Shown here one piece after another: positions 1-64,000 of a stretch of 64,000 bases of DNA. Source of the stretch: Escherichia phage T5_ev219. The position numbers and the translations under genes were made by a program. Location: sequence record NC_134263.1; one strand, written 5' to 3'. The notes below the pieces were generated by a model. That model worked only from the letters and a program-made list of their open reading frames with translations. It did no database searches and was not told the DNA's origin. Positions within the stretch are counted from its first letter, which is position 1; each line of letters begins with the position of its first letter.

Positions 1-260
1 GCTTGTTCGGCATCTGAGACATATTGATACGCCCCTTTATTATACGCTGGAGCAGTACACATTTTCTTACGCTCAATCTCTTCTTGAGCTTTTCTTTCGC
101 GTTCAGCTAATTCTTCGTCCAGGTAAACTAAACGTTGTTCTGGGGGAGGTGGAAGACGTGTTTCTGGCTCACCAATATTAGCCTTTCTTATTTGACGAGG
201 TGATTGTGCACGTTTTCTCAATGGTTTAAATCCTAATGAATTTGAGTTATAAATTCGCAT
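1..260 (-). CDS. hypothetical protein (N-terminal part; gene continues beyond window start)
   Basis: Open minus-strand frame from ATG at 258-260 preceded by GAGGAG Shine-Dalgarno; runs off window edge. Confidence 0.35.
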   Translation of the reverse strand, partial: MRIYNSNSLGFKPLRKRAQSPRQIRKANIGEPETRLPPPPEQRLVYLDEELAERERKAQEEIERKKMCTAPAYNKGAYQYVSDAEQ

Positions 261-336
261 AAAGCCCTCCTCACTTTCAATACGAATATTATACTAAATT
301 AGAGGGCTTTAAGCAAGAAAATTTTTAATTTATTTA

Positions 337-813
337 TCACATCTCAGCCATTTCAGCTTCAGTAATAACTGTGTTACACAGTGCATCTACAGCTTCATTA
401 CCACTAATACCAGAATGTCCTTTAACCTTAATAAAGGTAGGATTAGTATTATGAAAGTTGATATACTGCTGTGTTAATTTAAATGCTTCCTGCCAAAGTT
501 CTAGATTAAGAGGAACTTCACCATCTGCTTTCTTCCAGCCTTTCCTTTGCCAAGAAAACATCCAACTTTCCATACCATTTTTGCAATAAGCAGAATCAGT
601 ATAGATAGCAATTGGTCTATTATCTTTTTTAACGGACCAACGTAGAGCTTCTACAATAGCTGTGAGTTCCATCTCATTATTTGTAGTTTTAGGATTATAA
701 CCAGATTTAGAACCTAAACGATCGTCGTTATCATCATAGACAATAAAACCCCAAGCACCTGGACCTGGATTAGATTTACAAGCACCATCTGTGTAAATGT
801 GGAAAACGCTCAC
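337..813 (-). CDS. rnh: ribonuclease H (RNase HI-like)
   Basis: ORF track; motifs YTDGAC, TNNEMEL, GHSG..NE.AD typical of RNase HI. Confidence 0.85.
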   Translation of the reverse strand: MSVFHIYTDGACKSNPGPGAWGFIVYDDNDDRLGSKSGYNPKTTNNEMELTAIVEALRWSVKKDNRPIAIYTDSAYCKNGMESWMFSWQRKGWKKADGEVPLNLELWQEAFKLTQQYINFHNTNPTFIKVKGHSGISGNEAVDALCNTVITEAEMAEM

Positions 814-1358
814 TTATTAAGTTCCTCTATTGGTGGGTAATAGTTGGTATAGAAATCTTCTATAACTGCTTCGCTACCATGAAGTGTTTTTCTTAGTTTA
901 TTAGCCTTTATGACCGCACTTTCTAGGTCTAAGTAGTCAAAAACACCCCCGTAAATATTTTTACCATTATTATCAATCACCTGTACTTGCCATTTCTGTA
1001 GTTGTTTGTTCCAGTGTACACCTAGATATCCAGATTTACTCGATGTGGTACAATTTCTGTTATTAGACTGGCTTGTAGCTTCTCTTAGATTTATCCACCT
1101 ATTATCTGACCTAATTCTATTTTTGTGGTCTATTAAATCAGGTATTGATCCTGTCATATATAGAAAGGCTAACCTATGCGCTAAATAATCTATTTTATCT
1201 ATCTTAATAGTTATATATCCGTCTTTTCTTAGGTATCCAGCTGGCGAACCTGCTTTTCCTCCCCTACCACGACTTACCTTATTAGTAAATATACCAGTAT
1301 CTGGATCATAGATTAGTAGTTCTTTTAATCTTTCTTGGCTAGGTAACTTTTTACTCAT
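810..1358 (-). CDS. HNH homing endonuclease (AP2-like DNA-binding C-terminus)
   Basis: HNH-like DHKNR...DNRWINLR motif; clear paralog of ORF 23411-23941; inserted between core genes. Confidence 0.7.
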   Translation of the reverse strand: MSKKLPSQERLKELLIYDPDTGIFTNKVSRGRGGKAGSPAGYLRKDGYITIKIDKIDYLAHRLAFLYMTGSIPDLIDHKNRIRSDNRWINLREATSQSNNRNCTTSSKSGYLGVHWNKQLQKWQVQVIDNNGKNIYGGVFDYLDLESAVIKANKLRKTLHGSEAVIEDFYTNYYPPIEELNK

Positions 1359-1734
1359 CTAACCATCCTATGTCTATACTAAGTAATGCTTTTATTCCTG
1401 TAATACCTGTACCATAAGTATTATATCGAATAGCACTTCTGCTCTTTACTTCAAGTATATTTTCATGCTCTGTATTTTCTAGAATTTCTGTAGATATACC
1501 TAAATATCCTAATTGATCTTCCTCGTCCCAACCCATATCTTCTAGAAGATTTAGACGTAACTCTACCTTCTCATCTCCATTGCCTACAGAGTAGTAGTCT
1601 TCTAAAGTCCTGAATTTAGAAGTGATAGAGTCTAGTATTAATAATACCTGTTCCTTAGTAACAGTTTCTTTATCACTCTGCAAGTAATTGGAGTAACTCA
1701 GAAGGGCTTGTTCTAATTCAATTTCTTTACTCAT
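1351..1734 (-). CDS. hypothetical acidic protein
   Basis: ORF track 1351-1806 trimmed to ATG (MSKEIELEQ) at 1734 with AAGGAT RBS and own upstream promoter. Confidence 0.5.
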   Translation of the reverse strand: MSKEIELEQALLSYSNYLQSDKETVTKEQVLLILDSITSKFRTLEDYYSVGNGDEKVELRLNLLEDMGWDEEDQLGYLGISTEILENTEHENILEVKSRSAIRYNTYGTGITGIKALLSIDIGWLDE

Positions 1735-1763
1735 TTTATTATCCTTTTTGTACTTATTGAGTA

Positions 1764-1793
1764 TATTATATTTGAAATTGTACTTAATAAGCA
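1764..1793 (-). promoter_or_regulatory. sigma70-type early promoter (TTGCTT-18-TATAAT)
   Basis: Minus-strand TTGCTT at 1788-1793 and TATAAT at 1764-1769, upstream of gene 1351-1734. Confidence 0.5.
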
Positions 1794-1811
1794 AATACAA
1801 TTTCAAATATA

Positions 1812-1829
1812 ATAGCCCCGAAGGGCTAT
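1812..1829 (-). terminator. stem-loop (atagccc cgaa gggctat), weak U tract
   Basis: 7-bp GC-rich hairpin immediately after thymidylate synthase stop. Confidence 0.35.
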
Positions 1830-1834
1830 TTAAG

Positions 1835-2674
1835 TTAAGAGGACATTTTAGCTTTAAGAGCTGGGTGAGGATCGTACCCCTCTAAATGGAATGACCAAGC
1901 TGCCGTATTATTTTCTAGTAAGTCGTAAAGATCTACAAACTCTGGCATTACTAGAGTTGGTAAAGCACGAGGTTTACGTTTTACCTGTTCTTCTACCTGT
2001 TCCATATGGTCATTATAGATATGAGTATCACCACCACTAAAGATAAGATAACGAGGTTTTAATCCTGTCAGTTTTGCTAATATATGCGTTAATAAAGCAT
2101 AACTAGCAATATTGAAAGGTAAACCGAGGAAACAATCTACAGAACGTTGTGTCCATTTAAGATCTAGGTATCCATCGTTACTTACATAACACTGGAAGCC
2201 GTAGTGACAAGGTGGTAATGCCATTTTATCAAGTTCAGCTACGTTCCACGCAGAAACTAGATGTCTGCGGCCATGAGGATTATTCTTGAGTCCTTCAATA
2301 AGTTCTAGAATCTGATCTCGCCCACCAAAGTTACGCCACTGTTTACCATATACCGGTCCTAGATTACCCTTATCATACCCCATACTTATAGCTTGGTCTT
2401 CATAATTTGGAGTCCAGATGGTCCACTGTCCTTCGTCACGCCCAAATGTGAATACACGTAGATCATGAAGATTTGTGGAACCAGACAAGAACCATAAAAG
2501 TTCTCCTACTACTGATTTCCAGGCCAGGCGTTTAGTAGTTACAGCCGGGAACCCTTCACGTAGATCGAACTTAGCATAGGAATCAAAAATTGAAACTGTG
2601 CCTGTTCCTGTACGGTCATTACGGGGTTCACCTAATAAAATTACATCTGTCAAAATTTTTAAGTATTGTTGCAT
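1835..2674 (-). CDS. thyA: thymidylate synthase
   Basis: LPPCH active-site motif and overall ThyA-like sequence; 279 aa. Confidence 0.9.
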   Translation of the reverse strand: MQQYLKILTDVILLGEPRNDRTGTGTVSIFDSYAKFDLREGFPAVTTKRLAWKSVVGELLWFLSGSTNLHDLRVFTFGRDEGQWTIWTPNYEDQAISMGYDKGNLGPVYGKQWRNFGGRDQILELIEGLKNNPHGRRHLVSAWNVAELDKMALPPCHYGFQCYVSNDGYLDLKWTQRSVDCFLGLPFNIASYALLTHILAKLTGLKPRYLIFSGGDTHIYNDHMEQVEEQVKRKPRALPTLVMPEFVDLYDLLENNTAAWSFHLEGYDPHPALKAKMSS

Positions 2675-3207
2675 TAATAAGTAACCAATTCCTGTACAAA
2701 TCGCAGGCTGTTATCACTGTTTGCGCCAACTGCATAGACTAATCGAGTGGATTCATAGTTATAATCCAGTATCATACTATCTAGGTGTATATCTGCCTCT
2801 AGCTTCTGTTCGCTAAAGATTGTAGATACAAAAGCACTTTCTATATGCCCATGTTGGTACATTTCTAGAAGAAGATTAGCTCCACCTAGAACTACTGTTT
2901 GCTGATTTTTTAGAAAGGTAGGTAGTGTATCACCTATCATTGATATGGGAGTGTAAATATCATGTGTAATATCGTCTGGCAATGGACGATCAGCACGAAT
3001 AAATAAGTCAGAAGCTCCAATCATACGTTCCCTAACGGCATATGGAAGAGCTAAATAAGTACCTGCCCCAATAATAATATTATCAGGATTTAGTACATCT
3101 AATTGTGAATAAAAAGCATCTAGTTCTTCTTTAAAAGAACCCCAGGGAAGCTTACCCTGGAGGCCGAACTCCCCATTCGGCCCAACTGCATACATTGCTG
3201 TAATCAT
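2674..3207 (-). CDS. frd: dihydrofolate reductase
   Basis: 177 aa; LPW, IIGAGTY, VLGGANLL motifs resembling DHFR; position between thyA and nrdB. Confidence 0.7.
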   Translation of the reverse strand: MITAMYAVGPNGEFGLQGKLPWGSFKEELDAFYSQLDVLNPDNIIIGAGTYLALPYAVRERMIGASDLFIRADRPLPDDITHDIYTPISMIGDTLPTFLKNQQTVVLGGANLLLEMYQHGHIESAFVSTIFSEQKLEADIHLDSMILDYNYESTRLVYAVGANSDNSLRFVQELVTY

Positions 3208-4349
3208 AGGAAATCTCCAAATTCATTGCCCAGATCTTTCAGAGTATCAGTAGAGGTCTCAGTTACCTGACCTACACGGTAGGCTGCACCAATCTGGATT
3301 TCTTGTGGAGCAGGCTGTAGAGAAGTAGTATCCAACCAGTTCATAATCCACGGAATAGGGTTTTTGGTGATTACTGGTAAATGACCAGGCCATTCTACAC
3401 CGATGTGCATAAATGCATTACGCCCCACAAAGTATAGGTATTCTTCTAGAAGTTCTGCATTCAAGCCAATCAGACTACGACCTTTGAAAATGAAATGACC
3501 CCATTCAATTTCAGTTTTCAGAGTTTTCAAGAGCTGTGCTGGTGCTTTAGCCACTGCTTCATCTACCAGATCTTTGTCAAACTGCTGGAACATGATCTGG
3601 ATGATTGCTTTAGACATCTGGGTGTGTAGAGCTTCATCTTTAGCGATTAATTGCAGATTTTTAGCAATACCTTGCAGAATATCGTTCTCTGCTAATGCAA
3701 AGGTACATGCAAAGGATGCGTAAAACTGCATTGCTTCCAGACCATAGATCGCAAAGTAAGCGTCTAATAGTTTAGCCTGAGTTTCACGTTTAACTTCAGG
3801 GAACTCAGTTTCTGGATATGTATTGTCGCCACGATGATCGCGTACTGCGATGAAATACTGACCTAACTGGTACAGTTCATCGAATAGTTCAACAGAATCA
3901 GCGATGCGCGCGAATGCTTCTTGGTTTTTGGTTACAGAATCAATAAATTCTGCTGGATCAGTCAGCACATTACGAATAATATTACTATATGCACGGCTAT
4001 GCAGATCTTCGAAGTAGCTCCACTGCTTGAGCATACCTTCCAATTCTGGGCGACTTACAAGTGGCATAATAGCTGCTTCAGGAGCACGACTGATAAAGGA
4101 ATCAGTTTGAGTTTGCCATGCTAAGTTCAGGAGTGTAATTTCCTGAATTTCTCGTGGGAGATTAGGCCATTGTTTCTTATCTGCTTCCAGACTGATTTCA
4201 GTTTCAGTCCAAAATTGAGAGCGTTGCAGAAGTGCCAGACGTTCTAGTTCTGGATGTGCTACACGTACATAATCTGCGATACCGAGAGAATCTCCCAGGA
4301 AAAGGTCAGCGTTAGTATGATCCCAATTCAGGTTTAATAAAGTAGTCAT
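3204..4349 (-). CDS. nrdB: ribonucleotide reductase class Ia beta subunit
   Basis: 381 aa; ferritin-like di-iron radical protein pattern; adjacent to nrdA. Confidence 0.85.
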   Translation of the reverse strand: MTTLLNLNWDHTNADLFLGDSLGIADYVRVAHPELERLALLQRSQFWTETEISLEADKKQWPNLPREIQEITLLNLAWQTQTDSFISRAPEAAIMPLVSRPELEGMLKQWSYFEDLHSRAYSNIIRNVLTDPAEFIDSVTKNQEAFARIADSVELFDELYQLGQYFIAVRDHRGDNTYPETEFPEVKRETQAKLLDAYFAIYGLEAMQFYASFACTFALAENDILQGIAKNLQLIAKDEALHTQMSKAIIQIMFQQFDKDLVDEAVAKAPAQLLKTLKTEIEWGHFIFKGRSLIGLNAELLEEYLYFVGRNAFMHIGVEWPGHLPVITKNPIPWIMNWLDTTSLQPAPQEIQIGAAYRVGQVTETSTDTLKDLGNEFGDFL

Positions 4350-4380
4350 TGATTTTCCTCTTTCTCACTATTTCAGGAAT

Positions 4381-4409
4381 ATTATAGCAAATCTGGTAGT
4401 GATTAGCAA
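4381..4409 (-). promoter_or_regulatory. sigma70-type promoter upstream of nrdB (TTGCTA-17-TATAAT)
   Basis: Minus-strand TTGCTA (4404-4409) and TATAAT (4381-4386). Confidence 0.55.
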
Positions 4410-4426
4410 GTAAAATTTCAAAGAAA

Positions 4427-4448
4427 AAGGAGACCCGAAGATCTCCTT
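4427..4448. terminator. hairpin aaggaga...tctcctt flanked by T/A runs (bidirectional-looking, downstream of nrdA)
   Basis: Inverted repeat 4427-4433 / 4442-4448 with T runs on both strands. Confidence 0.55.
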
Positions 4449-4455
4449 GTTTTTA

Positions 4456-6786
4456 TTATAACTGGCAACCACCAGAAGCACAACCCGCTGCTTCTTCACC
4501 AGCTCCTCCACCATTCGCAGTGTTAAAGTTAGCATAATACCAAGTTTTTATACCGTACTTAACAGCAGTCATGAAATCACGAACTACTACTGGGCCAGGG
4601 ATGATTTCATTCTCGAATTTAGAGTAATCATAATACATCTGGAAACTTGATGACTGATTCAAGAATTTTTGGTAAACGGCGTTCCACTTGATCCACTCAG
4701 TGCGATCAATATCATAGGCCAGTTTATAGCTCATGAGAGTATCCCAATCAGTTGCACCTGGAGCAATTGCAATTACTTTATTCACTGCACTACCCTTGAT
4801 AGATACAATCTTACGAGGTGGTTCAATAGAGTTAGTAACCCCTAACAGAACGGAAGAACTTTCTCCTGGCATCTGCGCAGTCAGAACAGAGTTACGCATA
4901 CCGTATTTCAGAATATCTGCACGCAGAGATTCCCAATCCATTTCTAGACCTACGGATACCAGCTCATCAACAGTTTTCTTATACGTGTCGATTACCAGAG
5001 TTCCTTTAGATGGTTTAGTACGATCGAACCATTCACATGCACCTTGCTCTTTGGCTAGACGTACAGAGGCTTTATGCAGGAAGTAAGACAGTTTTTCAGC
5101 TTCACGATGGATCCAGTTACGTGCTTCAATACCTTCGTAAGCCAGACCTTCTGCTGCCATTGCACCTGCTGCGTTCATAAGGCCAATACCAACGTTACGA
5201 CGTTTCTTAGCTGTGTATTCCATAGTTGGGAACGGATAGTCCTGAATTTCAATGATGGTATCAACGAATTTCAGAAGAATATAGCAAGTCTTTTCCCACT
5301 CAGCCAGAGATTCCATGCGTCCAAGTACAACACCACCTAAGTTACACAGAGATACTTCACCAATATCCTCCGGCTTCATTTGATCAAGTTGTTCTTTCGT
5401 TTTATACAGTTCCGTGATATGATGGAACGGGCGTGTAGGCTGAGTAATTTCAACACAAAGGTTTGTCATACGGATCGGATCAAGGAAGTTACCGTGACGA
5501 TTAGATTCCCCGATGTGGTGAGCATACATACGTCCTGTTTCCATTCGGATACGTAGCCAAGTATCTAGGATTTCTTTTGCAGAGACTTTAGGAGCTGCTG
5601 GAACTGTTTTTCCTTCGTGGTCGATCTTTGTAAGAGATGCCACACGTTTCTCCGCTGCCACATAGATTTCTTCAAATTTAGCCTCGTCATCACTATAAAA
5701 CGCTTCATGAACTTCTGGAGCATAGAAGTATGACATTAGCGTAATATCTTCATTTTTCAGATAACGTTTTAACAAAAGATTGTTGAAGCTCAGAGAATAA
5801 TCCATCTTATCGATTTTATTCTCATCTGTAGCACGTTGCTGCTTAACCTGCATCAATTGAATGATTTCAGGGTCAAAGTATGGATAAGACACTGTAGCAG
5901 AACCACCACGAGTTTGCTGAGTATTGGCCTTTACTGAGCGGTCAATGTGTCGATAATATGGCAGTTTTCCGGAATGCGGGAATGCCCCATTTCGCACCGG
6001 ATCAGCAATTGATCGGCTTTCAAGATGATACCCGATTCCCGCTCTGGCTGCGACCATTTTGAAGACGATGTGCTCGGCTGTGTCGATTGAATCCAATGTG
6101 TCAGTGGAATCCACGAGGCAACAACTAGCAAATCCACGATCACTAGAGCGCAAGCCAACCAATGGCGGCGTAGGAATGTTGATTTTGTGTAGCGACATTG
6201 CGTTGTAGAGGTCGATTGCATCTAGAATTGTCCAATTAGGTTGAGATAACATCGCCATTGCCATACCCATATAGGCGAATTGCGGGGTTTCGTAAATTTC
6301 GCCAGTTGCGATATTACGACGGGAATACTTATCAAAGAATTGTTTCAATCCTCCGCTAGTGAAAAGACGGTCGCGATCATGGTCGATAACCTGATTCAGA
6401 GCTTCAAATTGCTCATCGGTAATCCATGCACTCATGTCTTCCCATGCACCTACACTAACCATATGATCGTGGAAGAAGCGTAGAGAAGGTGGTTCGAAGG
6501 AATCATAAAGGCGTTTACGCATTTGCGCAAGACGTAATTCCTTTGCTGGCACGTCGTATGCTGGATTATCTTTGATAAGACTTTCAGCAGCCTTAATTAA
6601 AGCATCCATCAGAGTGTCGGAATCTACAACCCCTTTAGGCAGAGTTTTTTGAGCAGCCATAGTAATGGCAGACCAACTTACATCAACTGTTTTGCAACCA
6701 TACTCTGCCCAACCATTGAGTTTTTCAGGAGCAAAGTCTTCTACAGTACCGTCACGTTTAATTACTTTTTCAATGCGATGGCTCAT
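4456..6786 (-). CDS. nrdA: ribonucleotide reductase class Ia alpha subunit
   Basis: ORF track 4456-6891; likely true start ATG at 6786 (MSHRIEKVIKRDG ATP-cone) with AGGAAA RBS; C-terminal CASGGC redox tail. Confidence 0.9.
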   Translation of the reverse strand: MSHRIEKVIKRDGTVEDFAPEKLNGWAEYGCKTVDVSWSAITMAAQKTLPKGVVDSDTLMDALIKAAESLIKDNPAYDVPAKELRLAQMRKRLYDSFEPPSLRFFHDHMVSVGAWEDMSAWITDEQFEALNQVIDHDRDRLFTSGGLKQFFDKYSRRNIATGEIYETPQFAYMGMAMAMLSQPNWTILDAIDLYNAMSLHKINIPTPPLVGLRSSDRGFASCCLVDSTDTLDSIDTAEHIVFKMVAARAGIGYHLESRSIADPVRNGAFPHSGKLPYYRHIDRSVKANTQQTRGGSATVSYPYFDPEIIQLMQVKQQRATDENKIDKMDYSLSFNNLLLKRYLKNEDITLMSYFYAPEVHEAFYSDDEAKFEEIYVAAEKRVASLTKIDHEGKTVPAAPKVSAKEILDTWLRIRMETGRMYAHHIGESNRHGNFLDPIRMTNLCVEITQPTRPFHHITELYKTKEQLDQMKPEDIGEVSLCNLGGVVLGRMESLAEWEKTCYILLKFVDTIIEIQDYPFPTMEYTAKKRRNVGIGLMNAAGAMAAEGLAYEGIEARNWIHREAEKLSYFLHKASVRLAKEQGACEWFDRTKPSKGTLVIDTYKKTVDELVSVGLEMDWESLRADILKYGMRNSVLTAQMPGESSSVLLGVTNSIEPPRKIVSIKGSAVNKVIAIAPGATDWDTLMSYKLAYDIDRTEWIKWNAVYQKFLNQSSSFQMYYDYSKFENEIIPGPVVVRDFMTAVKYGIKTWYYANFNTANGGGAGEEAAGCASGGCQL

Positions 6787-6824
6787 TTGGCTTTCCTTTT
6801 TATAGTTATCAGGATTTAAGGAAT

Positions 6825-6853
6825 ATTCTACTTTATTATTGGTCATTAGGCAA
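6825..6853 (-). promoter_or_regulatory. sigma70-type promoter upstream of nrdA (TTGCCT-17-TAGAAT)
   Basis: Minus-strand -35 at 6848-6853, -10 at 6825-6830. Confidence 0.45.
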
Positions 6854-6907
6854 ATAAAATTTTCTGATAGAAAAGGCCCGAGTATTTTCATACCCAGGCC
6901 TTATGTA

Positions 6908-7150
6908 TTACCAGTCTAGCTTTTTAGCTTGTTCAATTACTTTAGCTCTAGCTACTTCTTTTAATAGAATATCTATGGAAGTGCTTAACTCATTATAGTT
7001 GAACGGTTTATTTGGATTTGAGGTTATAATTTTCCACGCTAGGGTTGTCTTAGGACTTTCTTCCCCTTCCTTACGTGTAATCATATTAGCAGCACTCAGT
7101 GAAGTACGATGTATTTTAGTTTTACGGTGTAGATGTACGACGTTTCCCAT
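6908..7150 (-). CDS. hypothetical protein
   Basis: ORF track 6908-7219 trimmed to ATG (MGNVVHL) at 7150 with GGAAGG RBS; avoids overlap with phoH. Confidence 0.4.
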   Translation of the reverse strand: MGNVVHLHRKTKIHRTSLSAANMITRKEGEESPKTTLAWKIITSNPNKPFNYNELSTSIDILLKEVARAKVIEQAKKLDW

Positions 7151-7151
7151 A

Positions 7152-7904
7152 TTACACCTTCCCCATGTCTTTAAAAATATCGTAGAATGCTTTAGACTCA
7201 ACAGAACGAACGTTATCAATTAATTCGATCATTGAGAACGGAGCATTTTCATATTTCTCATAGACTTCCATAAGGAGTGCTAGACCTGAGTCACCTTTAA
7301 TGTCTTTCTGAGCTATATCTCCGCAGATAATTAAACGGCAGTCTTGTCCTACACGAGTTAGGAGACAAATCATTGCCTCAACGGAAATATTCTGAGCTTC
7401 ATCGACAATTACATAGGAGTTGTTGAAAGTTCTGCCACGAGCATGTTCTACAGCCAAAAATTTAATTTTCTGACGTTCGACATATCCCTTATAGGCATGA
7501 TCACCGATGGCCCATTTCATACCATCAGCTATTGGCTCTAACCAAGGCTCTAGCTTTTCCGCTAGATCACCAGGAAGCATACCAAGAGACTTACCTAGAG
7601 GTTCATTAGGACGTACGAGGATCACTTGCTCAATATCTGAGTGAATGTCTACGAGTTCCTGAGCTGCAAGAACAGACGGAATAAAGGTTTTACCTGTACC
7701 TGGCTCACCAATACCCACAGTCACTGTGTTGTTCTTGATCATATTGATATATGATTTTTGCTCGCGGTTTTTACCTACTAGGGATTTAGCAACTGGGTTA
7801 GCGTAATCATTAGAAAAATCAGCCTGAATTACGTTATTCTCATACTTGTTGCCACGCTTTCTTGAACCATTGCGGTTCTCTCTTTTTTGACGTGCTTTTC
7901 CCAT
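7152..7904 (-). CDS. phoH: PhoH-like ATPase
   Basis: Walker A GEPGTGKT; ORF track start trimmed to ATG at 7904 with TAGGAG RBS. Confidence 0.85.
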   Translation of the reverse strand: MGKARQKRENRNGSRKRGNKYENNVIQADFSNDYANPVAKSLVGKNREQKSYINMIKNNTVTVGIGEPGTGKTFIPSVLAAQELVDIHSDIEQVILVRPNEPLGKSLGMLPGDLAEKLEPWLEPIADGMKWAIGDHAYKGYVERQKIKFLAVEHARGRTFNNSYVIVDEAQNISVEAMICLLTRVGQDCRLIICGDIAQKDIKGDSGLALLMEVYEKYENAPFSMIELIDNVRSVESKAFYDIFKDMGKV

Positions 7905-7977
7905 AAATAACACTCCTATAGTGTACTTCGCTAACAGAGGATCAACAAAAAGATCTTGTTTATCAACTTACAAATAT

Positions 7978-8006
7978 ATTATACCAATATATACAGTAAA
8001 AAGCAA
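7978..8006 (-). promoter_or_regulatory. sigma70-type early promoter for the minus-strand phoH-nrd operon (TTGCTT-17-TATAAT)
   Basis: Minus-strand TTGCTT (8001-8006), TATAAT (7978-7983). Confidence 0.6.
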
Positions 8007-8198
8007 CTACAATTTTAAATAAGCCTATGATATTGCATTTAAATAAAAAATTTGCTTGCTTTTAACGTGAGATGTGTGATACTAGATAATCATTTTATAT
8101 CGCGTGCACGAGTGCGTGATTATACAATTTTTAATAGAGATTGGCAAATAAAATTTTTTGACTCAGATCATGTTACAGAACTTTATAGTAAAATATTG

Positions 8199-8227
8199 TT
8201 GACATCCGCCCTCGAATGAGTTATAAT
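8199..8227 (+). promoter_or_regulatory. consensus sigma70 promoter for nrdD (TTGACA-17-TATAAT)
   Basis: Perfect -35 and -10 hexamers with 17-bp spacer, 30 nt upstream of nrdD ATG. Confidence 0.7.
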
Positions 8228-8256
8228 AGTAGTCTTAGTTAGAGAAGGAGAGTATA

Positions 8257-10131
8257 ATGAATCGCAATGAAGAACTAAAGTATAAAGAAATGCAGGCGTT
8301 AATTAGAAACTGCAAAGAGATTATCGAAGGGTCAGCAGATGAAGAGCTGCTGTTTAATAATGCCAATAAACCCTCAGAACGTTTCCCTACACAAAGGGAT
8401 ATGCTTGCAGGTGAATTGAGTAAGTATCTGATTCTAGAAGAAATGCCAATTCAGATTCGAAATGCTCATATGATTGGGGATATTCATTTCCATGATGCTG
8501 ATTATGCTGCATTAGGTATGACTAACTGTTGTCTGGTAGCTTTGGAAGATATGTTGAAGAATGGTATGAAGGTTGGTAATGCTGAAATTAGCACTCCAAA
8601 CTCTATCACTACTGCGGCGGCTATTACTGCTCAGATTATCACTCAGGTTAGCTCCCACCAGTATGGTGGTACTTCTGTAGATCGTCTTGATGAAGTATTG
8701 GCTCCTTATGTTCGTAAGTCTTATGATAAGAATCATGCGTTTGCAAAACGTTGGACTAAGGATGAAGCCAAAGCATCAGTAATGGCTACTGAGATGACTG
8801 AAAAAGAAGTCTATGATGCTTGTCAGGGTCTAGAGTATGAAATCAATACGATGTTCAACTCTAATGGTCAGAGTCCATTTATTACCTTTGGTTTTGGTCT
8901 AGGAACTTCTTGGGAAGCACGTCTAGTACAGAAAGCAATACTGAAAGTACGTATGGATGGTTTAGGTATCAATAAACGTACAGCTATCTTTCCGAAACTG
9001 GTGTTTGTTCTGCGTGATGGCGTAAATATGAAGCCAGGAGATGTTAATTATGACGTCAAGAAGTTAGCTATGAAATGTACTGCTGAACGTATGTATCCAG
9101 ATTATATCAGCTATGATAAGGTTGTGGAAGTTACTGGGGACTATAAAGTTTCTATGGGCTGCCGTTCATTCCTAGCTGCTACAGAAGATGGTGAAACTGC
9201 CGGTCGTAATAACTTAGGTGTTGTTTCTGTAAACTTGCCTAGAATTGCTATCGAAGCTGAAGGAAATATTGACCTATTCTTTGATTTGCTTGAGCTACGT
9301 GTAGATACAGCATTAAAAGCGTTGGAGTGGAGAGTTGATCGCTTAAAATACATTCAAGCTAAAGCTGCACCCATCCTCTATATGTCAGGAGCCTTTGGGT
9401 TACGCTTGGAGCCTGATGAATATGTATTCGATCATTTCTATAACCGTGCTTCTGTATCTCTAGGGTATATTGGTTGCCATGAAATGCTACAGTTCATGTT
9501 TGGCAAAGATGTAGACACAATGTCCGAGACCTGCATCAAGTTTGTTCAGCGTGTATTGCAGTACATGCGGGATAGAGTCGATCAGAAGAAGGAAGAAACT
9601 AAGTTAGGTTATAGCCTGTATGCTACACCATCAGAATCCCTATGTGATCGTTTTTGTCGTCTAGACCGTGAATATTTCCCGGAGCATGAAGATATTCTGT
9701 CTAAAGGATACTACACTAACTCGCACCACCTTGATGTAGAACGCAAAGTTGCTCCCAATGTGAAATTTGATTATGAATCTAATTTTACTCCGATTGCTTC
9801 TGGTGGGTGCATTTCCTATGTAGAACTACCAGATATGAAACGATTCCCAGATGCACTGGAATGGGTTATTAATTATGCTGCTAGTAAAGTTCATTACTTC
9901 GGTATTAATACTCCAGTGGATTCTTGTAGTAAATGTGGATTCTTAGGTGAAACAATAGCATCCGAAGATGGATTTAAGTGCCCTATCTGTGGTAATCATG
10001 ACCCCGAAACTCTTGAAGTAACTCGTCGAGTTTGTGGGTATCTTGGAAATCCGGGTGCTCGTCCATTTAACCCCGGCAAACAGCACGAGGTGATGGGCAG
10101 AGTGAAACATCAGGATATTCGAGCTAAATAA
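8257..10131 (+). CDS. nrdD: anaerobic ribonucleoside-triphosphate reductase (class III)
   Basis: 624 aa; C-terminal zinc-ribbon cysteines and glycyl-radical motif RVCGYLG. Confidence 0.9.
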   Translation: MNRNEELKYKEMQALIRNCKEIIEGSADEELLFNNANKPSERFPTQRDMLAGELSKYLILEEMPIQIRNAHMIGDIHFHDADYAALGMTNCCLVALEDMLKNGMKVGNAEISTPNSITTAAAITAQIITQVSSHQYGGTSVDRLDEVLAPYVRKSYDKNHAFAKRWTKDEAKASVMATEMTEKEVYDACQGLEYEINTMFNSNGQSPFITFGFGLGTSWEARLVQKAILKVRMDGLGINKRTAIFPKLVFVLRDGVNMKPGDVNYDVKKLAMKCTAERMYPDYISYDKVVEVTGDYKVSMGCRSFLAATEDGETAGRNNLGVVSVNLPRIAIEAEGNIDLFFDLLELRVDTALKALEWRVDRLKYIQAKAAPILYMSGAFGLRLEPDEYVFDHFYNRASVSLGYIGCHEMLQFMFGKDVDTMSETCIKFVQRVLQYMRDRVDQKKEETKLGYSLYATPSESLCDRFCRLDREYFPEHEDILSKGYYTNSHHLDVERKVAPNVKFDYESNFTPIASGGCISYVELPDMKRFPDALEWVINYAASKVHYFGINTPVDSCSKCGFLGETIASEDGFKCPICGNHDPETLEVTRRVCGYLGNPGARPFNPGKQHEVMGRVKHQDIRAK

Positions 10132-10138
10132 GCTAATC

Positions 10139-10171
10139 AGCCGGGTTGCTAGTCGACCTGGCTTTTATTTT
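10139..10171 (+). terminator. rho-independent terminator after nrdD
   Basis: Hairpin agccgggt / acctggct followed by TTTTATTTT. Confidence 0.6.
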
Positions 10172-10173
10172 AT

Positions 10174-10202
10174 TTGCTTTCAGCCAAAAATTTATATATA
10201 AT
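10174..10202 (+). promoter_or_regulatory. T5-type early promoter (TTGCTT-17-TATAAT) with conserved leader ending in GAGGAG
   Basis: Hexamers at 10174-10179 and 10197-10202. Confidence 0.7.
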
Positions 10203-10230
10203 AGATTTATAAATTTGAGAGGAGAAAGCT

Positions 10231-10512
10231 ATGAGCGAGTTGCTTCCTAAAGTAGATGTCTCCCATCTTGGAGAGCCTAGTGAAGAACGTAAGGCTCTAG
10301 ATTGGTTGGGTGGATTTGATTATCGTCGTGTTGTTGCAACATGGAATGTTAAGAAAGTTAAGAAGTTTCGGGTACATTATGTAGGTAAAGACAAGTGGCT
10401 CTGGATTGATTATGAAGAATCAAAGGGGTCTACTAAGGCTGTGAAAATTTATCGTATGTATGGGTATTATTATGCTCACTGTGACAAGAATGAATTTACA
10501 GTACAGAACTAA
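10231..10512 (+). CDS. hypothetical protein
   Basis: ORF track; strong GAGGAG RBS. Confidence 0.55.
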   Translation: MSELLPKVDVSHLGEPSEERKALDWLGGFDYRRVVATWNVKKVKKFRVHYVGKDKWLWIDYEESKGSTKAVKIYRMYGYYYAHCDKNEFTVQN

Positions 10513-10521
10513 GGAACAAGA

Positions 10522-10725
10522 ATGAAAAACGTAAAACATCTTAAATATCGCTTAATTTACAACGGACGTATGGAAACAGAAGACCTGGCCCAGTTAGCTA
10601 TTAATTCTAATGAGGTTACAGTGCGTGCGCTGGCAATTGAAAAGTTGCGTGCTTCTTATGAAAATCGTGTTATGGAACTAGAGGAGAAACTTTATGGACT
10701 TCTTGAATCAGAATCTAAAAAGTAA
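10522..10725 (+). CDS. hypothetical protein
   Basis: ORF track; AAGGAA RBS. Confidence 0.5.
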   Translation: MKNVKHLKYRLIYNGRMETEDLAQLAINSNEVTVRALAIEKLRASYENRVMELEEKLYGLLESESKK

Positions 10726-10888
10726 TCCAGAAAACATACTTATTGAGCAATGGAACTTTGGTTATAATGCTGGTGTAGCTACTTGTATTGCTAGATTGGA
10801 TATGCTTATTAAGCAAGAAAAGGTGCGTCCGGAGGAAGCAATTTTACTCCGAAATATTATCGAAGGATTTAAGCAAGGAATCGTATAG
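10694..10888 (+). CDS. hypothetical protein
   Basis: ORF track; GAGGAG RBS; stop overlaps next start. Confidence 0.45.
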   Translation: MDFLNQNLKSNPENILIEQWNFGYNAGVATCIARLDMLIKQEKVRPEEAILLRNIIEGFKQGIV

Positions 10889-11712
10889 TGCGTAGATTAA
10901 TTATTATTAGCGGTGCGGGTTTGAGTGTTGAAAGTGGTGTACGAGCTTTTCGTACTGATACTGCTAGTGGTAAAGCATTGTGGGATGATTATGATCTAGA
11001 AGAAGTATGTAATATTCATGCCTTTCGTGGTAATTTTTACCATAAAACCCATATGTTTTACAACAAGCGACGTGAAGAGCTAGAAACTGTTGAACCTAAC
11101 CTTGCGCATCTTCGTATTGGTGAGTGGTATAAGAAATATCCGGGTCAAGTAGTAAATTTGACTACTAATGTTGATGACCTTATTGAGCGTGCTGGTGTTC
11201 CTCATAATGATATTCTCCACATTCATGGATACTTAAAGGAGGTTGTTGTAGCTGATAGCTACAATAGTAGTAATAAACGAATTATTGATGTTGGGTATAA
11301 CTCTATTGACCCAGATGATTATAAATGGGCTAAACCTAATGTAATCTTCTTTGGTGAGCATGCTCCAGCGTACGCAGAAATGTACAATATTTTTGATGGT
11401 ATTACTAGTCAAGATATGATCGTTGTAGTTGGTTGCTCTAATCAAGTAATTAATTTCTACTGGGAATTATTTCCTGTTCTTAATTTGACTGCTGCTAAAC
11501 TTATGGTTGTTAACTACTACGATAGTGCCCTAGCGGCAGAACCAGGCTATCAAGGTATGACTCGTAGTGATATGTACCAGTTGGAAGAACGGGGTATTCC
11601 TTACTGGAGTAAAGGTGCGGTAGATGCTTTCAGTGATCCTGGTTTTATCGCTCGTATAGAAGCTCATCTAGAGGGTAGACCTTATATGCAGGGGGAACAG
11701 ACATGTCCATAG
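10888..11712 (+). CDS. Sir2-like (sirtuin-family) NAD-binding protein lacking the Zn-ribbon module
   Basis: GTG start; sirtuin motifs GAGLSVESGVRAFR, TTNVDDLIERAG, HIHG, VIFFGE, VVVGCSN; no CxxC pairs. Confidence 0.6.
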   Translation: MRRLIIISGAGLSVESGVRAFRTDTASGKALWDDYDLEEVCNIHAFRGNFYHKTHMFYNKRREELETVEPNLAHLRIGEWYKKYPGQVVNLTTNVDDLIERAGVPHNDILHIHGYLKEVVVADSYNSSNKRIIDVGYNSIDPDDYKWAKPNVIFFGEHAPAYAEMYNIFDGITSQDMIVVVGCSNQVINFYWELFPVLNLTAAKLMVVNYYDSALAAEPGYQGMTRSDMYQLEERGIPYWSKGAVDAFSDPGFIARIEAHLEGRPYMQGEQTCP

Positions 11713-11885
11713 TTAAATCTGTGTATACACATCCAGATGATATATTTGTATGGGCGGATGGTAGTTGGTGCTATCGATGTGAGTTATGGGAAATGGACTA
11801 TAAATCTGAGGACTATGGTGTCATATATGTTGATACGGTTGAGTATGATACGTTCTTAGAAAGGGACAAAAATGGAAATAAGTAA
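11703..11885 (+). CDS. hypothetical small acidic protein
   Basis: ORF track; overlaps neighbours in operon-like packing. Confidence 0.4.
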   Translation: MSIVKSVYTHPDDIFVWADGSWCYRCELWEMDYKSEDYGVIYVDTVEYDTFLERDKNGNK

Positions 11886-12378
11886 TACTCCAATTATTTT
11901 TCTAGACATTGATGGGGTGCTTAATTCTAGCATCTCCCACCATCATGCACCTGATGATGAAAAGATTTTCTTTGGAAGTGACTGGGTTTTTAAACCGCTT
12001 CTCAAGGCTTTTCAGGACTTTATTCGTCCTTCTCCAATAATGATTGTTGGGGTATCTTCATGGTTCTCTGTCAGGAATGAGATGGAGAACGTTCAGATTA
12101 TGACCGGATTAGATCTTATCGATCGTTTTCTTGGTACAACGGATTTTACTGGTGGTGGGCTATCTAGGGGTAATTCTGTTCTTCGCTTCGTTGAAAAGCA
12201 TAAGCTCAAACATTGGTGTGTGCTGGATGATGCTGGTGCTATGATGTATCAGTATCCAACGGTTATAGTCAACGGTAGAACCGGAATAAATCTTCAAGAT
12301 TTAAGAGCTGTTAGCTATATGTTAGAATTTAGTCCAGATCTTGAAATGTGTAAAGCCCTACAAAAATTTAAGGTGTAA
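11872..12378 (+). CDS. HAD-superfamily phosphatase (5'-nucleotidase-like)
   Basis: N-terminal HAD motif I FLDIDGVLN. Confidence 0.55.
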   Translation: MEISNTPIIFLDIDGVLNSSISHHHAPDDEKIFFGSDWVFKPLLKAFQDFIRPSPIMIVGVSSWFSVRNEMENVQIMTGLDLIDRFLGTTDFTGGGLSRGNSVLRFVEKHKLKHWCVLDDAGAMMYQYPTVIVNGRTGINLQDLRAVSYMLEFSPDLEMCKALQKFKV

Positions 12379-12380
12379 AT

Positions 12381-12809
12381 ATGTTCAATAATATACTCTC
12401 TAAAGAGGCTAACCCGATATTGGTTAATTTTTGGCGTACTCTTCCAGCCAACCTGTACAATGAGGCTATTAATGATCTGAAAATATGGTGTGAGAATAAT
12501 GAAATCTCCTTTGCTTTTAAGGGTGAGATTGAAGAAGCTCCCTGTATTGGTTTAATTGTGCAGGTAGAGGATGGTCTGGAAGAGATTGTCGGCTGGAAAG
12601 AGTTGGATGAAATGGGGTTGGTTTTTGCATTAAACTATAAGCTATTTATGCCCAATAAACACCGTATTGTTGTTAATTATAAAACCAGTGAATCTCCTGG
12701 TTTTCAAGTTAATGAACACTACGGTTGGTCTTACTCACCGGAAGAAGTAAATGATGGTATCCAAAAACTTCGTCGTTTTGGTTATCAAATTCCCGGTTTA
12801 ACTGCCTAA
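12381..12809 (+). CDS. hypothetical protein, paralog A of tandem pair
   Basis: Shares W.EL..GL..ALN..LF.P ... R.G..IPGL pattern with 12819-13211. Confidence 0.55.
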   Translation: MFNNILSKEANPILVNFWRTLPANLYNEAINDLKIWCENNEISFAFKGEIEEAPCIGLIVQVEDGLEEIVGWKELDEMGLVFALNYKLFMPNKHRIVVNYKTSESPGFQVNEHYGWSYSPEEVNDGIQKLRRFGYQIPGLTA

Positions 12810-12818
12810 GGGGGCACA

Positions 12819-13211
12819 ATGGAACAAGTATATTGGCGTCAGATTGATCCTAGTTTGGTGAAGCGTGCTGAGAAGCTGCTACAACGTTGGTTGGGGGTAA
12901 GACAAGCCTCCTTCACTTTTCCGGAGCAGCAAATAGACGATCCCTGTGTTGGTGTTTTTCTATCAGGCTACGCTGGGGAATGGGAATTGGATTGGAATGA
13001 ATTGTCTGCTATAGGTCTAATTGTTGCCCTAAATTTCTCTTTGTTCCATCCACGTGGTTTGGCCATATGTCGTGTGCCTGATGACGGTTGTTCGCCCTAT
13101 CTTTTACAGGTGGAAGATGATATTTGGGAGTACACTCCAGATATTCTCAAAGAAGCCAAAGAACAATTAAACCGTGTTGGGATCTATGTTCCGGGGCTAA
13201 ATGATAAATGA
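12819..13211 (+). CDS. hypothetical protein, paralog B of tandem pair
   Basis: Paralog of 12381-12809; good RBS AAGGGGG. Confidence 0.55.
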   Translation: MEQVYWRQIDPSLVKRAEKLLQRWLGVRQASFTFPEQQIDDPCVGVFLSGYAGEWELDWNELSAIGLIVALNFSLFHPRGLAICRVPDDGCSPYLLQVEDDIWEYTPDILKEAKEQLNRVGIYVPGLNDK

Positions 13212-13234
13212 TTTTTATTAGTTGACCTCTGATT

Positions 13235-13260
13235 ACCGAGTCATTTTGGCTCGGTTTTCT
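13235..13260 (+). terminator. rho-independent terminator
   Basis: Hairpin accgag...ctcggt followed by TTTTCT. Confidence 0.5.
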
Positions 13261-13302
13261 CTATGCTCAAAGACACTGATAGCACCATCCGGAAAATTTT
13301 AC

Positions 13303-13331
13303 TTGCAGGATGCCCAAAATCTTGATATAAT
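13303..13331 (+). promoter_or_regulatory. sigma70-type promoter (TTGCAG-17-TATAAT)
   Basis: Hexamers at 13303-13308 and 13326-13331; about 500 nt upstream of next ORF. Confidence 0.5.
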
Positions 13332-13828
13332 ATTTATATTGAATTGAGAGACATTAGTAAAAATTGATTTTGCTAATTTTTCTTGTTTACAATCCGCGAT
13401 ACGGAACAGTTAGGCTGCCCCATTAAGGGTTGTTTTAACTATTACTAGTGTTTATATTGCATTAGTTAATCTTCAATTAAGTGATCTGTGTACCCTGAAT
13501 TCGGAAAGGTAAATCCAAACCGTGCATATTTAGCTCGTTATATAGGCAGAGTTTTATATGGGGGTGCGAACGAAAAGAGCAGCGAATGGCGGCACGTACA
13601 GTAGTCACCTACCAATAGGATAGTGAGGACAAATAGAATCGGCTTAGCGGCCAATGACCTAGGTTCTATTCTGTATATGAGCGAAGAGAGCACAGCACTG
13701 AGATATGATAACTTATTCATATTGTTTGATGATAATTGATGTTTACGTAAATAGTAGTAATAGTTGTTCTATTCTTTCTGAATAGTCCTAAAGAAAAGAT
13801 TTCGATTAACCAACACAGGAGTATTGTT

Positions 13829-16618
13829 GTGTTTTCTATCCTCCAAGGTCACGCCGGATTTTCTCGTGATTTAGCAACAGGTATTTGGCGAGAAATCAAA
13901 GCGGAAGATTATACCTTTGCCAAGCGATTCTCGAAAGAGCATCCAGAAGGTAAACCAGCTTCTATGCCCTTCAAATTTGATGTAATAGAAGAGCACGACC
14001 CACAAAGCCTTGCCGAAATGTTACCCCTTATGAGACGTTTAACGTCTGACCCTCATATCGTTGCGGTACGAGGTCGATGTCTTGCACCTAAAAATAATGT
14101 GCGACGTAAGAAAGGTAACTTTAATGTATCTAATCCTAGTAATATTATTGCTATGGACGTGGATGGTATCCTAGATACCGGTGGGTATGACAAATTTAAT
14201 CTTGTTGGTATGGCCCGCCACATTATTAAGATGTTGAATAGTATTAGTGAGGACATGTTCCCTCTTGATGCAGGCTTTATAGCTCATGCATCGTCTTCGG
14301 CTGGGCTTAAACCAGGTATCCGAATGCACTTAATGCTAGAATCTAACGTCAAGGTAACTCAGGGTCAGCTAAAGTTCTTATTTACATCTATCAACGATAG
14401 TAGTAAGCAAAAATTTGGTTTTGATATTGCCGACCTAGCTTATTATTCATCTGTCCAGCTCCACTATTTTGCCGACCCCTTATTTAGCGATGGTATTGTT
14501 GATCCGTTTAAAGCGGAGAGTAAGCCACGTCTGGTGTATGTTAAAGGTTCGAAAGTAAATTTGCCCAATAATCTAGTTGACTATGAAACAACTAGAGGGG
14601 AGTTTAAGGAAGAGTTTTATTCTTTACTTGATCAAATTAAAGGCAAAAAGATTGCTTCTGATAAAGTAGAAGAAACCATCAGCGAGTTAGAAGAGGCTGA
14701 TGATGGAGTGTATTTGCGTATTATCCCCAAACTATACCATAGAGCATTAGAGGATGGTGTTGATTTTGCATGGCTAGAACGTGAGATTAAACCAGCTTTA
14801 TCCGAATATATTGCAACTAAAGATAACAGTCGTAATATTCAAGATTACTTTAATAACGGTCGTAAGCAGGCTCTCAAAGCGTTTGTTAATAATTCTAAAC
14901 GTGAGATTCCATTAAATCTGAAAGGTGTTCCACTTAAGAAATTAGAAGTGGATTCTCCACCAGAAGTTCCATACCTGAAGATTAACATTGTGCCCCCAAA
15001 AGGCCATATAACATTTGTTAAGGCAAGTCTTGGTACGGGTAAAACTACGGCAGTAACTAAATGGCTGGACGCAGGTGTTCTTCCGGGCAACTTTTTAGCA
15101 GTTACAAATACTAGAGCACTGGTATCTTCAAATGCCAAGAAATTTAGTGCAGGACAATACGATAAGTCTGTAGATATGCTCAACTTTAAACGTGGGGCTA
15201 TTGATCGTATGTCCACAACTATTCACTCTTTGCATAAGTTCAAAAGTTTTATTGGTCAAATAGACACCATTTTTATTGACGAATGTGACGCTGTAATGAA
15301 TGACCTATTATTCGCCCCTGTTGTTAAACAACGTCGCGAGTGTATTCAAGTTCTACGTGACATCCTCATGACAGCTAAAACTGTAATCTTATCCGATGGT
15401 GATATTAGTGCTGAGACTATTGAAGCATATGGTTCTCTAATTGATTTTGATAAACCGGTTGCATTTTATAATCATCATCGTAAGATGCTGTCAAAAGCTC
15501 ATGCTTATGAGTTCCCTGATGAGTCCAGTATTTGGGTTGCACTTCAAACATCTCTAGAGATGGGTGAAAAATCTATTCTAGTATCTGATTGTGGCCCTGA
15601 TGAGCTGAATGAGAAGGGTATGGCACTACGTCGTAATACTGGTGCATTAGTTAAGGAAATCCATTCAAACTCCACATCTGATGTGGATATTAGACGTATT
15701 CTGGATTACACAACTAATGAGCTAATTGATCAACAAATTGATTGCTTATTATGTAGTCCATCCGTAACGAGTGGAGTTGACTTCAACTACTTCGATAACG
15801 TATTTGTTATTACGAGAACTAGTAATCAAGCGCCAAACATGCGTTTTCAAGCAATCAGGCGCGACCGTGGTGCTCAGAATATCTATTATTTTATTGATAA
15901 ATCCACTAGTGGGTTCTCCGCAGGTTCTGAACAATATAATATTGATGAAGGTTGGCTGGAGTTAGCACAGCAATTATACGCACGTCGCAGGGAGCTGGAA
16001 TCTAGGAACTATACTAGTACTTTACGTTATTACTTGCTTGATCAAGGTGCAACTATTGATATTTTCAGCGAAAGCTGGGGAACTATTGAAGGTGCTGGTA
16101 AAGAGTACACAGAAGAGCGAATCAAAGCTATTCTACATTCAACTCCTGATTATTGTGCCCCACGTCATGCGGATGCGTATGAAGCTAAGCTACTTCTTGT
16201 TCGCTATTATCATCTTGAGTCTATTAAAGATGTAACAGTTGAGCATGTTGAACAATATATCAAAGATAAGCCAAATGATCGAGCTGCATTCTTCCATAAG
16301 ATGCACGAGATGTTCTGGGAGGATATTAAGAAGTGTTCAAATGTGACCATTAAACCATTCATAGAGGCTCTGAAAGGTAAGAAAAAGGACTTCTTCCTTA
16401 AAACAGGCCAGAGTGCGAACCCAAAATATGCAAGAATGTACCTCGGTATGATGGGTATTGGTAAGGATATGAACACTGAAAATATCGTAGACTGGTATAG
16501 AACCTATTGTAAAATCGAGTGTATGCCAATTCCTTATAAGTTTATGACTGATGAGGAGAAACATATGCATGATGAAGCAATGTCAGAACTAGGTGCTAGA
16601 AATGACAGTGAAGAATAA
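13829..16618 (+). CDS. replication-initiator-type helicase (origin-binding-protein-like SF2 ATPase with primase-like N-terminal domain)
   Basis: GTG start with AGGAG RBS; Walker A GTGKT, Walker B IFIDECD; N-terminal IAMDVDG acidic motif; 929 aa. Confidence 0.65.
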   Translation: MFSILQGHAGFSRDLATGIWREIKAEDYTFAKRFSKEHPEGKPASMPFKFDVIEEHDPQSLAEMLPLMRRLTSDPHIVAVRGRCLAPKNNVRRKKGNFNVSNPSNIIAMDVDGILDTGGYDKFNLVGMARHIIKMLNSISEDMFPLDAGFIAHASSSAGLKPGIRMHLMLESNVKVTQGQLKFLFTSINDSSKQKFGFDIADLAYYSSVQLHYFADPLFSDGIVDPFKAESKPRLVYVKGSKVNLPNNLVDYETTRGEFKEEFYSLLDQIKGKKIASDKVEETISELEEADDGVYLRIIPKLYHRALEDGVDFAWLEREIKPALSEYIATKDNSRNIQDYFNNGRKQALKAFVNNSKREIPLNLKGVPLKKLEVDSPPEVPYLKINIVPPKGHITFVKASLGTGKTTAVTKWLDAGVLPGNFLAVTNTRALVSSNAKKFSAGQYDKSVDMLNFKRGAIDRMSTTIHSLHKFKSFIGQIDTIFIDECDAVMNDLLFAPVVKQRRECIQVLRDILMTAKTVILSDGDISAETIEAYGSLIDFDKPVAFYNHHRKMLSKAHAYEFPDESSIWVALQTSLEMGEKSILVSDCGPDELNEKGMALRRNTGALVKEIHSNSTSDVDIRRILDYTTNELIDQQIDCLLCSPSVTSGVDFNYFDNVFVITRTSNQAPNMRFQAIRRDRGAQNIYYFIDKSTSGFSAGSEQYNIDEGWLELAQQLYARRRELESRNYTSTLRYYLLDQGATIDIFSESWGTIEGAGKEYTEERIKAILHSTPDYCAPRHADAYEAKLLLVRYYHLESIKDVTVEHVEQYIKDKPNDRAAFFHKMHEMFWEDIKKCSNVTIKPFIEALKGKKKDFFLKTGQSANPKYARMYLGMMGIGKDMNTENIVDWYRTYCKIECMPIPYKFMTDEEKHMHDEAMSELGARNDSEE

Positions 16619-16835
16619 AAAATGGGAAACAAGGAAGTTTCCAGTAAAAGAACGTAAAGTTCCTGTTTATGATACTTCGGAAAAGCTATGTAGGGTGGTT
16701 CCGCACAGATTAGCTGGCATCCCTAACATATCCGAGTGGTTACTTAAACAACGGAGGACTAACGTATCTCTTCGCATAGGGTTTGAGTTAGATAAAGTAT
16801 ATGCTGAACTTTCTTCTTTGCTCAAGGAATCGTAA
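16602..16835 (+). CDS. hypothetical protein
   Basis: ORF track 16593-16835 (GTG); ATG at 16602 more likely; weak RBS. Confidence 0.35.
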   Translation: MTVKNKKWETRKFPVKERKVPVYDTSEKLCRVVPHRLAGIPNISEWLLKQRRTNVSLRIGFELDKVYAELSSLLKES

Positions 16836-16843
16836 AAATTTAT

Positions 16844-16872
16844 TTGCTTTCAGGAAAATTTTTCTGTATAAT
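16844..16872 (+). promoter_or_regulatory. T5-type early promoter (TTGCTT-17-TATAAT) with conserved leader
   Basis: Near-identical to the promoter at 10174-10202, leader included. Confidence 0.7.
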
Positions 16873-16903
16873 AGATTCATAAATTTGAGAGAGGAGTTTA
16901 AAT

Positions 16904-17608
16904 ATGGCTGGTTCTCGCAGAAAGAAACATATCCATGAAATCCCTGATGAAGTCTTTAAAAAAGTTATAGAGCATCTGGAGAACGGTGGTACTAAGAAAG
17001 CAGCATGTGAGATGCTCGGCGTATCATCCAATCCGACTATGGAAAGGATGATAGAAGAGTGGCAAGATCGCCAAATTCAGGTTGCCGAGATGAAGAAAAA
17101 GAAACGTGGTACACTCATTGAAGGTATTGAGTTGGCCAACGTTATTGAACAGTATCTATCTGGTGATTCTTTTGAAGAGATTGCCGATCGTAACTACCGC
17201 TCTGTAGCAATGGTTAAATCTGTTCTAGAACGATATGGTGCTCTACTTCGTTTGAACGATATTGTAGACCCCTTGAATCCTCCAATTATTCCTGACGATG
17301 CTGTAGCAGAAGAATTTGAGGTTGGAGAACTTGTTTGGGTTCCTGGATACCAGTGTATCGGTGAAATCAAAAAAGCAATGGATAACCCTGTTGGTTGTTA
17401 TCGAGTCTGGTTACTATCGGAAGGCAAACAACAGAACGTTCATTATATGAATTACGAGCTGGCTTCTGTTAAACATCTGGAAAAGTTAGGGGTTGACGTA
17501 AAATCTCTGGGGTACAAGTGGACTCGTGAAGAAGTTATTACGTTGATTAACGAAGCTGTTAAGGCTGCCTTGAAACTTGATAAAGAAAAAGGAAAACGCC
17601 GTGAGTAG
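16904..17608 (+). CDS. putative DNA-binding protein with two HTH motifs
   Basis: N-terminal HTH (GGTKKAACEMLGVSSNPTMERMI) and second HTH-like segment; GAGGAG RBS. Confidence 0.55.
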   Translation: MAGSRRKKHIHEIPDEVFKKVIEHLENGGTKKAACEMLGVSSNPTMERMIEEWQDRQIQVAEMKKKKRGTLIEGIELANVIEQYLSGDSFEEIADRNYRSVAMVKSVLERYGALLRLNDIVDPLNPPIIPDDAVAEEFEVGELVWVPGYQCIGEIKKAMDNPVGCYRVWLLSEGKQQNVHYMNYELASVKHLEKLGVDVKSLGYKWTREEVITLINEAVKAALKLDKEKGKRRE

Positions 17609-17852
17609 ACTAACTGATTTACTTAAAGATGGGGAAGTAAAAACACTATATCGCAGAAGCTGGGATAACGATAATAACGGCTTAGTGTTACTAACTTTAG
17701 ATGCTGACTCGGATGTAGTTACTCAGCATACTTGGATAGCCGGTAACTATCCATATAGCGAGGTTGTTTCATTAACAGTATGCGAAGCTATTGCGGACGA
17801 TTGGGAGGTTGCCAGCATTGATGATATGCTCGCTGTTGGCCTGGTGGAGTAA
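17601..17852 (+). CDS. hypothetical acidic protein
   Basis: ORF track 17577 (TTG) trimmed to GTG at 17601 with AAGGAAA RBS. Confidence 0.4.
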   Translation: MSRLTDLLKDGEVKTLYRRSWDNDNNGLVLLTLDADSDVVTQHTWIAGNYPYSEVVSLTVCEAIADDWEVASIDDMLAVGLVE

Positions 17853-17869
17853 CTACTTAAAAATTTCAG

Positions 17870-17898
17870 TTGCTTAATCCTACAATTCTTGATATAAT
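17870..17898 (+). promoter_or_regulatory. sigma70-type promoter (TTGCTT-17-TATAAT)
   Basis: Hexamers at 17870-17875 and 17893-17898. Confidence 0.65.
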
Positions 17899-17955
17899 AT
17901 TCTCATAGTTTGAAAGAACTATTCTGTTTAATTCTTAATTAAGGAAATATAAAAT

Positions 17956-18366
17956 ATGACTACTCCAACTCAGTGGACTGATGAACTGTTCGAAAAAATG
18001 TCTTCCGAATACGTTGCTCGTATGGAGCAATTCCCAGAGGATGAACGTCCGGGTGTTAGCATGGAAATTGTTAGCGAAATTGCCCAGGAAAATGGTGTAA
18101 CTCCGAACGGTTTTCGTATGAAGCTGACTAAAGCAGGTGTGTATATCAAGAAAGCTGCTGGCTCTGCTTCTAAATCTAGCGCATCTACTGGAGAAAAAGC
18201 TTCCGGTGGTTCTCGTACCTCCAAAGCCCAGGCTCATGCTGACCTTCGTTCAGCGTTCTCTGATGCTGGCTTAGCACCAGATTTTCTGGATGATGCAATT
18301 ATCGACAAACTGACCGGTAAAGCGGCTGCTCATCTGGCAGAAGCAATCCGAGCTATCACTAAGTAA
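17956..18366 (+). CDS. hypothetical early protein with host-optimised codon usage and Ser/Ala-rich linker
   Basis: ORF track; strong RBS; GC-richer codon choice than neighbours. Confidence 0.6.
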   Translation: MTTPTQWTDELFEKMSSEYVARMEQFPEDERPGVSMEIVSEIAQENGVTPNGFRMKLTKAGVYIKKAAGSASKSSASTGEKASGGSRTSKAQAHADLRSAFSDAGLAPDFLDDAIIDKLTGKAAAHLAEAIRAITK

Positions 18367-18402
18367 TTTTAGATAAATCCACCAACAAAAGGAACTATAG
18401 CT

Positions 18403-18699
18403 ATGACTAAAGCTGAAATTATTGCACAGTGCGAAAAATTTGGTGAGTTTTATCTTCATTACGAGAAACTTCGTCAGAAAGGAACCACGTACCTTCAGGG
18501 TACAATGGAATTTGATCCGGCCCAAGATAAATATCTGGCTGAGCGTATTAAACGCGAACGTATTCGTAAAGCGAAAGATGATGAAATCCTTGTCTTCTCT
18601 CGTACTAATGATAGCTTCCGTTTTATTCCTGTCGAGAAAGTTCGTCGTGTGACTAGCCTCCAATCAGAGTTAGATCGTGCTTCTCCAGTAGGCCGATAA
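18403..18699 (+). CDS. hypothetical protein
   Basis: ORF track; AAAGGAA RBS. Confidence 0.55.
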   Translation: MTKAEIIAQCEKFGEFYLHYEKLRQKGTTYLQGTMEFDPAQDKYLAERIKRERIRKAKDDEILVFSRTNDSFRFIPVEKVRRVTSLQSELDRASPVGR

Positions 18700-18707
18700 G
18701 AAAACAA

Positions 18708-18731
18708 TTAGCCCCTATATGGGGCTTTTTG
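18708..18731 (+). terminator. rho-independent terminator
   Basis: agcccc tatat ggggct hairpin followed by TTTTT. Confidence 0.7.
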
Positions 18732-18749
18732 TGTATTTGGGATATGTAA

Positions 18750-19058
18750 ATGAGCGAACAGGTAAATCAAAACTATGAAGGACACGTTGATGATCAGTCC
18801 ATCATACTTTGGGAGAAGGAGGGGGAACAAGTAAGATTAACAGTATCTGAATTTCGTGGGAATCTATACATGGGTATTCGTTACTGGCTTCTTGATATTA
18901 ATGATGAATGGTTTCCAACGAAATCTGGCTTCTCTTTTCCTTACACCCTAGAAACAACATCACAGCTTTTCTATGCGTTTACACAGATTCTTAGCGAATC
19001 TGAGGTTTTACATGAAGTACAGAAACGAGCTGAAGAACTCAAAGCCAAGAATGCCTAG
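18750..19058 (+). CDS. PC4-like ssDNA-binding / transcriptional coactivator p15-like protein
   Basis: Resembles PC4 C-terminal domain pattern (VRLTVSEFRGNLYMGIRYW...KSGFSF). Confidence 0.45.
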   Translation: MSEQVNQNYEGHVDDQSIILWEKEGEQVRLTVSEFRGNLYMGIRYWLLDINDEWFPTKSGFSFPYTLETTSQLFYAFTQILSESEVLHEVQKRAEELKAKNA

Positions 19059-19072
19059 TTCTTGGCTTTTTC
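19044..19072 (+). terminator. rho-independent terminator
   Basis: gccaagaa tgcctag ttcttggc hairpin then TTTTT. Confidence 0.65.
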
Positions 19073-19085
19073 TTTATAAATGTAT

Positions 19086-19114
19086 TTGCTTTCAACTCAG
19101 TTTTGTTATATAAT
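19086..19114 (+). promoter_or_regulatory. sigma70-type promoter (TTGCTT-17-TATAAT) for the ligase gene
   Basis: Hexamers at 19086-19091 and 19109-19114. Confidence 0.65.
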
Positions 19115-19145
19115 ATTTATATAAATTAATGAGAGATATAAATAA

Positions 19146-20117
19146 ATGACTAATGTAAAAGAATTTATTAAACGCTGTCAAGAAGCATATTATCAGGGTA
19201 TGTCTTTAATCTCTGATGAGGAGTATGATTGCCTGGTAAAACGCTTCCCGTTAGAAGAAGAGATCGGGCCTAGGGGTGATATTCCACATCTGTATCGTAT
19301 GTATTCTTTACAGAAAGTTTACTATAACCGTGGAGATAAATCACCATTCAATCCTTTAGGTCAGGTGGAAACCGATAAGTTAGATGGTTGTGCAATTTCT
19401 CTGCTATATATTAATGGCGAATTTGTTCAAGCATTAACCCGTGGTAATGGTATTCTGGGGAATGATGTCACAAGCAACGTAAGATTGCTGAACATTCCTA
19501 AAAAGATTTCCCAAAAAGTACCTACTCAAATCACTGGTGAAGTTCTAATTACAAAAGAAGTAGAAAATAAACGTAACTTTGCCTCTGGTGCTATTAACCT
19601 CAAAGATAGTGATGCTTTCGTACAACGTATTGGAGAAGGTGGTTTAATCTTCGTTGCATACGGTATCCAGTGTTCTGCTGAATCTGTAGGTATTACAGAA
19701 GCATATTTAAAAGATATGCTTTGGCTGGAGAATGAGAACTTCTTAACAGTTGTTAATGTGCGTTCCTTCTTTAAATGGATTCCGACGGACGGTAAAGTTG
19801 TTCGTATTAATGACAACAACAAATTCTTCCGTGAAGGCTGGACTAATAAATTCCCTCGTGGAGCATTCGCCATTAAAGAGGATGAAGAAGGCGAGATTAC
19901 AACTCTTACTAAAGTTGAATGGCAGGTAGGGGCTTCTGGTAAAGTAACTCCAGTCGGTTATTTTGAACCAGTAATTATTGATGATGCTACAATTGTTAAA
20001 GCGACTCTTAATAACGTTGATTATATTAACTCTCTTGATCTAGAGATCGGTTGCCAGATTCGAGTGATTCGTGCTGGTGGTGTAATCCCGTGCATAGTAG
20101 AGCGAGTATACGATTAA
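19146..20117 (+). CDS. ligA: NAD-dependent DNA ligase, N-terminal subunit (adenylation + OB domains)
   Basis: KxDG adenylation motif (ETDKLDGCAIS); 323 aa. Confidence 0.8.
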   Translation: MTNVKEFIKRCQEAYYQGMSLISDEEYDCLVKRFPLEEEIGPRGDIPHLYRMYSLQKVYYNRGDKSPFNPLGQVETDKLDGCAISLLYINGEFVQALTRGNGILGNDVTSNVRLLNIPKKISQKVPTQITGEVLITKEVENKRNFASGAINLKDSDAFVQRIGEGGLIFVAYGIQCSAESVGITEAYLKDMLWLENENFLTVVNVRSFFKWIPTDGKVVRINDNNKFFREGWTNKFPRGAFAIKEDEEGEITTLTKVEWQVGASGKVTPVGYFEPVIIDDATIVKATLNNVDYINSLDLEIGCQIRVIRAGGVIPCIVERVYD

Positions 20118-20167
20118 TACATAACCCTTTGCTACCCATCTACCATATCGGAATTATAAAGTGGTTA

Positions 20168-20196
20168 TTGACATTTTCGCCGCTTAGGTATATACT
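20168..20196 (+). promoter_or_regulatory. sigma70-type promoter (TTGACA-17-TATACT) inside the ligase inter-ORF spacer
   Basis: Hexamers at 20168-20173 and 20191-20196. Confidence 0.5.
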
Positions 20197-20260
20197 ATTA
20201 TCATTCAGTTGAGGGATAGAAAGTTATGGCGAGGGTAAGCAAAGTTAGTTAAAATTGTAG

Positions 20261-20289
20261 TTGCTAAATGCTTAAATACTTGCTATAAT
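20261..20289 (+). promoter_or_regulatory. sigma70-type promoter (TTGCTA-17-TATAAT) preceding the second ligase ORF
   Basis: Hexamers at 20261-20266 and 20284-20289. Confidence 0.6.
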
Positions 20290-20319
20290 ATTTATATAAA
20301 TTGATAAGGAAGAAATTTG

Positions 20320-21099
20320 ATGAAAATCGAAATTCCAACACAATGTCCCTCTTGTGGTTCTAAGCTAGATCTTGTCAACGGACAATTATTCTGTCGTAAT
20401 AAGTCCAACTGTCCAGCGCAATCAAGTAAGTTAATTGAGAACTTCTGTTCAAAAATGAAGTTAAAGGGTTTTGGCCCAAAAACTATTGAGAAGCTGGAGC
20501 TGACGAAGATTTCAGAACTATTTTACCTAACCGAAGAAGATTTGGTTAGAGCCGTGGGTAGCAAGGTTGCCGCTAAGTTAATTAGCGAATTAAATACTAA
20601 AGTTCGCGGAGACATTGACTTTGGTTCAGTTCTCGGTTCTTTAGGAATCCCTCTAATCGGAGAGGTTGCAGCAAAGAAATTATCCCAAAATTGCACTAGC
20701 TTCCACGATGTGAAGGCTGACGGCAAGGCTGGAGAAAACTATAAAGCCTGGCTAAATTCCCCACAGGGCAAGGATGTTATCGAATTACCGTGGAAATTCA
20801 CAACTGGTATTAAAGGTGCTAAAGCTGAGGTCATCATCACTGATGGTCTAGTAGCCCAACCAAACGGAATAACGGTATGTATTACCGGATCTTTGCAAGA
20901 TTTTGCAAATAGAACGGATGCAACAAACTATTTAGAAGGTCTAGGATATACGGTTAAGAAATCCGTTACCAAAGACGTCAAATACCTAATCTGTGAGGAT
21001 GAATCTAAGCGTTCTTCCTCATCTTATAAGAAAGCCGAAACGAATGGGATAGAAATCCTGTCGATTAAAGAACTATTGGAGAAAAATAATAATGTCTAA
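20320..21099 (+). CDS. ligB: NAD-dependent DNA ligase, C-terminal subunit (Zn-finger, HhH, BRCT-like)
   Basis: Four-Cys zinc finger CPSCG...CRNKSNC; ORF track TTG 20317 adjusted to ATG 20320 with AAGGAAG RBS. Confidence 0.8.
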   Translation: MKIEIPTQCPSCGSKLDLVNGQLFCRNKSNCPAQSSKLIENFCSKMKLKGFGPKTIEKLELTKISELFYLTEEDLVRAVGSKVAAKLISELNTKVRGDIDFGSVLGSLGIPLIGEVAAKKLSQNCTSFHDVKADGKAGENYKAWLNSPQGKDVIELPWKFTTGIKGAKAEVIITDGLVAQPNGITVCITGSLQDFANRTDATNYLEGLGYTVKKSVTKDVKYLICEDESKRSSSSYKKAETNGIEILSIKELLEKNNNV

Positions 21100-21859
21100 A
21101 CTGAACTGGAACGTAGAAGGTGTAACCGAGTCTCTGAAAGCAAAAGCCACTGCTCTGGGTGTTGCTGTAATCTCTCAAGAACAAGTAGCGGCTATCGCTG
21201 CTGAACTGGCTGCTGAAACTGGCAAAGACGTTACCGCTCGCTCTGTTGGCTCTAAGCTGCGCAAAGAAGGTTTCGAAGTACAGAAAGCTAACGAAGTACA
21301 GAAATCCCCGTGGACTCCTGAGCAGGAAGCTGAACTGGTTGATTTCCTGAACGCTCATGCTGGTCAGTATACTTATGCTGAAATCGCTGCTGCTGTAGCT
21401 GGTGGTCAGTTTGGTGCTAAGCAGGTACAGGGTAAGATCCTGAGTCTGGAAATGACAGCATCTGTTAAGCCGACCGAAAAAGCTGCTGCTGTTCGTTCCT
21501 TCACTCCTGATGAAGAAACTGATTTTGTTAATCAGGTTGTTGCTGGTGCTACTATTGAAGCTATCGCTGCTCACTTCGGTCGTAATATCAAGCAGATCCG
21601 TGGTAAAGCTCTGAGTCTGCTTCGCGAAGGTCGTATCGCTGCTATGCCGGTACAGGAAACTTCAAGTGCTAAAACTCGTGAAGATCTGTTAGAAGGTCTG
21701 GATCTGGCTAACATGACTGTTGCTGAGATCGCTGAGAAAACTGGTAAGTCTGAGCGCGGTGTTAAATCTATGCTGTCTCGTCGTGGTCTGGTTGCTAAGG
21801 ACTATGATGGTGCCGCTAAGCGTGCTAAATTGGATGCAAAAGCTGCGGCTGCTGAATAA
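21092..21859 (+). CDS. DNA-binding protein built of four HTH repeats (sigma70 region-4-like); position suggests a D5-type early DNA-binding protein
   Basis: Four approx 40-aa repeats with T.EEIA..G.....IRGKAL.LLR pattern; strongly host-optimised codon usage. Confidence 0.55.
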   Translation: MSKLNWNVEGVTESLKAKATALGVAVISQEQVAAIAAELAAETGKDVTARSVGSKLRKEGFEVQKANEVQKSPWTPEQEAELVDFLNAHAGQYTYAEIAAAVAGGQFGAKQVQGKILSLEMTASVKPTEKAAAVRSFTPDEETDFVNQVVAGATIEAIAAHFGRNIKQIRGKALSLLREGRIAAMPVQETSSAKTREDLLEGLDLANMTVAEIAEKTGKSERGVKSMLSRRGLVAKDYDGAAKRAKLDAKAAAAE

Positions 21860-21876
21860 TCTGGTAAATTAAACCT

Positions 21877-21909
21877 AAGGGGAGGGGGCTATGCTCCTTC
21901 CCCTTTTTG
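21877..21909 (+). terminator. rho-independent terminator
   Basis: ggggagg...ccttcccc hairpin followed by TTTTT. Confidence 0.6.
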
Positions 21910-21941
21910 CATTTAGAAGGCACGAAAGCGTGCAAAGGAGA

Positions 21942-23414
21942 ATGACCTTGTTTAACGTGCAAGCTGTAGTGTTGAAGATGCTTCTAGCTTCAGAACAGAA
22001 GCAAATAGCATTGGAAACATTCTCAAAACTGCATAAAGATCATTTTAATGACGCTTTCTCCTCAATTTACCAAGCCGTCCAGAATTATTATAAAAAATAT
22101 AACACAATGCCGTCCATTGACGCACTGATGCTTGAGGCTAATAGGAACGCCCGCCTTTCTCAAGCTCTAGTCGTTTTAGCTAACACTCAAATTCCAGAAG
22201 TTAGCATGGAACAGGCACTTGAAGTCCTAGAGGCCGAGTATACACAGGATTTATTCCTGAAGCTTCTAGAAACAGACGTGCTTCAAGATTTAACAATGCT
22301 GGATCAGGGAGAAATTCTTAACCGAGTTGCCTCCCTTCACTTAAAATTAGAAGAGAAAGTAACGAATACTGGAAAAGTATTCAACGCAGATAACATGCGT
22401 ATTTTCCAGAGAGAAGAAGATACCAAACTGAACTTAATCGCTCTTGGTATTTGTAATGAGTTCGACGCTCAAATTGGTTTAGCTCGCACAGAAACGTTAC
22501 TGCTTGGTGGTTGGCGTGGTACTGGTAAATCCATTATCTGTTCAAACATACAGGTTCAGCAATATTTGAATGGAGATATTGCTCCATACTTCTCAATTGA
22601 GATGAAAGAACATGAAGTATTTAGACGTAATCTAGCCATGTTAGCTGGTGTATCAGCACTAGCAATGCGTAATAATACTCTAGAAGGTGCAGCTCTGTTG
22701 AGATTAGCCAGAACTAGAGCTAGGATGTTTAACGGTGGTGAAGAGCTTTTCGATAACTTCGTTAAACAGTACACAATGGCTAAGATGAGTGATTTCTACG
22801 ATATGGAAAGTAAGCTAATAGAAGGGTATGAACTACATACTCCTATGATTATTGTTTATGATCCTGAGCTGTCTATTACAACAGTTGACGTAGAATTAAA
22901 TAAATTAGTTGCTAGATATGGTGATAAAGTTACAGTAGCTTTACTTGACTATATTAACCAAACCCGACTTCCAGATTCTAAAACCATTGATATGTATGAC
23001 TGGAAAGAACAGATGGTTGTTAGCTCGTCTTTCAAATCTATCTGCCAGAAACATAACGTGGCTGGTGTAGCTCCTTACCAGATTGATCAAGATGGTAGAA
23101 CACGTATGTCAAAGGGGATTCTTGATTCCGCAGACATGGCTGCTAATCTTAATGCTGCAAAAGCTGATAATGGTCAAGGTGCTATTATGTTTGACTTCGT
23201 TAAGACTCGTTCTTCTGATAGTGTGAAGTTTATGCCTAAAATGAACTGGGAAACCCTACGGATGGATAACACTACCAACCTAGCAATGGAAGATATATCT
23301 CAAATGGAAGCTGAGTTCGTTATCCCTATTGAGAAGGATAAGCCGGCTCAATCTAAACGTGCTAAGAAAGACAAAGCTGAAAATTCAACAGGTGAACAGG
23401 CCAGCGATATATGA
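21942..23414 (+). CDS. DnaB-like replicative helicase
   Basis: Walker A GGWRGTGKS, RecA-like core; ORF track start 21891 lies inside the terminator hairpin, so ATG 21942 with AAGGAG RBS preferred. Confidence 0.7.
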   Translation: MTLFNVQAVVLKMLLASEQKQIALETFSKLHKDHFNDAFSSIYQAVQNYYKKYNTMPSIDALMLEANRNARLSQALVVLANTQIPEVSMEQALEVLEAEYTQDLFLKLLETDVLQDLTMLDQGEILNRVASLHLKLEEKVTNTGKVFNADNMRIFQREEDTKLNLIALGICNEFDAQIGLARTETLLLGGWRGTGKSIICSNIQVQQYLNGDIAPYFSIEMKEHEVFRRNLAMLAGVSALAMRNNTLEGAALLRLARTRARMFNGGEELFDNFVKQYTMAKMSDFYDMESKLIEGYELHTPMIIVYDPELSITTVDVELNKLVARYGDKVTVALLDYINQTRLPDSKTIDMYDWKEQMVVSSSFKSICQKHNVAGVAPYQIDQDGRTRMSKGILDSADMAANLNAAKADNGQGAIMFDFVKTRSSDSVKFMPKMNWETLRMDNTTNLAMEDISQMEAEFVIPIEKDKPAQSKRAKKDKAENSTGEQASDI

Positions 23415-23941
23415 TAACACAGGAACGACTAAAAGAACTGTTTGACTACTCCCCAGAGACTGGGGAGTTTACTAGAAAAGTATCTAGAGGCAATCAGAAA
23501 GCTGGTAGTATTGCGGGTACTCTAGATAGTGGATACATACGGATAAAGGTAGATAGAAAATTATACTTTGCACACCAACTAGCCTTCCTATATATGGAAG
23601 GATATATGCCAGAGGAAGTAGACCATATTAATCGAATTACTTGGGATAATAGATGGATTAATATTAGGCCATCCACCCGGCAAGAAAATAGCAGAAATAA
23701 AACAGCTAGAAGTAAATCTGGATACTTGGGAGTTTTCTGGTTTAAGCGGGATCACAAATGGCATGTAAGAGTAGTAAATTCTATGGGAGAAAAAGTTCAC
23801 GGTGGGCTCTTTAATTACGCAGATCTAAAGCTTGCAGTCACTAAAGCCAATGAACTACGTCTACAATTACATGGAGAAAATGCTGTTCAAGAGATCTTTG
23901 ATCCAACTAAGTATCCTTCACTGGAGGAGTTAAATTCATGA
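23411..23941 (+). CDS. HNH homing endonuclease (paralog of 810-1358)
   Basis: Colinear similarity with 810-1358 protein (FT.KVSRG...AH.LAFLYM...DH.NRI..DNRWINIR); sits between helicase and primase. Confidence 0.7.
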   Translation: MITQERLKELFDYSPETGEFTRKVSRGNQKAGSIAGTLDSGYIRIKVDRKLYFAHQLAFLYMEGYMPEEVDHINRITWDNRWINIRPSTRQENSRNKTARSKSGYLGVFWFKRDHKWHVRVVNSMGEKVHGGLFNYADLKLAVTKANELRLQLHGENAVQEIFDPTKYPSLEELNS

Positions 23942-24828
23942 GTAGAATAACAGAATTACTTGATCTTAAGGGAATTGAGTATAAAGATACTGGTGGAGAT
24001 ATTTTAATCTGTTGCTTAAATCCAGATCATGACGATAAACACCCAAGTTTGCGTATTGACCCTGAAACAGGTATTATGCACTGCTTGAGTTGTGGCTTCG
24101 GTAAAGGTATACCGAGCATTTACCATTATTTTAATGAGACTCAGTACCGACAGTCCCCAAGGCTATCGCAAGTACGTAAAAAGATTTCAGAGATTAGGAA
24201 TGGATCAACGAATCTTGCAATTCCTGAATCTGCTTGCCTTTTCGAAGGTGATTTCCGAGGTATAAGTTCTAAGACCTTGAAGAAATATTTTGCTTTCCAA
24301 CACCAAGCAGACTGGGAAGGCAGAATTGTATTCCCAATCACAGATGCTGTTGGACGCAATATCCTATTTTTGGGTCGTTCTATAAACAGTTCTGCCCCTC
24401 CTAAATACTTAGTAAAACCAAAACAAGTTTCACCGCCAATTTTTCCTGTACGATATAATACTCCAGTTCTTATTCTAGTTGAAGGCATCTTTGATATGCT
24501 GAACCTAGAGGATAATGGTATAGACTATACTTCTTGCTGCTTTGGTACACACCAGTTTACTTCGGATAACATTGCAGATAAGTTCAGTCCTTATATTATT
24601 GCCGGTGTAAAAGTTGTTGTTATCTTACTAGATAATGATGCTTCTGGTAATAAAGCTGCCCAGGCGCTAGCAAAATTAATTAGTACAAAAACGCGTTTAA
24701 CACCTGTAGTTGCTAACTTTCTTCTGCCTGAAGGTAAAGACCCTGGTGACTTAAATAAAGAAGAGATTGATATGTTAGCAAAACGTATTGAAATTTTAGT
24801 TGCTGAATCGCTTAAAGATTTGGTATAA
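23938..24828 (+). CDS. DNA primase (DnaG-like, Zn-finger + TOPRIM)
   Basis: Zn finger CLNPDHDDKHP...CLSCG; TOPRIM-like LVEG...DNDASG. Confidence 0.75.
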   Translation: MSRITELLDLKGIEYKDTGGDILICCLNPDHDDKHPSLRIDPETGIMHCLSCGFGKGIPSIYHYFNETQYRQSPRLSQVRKKISEIRNGSTNLAIPESACLFEGDFRGISSKTLKKYFAFQHQADWEGRIVFPITDAVGRNILFLGRSINSSAPPKYLVKPKQVSPPIFPVRYNTPVLILVEGIFDMLNLEDNGIDYTSCCFGTHQFTSDNIADKFSPYIIAGVKVVVILLDNDASGNKAAQALAKLISTKTRLTPVVANFLLPEGKDPGDLNKEEIDMLAKRIEILVAESLKDLV

Positions 24829-24829
24829 T
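24800..24829 (+). promoter_or_regulatory. sigma70-type promoter (TTGCTG-18-TATAAT) for the DNA polymerase gene
   Basis: Located in the 3' end of the primase gene; precedes a 9-bp stem leader hairpin. Confidence 0.5.
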
Positions 24830-24890
24830 ATATTGGTAAGTTAGAGAAGAAACACTGAAGTTATACTTACTTACCAAGAGGAGATTAAAT

Positions 24891-27458
24891 TTGAAAATCG
24901 CAGTAGTTGATAAAGCTCTAAATAACACTCGTTATGATAAACATTTCCAGCTATACGGCGAGGAAGTTGATGTATTCCATATGTGTAACGAGAAGTTATC
25001 CGGTCGTTTGCTCAAAAAGCATATTACTATCGGGACTCCGGAAAACCCATTTGACCCGAATGATTATGATTTTGTTATACTGGTAGGTGCCGAACCTTTT
25101 CTGTACTTCGCAGGTAAGAAAGGCATTGGTGACTATACTGGTAAACGCGTAGAGCATAATGGATATGCTAACTGGATTGCTAGTATCAGCCCAGCCCAGT
25201 TACACTTTAAGCCTGAAATGAAACCAGTTTTTGATGCAACAGTAGAGAGTATCCACGATATTATCAATGGTCGTGAGAAGGTTGCAAAAGCTGGTGATTA
25301 CCGTCCTATTACTGACCCTGACGAGGCGGAAGAATATATCAAGATGGTGTATAATATGGTTATCGGACCTGTCGCATTTGACTCCGAAACCTCAGCACTA
25401 TACTGTCGAGATGGTTATCTGCTTGGTGTTTCTATGTCTCACCAAGAGTATCAGGGTGTATATATCGATTCTGATTGTCTCACAGAAGTTGCAGTATATT
25501 ATCTCCAGAAAATTCTGGATAGTGAAAACCACACTATTGTTTTTCACAACTTGAAGTTTGATATGCACTTTTATAAGTACCATCTGGGACTTACTTTTGA
25601 TAAAGCACATAAAGAACGCAGGCTCCATGATACCATGTTGCAGCACTATGTTCTAGATGAACGTCGTGGTACTCATGGCTTGAAATCTCTAGCAATGAAG
25701 TATACCGATATGGGTGACTATGACTTCGAACTAGATAAGTTCAAAGATGATTACTGCAAAGCACATAAAATCAAGAAAGAAGATTTCACCTATGATTTAA
25801 TTCCGTTTGATATTATGTGGCCTTACGCTGCGAAAGATACAGATGCTACCATACGTTTACACAACTTCTTCTTACCAAAAATTGAGAAGAATGAAAAACT
25901 TTGTAGTCTGTACTATGATGTTTTGATGCCTGGTTGCGTATTCTTGCAACGTGTTGAGGATCGTGGAGTACCTATCTCTATTGATCGTTTGAAAGAAGCT
26001 CAGTATCAGTTAACTCATAACCTGAATAAAGCCCGTGAGAAACTGTATACTTATCCAGAAGTTAAACAGCTAGAACAAGATCAGAATGAAGCATTTAACC
26101 CGAACTCTGTTAAACAACTTCGTGTTCTTCTGTTCGATTATGTTGGTTTGACTCCAACTGGTAAGTTAACGGATACTGGTGCAGATTCTACAAACGCAGA
26201 AGCTCTGAATGAACTGGCTACGCAGCATCCAATTGCTAAAACTCTGCTAGAGATTCGTAAGCTGACTAAGCTAATCTCTACTTATGTTGAGAAGATTCTT
26301 CTGAGTATTGATGCGGATGGTTGCATTCGTACTGGTTTTCATGAACATATGACTACTTCTGGTCGTCTGAGTTCTTCTGGTAAACTGAACCTGCAACAGT
26401 TACCTCGTGATGAATCTATCATTAAGGGTTGTGTAGTTGCACCACCTGGATACCGTGTAATCGCATGGGACTTAACAACTGCGGAAGTTTATTATGCTGC
26501 TGTTCTATCTGGTGATAGAAATATGCAACAAGTATTTATCAACATGAGAAATGAACCTGATAAATACCCTGACTTCCACTCTAACATCGCCCACATGGTA
26601 TTTAAATTGCAATGTGAACCTCGTGATGTTAAGAAGCTGTTCCCAGCTCTACGTCAGGCAGCTAAGGCAATTACCTTTGGTATTTTGTATGGTTCTGGCC
26701 CGGCTAAAGTAGCACATTCTGTTAACGAAGCATTGCTCGAACAAGCATCCAAAACTGGTGAACCGTTTGTTGAATGTACTGTTGCAGATGCTAAAGAGTA
26801 CATTGAGACTTACTTTAGTCAATTCCCACAGCTTAAGCGTTGGATTGATAAGTGCCACGATCAGATCAAGAATCATGGATTTATCTATAGTCACTTTGGT
26901 CGCAAACGTCGTCTACATAATATCCACTCCGAGGACCGTGGCGTTCAGGGTGAAGAAATTCGTTCTGGATTTAACGCAATCATTCAGTCTGCTTCTTCTG
27001 ATAGTCTCCTTTTAGGTGCTGTAGATGCAGATAATGAGATCATTTCTCTTGGCCTAGAACAAGAGATGAAGATTGTTATGCTGGTTCATGACTCCGTAGT
27101 TGCTATTGTTCGTGAGGATTTGATCGACCAATACAATGAAATTCTGATTCGTAATATTCAGAAAGACCGTGGTATCAGTATTCCTGGCTGTCCAATTGGT
27201 ATTGATTCAGATTCTGAAGCTGGAGGTTCTCGTGACTATTCTTGTGGTAAGATGAAGAAACAGCACCCATCAATCGCTTGTATTGATGATGACGAATATA
27301 CTCGTTACGTTAAAGAAATGCTACTTGACGCAGAGTTCGAGTATAAGAAACTAGCTGCAATGGATAAAGAGCATCCAGATCATAGCAAATACAAGGATGA
27401 TAAGTTTATTGCTGTATGCAAAGATCTGGATAACGTGAAAAGGATTCTCGGTGCTTAA
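24891..27458 (+). CDS. DNA polymerase, family A with 3'-5' exonuclease domain
   Basis: 855 aa; exo motif FDSET; pol motifs RQAAKAITFGILYG and VHDS; TTG start with AAGAGGAG RBS. Confidence 0.95.
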   Translation: MKIAVVDKALNNTRYDKHFQLYGEEVDVFHMCNEKLSGRLLKKHITIGTPENPFDPNDYDFVILVGAEPFLYFAGKKGIGDYTGKRVEHNGYANWIASISPAQLHFKPEMKPVFDATVESIHDIINGREKVAKAGDYRPITDPDEAEEYIKMVYNMVIGPVAFDSETSALYCRDGYLLGVSMSHQEYQGVYIDSDCLTEVAVYYLQKILDSENHTIVFHNLKFDMHFYKYHLGLTFDKAHKERRLHDTMLQHYVLDERRGTHGLKSLAMKYTDMGDYDFELDKFKDDYCKAHKIKKEDFTYDLIPFDIMWPYAAKDTDATIRLHNFFLPKIEKNEKLCSLYYDVLMPGCVFLQRVEDRGVPISIDRLKEAQYQLTHNLNKAREKLYTYPEVKQLEQDQNEAFNPNSVKQLRVLLFDYVGLTPTGKLTDTGADSTNAEALNELATQHPIAKTLLEIRKLTKLISTYVEKILLSIDADGCIRTGFHEHMTTSGRLSSSGKLNLQQLPRDESIIKGCVVAPPGYRVIAWDLTTAEVYYAAVLSGDRNMQQVFINMRNEPDKYPDFHSNIAHMVFKLQCEPRDVKKLFPALRQAAKAITFGILYGSGPAKVAHSVNEALLEQASKTGEPFVECTVADAKEYIETYFSQFPQLKRWIDKCHDQIKNHGFIYSHFGRKRRLHNIHSEDRGVQGEEIRSGFNAIIQSASSDSLLLGAVDADNEIISLGLEQEMKIVMLVHDSVVAIVREDLIDQYNEILIRNIQKDRGISIPGCPIGIDSDSEAGGSRDYSCGKMKKQHPSIACIDDDEYTRYVKEMLLDAEFEYKKLAAMDKEHPDHSKYKDDKFIAVCKDLDNVKRILGA

Positions 27459-27948
27459 TTTCAAATTGCCCGTCTATGCGTTACGGGCGTTTGTATCAAT
27501 TGAGCAAGAAGGTGATTATTCCGTAATTACAACAAGATATAATAAATATGTGCTAGATAACAGGAAGTTGCCTGGCACGTTTTCTCAACGTAGGCTTATT
27601 CTATTTGAGAAACGGAAAGAATTACCATACAAGCTTTATCCTATTAGGGGTAGAATATCAATGTTGTCTCAATTAGTTGGGTCAAAGCGTAACCAATTTA
27701 TAGATTCTGATGGAAATCTTATTAATTGGAAGAAAACTACGTTCTATGATGTTGTCACCTCTAAAGTTTTGCATTCAGCTAGAATTTATAATGGAAAATA
27801 CCAATGCTATGTGGCTAAAGTTCCTTATCCATTTGTATTATCCTATGTTCCAGCTTATATAAGCTATATTCTGGTAAATAATAGCCCTGTTATTTATCAA
27901 GTCCATCAAGAGGAGCCTGAAATTCCTAGACTTAGAATAAAATTATGA
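27451..27948 (+). CDS. hypothetical protein
   Basis: ORF track; GTG start overlapping pol stop. Confidence 0.45.
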   Translation: MLNFKLPVYALRAFVSIEQEGDYSVITTRYNKYVLDNRKLPGTFSQRRLILFEKRKELPYKLYPIRGRISMLSQLVGSKRNQFIDSDGNLINWKKTTFYDVVTSKVLHSARIYNGKYQCYVAKVPYPFVLSYVPAYISYILVNNSPVIYQVHQEEPEIPRLRIKL

Positions 27949-29297
27949 AGGTTGTTATATCTAATAAAGCCTATTTCAAGCCAGATGATGAACTTTGGGA
28001 TTATTGTAGTAAGCAAACCACTTATCACATAGAGACAATGACTAGTAAATACCCTATTATGTATAAGAATAGTGGTGTTGTTGCCAAAGAGATTAAGTGG
28101 ATTCCTATTACGCGTCTGGACTTACTAGATGCTAAAGGAGTAAAATACGAATTAGTCGATAAACGCACATTAGCACCGGTAGATATACCAAAACCGTCGT
28201 TTAAACTGCGTGAAGAAGATCAGCTTCCAATATATGAAGAATGCGATGATACCTGTATTATTAATGGTAAGCCTGGGTTTGGTAAAACTATCCTAGCACT
28301 TGCACTTGCGTATAAATTTGGTCAGAAAACTTTGGTAATCTGTACGAATACATCCATTCGTGAAATGTGGGCGGCAGAAGTTCGTAAATGGTTTGGGTTT
28401 GAACCAGGCATCATAGGTTCTGGGAAATACAATATTGATCCACCAATTGTAGTCAGTAATATTCAAACAGTGAATAAACATGCGAATAATCTTTCTAAAG
28501 TATTCGGTACTGTTATAGTTGATGAAGTTCACCATTGTGTGGCTACAACTTTCACTAACTTCCTAGAAATATCATGTGCTCGCTATAAAATTGGACTATC
28601 TGGTACACTAAAACGAAAAGATGGTTTACAAGTTATGTTCAAAGATTTCTTTGGATATAAGATATTTAGCCCACCGGTTAATAATACTGTTGCACCTACA
28701 ATCCATAGGTACTCCGTGCCTGTTGAGCTATCAGGAAACCAAAACGTACCGTGGGCATTACGTGCTAATGATGTGTATAACCATCCTGAATATCGAGAGA
28801 CTATTATAAACCTAGCACATTTATATGTGAATATGGGACATAAGGTAATCATTGTAAGTGATAGAACAGAGTTAATCCAAACAGTACTAGAAGCTCTTAC
28901 ACAGCGTGGTGTTACAACCTATGAAATTATAGGAGCAACCCACTTAGATGACCGATTAAAAATTCAGGAAGATATAGCAAAAGGTGGACCTTGTGTACTT
29001 GCAGCAGCTCAAAGTATCTTCTCTGAAGGTATTTCCCTTAATGAGCTGTCTTGTTTAATAATGGGAAGCCTCATTAATAATGAATCTCTCATTGAACAGC
29101 TTGCAGGCCGTGTTCAACGTATTGTCGAGGGCAAACTCGACCCTATTGTTGTAGATCTAATCATGAAAGGTGGCACTGGACTAAGACAGGCTTCTGGACG
29201 TATGGCAGTATATCGTAACAACGGGTGGAAAACTATTACTATGACTCCGGAGAAAGCAGTTCAATTAGCTAAAATTGCATTTGGCAACAGCTCATAA
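27945..29297 (+). CDS. SF2 DNA helicase (T5 D10-like)
   Basis: Walker A GKPGFGKT, DEVH box (VDEVHH). Confidence 0.8.
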   Translation: MKVVISNKAYFKPDDELWDYCSKQTTYHIETMTSKYPIMYKNSGVVAKEIKWIPITRLDLLDAKGVKYELVDKRTLAPVDIPKPSFKLREEDQLPIYEECDDTCIINGKPGFGKTILALALAYKFGQKTLVICTNTSIREMWAAEVRKWFGFEPGIIGSGKYNIDPPIVVSNIQTVNKHANNLSKVFGTVIVDEVHHCVATTFTNFLEISCARYKIGLSGTLKRKDGLQVMFKDFFGYKIFSPPVNNTVAPTIHRYSVPVELSGNQNVPWALRANDVYNHPEYRETIINLAHLYVNMGHKVIIVSDRTELIQTVLEALTQRGVTTYEIIGATHLDDRLKIQEDIAKGGPCVLAAAQSIFSEGISLNELSCLIMGSLINNESLIEQLAGRVQRIVEGKLDPIVVDLIMKGGTGLRQASGRMAVYRNNGWKTITMTPEKAVQLAKIAFGNSS

Positions 29298-29309
29298 ATG
29301 ATGTATAAT
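29281..29309 (+). promoter_or_regulatory. sigma70-type promoter (TTGGCA-17-TATAAT) with conserved leader
   Basis: Hexamers at 29281-29286 and 29304-29309. Confidence 0.55.
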
Positions 29310-29380
29310 ATATACATAAATTTGAGAGAGAAAGTTTCGGATTGATAAGAAAGTCCGAAGCAGAAAAATAAAAATTTTAG

Positions 29381-29410
29381 TTGCTAAATTCTCTCGAAAT
29401 CTAGTATAAT
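29381..29410 (+). promoter_or_regulatory. sigma70-type promoter (TTGCTA-18-TATAAT)
   Basis: Hexamers at 29381-29386 and 29405-29410. Confidence 0.6.
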
Positions 29411-29517
29411 ATATACATAAATTCGAGGAGAAAACAAAAATTAAATTCTTCGATTATGAAAAGCTATACTTACTAGCTAGAGGAAATTCCGACCTAATTA
29501 TTAAGCTATTCAAAAGA

Positions 29518-29802
29518 ATGCTTACAGAGCCTGATGCTCACCAATTATTGGTCGGTTCCTCATTCATTTTGAATGAATCAACAATAGTTGATAATCCAAA
29601 TAAATTGTCTAATAGACAACTGGCAGAATATCTAGGAATTTTAAGTCTACGAAATTATGCCGAATACAAGTTTACAAACGATCCTAGTTTGGACATACAA
29701 TATGTTCCAGTATGGATACCACGTTTAGTAATCGACACTAACCCACTAATCGCAATTAACAAATCGAAATTAATCTTTAAAGAGGAAATAAAATATGGCT
29801 AA
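29518..29802 (+). CDS. hypothetical protein
   Basis: ORF track. Confidence 0.5.
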   Translation: MLTEPDAHQLLVGSSFILNESTIVDNPNKLSNRQLAEYLGILSLRNYAEYKFTNDPSLDIQYVPVWIPRLVIDTNPLIAINKSKLIFKEEIKYG

Positions 29803-30568
29803 GTCTTGGGGCGAAACTACTGGCGGTTCTAACGATAAAATCGAATTCCTGAAGTTCAACAACGGTATCACTCGTGTTCGTATCGTTTCTGGTGTTCTTC
29901 CACGTTATGTCTATTGGCTGACTAATAAAGAGGGTAGCGTAGCTCCTTTCGAATGTCTCCGTTTTAACCGCGACAAAGAGAGCTTTGTTCGTGGTAAAGC
30001 TGACCCGGTTCATGAGATGGGCTTCTTTGAGAAAGAGCTGGATAAAGATGGCAATCGTGTTCCGCTGAAACCGAAGAAAAACTATATCGCTTTTGTTATC
30101 GACCGTTCTGATAACAAACTGAAAGTAATGGAAGTCAAAGCTACTATTCTGAAAGGCATCCAGTCTATCATGAAGCAGTTGAATCTGGCAACTCCGTTTG
30201 ATATTGATATTTCTATCGAGAAAAAAGGCAAAGGTTTCGATACTGAGTATGATGTACAGCAGATTGCTGCTATGCAGTTCCAGATTAAGCTGCAAGATCC
30301 TAACAGTGCGGAATCTAAGCAATATGCTGCGGATGTAGATCTGATTGGTGAAGCTATGTGTGACGAAGATGGCGACATCATTAAGTTCGAGAAAGTTCCT
30401 TCTCTGGAACAAACCTATCCAGTTCCTACCTATGAAGAGCAGAAAGAAGCAATTCAAGCCTTCATGGAAGGTCGTGAGAATAAAGATGATGATGCCAAAT
30501 CTGGTAACAGCAATGCTGGTTCCCAGAAAGGTATTGACTCAGAAGCTGCAAGCGATCTGGACGACTAA
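29795..30568 (+). CDS. abundant early protein with acidic C-terminal tail (possible SSB-like)
   Basis: Host-optimised codon usage; C-terminus EAASDLDD; AAGAGGAAA RBS. Confidence 0.5.
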   Translation: MAKSWGETTGGSNDKIEFLKFNNGITRVRIVSGVLPRYVYWLTNKEGSVAPFECLRFNRDKESFVRGKADPVHEMGFFEKELDKDGNRVPLKPKKNYIAFVIDRSDNKLKVMEVKATILKGIQSIMKQLNLATPFDIDISIEKKGKGFDTEYDVQQIAAMQFQIKLQDPNSAESKQYAADVDLIGEAMCDEDGDIIKFEKVPSLEQTYPVPTYEEQKEAIQAFMEGRENKDDDAKSGNSNAGSQKGIDSEAASDLDD

Positions 30569-30574
30569 TAAATA

Positions 30575-30599
30575 GAGGGGCTTCGGCCCCTTTCTTTTT
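30575..30599 (+). terminator. rho-independent terminator
   Basis: ggggc ttcg gcccc hairpin then TTTCTTTTT. Confidence 0.75.
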
Positions 30600-30604
30600 A
30601 ACCA

Positions 30605-30916
30605 ATGAGAATATTATTTAGTGCTGATCATCATATCAAACTAGGACAAGATAAAGTTCCAAAGGAATGGCAGAAGCGTCGTTTCCTGATGCTAGGAGAA
30701 CGGTTAAATGATATATTCCATAATCATAACTGTGATCTTCATATTGCTGGTGGTGATATTCTTGATGTTGCCGACCCGTCGTCAGAAGAAATAGAACTGC
30801 TTGAACAGTTCATGTCAAGACTTGACCACCCAGGTAAAATCTTTACTGGAAATCATGAAATGTTAACTAAAACGATTTCATGTCTATATCATTATGCAGG
30901 AGTTATAATAAGGTAA
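30605..30916 (+). CDS. SbcD/Mre11-like nuclease, N-terminal part (frame-disrupted)
   Basis: Phosphoesterase motifs DHH, GDILD, GNHE; ORF ends at 30916 while homology continues in the -1 frame. Confidence 0.6.
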   Translation: MRILFSADHHIKLGQDKVPKEWQKRRFLMLGERLNDIFHNHNCDLHIAGGDILDVADPSSEEIELLEQFMSRLDHPGKIFTGNHEMLTKTISCLYHYAGVIIR

Positions 30917-31581
30917 CGAGTGGTAAGTGGGAAGTAATTACCAAACCATATCGTTCCCCTGAATTTGATATTGTTCCGTATGATGAGATCCATAAATCCA
31001 AATGGAAACCGTCTGAATCAAAACTATGTTTCACGCATGTTCGTGGTGAAATCCCTCCACATGTAAAACCAGAAATTGATCTAACTAAGTATAACTGTTA
31101 TGATACTGTAATTGCTGGCGATTTACATTCTTATACTAATAGCCAGACTATCGGATCTACTAGACTTCTCTACCCAGGGTCTCCATTAACTACAACGTTC
31201 CATAGAGAACGCACAAAAGGTACAAATGGTTGCTTTATCGTTGATACCGACACATTAAAAGTAGAATGGATTGAACTAGGTGATTTACCACAACTGATTC
31301 GTAAAACAATCGGAGCCGGTGAAGAGATGGAACCTAGTGATTATGATCGTGTAGTCTATGAAGTTACTGGTGACGTTGTTCAATTAAAGTCTATCAAAGA
31401 CTCTGATTTATTAGATAAGAAGATTAACCATCGAGTTACTAAAGACGCTAAGTTAAATCTTGTTGATCTTGATATGTTAGGTGAACTTGAACTTTACTTC
31501 CGTGAAGTCGAGAAGCTATCTCAAGGCGACATTGATAGAATCTTGGCTAGAGCTGCGAAATATGTCAAAGATTACAATTAA
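30880..31581 (+). CDS. SbcD/Mre11-like nuclease, C-terminal part (frame-disrupted)
   Basis: Continues nuclease motifs (VIAGDLH, PGSPL); frame open only from 30871. Confidence 0.6.
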   Translation: MSISLCRSYNKVTSGKWEVITKPYRSPEFDIVPYDEIHKSKWKPSESKLCFTHVRGEIPPHVKPEIDLTKYNCYDTVIAGDLHSYTNSQTIGSTRLLYPGSPLTTTFHRERTKGTNGCFIVDTDTLKVEWIELGDLPQLIRKTIGAGEEMEPSDYDRVVYEVTGDVVQLKSIKDSDLLDKKINHRVTKDAKLNLVDLDMLGELELYFREVEKLSQGDIDRILARAAKYVKDYN

Positions 31582-33400
31582 GACACTAAAATTTAGTAAC
31601 GTTATGTCTTACGGTAAGGACATCGTAATTCATTTCGATAAGAATCCAGTTACTCAACTAATTGGTGGCAATGGGCTGGGGAAATCCACCATCGCTACGG
31701 TTATCGAGGAATTGTTTTATAACAAGAACTCACGTGGTATTAAGAAGGATGCTCTGTTCTCCTGGTCTACTCCGAAAAAAGAGTATGATATGCACGCTTA
31801 CTTCTCAAAAGATGAAGATGAGTATGAATTGCATAAAGTAGTTAAATCCACTGCTAAAGTAACCCTTATTAAGAATGGAGAGGATATTAGTGGACACACG
31901 GCAACCCAAACATACAAGATGATTGAAGAGATTATGGGTGGTGACTTCCAAACATTCACCAAACTGATTTATCAATCGGTGGGTTCCAATCTAGATTTTC
32001 TAAAGGCAACGGATGCAACACGTAAGGCTTTTCTTGTTAACTTGTTCAATCAAGAACAGTACAAAGAAATGTCAGAAACTATTAAGGCTGATCGTAAAGA
32101 AATAGCAAATACCTTAAATAATTTGCAGGGCCAAATGGCTGTAATTACGAAAATCCTTAATGGAAAGAATAATCTGGGAACTTTGCAGGAACCTGTAGAA
32201 GTACCGGAGTTTGATGAAGAGCCATTAGCACAAGAACTTACTGAATCGAAAATTAAGGCGGCATTAGCCAAGTCTCAAGAGGCTAATATTACTAAATTGC
32301 GTAATTTGGACAAAGCTGTACAAGTTGCCGAACAATCTTTCGAACCTTTCAAAAATTTACCCGCGCCCACCGACCAAAATGAAGAGATCTCGAGTGTTAC
32401 GCGTGACCTAACGATTGTGACCTCACGTGCGGGCGAAGTTAAGAAACGTTATCAGAAGTTCAAGCAAGAGGCTTCAAATACTGAATGCCCTACTTGTGGT
32501 ACTCATCTAGATACAACTGCTGCTCAAAAAGCAATGGATATGGCTAGAATAGAATATGATCCTTTGTTCAACGAGAAGCAATCTCTTGAAGCTAAGCTAG
32601 AACAGTTGAAGAAAGAACAACTTGAGTACGTTGCGTATACTAGAGCAAAGGATGCTTTGGATAAAGCAGTGGTAGCTAGAGACGAGTTCAAAAATTCAAT
32701 GAGTGATGCTTCTTTTGAAGAACTCAATGTGCAAATCCTACAGGTGCAAATCCGACAATTAGAACAGGAAATCGCTGATGGCCGCTCTAAGGTTGCAATT
32801 GCTAAAGAGCATAATGCAAATGTCGAATTAGCCAATGCAAAATATAAAGCGAAACTAGAACAGATTGAGAAAGCTGAGGCAGAAATGTCTGAGATTACTT
32901 CCAAACTGGATGAGGTATCAGAAGCTGTTGCTGATCTCGATATTCTGATTGCTGCTTTGAAAAATCTGGTGGGATATAAACTAGAGCATAGTGTGAAAGT
33001 ATTTGAAGAACTAATTAATAAATACCTTTCTATTATGACTGGTGGTAAATTTGCACTTGGATTTGAACTTGATGAAACAAAATTACAAGTAGTAATCTTC
33101 AATGATGGAAACCGTACCAGTATGGAGAATTGCTCTACTGGTCAGCAAAGTCGAATCAACCTAGCAACTCTGTTAGCTATTCGAATGCTACTAACATCTA
33201 TTAGTAAAGTTAATATTAATCTTCTATTCCTTGATGAAGTAATTAGCTTTATTGATACAAAAGGACTTGATACTCTAGTTGAATTATTAAATGAGGAAGA
33301 AAGCCTAAATTCTATCATTGTTTCTCACGGGCATACGCATCCATTAGCCCATAAGATTACTGTTAAAAAAGATGCAGAAGGATTTTCCTACTTAGAATAA
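31562..33400 (+). CDS. SbcC/Rad50-like ATPase
   Basis: Walker A GGNGLGKST, central coiled coil with CPTCG zinc hook, signature SGQQSR, Walker B LLFLDEV; start trimmed to MSKITIKTLKF. Confidence 0.85.
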   Translation: MSKITIKTLKFSNVMSYGKDIVIHFDKNPVTQLIGGNGLGKSTIATVIEELFYNKNSRGIKKDALFSWSTPKKEYDMHAYFSKDEDEYELHKVVKSTAKVTLIKNGEDISGHTATQTYKMIEEIMGGDFQTFTKLIYQSVGSNLDFLKATDATRKAFLVNLFNQEQYKEMSETIKADRKEIANTLNNLQGQMAVITKILNGKNNLGTLQEPVEVPEFDEEPLAQELTESKIKAALAKSQEANITKLRNLDKAVQVAEQSFEPFKNLPAPTDQNEEISSVTRDLTIVTSRAGEVKKRYQKFKQEASNTECPTCGTHLDTTAAQKAMDMARIEYDPLFNEKQSLEAKLEQLKKEQLEYVAYTRAKDALDKAVVARDEFKNSMSDASFEELNVQILQVQIRQLEQEIADGRSKVAIAKEHNANVELANAKYKAKLEQIEKAEAEMSEITSKLDEVSEAVADLDILIAALKNLVGYKLEHSVKVFEELINKYLSIMTGGKFALGFELDETKLQVVIFNDGNRTSMENCSTGQQSRINLATLLAIRMLLTSISKVNINLLFLDEVISFIDTKGLDTLVELLNEEESLNSIIVSHGHTHPLAHKITVKKDAEGFSYLE

Positions 33401-33403
33401 AAC

Positions 33404-33886
33404 ATGGCTGTAGATAGTAGAGAGAAAGGTAAACGTGGTGAATATCAGGTAAGAGATATTCTACGTGAGCGCACAGGTCTTGAGTGGGAACGTGTTCCTG
33501 GCTCTGGTGCTTTTGGCCAGAGCCATGGACTAAAGGGTGACATTTACCTTCCCCCACAAAGTGGACATATTAGTAAATACTGCTTCGAAGTTAAGTGGTA
33601 TAAAGATGATAATATATCAAGTAATTTATTTAATGTTGGTGAATCCACTCTAGAGAAATGGTGGCAGCAGTGCTCACGTGAAGGTGAGCAGATGAACTCC
33701 AAACCTGCATTAATATTCAAAAAAGACAGAGGACAGTGGTTAATAGCTTTGGATAGCTCAGACCCGATGGTTGACAACTTAATGAGTCGTACCCATATGG
33801 TGTTAAATAAGAAAGGCATGGAAATCGTAATCGGTTTATTTGAGCCGTGGCTACATAATGCATCTGTTGAGGACTTAATTAAATAA
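33404..33886 (+). CDS. PD-(D/E)xK nuclease, Holliday-junction-resolvase-like
   Basis: E...GSG...D.Y...EVK pattern reminiscent of Hjc/RecU-type resolvases. Confidence 0.4.
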   Translation: MAVDSREKGKRGEYQVRDILRERTGLEWERVPGSGAFGQSHGLKGDIYLPPQSGHISKYCFEVKWYKDDNISSNLFNVGESTLEKWWQQCSREGEQMNSKPALIFKKDRGQWLIALDSSDPMVDNLMSRTHMVLNKKGMEIVIGLFEPWLHNASVEDLIK

Positions 33887-34761
33887 TGAGTAAATCCTGG
33901 GGAAAATTTATTGAAGAAGAGGAAGCTGAAATGGCTTCCCGTCGTAACCTAATGATTGTTGATGGAACTAACTTAGGTTTTCGATTTAAGCATAACAACA
34001 GTAAAAAACCATTTGCCTCAAGTTATGTTTCAACTATTCAATCTCTGGCAAAATCCTACTCTGCAAGAACTACGATTGTTCTAGGTGATAAGGGGAAATC
34101 TGTATTTCGCCTAGAACATCTACCAGAGTATAAAGGCAATCGTGATGAAAAGTATGCACAACGTACAGAAGAAGAGAAAGCACTGGACGAACAGTTCTTT
34201 GAGTATTTGAAAGATGCTTTCGAGTTGTGTGAAACTACATTCCCAACTTTTACCATTCGTGGCGTAGAAGCAGATGATATGGCGGCTTATATTGTTAAAC
34301 TCATTGGGCATCTATATGATCATGTTTGGTTGATTTCTACCGATGGTGACTGGGATACGTTATTAACGGATAAAGTTTCTAGATTTTCTTTTACTACACG
34401 TCGTGAGTATCATCTTCGTGATATGTATGAACATCATAATGTTGATGATGTTGAGCAGTTTATCTCCCTGAAAGCAATTATGGGTGATCTAGGGGATAAT
34501 ATTCGTGGCGTTGAAGGTATTGGGGCAAAACGCGGATATAATATTATTCGTGAGTTTGGTAACGTACTAGATATTATTGATCAGCTTCCACTGCCTGGAA
34601 AACAGAAATATATACAGAATCTGAATGCATCGGAAGAACTGCTTTTCCGAAACTTGATTCTGGTTGACTTACCGACGTATTGTGTAGATGCTATTGCTGC
34701 CGCAGGGCAAGATGTATTAGATAAATTTACAAAAGATATTTTGGAGATTGCAGGACAATGA
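33886..34761 (+). CDS. D15: 5'-3' exonuclease / flap endonuclease (T5 D15-like)
   Basis: 291 aa; N-terminus MSKSWGKFIEEEEAEMASRRNLMIVDGTNLGFRF matches my recollection of T5 exonuclease; FEN fold motifs. Confidence 0.9.
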   Translation: MSKSWGKFIEEEEAEMASRRNLMIVDGTNLGFRFKHNNSKKPFASSYVSTIQSLAKSYSARTTIVLGDKGKSVFRLEHLPEYKGNRDEKYAQRTEEEKALDEQFFEYLKDAFELCETTFPTFTIRGVEADDMAAYIVKLIGHLYDHVWLISTDGDWDTLLTDKVSRFSFTTRREYHLRDMYEHHNVDDVEQFISLKAIMGDLGDNIRGVEGIGAKRGYNIIREFGNVLDIIDQLPLPGKQKYIQNLNASEELLFRNLILVDLPTYCVDAIAAAGQDVLDKFTKDILEIAGQ

Positions 34762-35204
34762 TTAAAATTAAATTAACTCACCCAGATTGTATGCCTAAGA
34801 TTGGTTCCGAAGATGCCGCAGGTATGGATCTGCGAGCATTCTTTGGTACGAACCCTGCCGCAGATTTACGTGCTATTGCACCGGGCAAATCCTTAATGAT
34901 TGACACCGGTGTCGCGGTGGAAATTCCGCGAGGTTGGTTCGGTTTGGTAGTTCCGCGTAGTTCTTTAGGAAAGCGCCATTTGATGATTGCAAACACCGCA
35001 GGTGTGATCGACTCAGATTATCGTGGGACTATTAAGATGAACCTGTTTAACTACGGTTCTGAAATTCAAACATTAGAAAATTTCGAGAGACTTTGTCAGC
35101 TAGTGGTACTACCACACTATTCAACTCGTAATTTTGAAATAGTTGACGAACTAGAGGAGACTATTCGTGGAGAAGGTGGATTTGGAAGCTCAGGAAGCAA
35201 GTAA
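34758..35204 (+). CDS. dut: dUTP diphosphatase
   Basis: dUTPase motifs AGMDLRA, PRSS, GVIDSDYRG, RGEGGFGSSG. Confidence 0.9.
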   Translation: MIKIKLTHPDCMPKIGSEDAAGMDLRAFFGTNPAADLRAIAPGKSLMIDTGVAVEIPRGWFGLVVPRSSLGKRHLMIANTAGVIDSDYRGTIKMNLFNYGSEIQTLENFERLCQLVVLPHYSTRNFEIVDELEETIRGEGGFGSSGSK

Positions 35205-35226
35205 TCTACATATAAAATAAATAATA

Positions 35227-35255
35227 AACCCCAGTGGATTTTGTCCACTGGGGTT
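35227..35255. terminator. bidirectional rho-independent terminator between convergent early and late genes
   Basis: aaccccagtgg...ccactggggtt hairpin with A run upstream and T run downstream. Confidence 0.8.
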
Positions 35256-35260
35256 TTCTT

Positions 35261-36982
35261 TTATTGTGATACTAATTGTACCTTTAATTGCTCAAGCTCT
35301 TTCTCTAGATCTTCAATCCGTTTAATAAGATCTTGCACAACATGCATAGTGTCAAGAAGCATTGGAGTTGTATCTAATTCCTTTTGCTCCTGCTCTATTC
35401 CGTCATCATTATAAAATTTTCTAGTTTTTACATAAAGTGGTTCTATAGTCTCTACTTGCTGAGCAATAACCCCACGTCGAACACGAGATTTTTCATCGTT
35501 ATTATATACAAAGGATTGGAATTCTAATCCTTTTAATACCTCGATGGACTTAGTTGCGTCTATAGCCTTAATATCATGCTTTAAGCGAGAATCAGATACA
35601 GCATTTAATTGCAAAGTATAGGTTGCTGAAGCACCAGGCCACCAAGAATAAAAATAAATACTATTATTATTCGGCTGAATTTTTAAACGCACACCAAATT
35701 TATTATCATCATCTCCCGCTACCTGCCAACAAGAATCTGCAAATGAGCCTAAGTCATTATGAATTAATCCAAAATGTGCAGATGTCTTATACCCTGCGGA
35801 AGAAGACTGGGAACCGCTCAATATACTATTAAAGTTAAATGTACTACCTATATTGACCTCGTTCTGAGAAAGAGTACCTTGTACACAGCCAGTCTGAGAC
35901 CACGCCATGCCAGTAACTAATCTAGCTTTAAAACGATCCGTTACAAAATCCCCATTATCTACAAGCTGGGCGGAATTCGATTTACCGGTAGATTTATTGT
36001 CTATTAGTAGTTCAGTAGAGTAGGTGCCACCAATAGTAGCTTTAGCTCGTAGTGTACTTACAGCCTCACTACTAGTACCTACTTTATACTCAGATAGTAC
36101 ACTCCCGCCATAAACAGTAGTACCAGTATTAGGTTTGACAGCATCACCACTAATAACACTCCACGATGTATTCGCAGCAACGAACCCGCCTGATGCGCGG
36201 ATTACCCAGACGCCGACGAAGTTGCGCCCCATAATTTCATCAGCGCATCTTCCGTATACCGCACTACTTCCCGCAGCATTTAACGAAAGGCGTTGCGTAC
36301 CTAAGTTTGTGCCAGGCTGCGCACCCACAACGGCATCTCCTTGACTCGAATAGCTAAATGCGCCATTAGCGCCGTAAGCTATAATGCCACCTGCATCACC
36401 CGTGATGTTGGGAGCGCCTGAATCGAACACTAGACCATCAGCATTTGAGTTTGCCGTGCCACTTCCTGCACCGTCGCCACGCCCATAAAGAGCGGCTAAT
36501 GAACCGACTTGAACGCCGTTACGGTCTGGAACGCGGAATGTAGTTGATCCGTCACCCTTAGAATACTTGCCGCGCTGAAATTTATCAGCCAGCCATTTAG
36601 AATCATCTATAGCACCCACCATTTGAGCGTAAGCCCAAAGCTCCGGCCAGTCAGCCCTGTTAAGAAGCTGCCCATCAGAAACTACCTCATAAGGTTGAAT
36701 ATACGCACGGCTATCGCGAAGGTGGAAATCACCTACACCGTAATTCATAACACCATTCATAGTGGGACCGACTGTACCGGTGTTAATCTTATTCTCTACC
36801 CAACGTTTAGTTGCGGCATCATAGTCCCCAACAGGATCTCCCGCAAGAGGGGTGGACCCAATAGGACGCACATTTAACCATGCTGCTGCACGGTCTGCTA
36901 AGTCACTTAAATTATTATTCTTGTTAAGTGACTCATTTTTAAGTTTTGTAATATCCGTAGGAATTACTGTTTTAGTTACCAT
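35261..36982 (-). CDS. L-shaped tail fibre distal protein with C-terminal S74 intramolecular chaperone (LtfB-like)
   Basis: C-terminal SDSRLKHDI...coiled-coil chaperone signature; Gly-rich beta-rich body. Confidence 0.7.
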   Translation of the reverse strand: MVTKTVIPTDITKLKNESLNKNNNLSDLADRAAAWLNVRPIGSTPLAGDPVGDYDAATKRWVENKINTGTVGPTMNGVMNYGVGDFHLRDSRAYIQPYEVVSDGQLLNRADWPELWAYAQMVGAIDDSKWLADKFQRGKYSKGDGSTTFRVPDRNGVQVGSLAALYGRGDGAGSGTANSNADGLVFDSGAPNITGDAGGIIAYGANGAFSYSSQGDAVVGAQPGTNLGTQRLSLNAAGSSAVYGRCADEIMGRNFVGVWVIRASGGFVAANTSWSVISGDAVKPNTGTTVYGGSVLSEYKVGTSSEAVSTLRAKATIGGTYSTELLIDNKSTGKSNSAQLVDNGDFVTDRFKARLVTGMAWSQTGCVQGTLSQNEVNIGSTFNFNSILSGSQSSSAGYKTSAHFGLIHNDLGSFADSCWQVAGDDDNKFGVRLKIQPNNNSIYFYSWWPGASATYTLQLNAVSDSRLKHDIKAIDATKSIEVLKGLEFQSFVYNNDEKSRVRRGVIAQQVETIEPLYVKTRKFYNDDGIEQEQKELDTTPMLLDTMHVVQDLIKRIEDLEKELEQLKVQLVSQ

Positions 36983-36991
36983 TATAAAACC

Positions 36992-37270
36992 TTACGCCCA
37001 CTCTCTAAGAGGCTGTTCCAACTGAACTATAAAAGGCTCAAAGTATTCATAAGTAAAGGATTCACCAAGAATCCTTACATTAACATAGTATCCTTCATTA
37101 CGGGTGTATCTAGGTTCCTCATCGCCTGGTGCGGAGATTTCAGTATAAGTATAGCCAATCTCGTCCAGGATAAACATATCTCGTAACTCTTCATTTTCTT
37201 GCCAGTTTATTCCAACTAAGAAATTTTTATATTCGTTCTTGTCTTTAAATTTTAATATTATATCTTTCAT
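36992..37270 (-). CDS. hypothetical protein between tail-fibre genes
   Basis: ORF track; overlaps neighbours in operon. Confidence 0.45.
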   Translation of the reverse strand: MKDIILKFKDKNEYKNFLVGINWQENEELRDMFILDEIGYTYTEISAPGDEEPRYTRNEGYYVNVRILGESFTYEYFEPFIVQLEQPLREWA

Positions 37271-39693
37271 ACAGACTCCCTCATTTGACGATCCGTTAAT
37301 TCTTTATGCCAGATTCTAAAATTTCTGACATGCCCGAAAAGATGTTTCCCACCATCTGCACTTATGCCGCCGATACGAAGATTTTTAGAAAAACCAGCTT
37401 TCCATGTTGTTTTCACAGGCGTACCGAACACAGCGTTTGTTACGCATCTTAATTCTGAGCTTTTGTTGCAAACAAAACCCGTCACCATTTTCCCGCTTGT
37501 TTTTGTTGATACTGGCGTAAATGACTGACTGACCCCCAACTGAGAATAAGGCAGCGGCTCTACTGTATCGCTTGATGGAACCCTGAAAGCAACTAATAAC
37601 TGGTCTTCTGGTGCATTTGCTACATGTACTATCCTTGGTGCTGAGTTTGGGGCTATATCCCAATTTCTATTTACCTCAACAAGTAGACTTAACGGTATAG
37701 AGGATGGTTGATTGCAATCAGTTGGTATTAGGACCATGTCACTAGCTCTTGTGGCGGGCGTACTGCTTGTAATTATGAACGATGAAGCGCATGACCCTTT
37801 TTCAATTTGCGGAGTAGTCACCTCAACAAAACTAGAATCATCATAAGTGGCATCGGCTTTTTGCACAATCTGAATTCCACCGTTAATATATGCTGAGTTA
37901 TCTGTAACTTTATAAACAACCTCTATAGCAACCCATTCACCATCCTGAACAACATTTTTCACAGTGATGTTAGACGCATCCTGCCCGGACGTGAATGTAG
38001 CTAGCGTGTCGCTGTCAATAAAAAGAACAGCAACAGTAGCAGGTGTTTCTCCTTTGCTAAATCTAGCAACAAATCTTAGATTATGTCCTCTTGCCCTAAA
38101 CGATAGTGTAACTGCGTCATCTTTAACTACAGATATATTGTTTTGCGAGTTACCTGATATAATCCCATATGTACCAGTAGAGCCAGAGTAAACACCAGGG
38201 CCGAACGTTGCATATTTAAAACCACGATCATCGGTTTTTGTTTCACTTTTGCTTAGCCCTGAATTCGAGTTCCATAATTCTGGCGCGTTTGAATTCGCAA
38301 AATAGTTAGTTCTCTGACCTTCAATAAGCAGACCTTCTTTTTCAAAACGTGGCTCATTAATTTCTGCAATGGTAAGAGCGCCGGACTTATTGATATAGGT
38401 CGCAGTTGATGCACGAGTAAAGCTAACAATCTTGTCGCTAGGCAGTGTTATTTCCTCATCACCAACTGTTATTTTTTTATAGCCTGGTGCAAAGCCGGTG
38501 ATCATATCTAGAGAATCGTTAAACGGTATCCATACATCTGGAAGAGGTTGAATGTCGGGGGTAGAATTAGCAGCAGCTTCTGATCTATCAGCCTCAGTTT
38601 TTGAACGATCGGCTTCAGTTTTAGCAGTATTAGCACTATTAGCAGCAGCAGTAGCCTGTTCCCCCGCTTCTGCTGCAGAATTAGCAGCATTAGTTGCAGA
38701 AGTTGCAGCTTGGTTTTTTAAAGTTGTTGTCTCAGATACCGCGCTATTCTTAATACCTTGTGTATCTGTTTTTAGTTGCTCAACATCCGCTTTTAAAGCT
38801 GTTGTCTCTGTTACAGCACTATTTTTAATGGCCTGGGTATCAGATTTTAACTGTTCTACATCCGCTTTTAAAGCTGTTGTCTCTGTTACAGCACTATTTT
38901 TAATGGCTTGGGTATCAGATTTTAACTGTTCAACATCTGATTTAAGTACTTGAATAGCAGCTACAGATTGGCTGGCAGAAGTTGCAGATCCCGCAGCATT
39001 AGTTTCACTAGCCTTAGCTTTTGTTTCCGAGGTTTTTGCATTGGTTTCAGAGATTTTTGCCGCAGATGCCGATGCAGCAGCTTGCTCAGAGAATATTTCC
39101 GCCTCATTCCTAAAACCGTTAGAAGCAGCAGCTGATTGAGCTGCATTAGTCTCACTGACCTTTGCATTATCCTCACTAAGTTTTGCCGCTGCAGTCGAAG
39201 CAGCAGCATTAGTTTCACTAGCCTTTGCCTTATCCTCACTAGCTTTTGCATTAGTTTCGCTAGTTTTAGCTTTTGTTTCACTAGCTTTTGCATTAGTTTC
39301 GCTAGTTTTAGCTTTTGTTTCACTAGACTTAGCATTAGTTTCAGAGGTTTTTGCAGCTGCAGCTGATTCTGCAGATTTAGTAGCAGAAGTGGCAGACTGA
39401 GTAGCAGAGGTAGCAGATTGAGTAGCAGAAGCTTCAGAAGCTCCAGCAGAAATAGCAGCTTCCTGTTCAGAGTTCTTAGCATTAAGCTCTGAAGTCTTAG
39501 CTGCTATTTCAGAATCTTTTGCAGCCGCAGCAGATTTAGCAGCAGCCTCTATAGAAGATACTAACTCATTAGCAGTAATAGAGCTAATAGAATTTCCAAA
39601 AGTTACTGTGTATCTAGGAAATTTACTAGCAGTAGCTTTAGTATCATCAATATTTAATATTTGTTGTACAATAATCTTAGTAGTTATTGCCAT
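37267..39693 (-). CDS. L-shaped tail fibre proximal protein (LtfA-like) with Ala/Ser/Thr-rich repeat shaft
   Basis: 808 aa; tandem 25-aa and 14-aa repeats; synteny with collar and baseplate genes. Confidence 0.65.
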   Translation of the reverse strand: MAITTKIIVQQILNIDDTKATASKFPRYTVTFGNSISSITANELVSSIEAAAKSAAAAKDSEIAAKTSELNAKNSEQEAAISAGASEASATQSATSATQSATSATKSAESAAAAKTSETNAKSSETKAKTSETNAKASETKAKTSETNAKASEDKAKASETNAAASTAAAKLSEDNAKVSETNAAQSAAASNGFRNEAEIFSEQAAASASAAKISETNAKTSETKAKASETNAAGSATSASQSVAAIQVLKSDVEQLKSDTQAIKNSAVTETTALKADVEQLKSDTQAIKNSAVTETTALKADVEQLKTDTQGIKNSAVSETTTLKNQAATSATNAANSAAEAGEQATAAANSANTAKTEADRSKTEADRSEAAANSTPDIQPLPDVWIPFNDSLDMITGFAPGYKKITVGDEEITLPSDKIVSFTRASTATYINKSGALTIAEINEPRFEKEGLLIEGQRTNYFANSNAPELWNSNSGLSKSETKTDDRGFKYATFGPGVYSGSTGTYGIISGNSQNNISVVKDDAVTLSFRARGHNLRFVARFSKGETPATVAVLFIDSDTLATFTSGQDASNITVKNVVQDGEWVAIEVVYKVTDNSAYINGGIQIVQKADATYDDSSFVEVTTPQIEKGSCASSFIITSSTPATRASDMVLIPTDCNQPSSIPLSLLVEVNRNWDIAPNSAPRIVHVANAPEDQLLVAFRVPSSDTVEPLPYSQLGVSQSFTPVSTKTSGKMVTGFVCNKSSELRCVTNAVFGTPVKTTWKAGFSKNLRIGGISADGGKHLFGHVRNFRIWHKELTDRQMRESV
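38712..38940. repeat. tandem 75-bp repeat, about 3 copies, inside LtfA gene
   Basis: Copies starting near 38712, 38787, 38862; encode LKADVEQLKSDTQAIKNSAVTETTA units. Confidence 0.8.
39241..39324. repeat. tandem 42-bp repeat, 2 perfect copies with degenerate flanking copies, inside LtfA gene
   Basis: 39241-39282 identical to 39283-39324; encodes TSETNAKASETKAK units. Confidence 0.8.
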
Positions 39694-40115
39694 TATCTAG
39701 TTACCCCATCACTGATAAATACTTTACCCTCCATTATACGAAAAGAGCTAATAGCGGATCCTATGACATCTCGTGTCATAATTATATCATAATATCCTGC
39801 AAAACGTTGGCGAGGATTATATTTATCTCTCTCTTTGGTAGCTTTTTCACCAATATTATCTACCGCCTCTACAGGTAAACTTATAGCTATAGCACCTTGA
39901 GCAGCATCAATAATTTTAGTAGTAAAAGATGCCAAAGTTTCCGCGTTCTCATCAAGCCCGGCCTTTATAGTACCCCTTAGGGAATACCCTGTTAAGTTAA
40001 CAGGGGTATTTGTAGGTGGGTAAGTACTATCATCAACATCTAAGAATTGCATCATTAGACCATAAGGTACTTTCTCATCTATCACTAGGTCTATAACTCT
40101 ATTTTCAGTACTCAT
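39693..40115 (-). CDS. tail collar protein (p132-like)
   Basis: 140 aa; position between LtfA and baseplate genes as in T5. Confidence 0.5.
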
Positions 40116-40121
40116 TATTTA

Positions 40122-42194
40122 TTACCTTATATGGATATACCCACTATTTAGGTCTATCTTCATCTTGTAGTATGCCTCAGGGTTTCCTGATAACGCAGCG
40201 TTCCTATCATAAATGATGTTAACACCGATCTGAGATAAGAAAGCATTTCCTGCTACAATTTTATCTGCCGTCACCGTTCCGTTAACAATCATGTTTCCGT
40301 GGAGAACCATTGCAGGGTTAACCCAACCAGACCCATTCCATTGCCTTGTAAATGCTGATTGTGGGGCATTACTATTAAATTCAGTTAATACATCATATTT
40401 AACTGGAGGAGAACCGAAGTTACTTTGAAAGAAGGAATTAGCTTGTCCATCGTCCCAACCACCTAAACCTGCTATACCTACAGAGTACATCCCAGGACCA
40501 CGTTGTCCATCATGCCCTATAGTACCTTCAGTACCACTCCACTGAACCACATCTGACCAACTAGTACCCTCTAATAACCTATTAGTAACTGGATCAAGCG
40601 TACCCGTAGTCGCATAGATATTTTGTGTCATATCTGTACGGTTAGGTGGAGTTTTTGACCAACCAGGAGGTGGATAATCTTGTTCTAGTGGTTTAGCAGG
40701 TAGAGATGTTGCTAACTTATAAACAAATACTGTCTGTTTACCTTGTAAACCAGTCTCAATATCTACGTCACCATTTGGTGTCCCAATTACTACACCACTA
40801 GAGATGCGCAAGGTAGTACCATCATAACGTATCCATTGTGTAGCGTTACCAATGTCTAATTTAGCTTTGGCAGAGGTATTATCCATACCCATCCAAATAC
40901 CAGAGTTATTATCCCCCCAAGATTTACCTTGAGTGTAAATTGCTGGATTATCCTTACCAGATAAGTTAGTCATGATAAAGTTCGCAGCATTAATATCTCT
41001 AGTAATTACTTTACCGTCAACGTTAACAACACGGTTTATAGGGTCAAAAGAAATAGGTGCTTTTCCTTCTTCATCTAGCAGACCAATGTTAATAGCACCA
41101 GTAGCTGCGTCGATTAAGAATGTCTGTCTCCAGATTTCTCCATCTTTCATGCTGCCCTTAATAAAGGCATAATTAACATCAATACCCGTCTCATTGACAA
41201 AGCTGTTGTCTAGAGGAGTATCTTCATTAAGTATAAACGTTACAGGAGCTGATTCTGTTATATCTTGCTTATTTGGTCCCCAGGCAATTGATGATACCTT
41301 AAAAGTATGCTCAACTTTCCATGGGAATGATATAATCGTTGCAGCTCTAGCAGCTCCAACGTTTATCTTTTGAGCTTTAGCCCAGCCAGTCTTGGCATAT
41401 TCTTCAGAGTTTATATAAGTAACCAGAAATTCACGGACATTAGCACCAGCACCACGTTCCCAGTCCCATTCTACTCTAACATCATATCGTTCCTTACCAT
41501 CTGCAATTCGTGCAGCTTTAAAGGCAATGTTAGTAGGTGCAGTAGGAGGTACGAAATTATAAGCTACAGTGAAAACGCTAGGATACTCATAATAACCAGA
41601 TGAGTCAACTGTAACACCATCTGGCATCGTAACTTGACCAGATATTCTGATCTTATAGTCGCCAACAGGAACACCACCAAATTTGATAGTAGGTCCCAGC
41701 GCGCCTATATAATATTTAACCCATTCACTATCTTCTGATATAGCACTTTTTAATTCAATAGTGCAGTAACTAGCTTCACCAGCAGTCTCTACAACAACTA
41801 TTGGAGCACCAACACCAACGTCAACGGGTTCTGATTCAGATCTTGCTGCAGTAATTATTGGCTTTTCCTTTGTTCTAAAGTTAGTTTCATTAGAGAGGTT
41901 GATACCAATCTTAGCTTCTAGTAACTCTGAGTCAATAATTGAGTCATAGAAAGCCCCCTGAATCTCATAGGAGGTAGAGGGGGTTAAATTATTAATCATT
42001 ACGAAGAAAGTATCTATACCGGTGTAATCACGTCTATCTATACTTTCTCCTATTTTTAACCAAAAAGATCTACCAATAACATCATAATCAGTATAAATGG
42101 AGTGCTGGACATAAGCCAAAGTATATCCAGTCATTATACTATTTAAGACCATTTTGGCTGGTGCATTATTTGAAATCATTAAATGGATGCCCAC
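40122..42194 (-). CDS. baseplate tube/central fibre protein (pb4-like)
   Basis: 690 aa; synteny downstream of pb3-like gene. Confidence 0.55.
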   Translation of the reverse strand: MGIHLMISNNAPAKMVLNSIMTGYTLAYVQHSIYTDYDVIGRSFWLKIGESIDRRDYTGIDTFFVMINNLTPSTSYEIQGAFYDSIIDSELLEAKIGINLSNETNFRTKEKPIITAARSESEPVDVGVGAPIVVVETAGEASYCTIELKSAISEDSEWVKYYIGALGPTIKFGGVPVGDYKIRISGQVTMPDGVTVDSSGYYEYPSVFTVAYNFVPPTAPTNIAFKAARIADGKERYDVRVEWDWERGAGANVREFLVTYINSEEYAKTGWAKAQKINVGAARAATIISFPWKVEHTFKVSSIAWGPNKQDITESAPVTFILNEDTPLDNSFVNETGIDVNYAFIKGSMKDGEIWRQTFLIDAATGAINIGLLDEEGKAPISFDPINRVVNVDGKVITRDINAANFIMTNLSGKDNPAIYTQGKSWGDNNSGIWMGMDNTSAKAKLDIGNATQWIRYDGTTLRISSGVVIGTPNGDVDIETGLQGKQTVFVYKLATSLPAKPLEQDYPPPGWSKTPPNRTDMTQNIYATTGTLDPVTNRLLEGTSWSDVVQWSGTEGTIGHDGQRGPGMYSVGIAGLGGWDDGQANSFFQSNFGSPPVKYDVLTEFNSNAPQSAFTRQWNGSGWVNPAMVLHGNMIVNGTVTADKIVAGNAFLSQIGVNIIYDRNAALSGNPEAYYKMKIDLNSGYIHIR

Positions 42195-45028
42195 TCCACA
42201 GACTGTTCTCCATCATCCCCTTCAGCCCTAATACGAAAATACAATTTTCTATTTATACCTAGAGCACCGCTGTTCTGGAGAGCAAAGTCTGCCTTATTAT
42301 ATGTTAATAAATAGTCATAAGTATACTGATTTTCAATACGTACACTTCTTAACATCCTATTTTGCGAATCGTGTATTTCAAGTGTATAAAATATACTCTC
42401 TATTATATCTTCTTCAGGTATTCTATCCCAAGCTAGTTTTACATCTGGGCCAACAAACTCAGTTACATCTCCAGAAGCAGTATTAGTTACCCTAAAATTA
42501 GATACTACACTAAGGTTTTTAGCAGAGTTAAGTTCTATAGACAGAGTCACCGGGGAACTTCTTCTACCATTAATATCTACTGCTCTTATCTCAAATATAG
42601 CCAGACCTGCTGGTTCCCCAATTATTTCTTGGATCATACGTTCGTTAGGATTGGTCTCTAACTGTTGTACTATGTAAGGTTCGGCATGGCCTGAGTGCAC
42701 AATAGAGTAATAAACTACATTATTGGTTAGACTCGGAAGCCAGGATAACTCACCATTTTTACCTATAGAGCCTACTAAACCGCCAGGAGTAGGGGTATAC
42801 TTAAAGTCCCTAGGAGGAAGGACATTATTACTAATATCGGGAATATCATTACCGCTATTATCAACCTGCTCAGAGTTGATGAATACATCTTCTCCATACT
42901 CCTGTAAGGTAACATTTATCTTACCCTCTCTAGAGTTTTCAACCTCATCAACTAGGAAATACTTTTTGTTCCACCCGTAACGGTCATACGTGAATGCAAT
43001 AGCATCATTGGGTTCAATCCCTATGAACTGGTATGGTAATGAGAATGAAAGTGTTCTTGAGTATCTGGATTTCTTAAGTTCTCTATCCGCAAAACTTCTT
43101 GCAGTATAGTAGTTAGTAATATTAGCAAAAGATAGTTGTAATTTTTTATCTAGGTTCTTGTCCTGTTCCTTATACTTGGAATTATAGAATGTAATAGAAT
43201 TAGTTTTCCAGCTAAGGGCGGGATCTACGATAGATGCTTGAACTGAGTTGAATTTATTTCTACCAGTAGTATCTGATAGCTCCAAATCACCGTAAGTATC
43301 TAGAAAATTAATCTCTAATGGAGTATTAGAGTATTTTTCTACAGTAACCCTATACTGGCCAGATAAATTGTTAATAGCCCCACCATAGGACTCTAACAAA
43401 CCTTGCACATTTTTAAATACTGATTCAGATGTATCCAGAATAGTATTCATTTGTACTATTTGTCTATTTTCTGCTAGTGGATCAGTCCACCCAACGTATC
43501 TCCAGTATGGCTGCCAAGATACTTGGTAGGATTCATCTATAATATCTAAGATAGCTGCTTCTTGTATCAGTTGCTGAAGCGGGAACTGATCAATAGTAAT
43601 GTTAGCGCCGTATCTATCTGAAGTTAGATAATCAAGCGTTTGCCAGATACCATTTAAACTAGTACTATCAGCAGTTACTCTACCATCAGAATGATAGACT
43701 TTTACTTTTTTACCTTGAATTTCAGCACTAACTTCAGGAATCTCAGTCCTATTTTCATTAATAGTGAAGCGCACCACTGCGTACGCAGTATCTAGTAGTT
43801 TATACCTAGCATCCCAGTACTCCGGCCCATTGCCATTCATATTCTGAAGGTAAAACCCACGTTCTTTAGCTATATCTACTAGTACTTCAGAAGCCGTTTG
43901 GTCAGGTTTTCCATGATACGTCCAAATCCTTATATCACCATTACCATCATTATACTTATATTCCTGACCATGCACAGAAGGACTACTAGAAGATATTCCT
44001 GATGCTATTCTTTGCATGGTGTCTCCGGCTACTTTTTTAACACCGAAACAGGTTCTAGCAGAGCTATCATTAGAGTCCATACAAATCATAGGGTTATCCC
44101 CAAAGGAAAAGTCAAGAAAACCGTCTATCTCTCCTTCAGCAAAAGCATATACTACGTAAACTATATTAGGATTGTGTAATTCCGTATCCGCAAAAATAGG
44201 TATTCCCGGTATTTTCTGTACACCATAAACTACTGGTATATACTTAGCAGCAAGGTTAAAATCTATATCTACTTCTTTAGTAACAGTCTCATAATACTTT
44301 TTAAGACTATAACTTCTAGATAGTCCAAATAGCTTTTTCTTAGACTTTAGCTTGTATCTTTCTTCCTGTACCTGATACTTTGCTAGAATAGAGATACTTT
44401 TATTGGCATGAAAGAAACCGTAGTCTTCTTGGTACTCAAGTCTTTTAGCCCCGTTAGATGGAACTAACTGCCCTGCTACAACCTCAAGCCCTCTATGAGA
44501 AGCATCATCAGTAAATCTACCATTAACCCTATCAAAATCATAGAATTGATTAGAACAATTCCAAGTAATTGTGGAGGTTCCAACCCCAGAAGTACTAATG
44601 TTGTCCTTAATACCCCCGCCGGTAATTCTCCCTCTAAAGTATAATAAAGGCCCGTTTGTGTCTGGGTCTACAGGTAAAATAGAACCATCCTCTGTAATAA
44701 TTGCTTGGTGGATTGATACTATTCTATCTAAAAAGGACACACCATTCTGCACTAATTTCAGTACTTCATCCTGCGCTGTACCTGTAATAGTAAAAGATAG
44801 ACTGCCAATAGATAAATCTCTATTTTGTTTATGTGTGCTAATAGATTTAACTTTACCGGCCTGGTACAAAATACCATTATATAGTACATCTCTAAAATAA
44901 TCAGTTAAATAGATAAAAGCAGTACTAGTACCAGTAGAGCCAGGTAATTCTAGGGAAATTAGACTAGCAGTTTTTATTCTGCTATTATTTTTTAAGTAGT
45001 TTCTAGCACTATCTAGTATTTTCTTCAT
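42179..45028 (-). CDS. baseplate hub protein (pb3-like)
   Basis: 949 aa, same length I recall for T5 pb3; synteny after tape measure and pb9. Confidence 0.6.
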   Translation of the reverse strand: MKKILDSARNYLKNNSRIKTASLISLELPGSTGTSTAFIYLTDYFRDVLYNGILYQAGKVKSISTHKQNRDLSIGSLSFTITGTAQDEVLKLVQNGVSFLDRIVSIHQAIITEDGSILPVDPDTNGPLLYFRGRITGGGIKDNISTSGVGTSTITWNCSNQFYDFDRVNGRFTDDASHRGLEVVAGQLVPSNGAKRLEYQEDYGFFHANKSISILAKYQVQEERYKLKSKKKLFGLSRSYSLKKYYETVTKEVDIDFNLAAKYIPVVYGVQKIPGIPIFADTELHNPNIVYVVYAFAEGEIDGFLDFSFGDNPMICMDSNDSSARTCFGVKKVAGDTMQRIASGISSSSPSVHGQEYKYNDGNGDIRIWTYHGKPDQTASEVLVDIAKERGFYLQNMNGNGPEYWDARYKLLDTAYAVVRFTINENRTEIPEVSAEIQGKKVKVYHSDGRVTADSTSLNGIWQTLDYLTSDRYGANITIDQFPLQQLIQEAAILDIIDESYQVSWQPYWRYVGWTDPLAENRQIVQMNTILDTSESVFKNVQGLLESYGGAINNLSGQYRVTVEKYSNTPLEINFLDTYGDLELSDTTGRNKFNSVQASIVDPALSWKTNSITFYNSKYKEQDKNLDKKLQLSFANITNYYTARSFADRELKKSRYSRTLSFSLPYQFIGIEPNDAIAFTYDRYGWNKKYFLVDEVENSREGKINVTLQEYGEDVFINSEQVDNSGNDIPDISNNVLPPRDFKYTPTPGGLVGSIGKNGELSWLPSLTNNVVYYSIVHSGHAEPYIVQQLETNPNERMIQEIIGEPAGLAIFEIRAVDINGRRSSPVTLSIELNSAKNLSVVSNFRVTNTASGDVTEFVGPDVKLAWDRIPEEDIIESIFYTLEIHDSQNRMLRSVRIENQYTYDYLLTYNKADFALQNSGALGINRKLYFRIRAEGDDGEQSVEWASI

Positions 45029-45639
45029 AAACTTTCCCGTAAATTTAATGAGATGCCGGAATATGTTCCGTTATTATTTAGTGTAGATCCGAAAGCATCA
45101 CCATTCATGAGTTTTGTTCTAAATAGTATTCCGTTAAACACTGGTTTCTCAGCCCCAGTAGTAGTTATAAATAAATCAGGATATAAGTTTATAGACCACG
45201 TATTGCCTGATTTATTGAATGATGTTATTTTATATACTTTTGGGTGGTTAGATAGCTTAAATAGATCCCCAGGTTTTGGAGTACCTGTTAGGAGCCCTTT
45301 TGTATCCATAGTTATAGTAGAACCCTTCTGCCCCGCAGGTATGTTTACTAGACTAGTATTACCTCTAACCCTGAAGGCCTCATATTGTGGTAGTATAACA
45401 TCTATATAACCACCGGTCCTTTTGTACTCTAGAATAAAAGCATCTAGAACACTATATTCATCTGGAAATAATTCTGGGTAGGAAATATTTATACCCCAGT
45501 ATTGAGCAGATACCTTAACTTCGTTAACTTTACCATTAGGTAACTCATCACGAATTACTGGGTCATTATCAATCAGGTTAACACTTTCGAATCCTAATCC
45601 TGAAAGTTCTGGATTCGTGTATGGGTCTGGTAGTCTCAT
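45025..45639 (-). CDS. distal tail protein (pb9-like)
   Basis: 204 aa; immediately downstream of tape-measure gene. Confidence 0.6.
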   Translation of the reverse strand: MRLPDPYTNPELSGLGFESVNLIDNDPVIRDELPNGKVNEVKVSAQYWGINISYPELFPDEYSVLDAFILEYKRTGGYIDVILPQYEAFRVRGNTSLVNIPAGQKGSTITMDTKGLLTGTPKPGDLFKLSNHPKVYKITSFNKSGNTWSINLYPDLFITTTGAEKPVFNGILFRTKLMNGDAFGSTLNNNGTYSGISLNLRESL

Positions 45640-45721
45640 AGTTAATTTCTCCTCTTAGATACAATTATTATAATAGTATTAGAAAATTTTATCAAGAAAT
45701 TTTTATTTTTCCATAAAGAAA

Positions 45722-45742
45722 AGGAGGACTCAAAGTCCTCCT
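45722..45742 (-). terminator. rho-independent terminator after tape-measure gene
   Basis: aggaggact caa agtcctcct hairpin with minus-strand T-rich tract. Confidence 0.6.
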
Positions 45743-45748
45743 CCAGTT

Positions 45749-48700
45749 TTAAGAATTTCCTAGTGTTTTTAGGCTAGCACCATTCTCATTCAGAGCTAAT
45801 TCTACTGCATCCCTCAGAGCACCGCTATTACTAGAGGCGAATTCCCTAAAACTAGCAGCATCCATAGCACTAATATTCAGGATGATAGGCCTTCCTGAGG
45901 TTGAGTTAGATGAGGTTTTTAGCTCATCATTAGGCGTAGCTTTCATAGGAACCATAGGGGTAACTACTTCTGTACCATGCTCACCCATTTGATAGCTAAC
46001 CCCAGGGTACATATTACCACCCTCAGCACGAGGAACGAAAGAGTTAGCACCGCCTATGCCTTTATCGCCACGGATATAAGATAATTCACCAGCATTAGCA
46101 GACATAGACACATCTATATTCTTCTGACGCTCTCCAAGAGTTAAATAACTAGTAGTATCCGCTCCAGAATCTGCAATACTTGACATACTAGAGGCAGAGG
46201 ATGCCTGTGCTAATGCCAGAGCACCTGCTAATCCTGCCGCTACCATCAGAGGGATAGAGAACGGGTATGGTACAGCTGTTGCTGCCTGCATAACTGCTAC
46301 TGCAGTTTGGATGATAATCTGCTTCTTAGCTGCATCTTGTTGAATCTTCAGCTTTTCAGCTTCTAGCTTCTTCAATTTAGCTTTAGATGCTTCTGATTTA
46401 CCATCACGTTTCTGCTCCGCTGCGATAGCTGCATCAATAGCACTAACCTGTTGACTAGTACTATACTGAATCATAGAAGATACAGTTTGCATGCCAGAAG
46501 CAATCAAGGAGGTAGTATCTAGGGATCCCTGAGAGAACTGAATCATGGCGTTAGTTAAGTTACCCATACTTTGAGCCACAGCGGTTGCTTCAGAATTTAA
46601 TTCAGATAGCTTAGAGATTGCCTGATCATAAGAAGCCATTCTATTTTGCATATCTGCAAAATCTTTGTCTTCCCCAGATAGTCCAGTTGTAGGAGTGTAT
46701 ACAGCACCCACAGAAGATCCTACCTGTTGCTGCATTTGGCCTTCTCTCTGCTTTCTAAGTTGCTCTAGAGTAGCAGCAGTTTTATAGATCTCATTACGAT
46801 ATTTGATCTCTTCTTCGGTATTGCCCTTAGATAGTTCTAGCTGTTCTTGCAAAACAGATAATCTTTCTGTAAGAATCTGGGCTTGGCCAGTAACATTTCT
46901 TTGTGTTTGGCTGACTTCTAGTGCATCCATAAGAGATGATACATGTGATGCAGTTGCCTGCTTCTCAGCCTCCCATAACTCCCGGCTTATTTGTGCTTGC
47001 GCACGTCTAGACTGTTCCGCCTCTTTCTGTTTGTCCGCTTGTTTTGTATACCATTCGTACTTCTCTTTCTCTACAGTTAGTTCTAGTTTTAGCTGAGCTA
47101 ATCTATATTGAGTAGTAGTCATAGTACGGTCATTCAGAAGAGCTATCTCACGATCTACACCAAGAATTTTATCTGTGTAATCCTTGACCTTCTTCTGAGC
47201 TTCCATACCCTGATTGGTAAGTTTAAGTTTCTCCAGCTGAATTTTTTCAATTTCTTTCTCAACAGCTTTATTCCCCTGGTTTGTTTGAAGAACACGGCGT
47301 AAAGCAGCTTCTTGCTCTTCTAACTGTTGCAACTCTAAACGTCTACCAGCTTCCTGAGCCTTTTCCTTATCCTTAGTTTGATTATACACATCAGCTATTT
47401 TCTGTTGAACTGCTAATTGATTTTTAGTTTCATTACCAGTTAGTTTAACATACTCAGATAGAGCCTGAGATGCAGTTTTCATTTCAGACAGGGTGTTATA
47501 GCCCAGGTTAAGGTTTTTAACATACTCATCTGCACTCTTACCAGTGCCTAAGGATAGAGATTCTATGTTTTTTATAGCATCTGCTAAAGTAGCACTAGTT
47601 TTAGCAGCAGTATCTGTATTCTGAGCAACGTTCTGTATGTCATTAGCTAAGTCACTAGCAGTTTTCTTAGTTTGATTATATGCTTTCTGTTGTTCAGTTA
47701 GTCCTTTTAATACTGTGGAGTTAAAGTCATATACAGCACCAGGATCAGTAGTATCCCTCTGTAGATTAATCTGTTTTTGGAATTCTGGATTAGCTTTTGC
47801 AGCAGCAGCACCCGCAGCTTGATAGGCTGACTTCCAAGCATTAAGGTTTTCAGTAGAATCTTCTACTTCCTTACCTAGTCTGGTTACTTGTAGACCCATA
47901 GCCGCAGTTTCTTCTACGAACTTTTTATTAGCTTCGGAAGCACCAGCAGCAGCAAGACCAACAGGAATACCTTCACCAACTTGACGTATGGCTAATCTTG
48001 TATAGAAATCCGCTTGCTCCATTCGTTTATCGAATTCTGATTTTAGCTTATTACGCTTATCAAGAGATTCCTTATACATATCTAGAGCTTTATTATAGCC
48101 TTCTTCAGAAGCTGCCAAACTTAAAGCAACAGCACCAACGTTGGTAGGATCTATCTGTCTATTAGTTTTTTCTTGAGCTCTAGCTGCTTCAGCAGATACA
48201 GAAGCCTGAGAAGTATAAAATACTGTGTTGATAGCATCAATTACCGGCCCTAAATACTTAGCAGCAGCCTGCTGAATCTTTCTCAGCGCGGCATCAGCAT
48301 TAGCGGCAAATTGCTCCCATGGAGTAGCACGTAAAACTTCATCTAAGTAACCAAAACGTTTAGTAGACTCTGCTATAACAGCATTAGCATACGCTTGCTG
48401 TTTCTGGAAGGTAGTAAGGCTATTAATATTATATGTTATACCTGTGTTTGCAGCATTTAACTGTTTAACGTAATCAGCATAAGCATCATTAAGACGAATA
48501 GTAACACCAAGTTCATCCAGAAGTTCGATTTCCTGTTTAGATACACCCTTAATTACACGGTTAAGTGCATCAGTCATATCAACGCCAAGAACAGCAGCAG
48601 CACGACGAGCTACTAGACCAAATTTATTAAGTTGTTCAGCATCAAAACCGTATGCAGAAGCAGAGGATGCTTGTCTCATAGCTTCTTCAAAGGAAATAGC

Positions 48701-49429
48701 GTACCCGGCTGCTTCTTGTAGGGATCTAGCAAGGGACTGAACAGGAGTACCTGTCTGAGTACCTACTATAACACCAAATTTTTCTAGACGATTTAGCTGA
48801 TCACCTAACTTAAGTTGTTCGAATGCAGATTGCAAAACGAAGATGTTGGAAGCAAGAGCTGCATACATAATAGGTAAACTACCACCTATCTTAGCCATTG
48901 CCGCAAAATCACGAGTTGCACCACGTGCTGAACCAGAAGTATTACCAATAGCTCTAGAAGCTCTACCAGCAGCACCAGTAGTATCATTAAAGCCCTTAGT
49001 TGTACCACCTAAAGCTCTATTAGTATCGTATAACCTATCTTGAACTTTCTCTGTTGCAGCTGCAACATCATTGCCCATTGTTTTAACAGATCTAGAAACT
49101 CCATCAAATCCAACTTCTAGTTTATCTGCTACTTCAATCATTGTAATAGCTAGGTCATCCAGCTTAGTCCCTATATCATTAATAGATTTAGTAATACCAA
49201 GCATGCCCCTACTAGCCTGCATTTTAGTAAGACTTTTTGCTGCTCTATCTGCTGCCCTCTCAATGGAGTATAGAGTTTTGGGCATTTTACCTAACTGCTC
49301 ATTCGTTAGCTCAGAAGCCGCAGCAGCATTCTCTAATGCATCAGATACGTTTTCAATAGACTTTGCAGTACGAGTTGCCCCCTTCTGTTTAACGTCTATC
49401 AGTAATTCTCGTATTAGCTTATCAGTCAT
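45749..49429 (-). CDS. tail tape measure protein (pb2-like)
   Basis: 1226 aa, long coiled-coil-rich protein with Gly/Ala hydrophobic segment; position. Confidence 0.8.
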   Translation of the reverse strand: MTDKLIRELLIDVKQKGATRTAKSIENVSDALENAAAASELTNEQLGKMPKTLYSIERAADRAAKSLTKMQASRGMLGITKSINDIGTKLDDLAITMIEVADKLEVGFDGVSRSVKTMGNDVAAATEKVQDRLYDTNRALGGTTKGFNDTTGAAGRASRAIGNTSGSARGATRDFAAMAKIGGSLPIMYAALASNIFVLQSAFEQLKLGDQLNRLEKFGVIVGTQTGTPVQSLARSLQEAAGYAISFEEAMRQASSASAYGFDAEQLNKFGLVARRAAAVLGVDMTDALNRVIKGVSKQEIELLDELGVTIRLNDAYADYVKQLNAANTGITYNINSLTTFQKQQAYANAVIAESTKRFGYLDEVLRATPWEQFAANADAALRKIQQAAAKYLGPVIDAINTVFYTSQASVSAEAARAQEKTNRQIDPTNVGAVALSLAASEEGYNKALDMYKESLDKRNKLKSEFDKRMEQADFYTRLAIRQVGEGIPVGLAAAGASEANKKFVEETAAMGLQVTRLGKEVEDSTENLNAWKSAYQAAGAAAAKANPEFQKQINLQRDTTDPGAVYDFNSTVLKGLTEQQKAYNQTKKTASDLANDIQNVAQNTDTAAKTSATLADAIKNIESLSLGTGKSADEYVKNLNLGYNTLSEMKTASQALSEYVKLTGNETKNQLAVQQKIADVYNQTKDKEKAQEAGRRLELQQLEEQEAALRRVLQTNQGNKAVEKEIEKIQLEKLKLTNQGMEAQKKVKDYTDKILGVDREIALLNDRTMTTTQYRLAQLKLELTVEKEKYEWYTKQADKQKEAEQSRRAQAQISRELWEAEKQATASHVSSLMDALEVSQTQRNVTGQAQILTERLSVLQEQLELSKGNTEEEIKYRNEIYKTAATLEQLRKQREGQMQQQVGSSVGAVYTPTTGLSGEDKDFADMQNRMASYDQAISKLSELNSEATAVAQSMGNLTNAMIQFSQGSLDTTSLIASGMQTVSSMIQYSTSQQVSAIDAAIAAEQKRDGKSEASKAKLKKLEAEKLKIQQDAAKKQIIIQTAVAVMQAATAVPYPFSIPLMVAAGLAGALALAQASSASSMSSIADSGADTTSYLTLGERQKNIDVSMSANAGELSYIRGDKGIGGANSFVPRAEGGNMYPGVSYQMGEHGTEVVTPMVPMKATPNDELKTSSNSTSGRPIILNISAMDAASFREFASSNSGALRDAVELALNENGASLKTLGNS

Positions 49430-49452
49430 ATTTTATTTTTCCCAATAAAAAA

Positions 49453-49477
49453 GGCTCTGGGCAAATCACCCAGAGCC
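49453..49477 (-). terminator. hairpin plus U tract directly upstream of the tape-measure start (attenuator-like)
   Basis: ggctctggg caaatca cccagagcc with minus-strand TTTTTT; part of a duplicated cassette (see 54468-54487). Confidence 0.55.
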
Positions 49478-49512
49478 AAGCCTCATCGTGGAACGCCCAT
49501 TGGAGGAAACTT

Positions 49513-49881
49513 TTATCGCGCCCGAGATCTAGCATGTGGCTTAACGTTAGGTATTCTTCCGTTTTGCGGTTTATGCTTCTCGGCGCGTTTACGTGCAGCA
49601 TCTACAGCTTTAGCATCAAATATATTGATAATGTGTAGAACAAATTCTTTTTCTATAGGATCGGTAATCCCATAAATATCAAATAAAACACCTAGAGCAG
49701 CTTTATCTTTACCTATAAAGATAGGAAAGTCACCAGGTATGAAACAGTCAACTAGACTATTATAAATATTCATACTAATAGCTACAATAGGTGGAAAATC
49801 TTCAAGCTCAACAGGCATAGCCTTAGGATCAGGTTCTATACCCATTGACTCACAAAGTATTAAATATTGTTGTTTAGTCAT
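49513..49881 (-). CDS. tail assembly chaperone, downstream ORF (possible frameshift extension)
   Basis: No convincing RBS; frame open upstream to 49968, overlapping the end of ORF 49943-50347. Confidence 0.45.
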   Translation of the reverse strand: MTKQQYLILCESMGIEPDPKAMPVELEDFPPIVAISMNIYNSLVDCFIPGDFPIFIGKDKAALGVLFDIYGITDPIEKEFVLHIINIFDAKAVDAARKRAEKHKPQNGRIPNVKPHARSRAR

Positions 49882-49942
49882 TTTAGATGCTGAGCTTTTA
49901 ATACATTTATCAGCAAAGTCGGCAACAGCATCTAGTAGTTCT

Positions 49943-50347
49943 TTACGCTTTTGGGCTACGAAAAGTGTCTAAATGGAACACTGTTTGGTTGATCCAAGAA
50001 TCAAACGCAGCAGAGTTCTGCATAAGCATTACAGCATTGTCACGACTAAATGGAACTTCAGTATCAGGATCCGCATCTGTTTCAATCAGCATCAGTTTCT
50101 CAACATCACCAACTGTTAGACCAGTCCAACCTTTAATAGCTGCATCAACAAATGCTTCAATGAACTTGTCATCATCCTGTACTTGAATTAGAGTACCGTT
50201 AACCCATTCATCACGTTTAGCAGAAGAAATAACACGTTTAGAAGTAGCGCGAGACATATAATTGAGTTCTAATTTAAAGTTCGGCATACCTGGGTAGGAA
50301 AGAGTAATAGTACGGGTATCAAGAGTAATATCTTTTAAGTTAATCAT
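49943..50347 (-). CDS. tail assembly chaperone-like protein
   Basis: ORF track 49943-50362 trimmed to ATG (MINLKD) with GGAGA RBS; immediately upstream of tape-measure region. Confidence 0.45.
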   Translation of the reverse strand: MINLKDITLDTRTITLSYPGMPNFKLELNYMSRATSKRVISSAKRDEWVNGTLIQVQDDDKFIEAFVDAAIKGWTGLTVGDVEKLMLIETDADPDTEVPFSRDNAVMLMQNSAAFDSWINQTVFHLDTFRSPKA

Positions 50348-51242
50348 TTTTAATTTCTCCAAAGAAATCTATTCTCACTGGGTCTGAAGAAGCAGTAGGT
50401 ATAATATCCCACTCAACTTTATACACATCTGAGAAATCTAGGCGTTTTGTAATACGTGCTAAAGGAAAATCTATAGAAATATTATTATTTCTTATATTTA
50501 AAGGTACATCGGTTTCTGGTTCGATATTGTAAACCATATCTCCAGCAAAACGTTTTAAGTAATATAGAGAAATGGTTGCTGAAGCATTCATCTCATTTAC
50601 ATAGGCTCTTTTATTATTATATATTTTATTTATATCAAAAACACTCTTATCTTCTCTCCAAGAGCATTGCTGTTGAAAAGATAAAGAGGCGGAAATAAGA
50701 CCAGGTAAGATGCTACCGTTAGTAGAAACTATTACTGGGCTATAAGACATTGCTTCACCCTGTATAATAGAAGCTGCTTCTCTATATGTAGATACTTCGG
50801 AAAATTTCCCTGATTCGATACCAACGTTAAGAATTGGTATATTCTTATCTAAAGAAAAATCTACAGTAGATACATAGCAGTTCTCAAAGTATACACAGTT
50901 ATTATCTTTATTTACTATATAGATATTAAACATAATAGGTTCAATATTGTTACTATATAGTGGTAGTAAGAAAGTATTACCTTTCCTATCAAAACCTAGC
51001 CATTCGAAAAAATTAGCTTCAGTAAGCGTATTACTAAAATTTACTGCTAGAGAGATGGAAGAAGGAGTTTGAGCATTTATAATAGAGTCTGCATAGTTAG
51101 TTCTACGATGAATAGTCCTACGAAGGGTCTTAAATTCTTCGTAGGAGGTTTGTACATCATAGTTTGATAGGGCATCAAAATGAAATGCCCTACCATCATA
51201 CTCAACTATAACTTTTGACTCTCGCATTAGAGAGTAGTACAT
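50340..51242 (-). CDS. minor tail protein (p140-like)
   Basis: 300 aa; synteny after tail tube gene. Confidence 0.5.
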   Translation of the reverse strand: MYYSLMRESKVIVEYDGRAFHFDALSNYDVQTSYEEFKTLRRTIHRRTNYADSIINAQTPSSISLAVNFSNTLTEANFFEWLGFDRKGNTFLLPLYSNNIEPIMFNIYIVNKDNNCVYFENCYVSTVDFSLDKNIPILNVGIESGKFSEVSTYREAASIIQGEAMSYSPVIVSTNGSILPGLISASLSFQQQCSWREDKSVFDINKIYNNKRAYVNEMNASATISLYYLKRFAGDMVYNIEPETDVPLNIRNNNISIDFPLARITKRLDFSDVYKVEWDIIPTASSDPVRIDFFGEIKND

Positions 51243-51246
51243 TTAT

Positions 51247-52653
51247 TTAACCACCAGCACTAACTGTGATAGTTTTAGTACCTTCTACACCAGAACCGTC
51301 TTTAGCTACAGCCTTCACAGTAACTGCACCAGTTTTAGAAGCATCAGCTGTTAATAACCCAGATTCTGCATCAATCGTAGCTGCGTTACCACTAGAAATA
51401 GACCAAGTCACAGCCTTATTAGTAGCTTCTGGAGGTGTTACCTCAACAGACATCTGTAAAGTATTACTATTTGTTACAGAAGTAGCCTCACCAGCCGATT
51501 TAACTGTGATTGATTCGACTAGTTTTGGTGGAGTTTTAGCACCATCCCCCGTAGCAATTAGATTCGCTATTGTAGTTTTGGTATACTTGTTAGAGAAGCC
51601 TAAGTATCCTTCGTCACCAGTATCCAAATCAGTAGGAATAGCTTTAAACTCTACTGAAGTACCAAGTACATCATCAGTCTCAATAGTAGGGATGTTAACG
51701 TGCGCCTGTTTAGCAACTAACACAGCTGCCGGTCGCTCATCATCGTATTCACCACCCAAAATAAGTGCAATTTCAAAACGGTTAACTACCTTAAGGGTTT
51801 TGACAAGATCTTTGTACAGTTCCATGGAACCAAGAGACTTATCATTAAGGTATGCTGTCAAAGAACCCGTTAACTCAAACGCACCCGTAAATGAGCCGAT
51901 TGGAATATTTACACGTGACATAATATTCGGGGTTAGGTACGTGATGTTGTTATTAATGGTAAAAGTACCACCAGTAATAGGAATATCATATGCCTTATCA
52001 GAATCCATATCCTTAATTTTTAGGATAGTTAACTTGTTCTTTATATAAGAACTCTGAATAGTCATATAGGTTTCATCATCAATACCTAATGCATCTGGAT
52101 CAAATGGTTGGCTATCTAACGGGATGAGCTGATTACCATTACCAGACCAGGTTACACGACCAATATCCTCAATATCAACGTTAACTTCTGCCTGGTTGAT
52201 CTGGCAGGAGTCAATATAGCTCCATGCTTTATCAGTAAGAATGTAGATGTGCAGCATAGCCAACTCATGATAAGAGTTATCTTTAAAGTTAACCATGAAG
52301 TTAGCTTCATTATTATGCGCACCTGTGTCTCCCTCAAGGTTTAATGCTTTACCACTAGAAAGAGCGTGCCACAACATATAGTCGGGAACAATCTGTTTAT
52401 TAGAGGTTTTATCCTTGTATGGCAGGATATATGTGGAGAAGCTCCACTCAGCTGCATTCAAGGAATCATTAAAACGTTTAGAACCACGAGTAGGACGCGG
52501 ACCAGCTTCGTTAACAGTAATATCTGTTGAGTTACTGTCCTGACCCCAAGAAATATCATCCTGAACTAGAATCTCTTGCGTGTTGGTCTTATCGTGACCA
52601 GTCTTAACCGTAGACACGAAGATTCGAGTATTACGTAATAGTTGTAAAGACAT
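51247..52653 (-). CDS. major tail tube protein (pb6-like) with C-terminal Ig-like domain
   Basis: 468 aa; C-terminal Ig-like (BIG2-type) segment VTVKAVAKDGSGVEGTKTITVSAGG. Confidence 0.7.
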   Translation of the reverse strand: MSLQLLRNTRIFVSTVKTGHDKTNTQEILVQDDISWGQDSNSTDITVNEAGPRPTRGSKRFNDSLNAAEWSFSTYILPYKDKTSNKQIVPDYMLWHALSSGKALNLEGDTGAHNNEANFMVNFKDNSYHELAMLHIYILTDKAWSYIDSCQINQAEVNVDIEDIGRVTWSGNGNQLIPLDSQPFDPDALGIDDETYMTIQSSYIKNKLTILKIKDMDSDKAYDIPITGGTFTINNNITYLTPNIMSRVNIPIGSFTGAFELTGSLTAYLNDKSLGSMELYKDLVKTLKVVNRFEIALILGGEYDDERPAAVLVAKQAHVNIPTIETDDVLGTSVEFKAIPTDLDTGDEGYLGFSNKYTKTTIANLIATGDGAKTPPKLVESITVKSAGEATSVTNSNTLQMSVEVTPPEATNKAVTWSISSGNAATIDAESGLLTADASKTGAVTVKAVAKDGSGVEGTKTITVSAGG

Positions 52654-52679
52654 TTAATTATTTTCTCCTAATCTGTAAC

Positions 52680-53165
52680 TTATCTGCGAAGTGACCTACG
52701 TGGAGGCTGATACCTCACTGTTACATTTATTTCTGCTAAACCATATGGGGCCAGTAGACCCTCATCTGTACTAACTGATGTAATGCTCATATCAGTCGCC
52801 TCACATGGGAAGGTCGATCCATTAGGTTTACTAACAGTATATTCTAAATTTCCACCTGTGTCAATAACGGTTTTTATATCCGCTACGAGTTTTTCAAGTT
52901 GCTCTTGAATGTCTGTTTTCTCTTTATCGTACACCAGGATTGGAAGTTCTAAAAACATCCACTGTTGGCCTGAAGGAAGATACTGCCCAGTTTCAGTTCC
53001 GATATGAACTGCAACATAAGGAAACTCTCGTATCTCCTCAAACTTATAAGTTTGACGTGAGACGTTTCCATACAAGTTATTAAAATATTCATCTGGTTGA
53101 GAGCCATCCATTTGTTTGGCTATTCGGTCAACCAGAGCTTGTGCTATACTTGTTCTGTGATCCAT
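52680..53165 (-). CDS. tail terminator / tail completion protein
   Basis: 161 aa; position between neck and tail tube genes. Confidence 0.45.
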   Translation of the reverse strand: MDHRTSIAQALVDRIAKQMDGSQPDEYFNNLYGNVSRQTYKFEEIREFPYVAVHIGTETGQYLPSGQQWMFLELPILVYDKEKTDIQEQLEKLVADIKTVIDTGGNLEYTVSKPNGSTFPCEATDMSITSVSTDEGLLAPYGLAEINVTVRYQPPRRSLRR

Positions 53166-53168
53166 TTA

Positions 53169-53936
53169 TTAGGTTCCTTGATTAACCTTAATTTTGTATC
53201 TGGAGTGAATTAAGTCTCTTGCAGCTTTAGCTATCGCCTCTCCAATTAGTCTTTGAGGGTTTCTAGCACCTGGGTAGGGTCGTAATGACAATCTTCGATA
53301 TGTAGATACTGCAGGATTAAATACTGAATATGGGCGTACCATATAATTATATGTAACATTTAATTCAGGAGCACCTTTGCTAGTTCCAGCATCTCTAAGC
53401 ATAACATCTTTAACTTTTAGAGAATTTGCAAAACGACCTGTTCTAAATTTAAGTGGAGCTCCTGCTTTTTTCATATCCTTTATTAAGTATTCTTTAGCAA
53501 CCAACTCCAGAATAACCTTCATATTACTATTTGATACAAAACGACCAGAAGCACCTGTTACCGCACCAGAATATCCATCTTCTACGTCTCTAGGATCCCC
53601 GAAGTTTACCTGCACCCTACCAGTAGAACGTTTTTTACCTACAGAGGATTTTTTACCGGCAGTTGCTTGTATTAAATTCTCTAAAGCACCTAAGTCTCCT
53701 GTTAGATCTAAGCTAGAAGAAACTGCTTTTAGAATAGAAGCGGTCCTAACATTAAGGAGATCTTGGGATACAGGTTTTGAGAACTTAAAAGATACCTGAG
53801 CAACAGTACCGTCCCTAGTAGGATCTTTTAATCCTGTTTCAACAGAGTATACAACAGTATTCTTATTGTTCTCGGAACGTCCGACAGTATCTAGTTGCTC
53901 CTTAATAATTTGTGTAGCTAAATCAGAAAGAGACAT
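53169..53936 (-). CDS. neck / head-to-tail joining protein
   Basis: 255 aa; synteny. Confidence 0.45.
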   Translation of the reverse strand: MSLSDLATQIIKEQLDTVGRSENNKNTVVYSVETGLKDPTRDGTVAQVSFKFSKPVSQDLLNVRTASILKAVSSSLDLTGDLGALENLIQATAGKKSSVGKKRSTGRVQVNFGDPRDVEDGYSGAVTGASGRFVSNSNMKVILELVAKEYLIKDMKKAGAPLKFRTGRFANSLKVKDVMLRDAGTSKGAPELNVTYNYMVRPYSVFNPAVSTYRRLSLRPYPGARNPQRLIGEAIAKAARDLIHSRYKIKVNQGT

Positions 53937-54448
53937 TATACTCTCCTGTAAACTTCAATAATAGTACGAATATGCTCTGGAATACCAGACTTAGTATTAT
54001 TAAAAGTAACTGTTTCTCCACCAATTGTTTTAGCTTGACGGTAATCCTGTTTATGCCAATGATCTACTAGCATACATGCTGCAAGTTTGAGATCCTCAGG
54101 TATTGGATTAAATCCACCTTGTGTGTATTCTACATCCATATAACCTTCTGGGGGATTAAATTTAAGAAGTATAACCCCATCAGAATACAACTTATATTGT
54201 TCTGGATCTATCTCCTTGTCGTTAATAGTCATTTTGGTTACTGAAGTAGCCGAGGGAGAACTTAAGAAGTATTTTTTACGAGTAGGTTTTGTATTGATTA
54301 ACTGGTCTACCGCATCAGCATCATCCATACCTAAAAGGCTAGTAATCAGCGCATTGGCAGCAGTAATCATCATCTCTACTCCAGATTCTAGTTCAGGTCG
54401 TTTTAACCCACCATATAATCTATAGTCTTCAGCTGTGATTATTTGCAT
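53936..54448 (-). CDS. head completion protein
   Basis: 170 aa; immediately downstream of major capsid gene. Confidence 0.45.
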   Translation of the reverse strand: MQIITAEDYRLYGGLKRPELESGVEMMITAANALITSLLGMDDADAVDQLINTKPTRKKYFLSSPSATSVTKMTINDKEIDPEQYKLYSDGVILLKFNPPEGYMDVEYTQGGFNPIPEDLKLAACMLVDHWHKQDYRQAKTIGGETVTFNNTKSGIPEHIRTIIEVYRRV

Positions 54449-54467
54449 TTATTTTTCCCAATAAAAA

Positions 54468-54487
54468 AGGAGAGCCGAAGCTCTCCT
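54468..54487 (-). terminator. rho-independent terminator after major capsid gene
   Basis: aggagagc cgaa gctctcct hairpin followed on minus strand by TTTTTT. Confidence 0.7.
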
Positions 54488-54507
54488 TATCGGCTGAAAA
54501 GCCTGTA

Positions 54508-55884
54508 TTAAGATGCAGCGTAAGCACCAGATACAACGCCATTTGCAAAGTAACGTTGCAGGTTAACACGCTGAGTAACGTAGTATGCGTCACGCTGTTT
54601 ACCAGCTTGGCGCTCACGTTCAACAGTAACAGCACGCTGGCGTGGCATTACGAAGTTATCTTTATAAACAATAACTGCGAACTCTGCGGAAGTAGCTTTA
54701 GCTGGGAAGTACTCAGAAACTACAACCGGCAGACCATAAATACGACCAACCTGACCCTGCAGTTTAACAGCATCATTACCAACTTGGGCAACATCCTGCC
54801 ATTCTTCATCTTCCAGCAGATCATAGTAAGCATCCATAGATACAATCAGTACCAGTTTGCTCAGTTTCAGACCATGACGGCCCAGTTTACGACGCAATTT
54901 AGAGATAGTTTTAGCAGTTACCAGTACGGAACCATCAGCTTTAGCTTCAGTAATAACTTTAGCACTATCTTCACTAGCAAGAGTCAGCAGACCTTTCGGT
55001 TTACCGGAACCATCACCAGTCATGAAGGCTTCTTCAATAGAAACAGCGTGTGCTTCGATCAGACGCTTACGAAGCAGTGGCAGCAGGGAGAAGATTGCAT
55101 CTTCTTCAGTTTCATCAGTAATGAAGGACTTAGCAGCCAGTTTGTAAGTACTGAAGTGGATTTCTTTAAGAGCACCTTTAACTTCATCACCAGTAGTTGC
55201 ATCAGTACCATAAGTAGAAGCAGCAACCCAAGTAGCTTTACCAGCATCCGGTTCAACCAGCATAGTAAGAATCTTACTGGACATCGGCAGTTCTTCGAAC
55301 AGTGCGCCAACTACAAGCTCTTTCTGCAGGTCACGGATAATACGCTGAGAGAAAATAGTTTCATAGCTTTCACTAGAAACTTCTACAGAAGAAGACTGAT
55401 TCACTGCTTTCAGGTGTTTTTGACCGTGTTCGGTCTCGAATACGCCCTTTTCCATTACATAAGATAACAGAACCAGTTTTTCAACTTCATCTTCAAAGTT
55501 TTCCTGAGTACCGTACAGTGCTTTAGCAACACTATCACCAACGAAGGAACGACCTTCACGAGCTGTCAGCAGAGATTTAATTTCATCCTGAAGACCAACA
55601 ATAGTTTCCTGTTGTTTTTCTACAGTTTGTGCAAACAGTTCTGCGCTCTTCTTAGATTTCTCATCCAGAGACTTAACCAGATCCAGAGCCTCTTCCAGAC
55701 GCTTACGATCTTCGCCAACTGCTTTAGAAACCAGGTCATTCATACGAGCCAGTTCTTTTTCTTCCTGCTCTTTACGCATACGTTCAGCTTCCTGAGCTTT
55801 CTGAGCAGCGGTCAGACCTTCCAGAGATTTAGCCAGATCACCCAGACCAAGTTCTTCTTTCAGCTTATTAATATCAATAGTCAT
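54508..55884 (-). CDS. major capsid protein precursor (HK97-fold with N-terminal scaffolding delta domain)
   Basis: 458 aa; N-terminal coiled-coil scaffold-like region then capsid core; follows protease gene. Confidence 0.85.
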   Translation of the reverse strand: MTIDINKLKEELGLGDLAKSLEGLTAAQKAQEAERMRKEQEEKELARMNDLVSKAVGEDRKRLEEALDLVKSLDEKSKKSAELFAQTVEKQQETIVGLQDEIKSLLTAREGRSFVGDSVAKALYGTQENFEDEVEKLVLLSYVMEKGVFETEHGQKHLKAVNQSSSVEVSSESYETIFSQRIIRDLQKELVVGALFEELPMSSKILTMLVEPDAGKATWVAASTYGTDATTGDEVKGALKEIHFSTYKLAAKSFITDETEEDAIFSLLPLLRKRLIEAHAVSIEEAFMTGDGSGKPKGLLTLASEDSAKVITEAKADGSVLVTAKTISKLRRKLGRHGLKLSKLVLIVSMDAYYDLLEDEEWQDVAQVGNDAVKLQGQVGRIYGLPVVVSEYFPAKATSAEFAVIVYKDNFVMPRQRAVTVERERQAGKQRDAYYVTQRVNLQRYFANGVVSGAYAAS

Positions 55885-55901
55885 TTTTAAATAATTCTCC
55901 G

Positions 55902-56534
55902 TTATTCTTTAACGTAGCCTAAAGCTATCGCAAGTTTTTCTAGTTCAGAAAGATTACGTTCTTGAGCTGGGACAGCTTTAGAACTTATTGCAGTAAAAGA
56001 TTTACGCCATTCAGTATAATCATGACCATTCATGCTCTTAGCGAGATTGAACGTTGAGTCCTGATTACAAGGTACAGAAACTACCGAAACTTCGTATAGT
56101 TCTAAATCTTTAATAATAAATATATCAGTAGCTTCATCCCACTCTGCATCTAGGCAGCGGAATCCGATACTAAAAGTTTTCAGTACACCGTTTTTAATTA
56201 GTGAAAAGATAGCCGGGTCAGAACTTTCATAGATCTCGCATTCGATTTCGAGACCCATTTCAGTAGGGTTAAGATCAATACACTTACCGATTGGACGACG
56301 ATGATCGTGTCCGAAAAGAATAATCGGGTTTTTCATATAGTTAGTAAGTGCATTAGATGTTTTCCATGCGGAAGCAGGGATTACATCGCCAGCGCGATCT
56401 TTACTAATTGTATTAGCGAATCCACGTATTTTTACAACGCCCTCTTTGGATTCACTATCAATAGATTTAATATAAGCATCTAAATGAACGGGTGCTGATT
56501 TTAACTTGTTATAGTCAATAGCAGCTTGTGTCAT
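55902..56534 (-). CDS. prohead maturation protease
   Basis: 210 aa; prohead protease-like pattern; between portal/decoration and capsid genes. Confidence 0.75.
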   Translation of the reverse strand: MTQAAIDYNKLKSAPVHLDAYIKSIDSESKEGVVKIRGFANTISKDRAGDVIPASAWKTSNALTNYMKNPIILFGHDHRRPIGKCIDLNPTEMGLEIECEIYESSDPAIFSLIKNGVLKTFSIGFRCLDAEWDEATDIFIIKDLELYEVSVVSVPCNQDSTFNLAKSMNGHDYTEWRKSFTAISSKAVPAQERNLSELEKLAIALGYVKE

Positions 56535-56537
56535 TTA

Positions 56538-57032
56538 TTAGCCTCCAGGAACAGTAGGATTAACTGTCACAGCACATGCAGTAGAATCCTTACTTACTTG
56601 CTTACTATCTGTTACAGTTACTTTATAGGCTCCAGAATCCTCCGTAGCTGCTGCAGGCTTAGTATAGGTAGCTCCTGAAGCTTCCGGAATAGGAGAACCA
56701 TCTTTAGTCCATGCATAAGTATATGGACTAGTACCACCAGTTACAGTAACAGAAAGTGTTAATGCTGCTCCCTCTTCAACCGACATGCTAGCAGTTAAAT
56801 CTTTAGAAAGAGTTAACGGTGGGGCCGGTGGAGCAGGAGGAACTGCTTTACCATAAGCCTCTACAAATTTCTTCCATACTTTACGGTTAGTATGCGCAGA
56901 TGAAAGCCCTAGTTCTCTACGCAGAAAAGCATAGCTAGGAACATATTTATGCGCAGCAACCGTAGCAAAGAAGATATGAGATTCTGGTAGTTTTTCACCA
57001 AAAATGGTCTTTAGACCATTATAATCAATCAT
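56538..57032 (-). CDS. capsid decoration protein with Ig-like domain (pb10-like)
   Basis: 164 aa; Ig-like segment TVTGGTSPYTYAWTKDGS. Confidence 0.6.
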   Translation of the reverse strand: MIDYNGLKTIFGEKLPESHIFFATVAAHKYVPSYAFLRRELGLSSAHTNRKVWKKFVEAYGKAVPPAPPAPPLTLSKDLTASMSVEEGAALTLSVTVTGGTSPYTYAWTKDGSPIPEASGATYTKPAAATEDSGAYKVTVTDSKQVSKDSTACAVTVNPTVPGG

Positions 57033-58246
57033 TCTTTATCTCCCTCGGTGGAACCTTGAGGTCTACCACCTTCTTGACCAGATACACCTGTTGCAGAACC
57101 AGCAACGTTAGCAGGAATACGAATCTTATCCATCTGCTCATCATCTAAAGGTTCAAGGTTCAGCTCTAAACGAGCTTCGTTACCAGTCATAATACCATTA
57201 TTAACCAATGAGGTTAAATGTTTAGCCTCAGCTTCTTTATCTGGTGTTAATGCAGCTACTTCCTTAGTATTAGGAGTAATCTTATAACCAAAAAAGAAAG
57301 TAAGAGAACTAGTCAGTTTGTTCAGCATAGGAATGATAGTCATATAATAGAACAATTCGATGTTTGGTCGAATATTCGCATTATTACCACCATCAAGCAG
57401 TACTTGCGGAACTCCAAAGGCTAGACAAATAGATTTATTAAATCCTTCGATGTCTTCCTTAAAGTCTAGATCTTTAAAAGAGGATATTTGGGAGTACGGT
57501 TTAGCTTTCATACCACCATCTAGAATCAGGACAGAAGACTGACCCGTACTAGGATTATAATCGAGTTGTAATTCTTCTTGTTTACGCTCACGCAATTTCT
57601 TGTTCAGGATTTCATCCGTCTCAAGAATAAGACCAATCACGGTTCCGTTATCGAGGAATTTCTCTTTAAAGTTAAGCATCTTAGAACGCTTCTCAAGAGA
57701 ATCAATAACAGTAGCAACACGAGATTGTCCAGAAATTTGAGAATTTGTGCCGCACACGTAACTGTTATCCTTTATAAAGATAATCTCATCTACGCGATAG
57801 TTTATCTGATTATTAAATATAAATTTTTTGATAAACTTATTGGCATCTGCCTCGACCTGCATAAGAGCAGCCGGGACATGGTAAAGCGATGTGCCATCCC
57901 AATAGATGTATGCACAACCTTCAAAAAGTAGGTCAGTGACTACAAGTCTACGGAATGTGCTTATATCCATGAATGGATTAGGTCGTACATTTAAGAGAGT
58001 GTCTAGAGTCTTTGTTTTGACGCCATTAGCGTACGTAACAATATTATATTTATCTCCGACAGTATAAGAACACTCCGCCGCACTATCTATAACCATATTA
58101 GCAGTTCTATTGAGAATCTCAATTTTACTGTAGGCTTGTCCAGTGGTAAAAGGCTTACGGTTAGTGCGATGACTAACTGGTTCCATGTCTCTTATAATAC
58201 GTTGACCCGGATTTAACTTTTCAGTAATCCAGCTTTTTAAACCCAT
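57029..58246 (-). CDS. portal protein
   Basis: 405 aa; position between terminase/endonucleases and head genes. Confidence 0.75.
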   Translation of the reverse strand: MGLKSWITEKLNPGQRIIRDMEPVSHRTNRKPFTTGQAYSKIEILNRTANMVIDSAAECSYTVGDKYNIVTYANGVKTKTLDTLLNVRPNPFMDISTFRRLVVTDLLFEGCAYIYWDGTSLYHVPAALMQVEADANKFIKKFIFNNQINYRVDEIIFIKDNSYVCGTNSQISGQSRVATVIDSLEKRSKMLNFKEKFLDNGTVIGLILETDEILNKKLRERKQEELQLDYNPSTGQSSVLILDGGMKAKPYSQISSFKDLDFKEDIEGFNKSICLAFGVPQVLLDGGNNANIRPNIELFYYMTIIPMLNKLTSSLTFFFGYKITPNTKEVAALTPDKEAEAKHLTSLVNNGIMTGNEARLELNLEPLDDEQMDKIRIPANVAGSATGVSGQEGGRPQGSTEGDKE

Positions 58247-58698
58247 TATAAGAACCTTGCGAATCCTGATTTTATTTCAGTCTTGACTTGTGTCTTTTCT
58301 TGAGGATTCTGTAATTTGTCTTTCTGCTTTTGAACCCACACTTTTTGCTTATTAGCAGAAAATAAAGGAGGTTCTTTCGTGTAAACCTTATGTAATAGTT
58401 GGTGATGGTGCTGGCACAATGTTACCACGTCCCTAACTAACTCATGCTCATATTTCTTGTAGAATGCTTCCCTATTTGAAAGGACGATATTCTCATCAGT
58501 GAAATCCAGCTGGAGTTCTTTAGCAAATTTTTTTATTAGCTGAGATATAGTATGATAGTGATGAAGTTCTAGGTCTTCACTACTACCACATATAGCACAG
58601 CAACCATCCTTACTATACCTAGATTTTATACCATCCCTCATTATGGAAATGGCATCACGTTTGTACTTAGTATTAGTGGCCATACTCCTCCAATCCAA
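58246..58698 (-). CDS. HNH endonuclease
   Basis: Cys/His-rich HNH motif CAICGSSEDLELHHYH...CQHHHQLLH. Confidence 0.65.
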   Translation of the reverse strand: MDWRSMATNTKYKRDAISIMRDGIKSRYSKDGCCAICGSSEDLELHHYHTISQLIKKFAKELQLDFTDENIVLSNREAFYKKYEHELVRDVVTLCQHHHQLLHKVYTKEPPLFSANKQKVWVQKQKDKLQNPQEKTQVKTEIKSGFARFL

Positions 58699-59347
58699 AG
58701 CTACTTAGAAAGATTACTATATCCTCAGGAGCAACATTAAAAAATTCCGTGCTTCCTGTAAAATTAGAAAACCCACAGTTTTTATTATAATATTCTCTGT
58801 GAACTTCCTTTTCTAAATCTAAAGCAGTCTCTCTATCTGGCAGATGATACATGGTGAACAAGTATAGGTCAGAAAATCCAGATTCTCTTTTAACTTCATT
58901 CAACCGTTTCTCAGGGTATAAGCTTATGCCTACTTTAGTACCACTAGAGGAGGACATGATATAGAGGAATCCGCCATTCTCCCATTTAAGAGAACAATAA
59001 GGACATCTCTTACCTTGAGTCAATCCATCTAAGGTAATGAAACAGTCATGCCCATTATTGCAGCGTAGATGTAGTTTTGTTTTAGCATTAGTATAGCTGC
59101 TTAACAGAGTATACCCTATATTAGATATTCTGTTACTAACTTCATCTAACGATATTGTATTATTGGAGCAGTGTGGACAACCTCTCCTCATATGGAGTAT
59201 AGAATGTGGTGTTGCTTCCCAAACGTGTGCTCTCTGGCATTTAAATACTGTTTTTGTACGTTGGTTTACATATTCACCGACAATTTGGATTCCACGATCA
59301 GCTAATCTAATATTTATATCTTTTATTGTTAGCTTTTGTCGACCCAT
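58673..59347 (-). CDS. putative homing endonuclease (zinc-ribbon N-terminus, GIY-YIG-like core)
   Basis: CxxC...CPHCS and CPYCS ribbons; GFLYIM...KVGIS...RLNEVKR resembling GIY-YIG; TAGGAG RBS. Confidence 0.45.
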   Translation of the reverse strand: MGRQKLTIKDINIRLADRGIQIVGEYVNQRTKTVFKCQRAHVWEATPHSILHMRRGCPHCSNNTISLDEVSNRISNIGYTLLSSYTNAKTKLHLRCNNGHDCFITLDGLTQGKRCPYCSLKWENGGFLYIMSSSSGTKVGISLYPEKRLNEVKRESGFSDLYLFTMYHLPDRETALDLEKEVHREYYNKNCGFSNFTGSTEFFNVAPEDIVIFLSSFGLEEYGH

Positions 59348-59518
59348 AGAATCTCCTACACCCCATGTAGAGCATTAATTTTTCTTGTTTACGTTCTATT
59401 ATGGGAGAAGTTCTCCCGATCAATGAATATAGTATACATAATCGTATCGAATTTGTAAAGGGGATTTTAAAATACAGGAATGGGATACCAACTGAGTAGT
59501 ATCCCATCCTATACTTAC

Positions 59519-60835
59519 TTATTTACCACGGGAAATAGAGTAAATTCCATAGCGTAGTGCATCACAAAGGTGAGAGTTAGCATCATGACGTGGTTTTTCA
59601 CGCGATAATTTCTCTTCGCCTTCTTGGAAGTCCCACTTATAGTTCTGCAATGCATGGATTAATGAAGAGCATGAAGCATCTACAATAATCTTACCCTGCT
59701 GGAATAGCGCTTGCAAGCATGCTAGACCATCTAGGACAGATTTTTTAGCTGGAGCTGATGCAATTTCATGTTCATAAGCTAAGTCCTGGCGGAACTGGGC
59801 AGCCGCGGAGTCAACGAAGATACGATCTACGTTATAACGATCTATACAGTGCTGAATATACGCAGCATGCTGAGCTGTGGTTTTCTCCGCCTGCTGGTAC
59901 TCTTCTAATACGTAGTAAGTATCCGTATCGTAATGATACTTAATAGTAAGAACTGCTGTAGGATCACGATAACCAACGTCAATACCAAGCAACGTTTCGA
60001 ATGCTTCATCATCTTTAAAGAAGTGACGCATACCTTTGAGGTCTTTAACATGATCGATAGCGTTAAAGGTATCAAAGATCTGACCTTCGAATACAGAGAA
60101 ATCAGCCTCATATTCCTGACGGAAGTAGTTTTTACTAACTGTACGACGTGCTTCTTCGATATCATTCAGATCAGCACGTGGGTTATCACGATATGTACCA
60201 TGAATAGATACCCAGTTAGGTAACGTATCATCAAATCCATAAGCGTAAAACTCTTTAAACCAGTTACCACCACGAGGGGTGGAAATAAATAGAGCCTTAG
60301 AATTAGGTTTATCTAGAGTAGGACGTAACTGAACCCTAAAGGCATCACCACCTACATCGGAAATTGCAGCCTCATCAAAGATGATAAAATCATATGAACG
60401 TCCAACTGCGGAGTCAGCCTGAGCAGCAGAAGCTAGTTTAAACAGAGAACCATTAGCCAACTCTATTTCTTTATCTTTAGCGTTTTCACGTTCGGTTTGT
60501 AGGCCATACTTCTTAATAAGACCACGAATCTGTGACCATCCAATATTAGCCAGTGAATAGTTAGGTGCAACAACAAGCACTTTTACATTAGGTTCCAGCA
60601 ACTTTAGGAACCCAAGTGTATATGCTATAAAGGACTTGCCTACACGGCGTGATACACACGCCGTTACAAAACGATGTCTAGGGTCTTCTAGGGCATTGAT
60701 AATTGCTATTTGAGGGCCGTTAGGTGTAATACCTTCTTGTGCTAGTATTCCTGAAACAGGTAGACGAAAGAAACGTTTATCTATTCCGAAATCAATAACA
60801 TCTACTGTGTTAACGTAGGGTCTTGATACTTCCAT
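59519..60835 (-). CDS. terL: terminase large subunit
   Basis: 438 aa; Walker A-like VSRRVGKS, ATPase + RNase H-like nuclease fold. Confidence 0.9.
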   Translation of the reverse strand: MEVSRPYVNTVDVIDFGIDKRFFRLPVSGILAQEGITPNGPQIAIINALEDPRHRFVTACVSRRVGKSFIAYTLGFLKLLEPNVKVLVVAPNYSLANIGWSQIRGLIKKYGLQTERENAKDKEIELANGSLFKLASAAQADSAVGRSYDFIIFDEAAISDVGGDAFRVQLRPTLDKPNSKALFISTPRGGNWFKEFYAYGFDDTLPNWVSIHGTYRDNPRADLNDIEEARRTVSKNYFRQEYEADFSVFEGQIFDTFNAIDHVKDLKGMRHFFKDDEAFETLLGIDVGYRDPTAVLTIKYHYDTDTYYVLEEYQQAEKTTAQHAAYIQHCIDRYNVDRIFVDSAAAQFRQDLAYEHEIASAPAKKSVLDGLACLQALFQQGKIIVDASCSSLIHALQNYKWDFQEGEEKLSREKPRHDANSHLCDALRYGIYSISRGK

Positions 60836-61317
60836 TATTTCTTACCTCCAGTAGCCAGGGAAGTAATTAAGTCCATGTAGTTTTGATCCCCAGCTCCAGC
60901 AATAATATTATTCTGGATATTGGTCTGATTAGCAGGAGCACGGACGGCAGCTTTAGCTTTTTCTAGCTCCACCATCATTTTCATCTCTTCCATCTTCATT
61001 TTATGTGCCTTCCAGAGAATGTCCATAATATCCTGGTCAGAACCCATGCCAGTTTCTTCTAGCTCTTCTAGCTTACGCTTAATAACTTCATCTAGAACAC
61101 CAAATAAACGATCTCTATTACGGAATCCACTCTCCATAAAAATATCATTTAAGTAGTTTTTAACTTCGCTACGATTCATAATATCTCGGAAAGCAATTTC
61201 AGACATTCCAAGACTACGTGCGGCAGAAGGCACATCACTGCCACACTGTAAATAGGCTTCAATCACATCCATCCCTTCAGGGGACATAAGATCTGGTACT
61301 AATACATCATTTGCCAT
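60835..61317 (-). CDS. terS: terminase small subunit
   Basis: 160 aa with N-terminal HTH; directly upstream of terL. Confidence 0.6.
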
Positions 61318-61327
61318 ATTTCCTCCT

Positions 61328-63085
61328 TTAGGTAAGGCGTTGAACTGTTACTCTTAATCTAGGTAGGAAAACTGCACTACCCAAACTCACGTGCATAACT
61401 ACCCCTAACTCTACATTTCCATTTCCTAAATTTTTAACAGTGTATATAAAACTGTTTCTACTTAGAGCATTGTTAGGTGTATATCTAAAAGCAGATGTAG
61501 TATGAAACGGTACTAGATAGCCCACAGGTAGCGTTAAAATCTGGTGGAATATTGCATCCCCGCCGCTATAGCTATATGCTCTTCTTCCTTGCACTTGAAA
61601 CACACCATTATTCCATGTATTAGCTGGAACACCCGCACAATTAAGATTACCTGATATAACTTCAGTAGTAAGAATTACTGTAGCATTTCCGCCTGGTATA
61701 CCCAGCCCAATAGTTGATAAACCAACGTATCTATCACCCGTTCCTGGGTAGCTGGGAGTAATATCATCTCCCATATAAGAGCTACCTACATTTCCACCAA
61801 AAAGTCGCAGTGGAACTGCTGAGGGTCCCCAAACAACTCCATGCTCGTTACCAATAGTATTATCGTTAGAGTTTACATACCACTGTTTACCTACTCCGAA
61901 CTTATAAATGCTAATCTGTGATTTAGCTCCACCATAGTCTACAGGAGACCACAACCCTCCATTACTAGACCCTACAAGTTCACATCTTGCCGTGGTATCA
62001 CCAAAAACCCCGGTATACGCTGCGTTATTTCCGATGAATTCCATATCTGGCCTATAGCCTAAGTTACCAAAAGCATTCTGGTTAATAAACTTATACCCGG
62101 TATTAGGGAGATTCACCCCTTTAATTATGAAATTAGAAGGAGATATAAGAATATCAGAACCAGTAAAGGGGTTGCCGGAAATACTCATACCACCATTCGA
62201 GTACCTTAAATTAAGAACATACCAAATAACCTTAGTAGGAGTTATATTATACCAATCCTGTATTACTGTAGGGTTGCCAGACTGATTGGCCAGATTAGTA
62301 GTAGATCCCCTACAAACAAATCTGTTCCCGCCGTCGTGGTACATAGTATTTACATTACCTGGGAGCCCTTGCCTAACCCCACCATACCCACGTATATTAG
62401 AATTGCAAACATAAAACCAATCATGCCCTCTATGTGCTGCTCCTAGAGGCGACATCCATCCAGGATCCCAATAGTACGGGTTATTGCCATCTACAGGTAC
62501 TGTGCTACTATTAGTAGGAAAACCTAATTGTGCAAAGGCTTCTGCAACAGTAACACCTACAGGAGCTCCCGCACCGGGCCTAACTATACCGTGGTAGGTA
62601 CTATGTAACGTAGTACCACCTGTGCCACTCCTAGAGATAGATTCTTCGTGCCCTATCGAGGGGTTATAATTATAAGTTCCAGATGCGAGGCTGTTACCAA
62701 ATGCAAATCCACTGGTTTGAGAAACACTAGCAAAAGATCTAAAGGGATCTGCCTGAGTGGCAACTATAGTTTGACCAACTTTACTCTGAGTACCGTTAAG
62801 AAAAGCTCTGTGAGTACCATTAATTTCAATAGCAGTTAGTATAACTCTACCAGGATCATTAGATTTAATATTTATTATATCAGGAGGCATCTGACATACG
62901 AAAAACCCATTCCCGGCATCACCTAATCCTGCCTCATAAGTACCATCAACTAGAACAAATGGCATATCACTATGAAAAATACTATTATTATTTGGACTAT
63001 AGTGACGATTAATGTCACCCCCAGATTCAGTATTTAAAGATAGTACGGTCTTACCATCGCTATACTTTCCAGCGAAAAAACCCAT
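61328..63085 (-). CDS. receptor-binding tail protein (pb5-like)
   Basis: 585 aa Gly-rich beta protein; divergently paired with lipoprotein gene as in T5 oad/llp. Confidence 0.55.
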
Positions 63086-63110
63086 ATAATCTCCTATTAT
63101 AAAAATGTAT

Positions 63111-63139
63111 TTGCTTTCATCTCTCTATTTTGCTATAAT
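63111..63139 (+). promoter_or_regulatory. T5-type early promoter (TTGCTT-17-TATAAT) driving the lipoprotein gene
   Basis: Hexamers at 63111-63116 and 63134-63139 plus conserved leader. Confidence 0.7.
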
Positions 63140-63170
63140 AGATTCATAAATTAGAAATGGAGAGATAAAT

Positions 63171-63437
63171 ATGAAAAAGTTTGTAATTGCACTAGTTGCC
63201 ACAGTTATGTTATCTGGTTGTGCACCTGCTCCCAAACCATTTTGTACGGGATTTGTAAAATCTTTTGGTGGTGCGGGAGAAGAACATTACGGTCTCAAGG
63301 TTCAAAAAGTTCGTATTAAGGGAGATCGCTTTCCAGTAGTACAGCTCCGTACTAAGTTTGGGTGGTGGGATCTCAGTCAGTTTGACCTTAAATATGGTGA
63401 TTGTAAATTTAAACTAGAGCAATCTAATTACTTGTAA
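63171..63437 (+). CDS. llp: lipoprotein, likely lytic-conversion/superinfection-exclusion lipoprotein
   Basis: Signal peptide with lipobox LSGC; 88 aa; divergent from receptor-binding gene. Confidence 0.65.
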   Translation: MKKFVIALVATVMLSGCAPAPKPFCTGFVKSFGGAGEEHYGLKVQKVRIKGDRFPVVQLRTKFGWWDLSQFDLKYGDCKFKLEQSNYL

Positions 63438-63550
63438 TTAGTATAAAGCAAAAAGACATCCAAGTAAACTAAATTTTTTATTTCTTGGACGGTATACTGG
63501 CAGAAAACACTATATAAGAAAAGTAGAAGTCCTTCTAGGAGTTCACAGGC

Positions 63551-63742
63551 ATGTTTGGTTATGCCCAAATTATAAAATATTTCAAAAATCACATTTATAG
63601 GAGCATGAAAGATATGTCAAACAAAAGAAAGAGCAGGCGTGGAGAGGTGTATGATAGCTGGATTAATAGTTTTGGGTTCGGAACTATCCTATTCTTTATT
63701 TTCGTAGGTTTTTGGTTAGCAGCTATGGCGGGGTGGATTTAA
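63551..63742 (+). CDS. small membrane protein (C-terminal TM helix)
   Basis: ORF track; hydrophobic C-terminus ILFFIFVGFWLAAMAGWI. Confidence 0.35.
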   Translation: MFGYAQIIKYFKNHIYRSMKDMSNKRKSRRGEVYDSWINSFGFGTILFFIFVGFWLAAMAGWI

Positions 63743-63849
63743 TGGAATGGGTAATTATTGCATTGCTAGGGGTTGTTGTTATCGGACAATGTATTTTAGA
63801 TAATCACTTAGCTAGAATTGAAACTTTATTACTGGAGAAACGTAAATGA
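63742..63849 (+). CDS. small hydrophobic peptide (35 aa)
   Basis: Self-translated MEWVIIALLGVVVIGQCIL...; TAATG overlap with previous ORF. Confidence 0.3.
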   Translation: MEWVIIALLGVVVIGQCILDNHLARIETLLLEKRK

Positions 63850-64000
63850 TGGAAGTGGCAGCTACATTAACAGTAATATTAGTCTGGGCAACTTTCATTG
63901 TTTCTTATAACGCGTATGTTCGCCTAAAAACTCTAGAAGCTCAAGTAAAACAACAACAATTCGCGCTAGAAAAATTGGTAGAACTCCAACGTTGTGATAG
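63846..64000 (+). CDS. small membrane protein, partial (runs off window end)
   Basis: Self-translated MMEVAATLTVILVWATFIVSYNAYV...; ATGA overlap with previous ORF. Confidence 0.3.
   Translation, partial: MMEVAATLTVILVWATFIVSYNAYVRLKTLEAQVKQQQFALEKLVELQRCD

Follow-up and report, generated by a model that had tools for sequence, protein, structure and literature searches.

A BF23-type receptor-binding protein and lipoprotein gene pair predicted in the T5-like Escherichia phage T5_ev219

A divergent gene pair beside the terminase genes

The window analyzed here is a stretch of 64,000 nucleotides from Escherichia phage T5_ev219 (NC_134263.1). DNA comparisons place it in Tequintavirus, the T5-like phages, with ∼94–96% identity to a large number of sequenced isolates. 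Over its full length, the final 24 kb of the window aligns with several phages at 94–96% identity. The interval 61000–64000, which contains the locus described below, shares 96.2% identity with Escherichia phage JLBYU40 and 93–96% with dozens of other phages.

The open reading frame map places two genes head-to-head, with their 5′ ends facing each other across 85 bp. The gene on the minus strand (61328..63085) opens with an ATG codon and encodes a protein of 585 amino acids, in which glycine is the commonest residue (14.0%). The gene on the plus strand, llp (63171..63437), encodes a lipoprotein precursor of 88 amino acids. A sequence-only reading of the window had proposed a glycine-rich minus-strand protein paired with a small lipoprotein in a divergent, back-to-back arrangement; both genes were recovered with the proposed positions and lengths and the arrangement is divergent, but the term back-to-back does not fit genes that lie head-to-head. 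Family matches mark both frames as genuine genes and not chance open reading frames: the larger protein matches PHROG 4815, ‘receptor binding tail protein’, over residues 1–585 (E=7e-274), and the lipoprotein matches PHROG 1119 (E=9.9e-26). We refer to the two products as the receptor-binding protein (RBP) and Llp.

The RBP gene, a homologue of hrs and oad, lies immediately upstream of the terminase genes on the same strand, close to the right-hand end of the unique region. Directly downstream of it is terS (60835–61317, minus strand; PHROG 3802, E=1e-90), which is adjoined by terL (59519–60835, minus strand), and the portal gene lies further along. The order of the RBP gene, terS and terL is common to T5, BF23, DT571/2, IrisVonRoten and JLBYU40.

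The divergent intergenic region (63086..63170) was aligned with those of BF23, DT571/2, Bas32, JLBYU40, phiR2-01 and T5. It holds the ribosome-binding sites of both genes, AGGAGA for the RBP (63090–63095, minus strand), 4 nt upstream of the ATG, and GGAGAG for llp (63159–63164, plus strand), together with the llp promoter (63111..63139, plus strand). The promoter became apparent on alignment to the BF23 annotation and to the P-N25 promoter of T5. It consists of a −35 hexamer TTGCTT (63111–63116), a 17-nt spacer and a −10 hexamer (63134–63139) within the extended −10 element TGcTATAAT, and both hexamers are identical to those annotated for BF23 llp (DQ097178). A generic sigma-70 scanner did not call the llp promoter, as TTGCTT matches the TTGACA consensus at only three of six positions.

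A 40-nt signature of the form TTGCT-N18-TATAATAGATTCATAAA covers the −35 element, the −10 element and approximately the first ten transcribed bases. The window contains three copies of it (at 10174, 16844 and 63111); shuffled sequences give an expectation of zero. The copy at 16844 is the counterpart of the annotated T5 ‘promoter P-N 25’ and precedes the early D2 helicase gene; the copy at 10174 is the counterpart of another annotated promoter of the T5 early region. This justifies assigning the llp promoter to the early type by sequence class, as the sequence-only reading had proposed, with a core that nearly copies P-N25 of T5.

The receptor-binding protein and its probable receptor

Sequence searches identify the RBP as a full-length homologue of T5 pb5 and a member of the pb5/Oad/Hrs family. 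A tblastn search with the RBP reached 100% query coverage in T5, H8, DT571/2 and phiR2-01, and a phmmer search against PDB chains retrieved the pb5 chains 8a8c_B and 8b14_B (E=3e-51), both from complexes with FhuA. No Pfam family was found for the RBP; its identification comes from PHROGs, BLAST and PDB sequences. The proposal that the locus is a module of the oad/llp type is borne out by this homology and by the RBP gene adjoining terS on its upstream side, as it does in T5.

Within the family, the RBP clusters with the proteins of BtuB-dependent phages and separately from those of the FhuA and FepA types. The BtuB branch also includes EPS7 and most Markadamsvirinae of the BASEL collection. 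It is 98.5% identical to the RBP of JLBYU40 and 98.1% identical to that of IrisVonRoten (Bas32), and identity amounts to 73.3% with DT571/2, 67.8% with BF23 Hrs and 56.8% with phiR2-01. Identity to T5 pb5 is ∼30% by tblastn and 36.5% in a global alignment, identity to H8 is 28%, and the T5, S131, H8 and Gostya9 types as a group reach only 28–31%. The RBP allele is widespread, being present at 95–99% identity in at least 96 phage records.

The length of the protein may serve as a rule of thumb for the BtuB branch. Its members have 595 (BF23), 586 (DT571/2), 587 (phiR2-01) and 585 (IrisVonRoten) amino acids, i.e. 585–595, against 640 for T5 pb5 (FhuA type) and 637 for H8 (FepA type). The sequence-only reading had given a length of approximately 640 amino acids for pb5, which is its exact length, and had taken the shorter RBP as a possible sign of a receptor other than FhuA. 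The placement of the RBP in the BtuB branch points the same way.

The receptors of the phages in this branch are known from published work. According to the BASEL study, the receptors of all its phages were determined experimentally and the cluster in which an RBP falls predicts the receptor; for IrisVonRoten (Bas32), its supplementary table gives BtuB as terminal receptor. The BtuB dependence of DT571/2 has been shown with btuB mutants (PMC4728585), and the literature describes BF23, DT57C/DT571/2 and phiR2-01 as dependent on BtuB. Because the IrisVonRoten RBP is nearly identical to that of the window, and because the similarity extends to the BtuB-dependent DT571/2, BF23 and phiR2-01 (73%, 68% and 57%), the terminal receptor of this phage is most likely BtuB, with BtuB use carried over from its relatives. 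FhuA and FepA were considered as receptors and set aside, on the 28–31% identity to the proteins of those types and on the type of the accompanying Llp.

Divergence from BF23 Hrs is strongest in one part of the RBP. In windows of 30 residues, identity to BF23 Hrs is lowest across the segment ∼91–270, at 30–60%, and the same segment is 53–83% identical to DT571/2. The homology to pb5 detected by phmmer spans the N-terminal ∼117 and the C-terminal ∼260 residues, and residues ∼118–272 have no phmmer alignment to the pb5 chains. In T5 pb5, the loops that insert into the receptor have their tips at residues 115 and 170, and residues 570–590 also take part; the segment ∼91–270 of the RBP includes the region of the pb5 loops L1 and L2. 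The pattern fits a variable receptor-contact region carried on a conserved scaffold. Compared with the Bas32 protein, the RBP has 11 substitutions, of which only four are near the variable segment (271–275).

The divergence has sharp limits in the DNA as well. Identity to BF23 and DT571/2, scored in 100-nt windows, is 92–100% in terS, in the intergenic region and in llp, and 86–99% downstream of llp. It falls to 46–79% only inside the RBP open reading frame, and the transitions coincide with the ends of that frame. Golomidova et al. described a divergent hrs beside a conserved llp in their comparison of DT57C with BF23, located the point of recombination in between the two genes, and explained the tolerance of the swap by the ability of either Hrs allele to bind BtuB (PMC4728585). 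By its sequence, the RBP of the window is a third common hrs allele, of the AKFV33/IrisVonRoten type, beside the BF23 and DT57C types.

The lipoprotein and its relation to T5 Llp

The Llp precursor begins with MKKFVIALVATVMLSG followed by cysteine, so that the predicted signal peptide (residues 1–16) ends in the lipobox LSGC, Cys17 is the predicted lipidation site and the mature protein would have 72 residues. The match to Pfam LPAM_1 scores 24.1 bits, above the cut-off of 20, in agreement with the lipoprotein and lipobox noted in the sequence-only reading. The residue at position +2 is alanine, and two further cysteines are present, Cys25 and Cys78. With no aspartate at +2, and thus no inner-membrane retention signal, Llp is predicted to be sorted to the outer membrane.

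All 88 residues of Llp are identical to the copies in DT571/2, IrisVonRoten (Bas32) and JLBYU40. BF23 Llp differs in a single residue (87/88 identical), the change T11A in the signal peptide, and the mature parts are identical. Llp occurs at ≥95% identity in 179 records, whereas the RBP reaches ≥90% identity in only 103. Llp is thus kept more widely than the RBP allele, which fits a blocker aimed at the receptor and not at the RBP.

The activity of such a protein has been published. Golomidova et al. cloned llp from DT57C, a gene they report as identical with its DT571/2 counterpart, and found that its leaky expression reduced the plating of DT57C, DT571/2 and BF23 by approximately two orders of magnitude and left T5 unaffected (PMC4728585). 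For BF23 Llp, a plating drop by over six orders of magnitude is cited there from Mondigler et al. 2006 (as reported in PMC4728585). On sequence identity, the Llp of the window is a BF23-type receptor-blocking (superinfection-exclusion) lipoprotein, the phenotype being published for the identical DT57C protein. The receptor-blocking role suggested for it in the sequence-only reading is thereby upheld, for a blocker that acts on BF23 and DT57C and not on T5.

The kinship of Llp to the T5 protein of the same name is remote. Identity to T5 Llp (77 amino acids) is 28%. A phmmer search of Llp against PDB chains did not recover T5 Llp and returned only noise at the level of the signal peptide (TrwH, E=0.19), and Golomidova et al. 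described the BF23-type and T5 Llps as lacking homology (PMC4728585). Like the Llp of the window, T5 Llp does match PHROG 1119 over its full length (E=1.1e-19), and hhalign pairs the BF23-type and T5-type Llp profiles over 60 columns with a probability of 90.6% (E=1.3e-6). Cys25 and Cys78 are invariant in four BF23-type Llps and are positioned like the disulphide-forming Cys11 and Cys58 of T5 Llp. This suggests that the Llp of the window is a distant homologue of T5 Llp, visible at the profile level only. At the position of llp, Klebsiella phage IME260 has a small open reading frame that encodes no lipoprotein and falls into another PHROG; it was left out of the T5-type profile.

A single-sequence AlphaFold2 model of Llp had a mean pLDDT of 46.7 and a pTM of 0.34, too poor for a fold search; AlphaFold2 was inaccurate for T5 Llp too, according to the authors of the T5 work (PMC9586334). 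The phmmer searches of PDB sequences found no solved structure of a BtuB-type Hrs or Llp.

Proposed mechanism and relation to known systems

Taken together, the two genes very probably form a host-recognition pair of the BF23 type, in which Hrs binds BtuB and Llp blocks BtuB in infected cells, receptor use and blocking both being transferred from relatives. By analogy with T5 pb5, Hrs would be expressed late and would be located as a monomer at the tip of the central straight tail fibre, where it would bind BtuB, the vitamin B12 transporter of the outer membrane, irreversibly and so lead to DNA ejection; the binding of T5 pb5 to its receptor is irreversible and triggers DNA ejection. The llp gene would be expressed early from its strong P-N25-like sigma-70 promoter, and the precursor, after export and lipidation on Cys17, would reach the inner leaflet of the outer membrane. 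There, Llp may bind BtuB from the periplasmic side and hold it in a conformation to which Hrs is unable to bind. Such a block would both prevent superinfection and spare progeny from loss on cell debris.

The molecular part of this proposal follows T5. In the FhuA–Llp crystal structure, Llp sits on the periplasmic face and binds a non-native conformation of the plug, and the pb5 site is covered by the extracellular loops EL7 and EL8, which turn inward (PMC9586334). For the phage of the window, the location at the tail tip, the periplasmic binding site and the allosteric closure of loops are inferred from the pb5–FhuA and Llp–FhuA complexes. Transfer of the FhuA–Llp mechanism to BtuB is supported because the two Llps share PHROG 1119, a match between their profiles and the cysteine pair, and because Llp is conserved independently of the RBP. 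As there is no pairwise link between this Llp and that of T5, the periplasmic allosteric mechanism at BtuB stands as an analogy whose support lies at the profile level.

The variable segment of the RBP is where a different receptor might be sought. With 30–60% identity to BF23 Hrs and 53–83% to DT571/2 across residues ∼91–270, in the L1/L2 region and with no phmmer alignment to pb5 there, the diverged contacts might recognize FhuA, FepA or another TonB-dependent transporter in place of BtuB. We consider this extremely improbable, since the RBP that is 98.1% identical belongs to the BtuB-using IrisVonRoten, the DT57C allele is equally diverged and still uses BtuB (PMC4728585), the neighbouring Llp is a BtuB-specific blocker and the FhuA and FepA types share only 28–31% identity with the RBP. 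It is also very improbable that Llp is a generic FhuA blocker of the Cor type or that it excludes phages at a step other than the receptor, such as the incoming RBP or DNA entry. The name would allow it: PHROG 1119 and several RefSeq records carry the label ‘Cor superinfection exclusion protein’, and FhuA is the target of the T1 and phi80 Cor proteins (PMC9586334). However, the identical Llp of DT57C leaves T5 unaffected and inhibits both BF23 and DT57C despite their substantially different Hrs proteins (PMC4728585), and the conservation of Llp across records independently of the RBP allele argues for a target on the host side. The Cor name in PHROGs and RefSeq labels a family, and we rejected it as a description of function, given that the identical protein confers no protection against T5 (PMC4728585).

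The benefit of the receptor block, as opposed to its mechanism, may also be read in another way. With the mechanism unchanged, the main gain might be that newly released virions are spared inactivation on BtuB in the debris of lysed cells, with superinfection exclusion as a by-product. Irreversible binding of the pb5 type would make debris a sink for virions, which speaks for this reading; a strong early P-N25-like promoter fits a receptor block soon after infection, yet it does not separate the two benefits. We regard debris protection as the main benefit as possible but doubtful. Whether superinfection exclusion or debris protection prevails, the identity of the module is the same.

The proposed BF23-type pair also offers a tentative view of the mosaic structure. 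At least three strongly diverged hrs cassettes appear to have been swapped precisely at the boundaries of the open reading frame, between flanks and an llp gene that are 92–100% identical. The alleles could engage BtuB through different sets of loops, possibly tracking the variation of BtuB extracellular loops among Enterobacteriaceae or escaping point mutants of btuB, and Llp could be invariant since it targets the conserved periplasmic face. We put this forward with low confidence. The hrs swap itself is already published for DT57C and BF23, and only a functional difference between the alleles would be new.

The module, the receptor class, the Llp phenotype and the mosaic pattern are all published and common. 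Hundreds of sequenced phages carry the module, and the practical value of the present analysis is in annotation. The assignment predicts that btuB mutants would be resistant to this phage and to E colicins as well, and that the phage would exclude other BtuB-dependent T5-like phages and not FhuA- or FepA-dependent ones. Both the receptor and the exclusion predictions may be useful in the design of phage cocktails. How Llp jams BtuB and how the Hrs alleles dock are structural questions of the whole family and not of this window.

Among the closest known systems, hrs/llp of BF23 (DQ097178; Mondigler et al. 2006) has the same gene order, orientation and BtuB receptor class. Its intergenic region, with the annotated −35 and −10 elements, is almost unchanged, the mature Llp is identical, and terS, llp and the small downstream open reading frames are 89–99% identical in DNA. 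The difference lies in Hrs, which has 595 amino acids in BF23 against 585 in the window and is 67.8% identical, with the widest divergence at residues ∼91–270. The module of DT57C/DT571/2 has an Llp that is 100% identical (DT571/2 copy) and shows the same mosaic pattern, as published (PMC4728585); the DT571/2 RBP differs in having 586 amino acids and 73.3% identity, with differences spread along the protein. The RBP allele of the window is shared by IrisVonRoten, JLBYU40, phiAPCEc03, chee24 and AKFV33, in which the RBP is likewise 585 amino acids long and 95–98.5% identical and Llp is 99–100% identical. Alleles of the IrisVonRoten/JLBYU40 type differ from that of the window by 9–11 substitutions in the RBP and ∼4% DNA divergence.

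The oad (pb5)/llp pair of T5 shares the architecture, the genomic position and the divergent arrangement of early and late promoters. Its Llp has a signal peptide with a lipobox, the cysteine pair and the PHROG in common with the Llp of the window. T5 differs from the phage of the window in its receptor, which is FhuA, in a pb5 of 640 amino acids with ∼30–36% identity to the RBP, and in the lack of cross-protection by Llp (PMC4728585).

Replacement of the receptor-binding protein gene

The DNA identity of the receptor-binding protein ORF (61328-63085, minus strand) to its counterparts in the BtuB-dependent phages BF23 and DT571/2 is 46-79%, as against 92-100% in the flanks. The drop is confined exactly to the ORF, and identity to both phages is restored in the intergenic region. 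The allele has been replaced in the manner of a cassette, and the limits of the exchange coincide with the two ends of the ORF.

Variable segment between the portal gene and terL

Two endonuclease-like ORFs lie on the minus strand between the portal gene and terL (58246-59347). The product of the 224-aa ORF carries T5orf172/MUG113 (GIY-YIG-like), CapR and treble-clef zinc-finger domains. The 150-aa ORF contains CxxC and His-rich motifs, and returned no Pfam match. The segment is complete in only 72 of the 440 T5-like records, and its best matches are 99.1-99.3% identical, compared with 94-96% for the late region around it. The segment looks like a homing-endonuclease insert that is present variably.

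Early-promoter copies and small ORFs downstream of llp

The T5 early-promoter signature, TTGCTTTCA...TATAATAGATT[C/T]ATAAA, recurs on the plus strand at 10174-10213 and 16844-16883. The second of these sites is identical, base for base, to the core of P-N25, an annotated T5 promoter, and is located upstream of the D2 helicase homologue (16904-17608). Downstream of llp, the plus strand carries small ORFs that include homologues of T5.159 (63614-63742; PHROG 8596) and T5.160 (63742-63849; PHROG 6369), both annotated in T5 as single-transmembrane proteins, and that extend past 63849. In the record of the close relative JLBYU40 these two ORFs and the next one are named 'receptor blocking protein', 'tail fiber protein' and 'tail assembly protein', labels for which the present sequence analysis gives no support.

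Distribution and position of llp

T5-like llp genes 96.6-98.9% identical to that of T5_ev219 were also found in two records named 'Listeria phage' (OR849067.1 and OR846838.1) and in one named 'Campylobacter phage C13' (MG065692.1). These records are probably contaminated or mislabelled, because Listeria and Campylobacter are unexpected hosts for T5-like phages of enterobacteria. Neither a lipoprotein ORF nor an annotated llp was detected upstream of the receptor-binding protein gene in phage H8 (positions 700-1500 of its locus, L006) or Gostya9 (positions 676-901 of its locus, L011). The receptor-blocking partner may therefore be missing from the FepA-type branch that these two phages represent, or be located elsewhere. 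In Klebsiella phage IME260, the llp position is occupied by an unrelated small ORF (PHROG 37669) that does not encode a lipoprotein.
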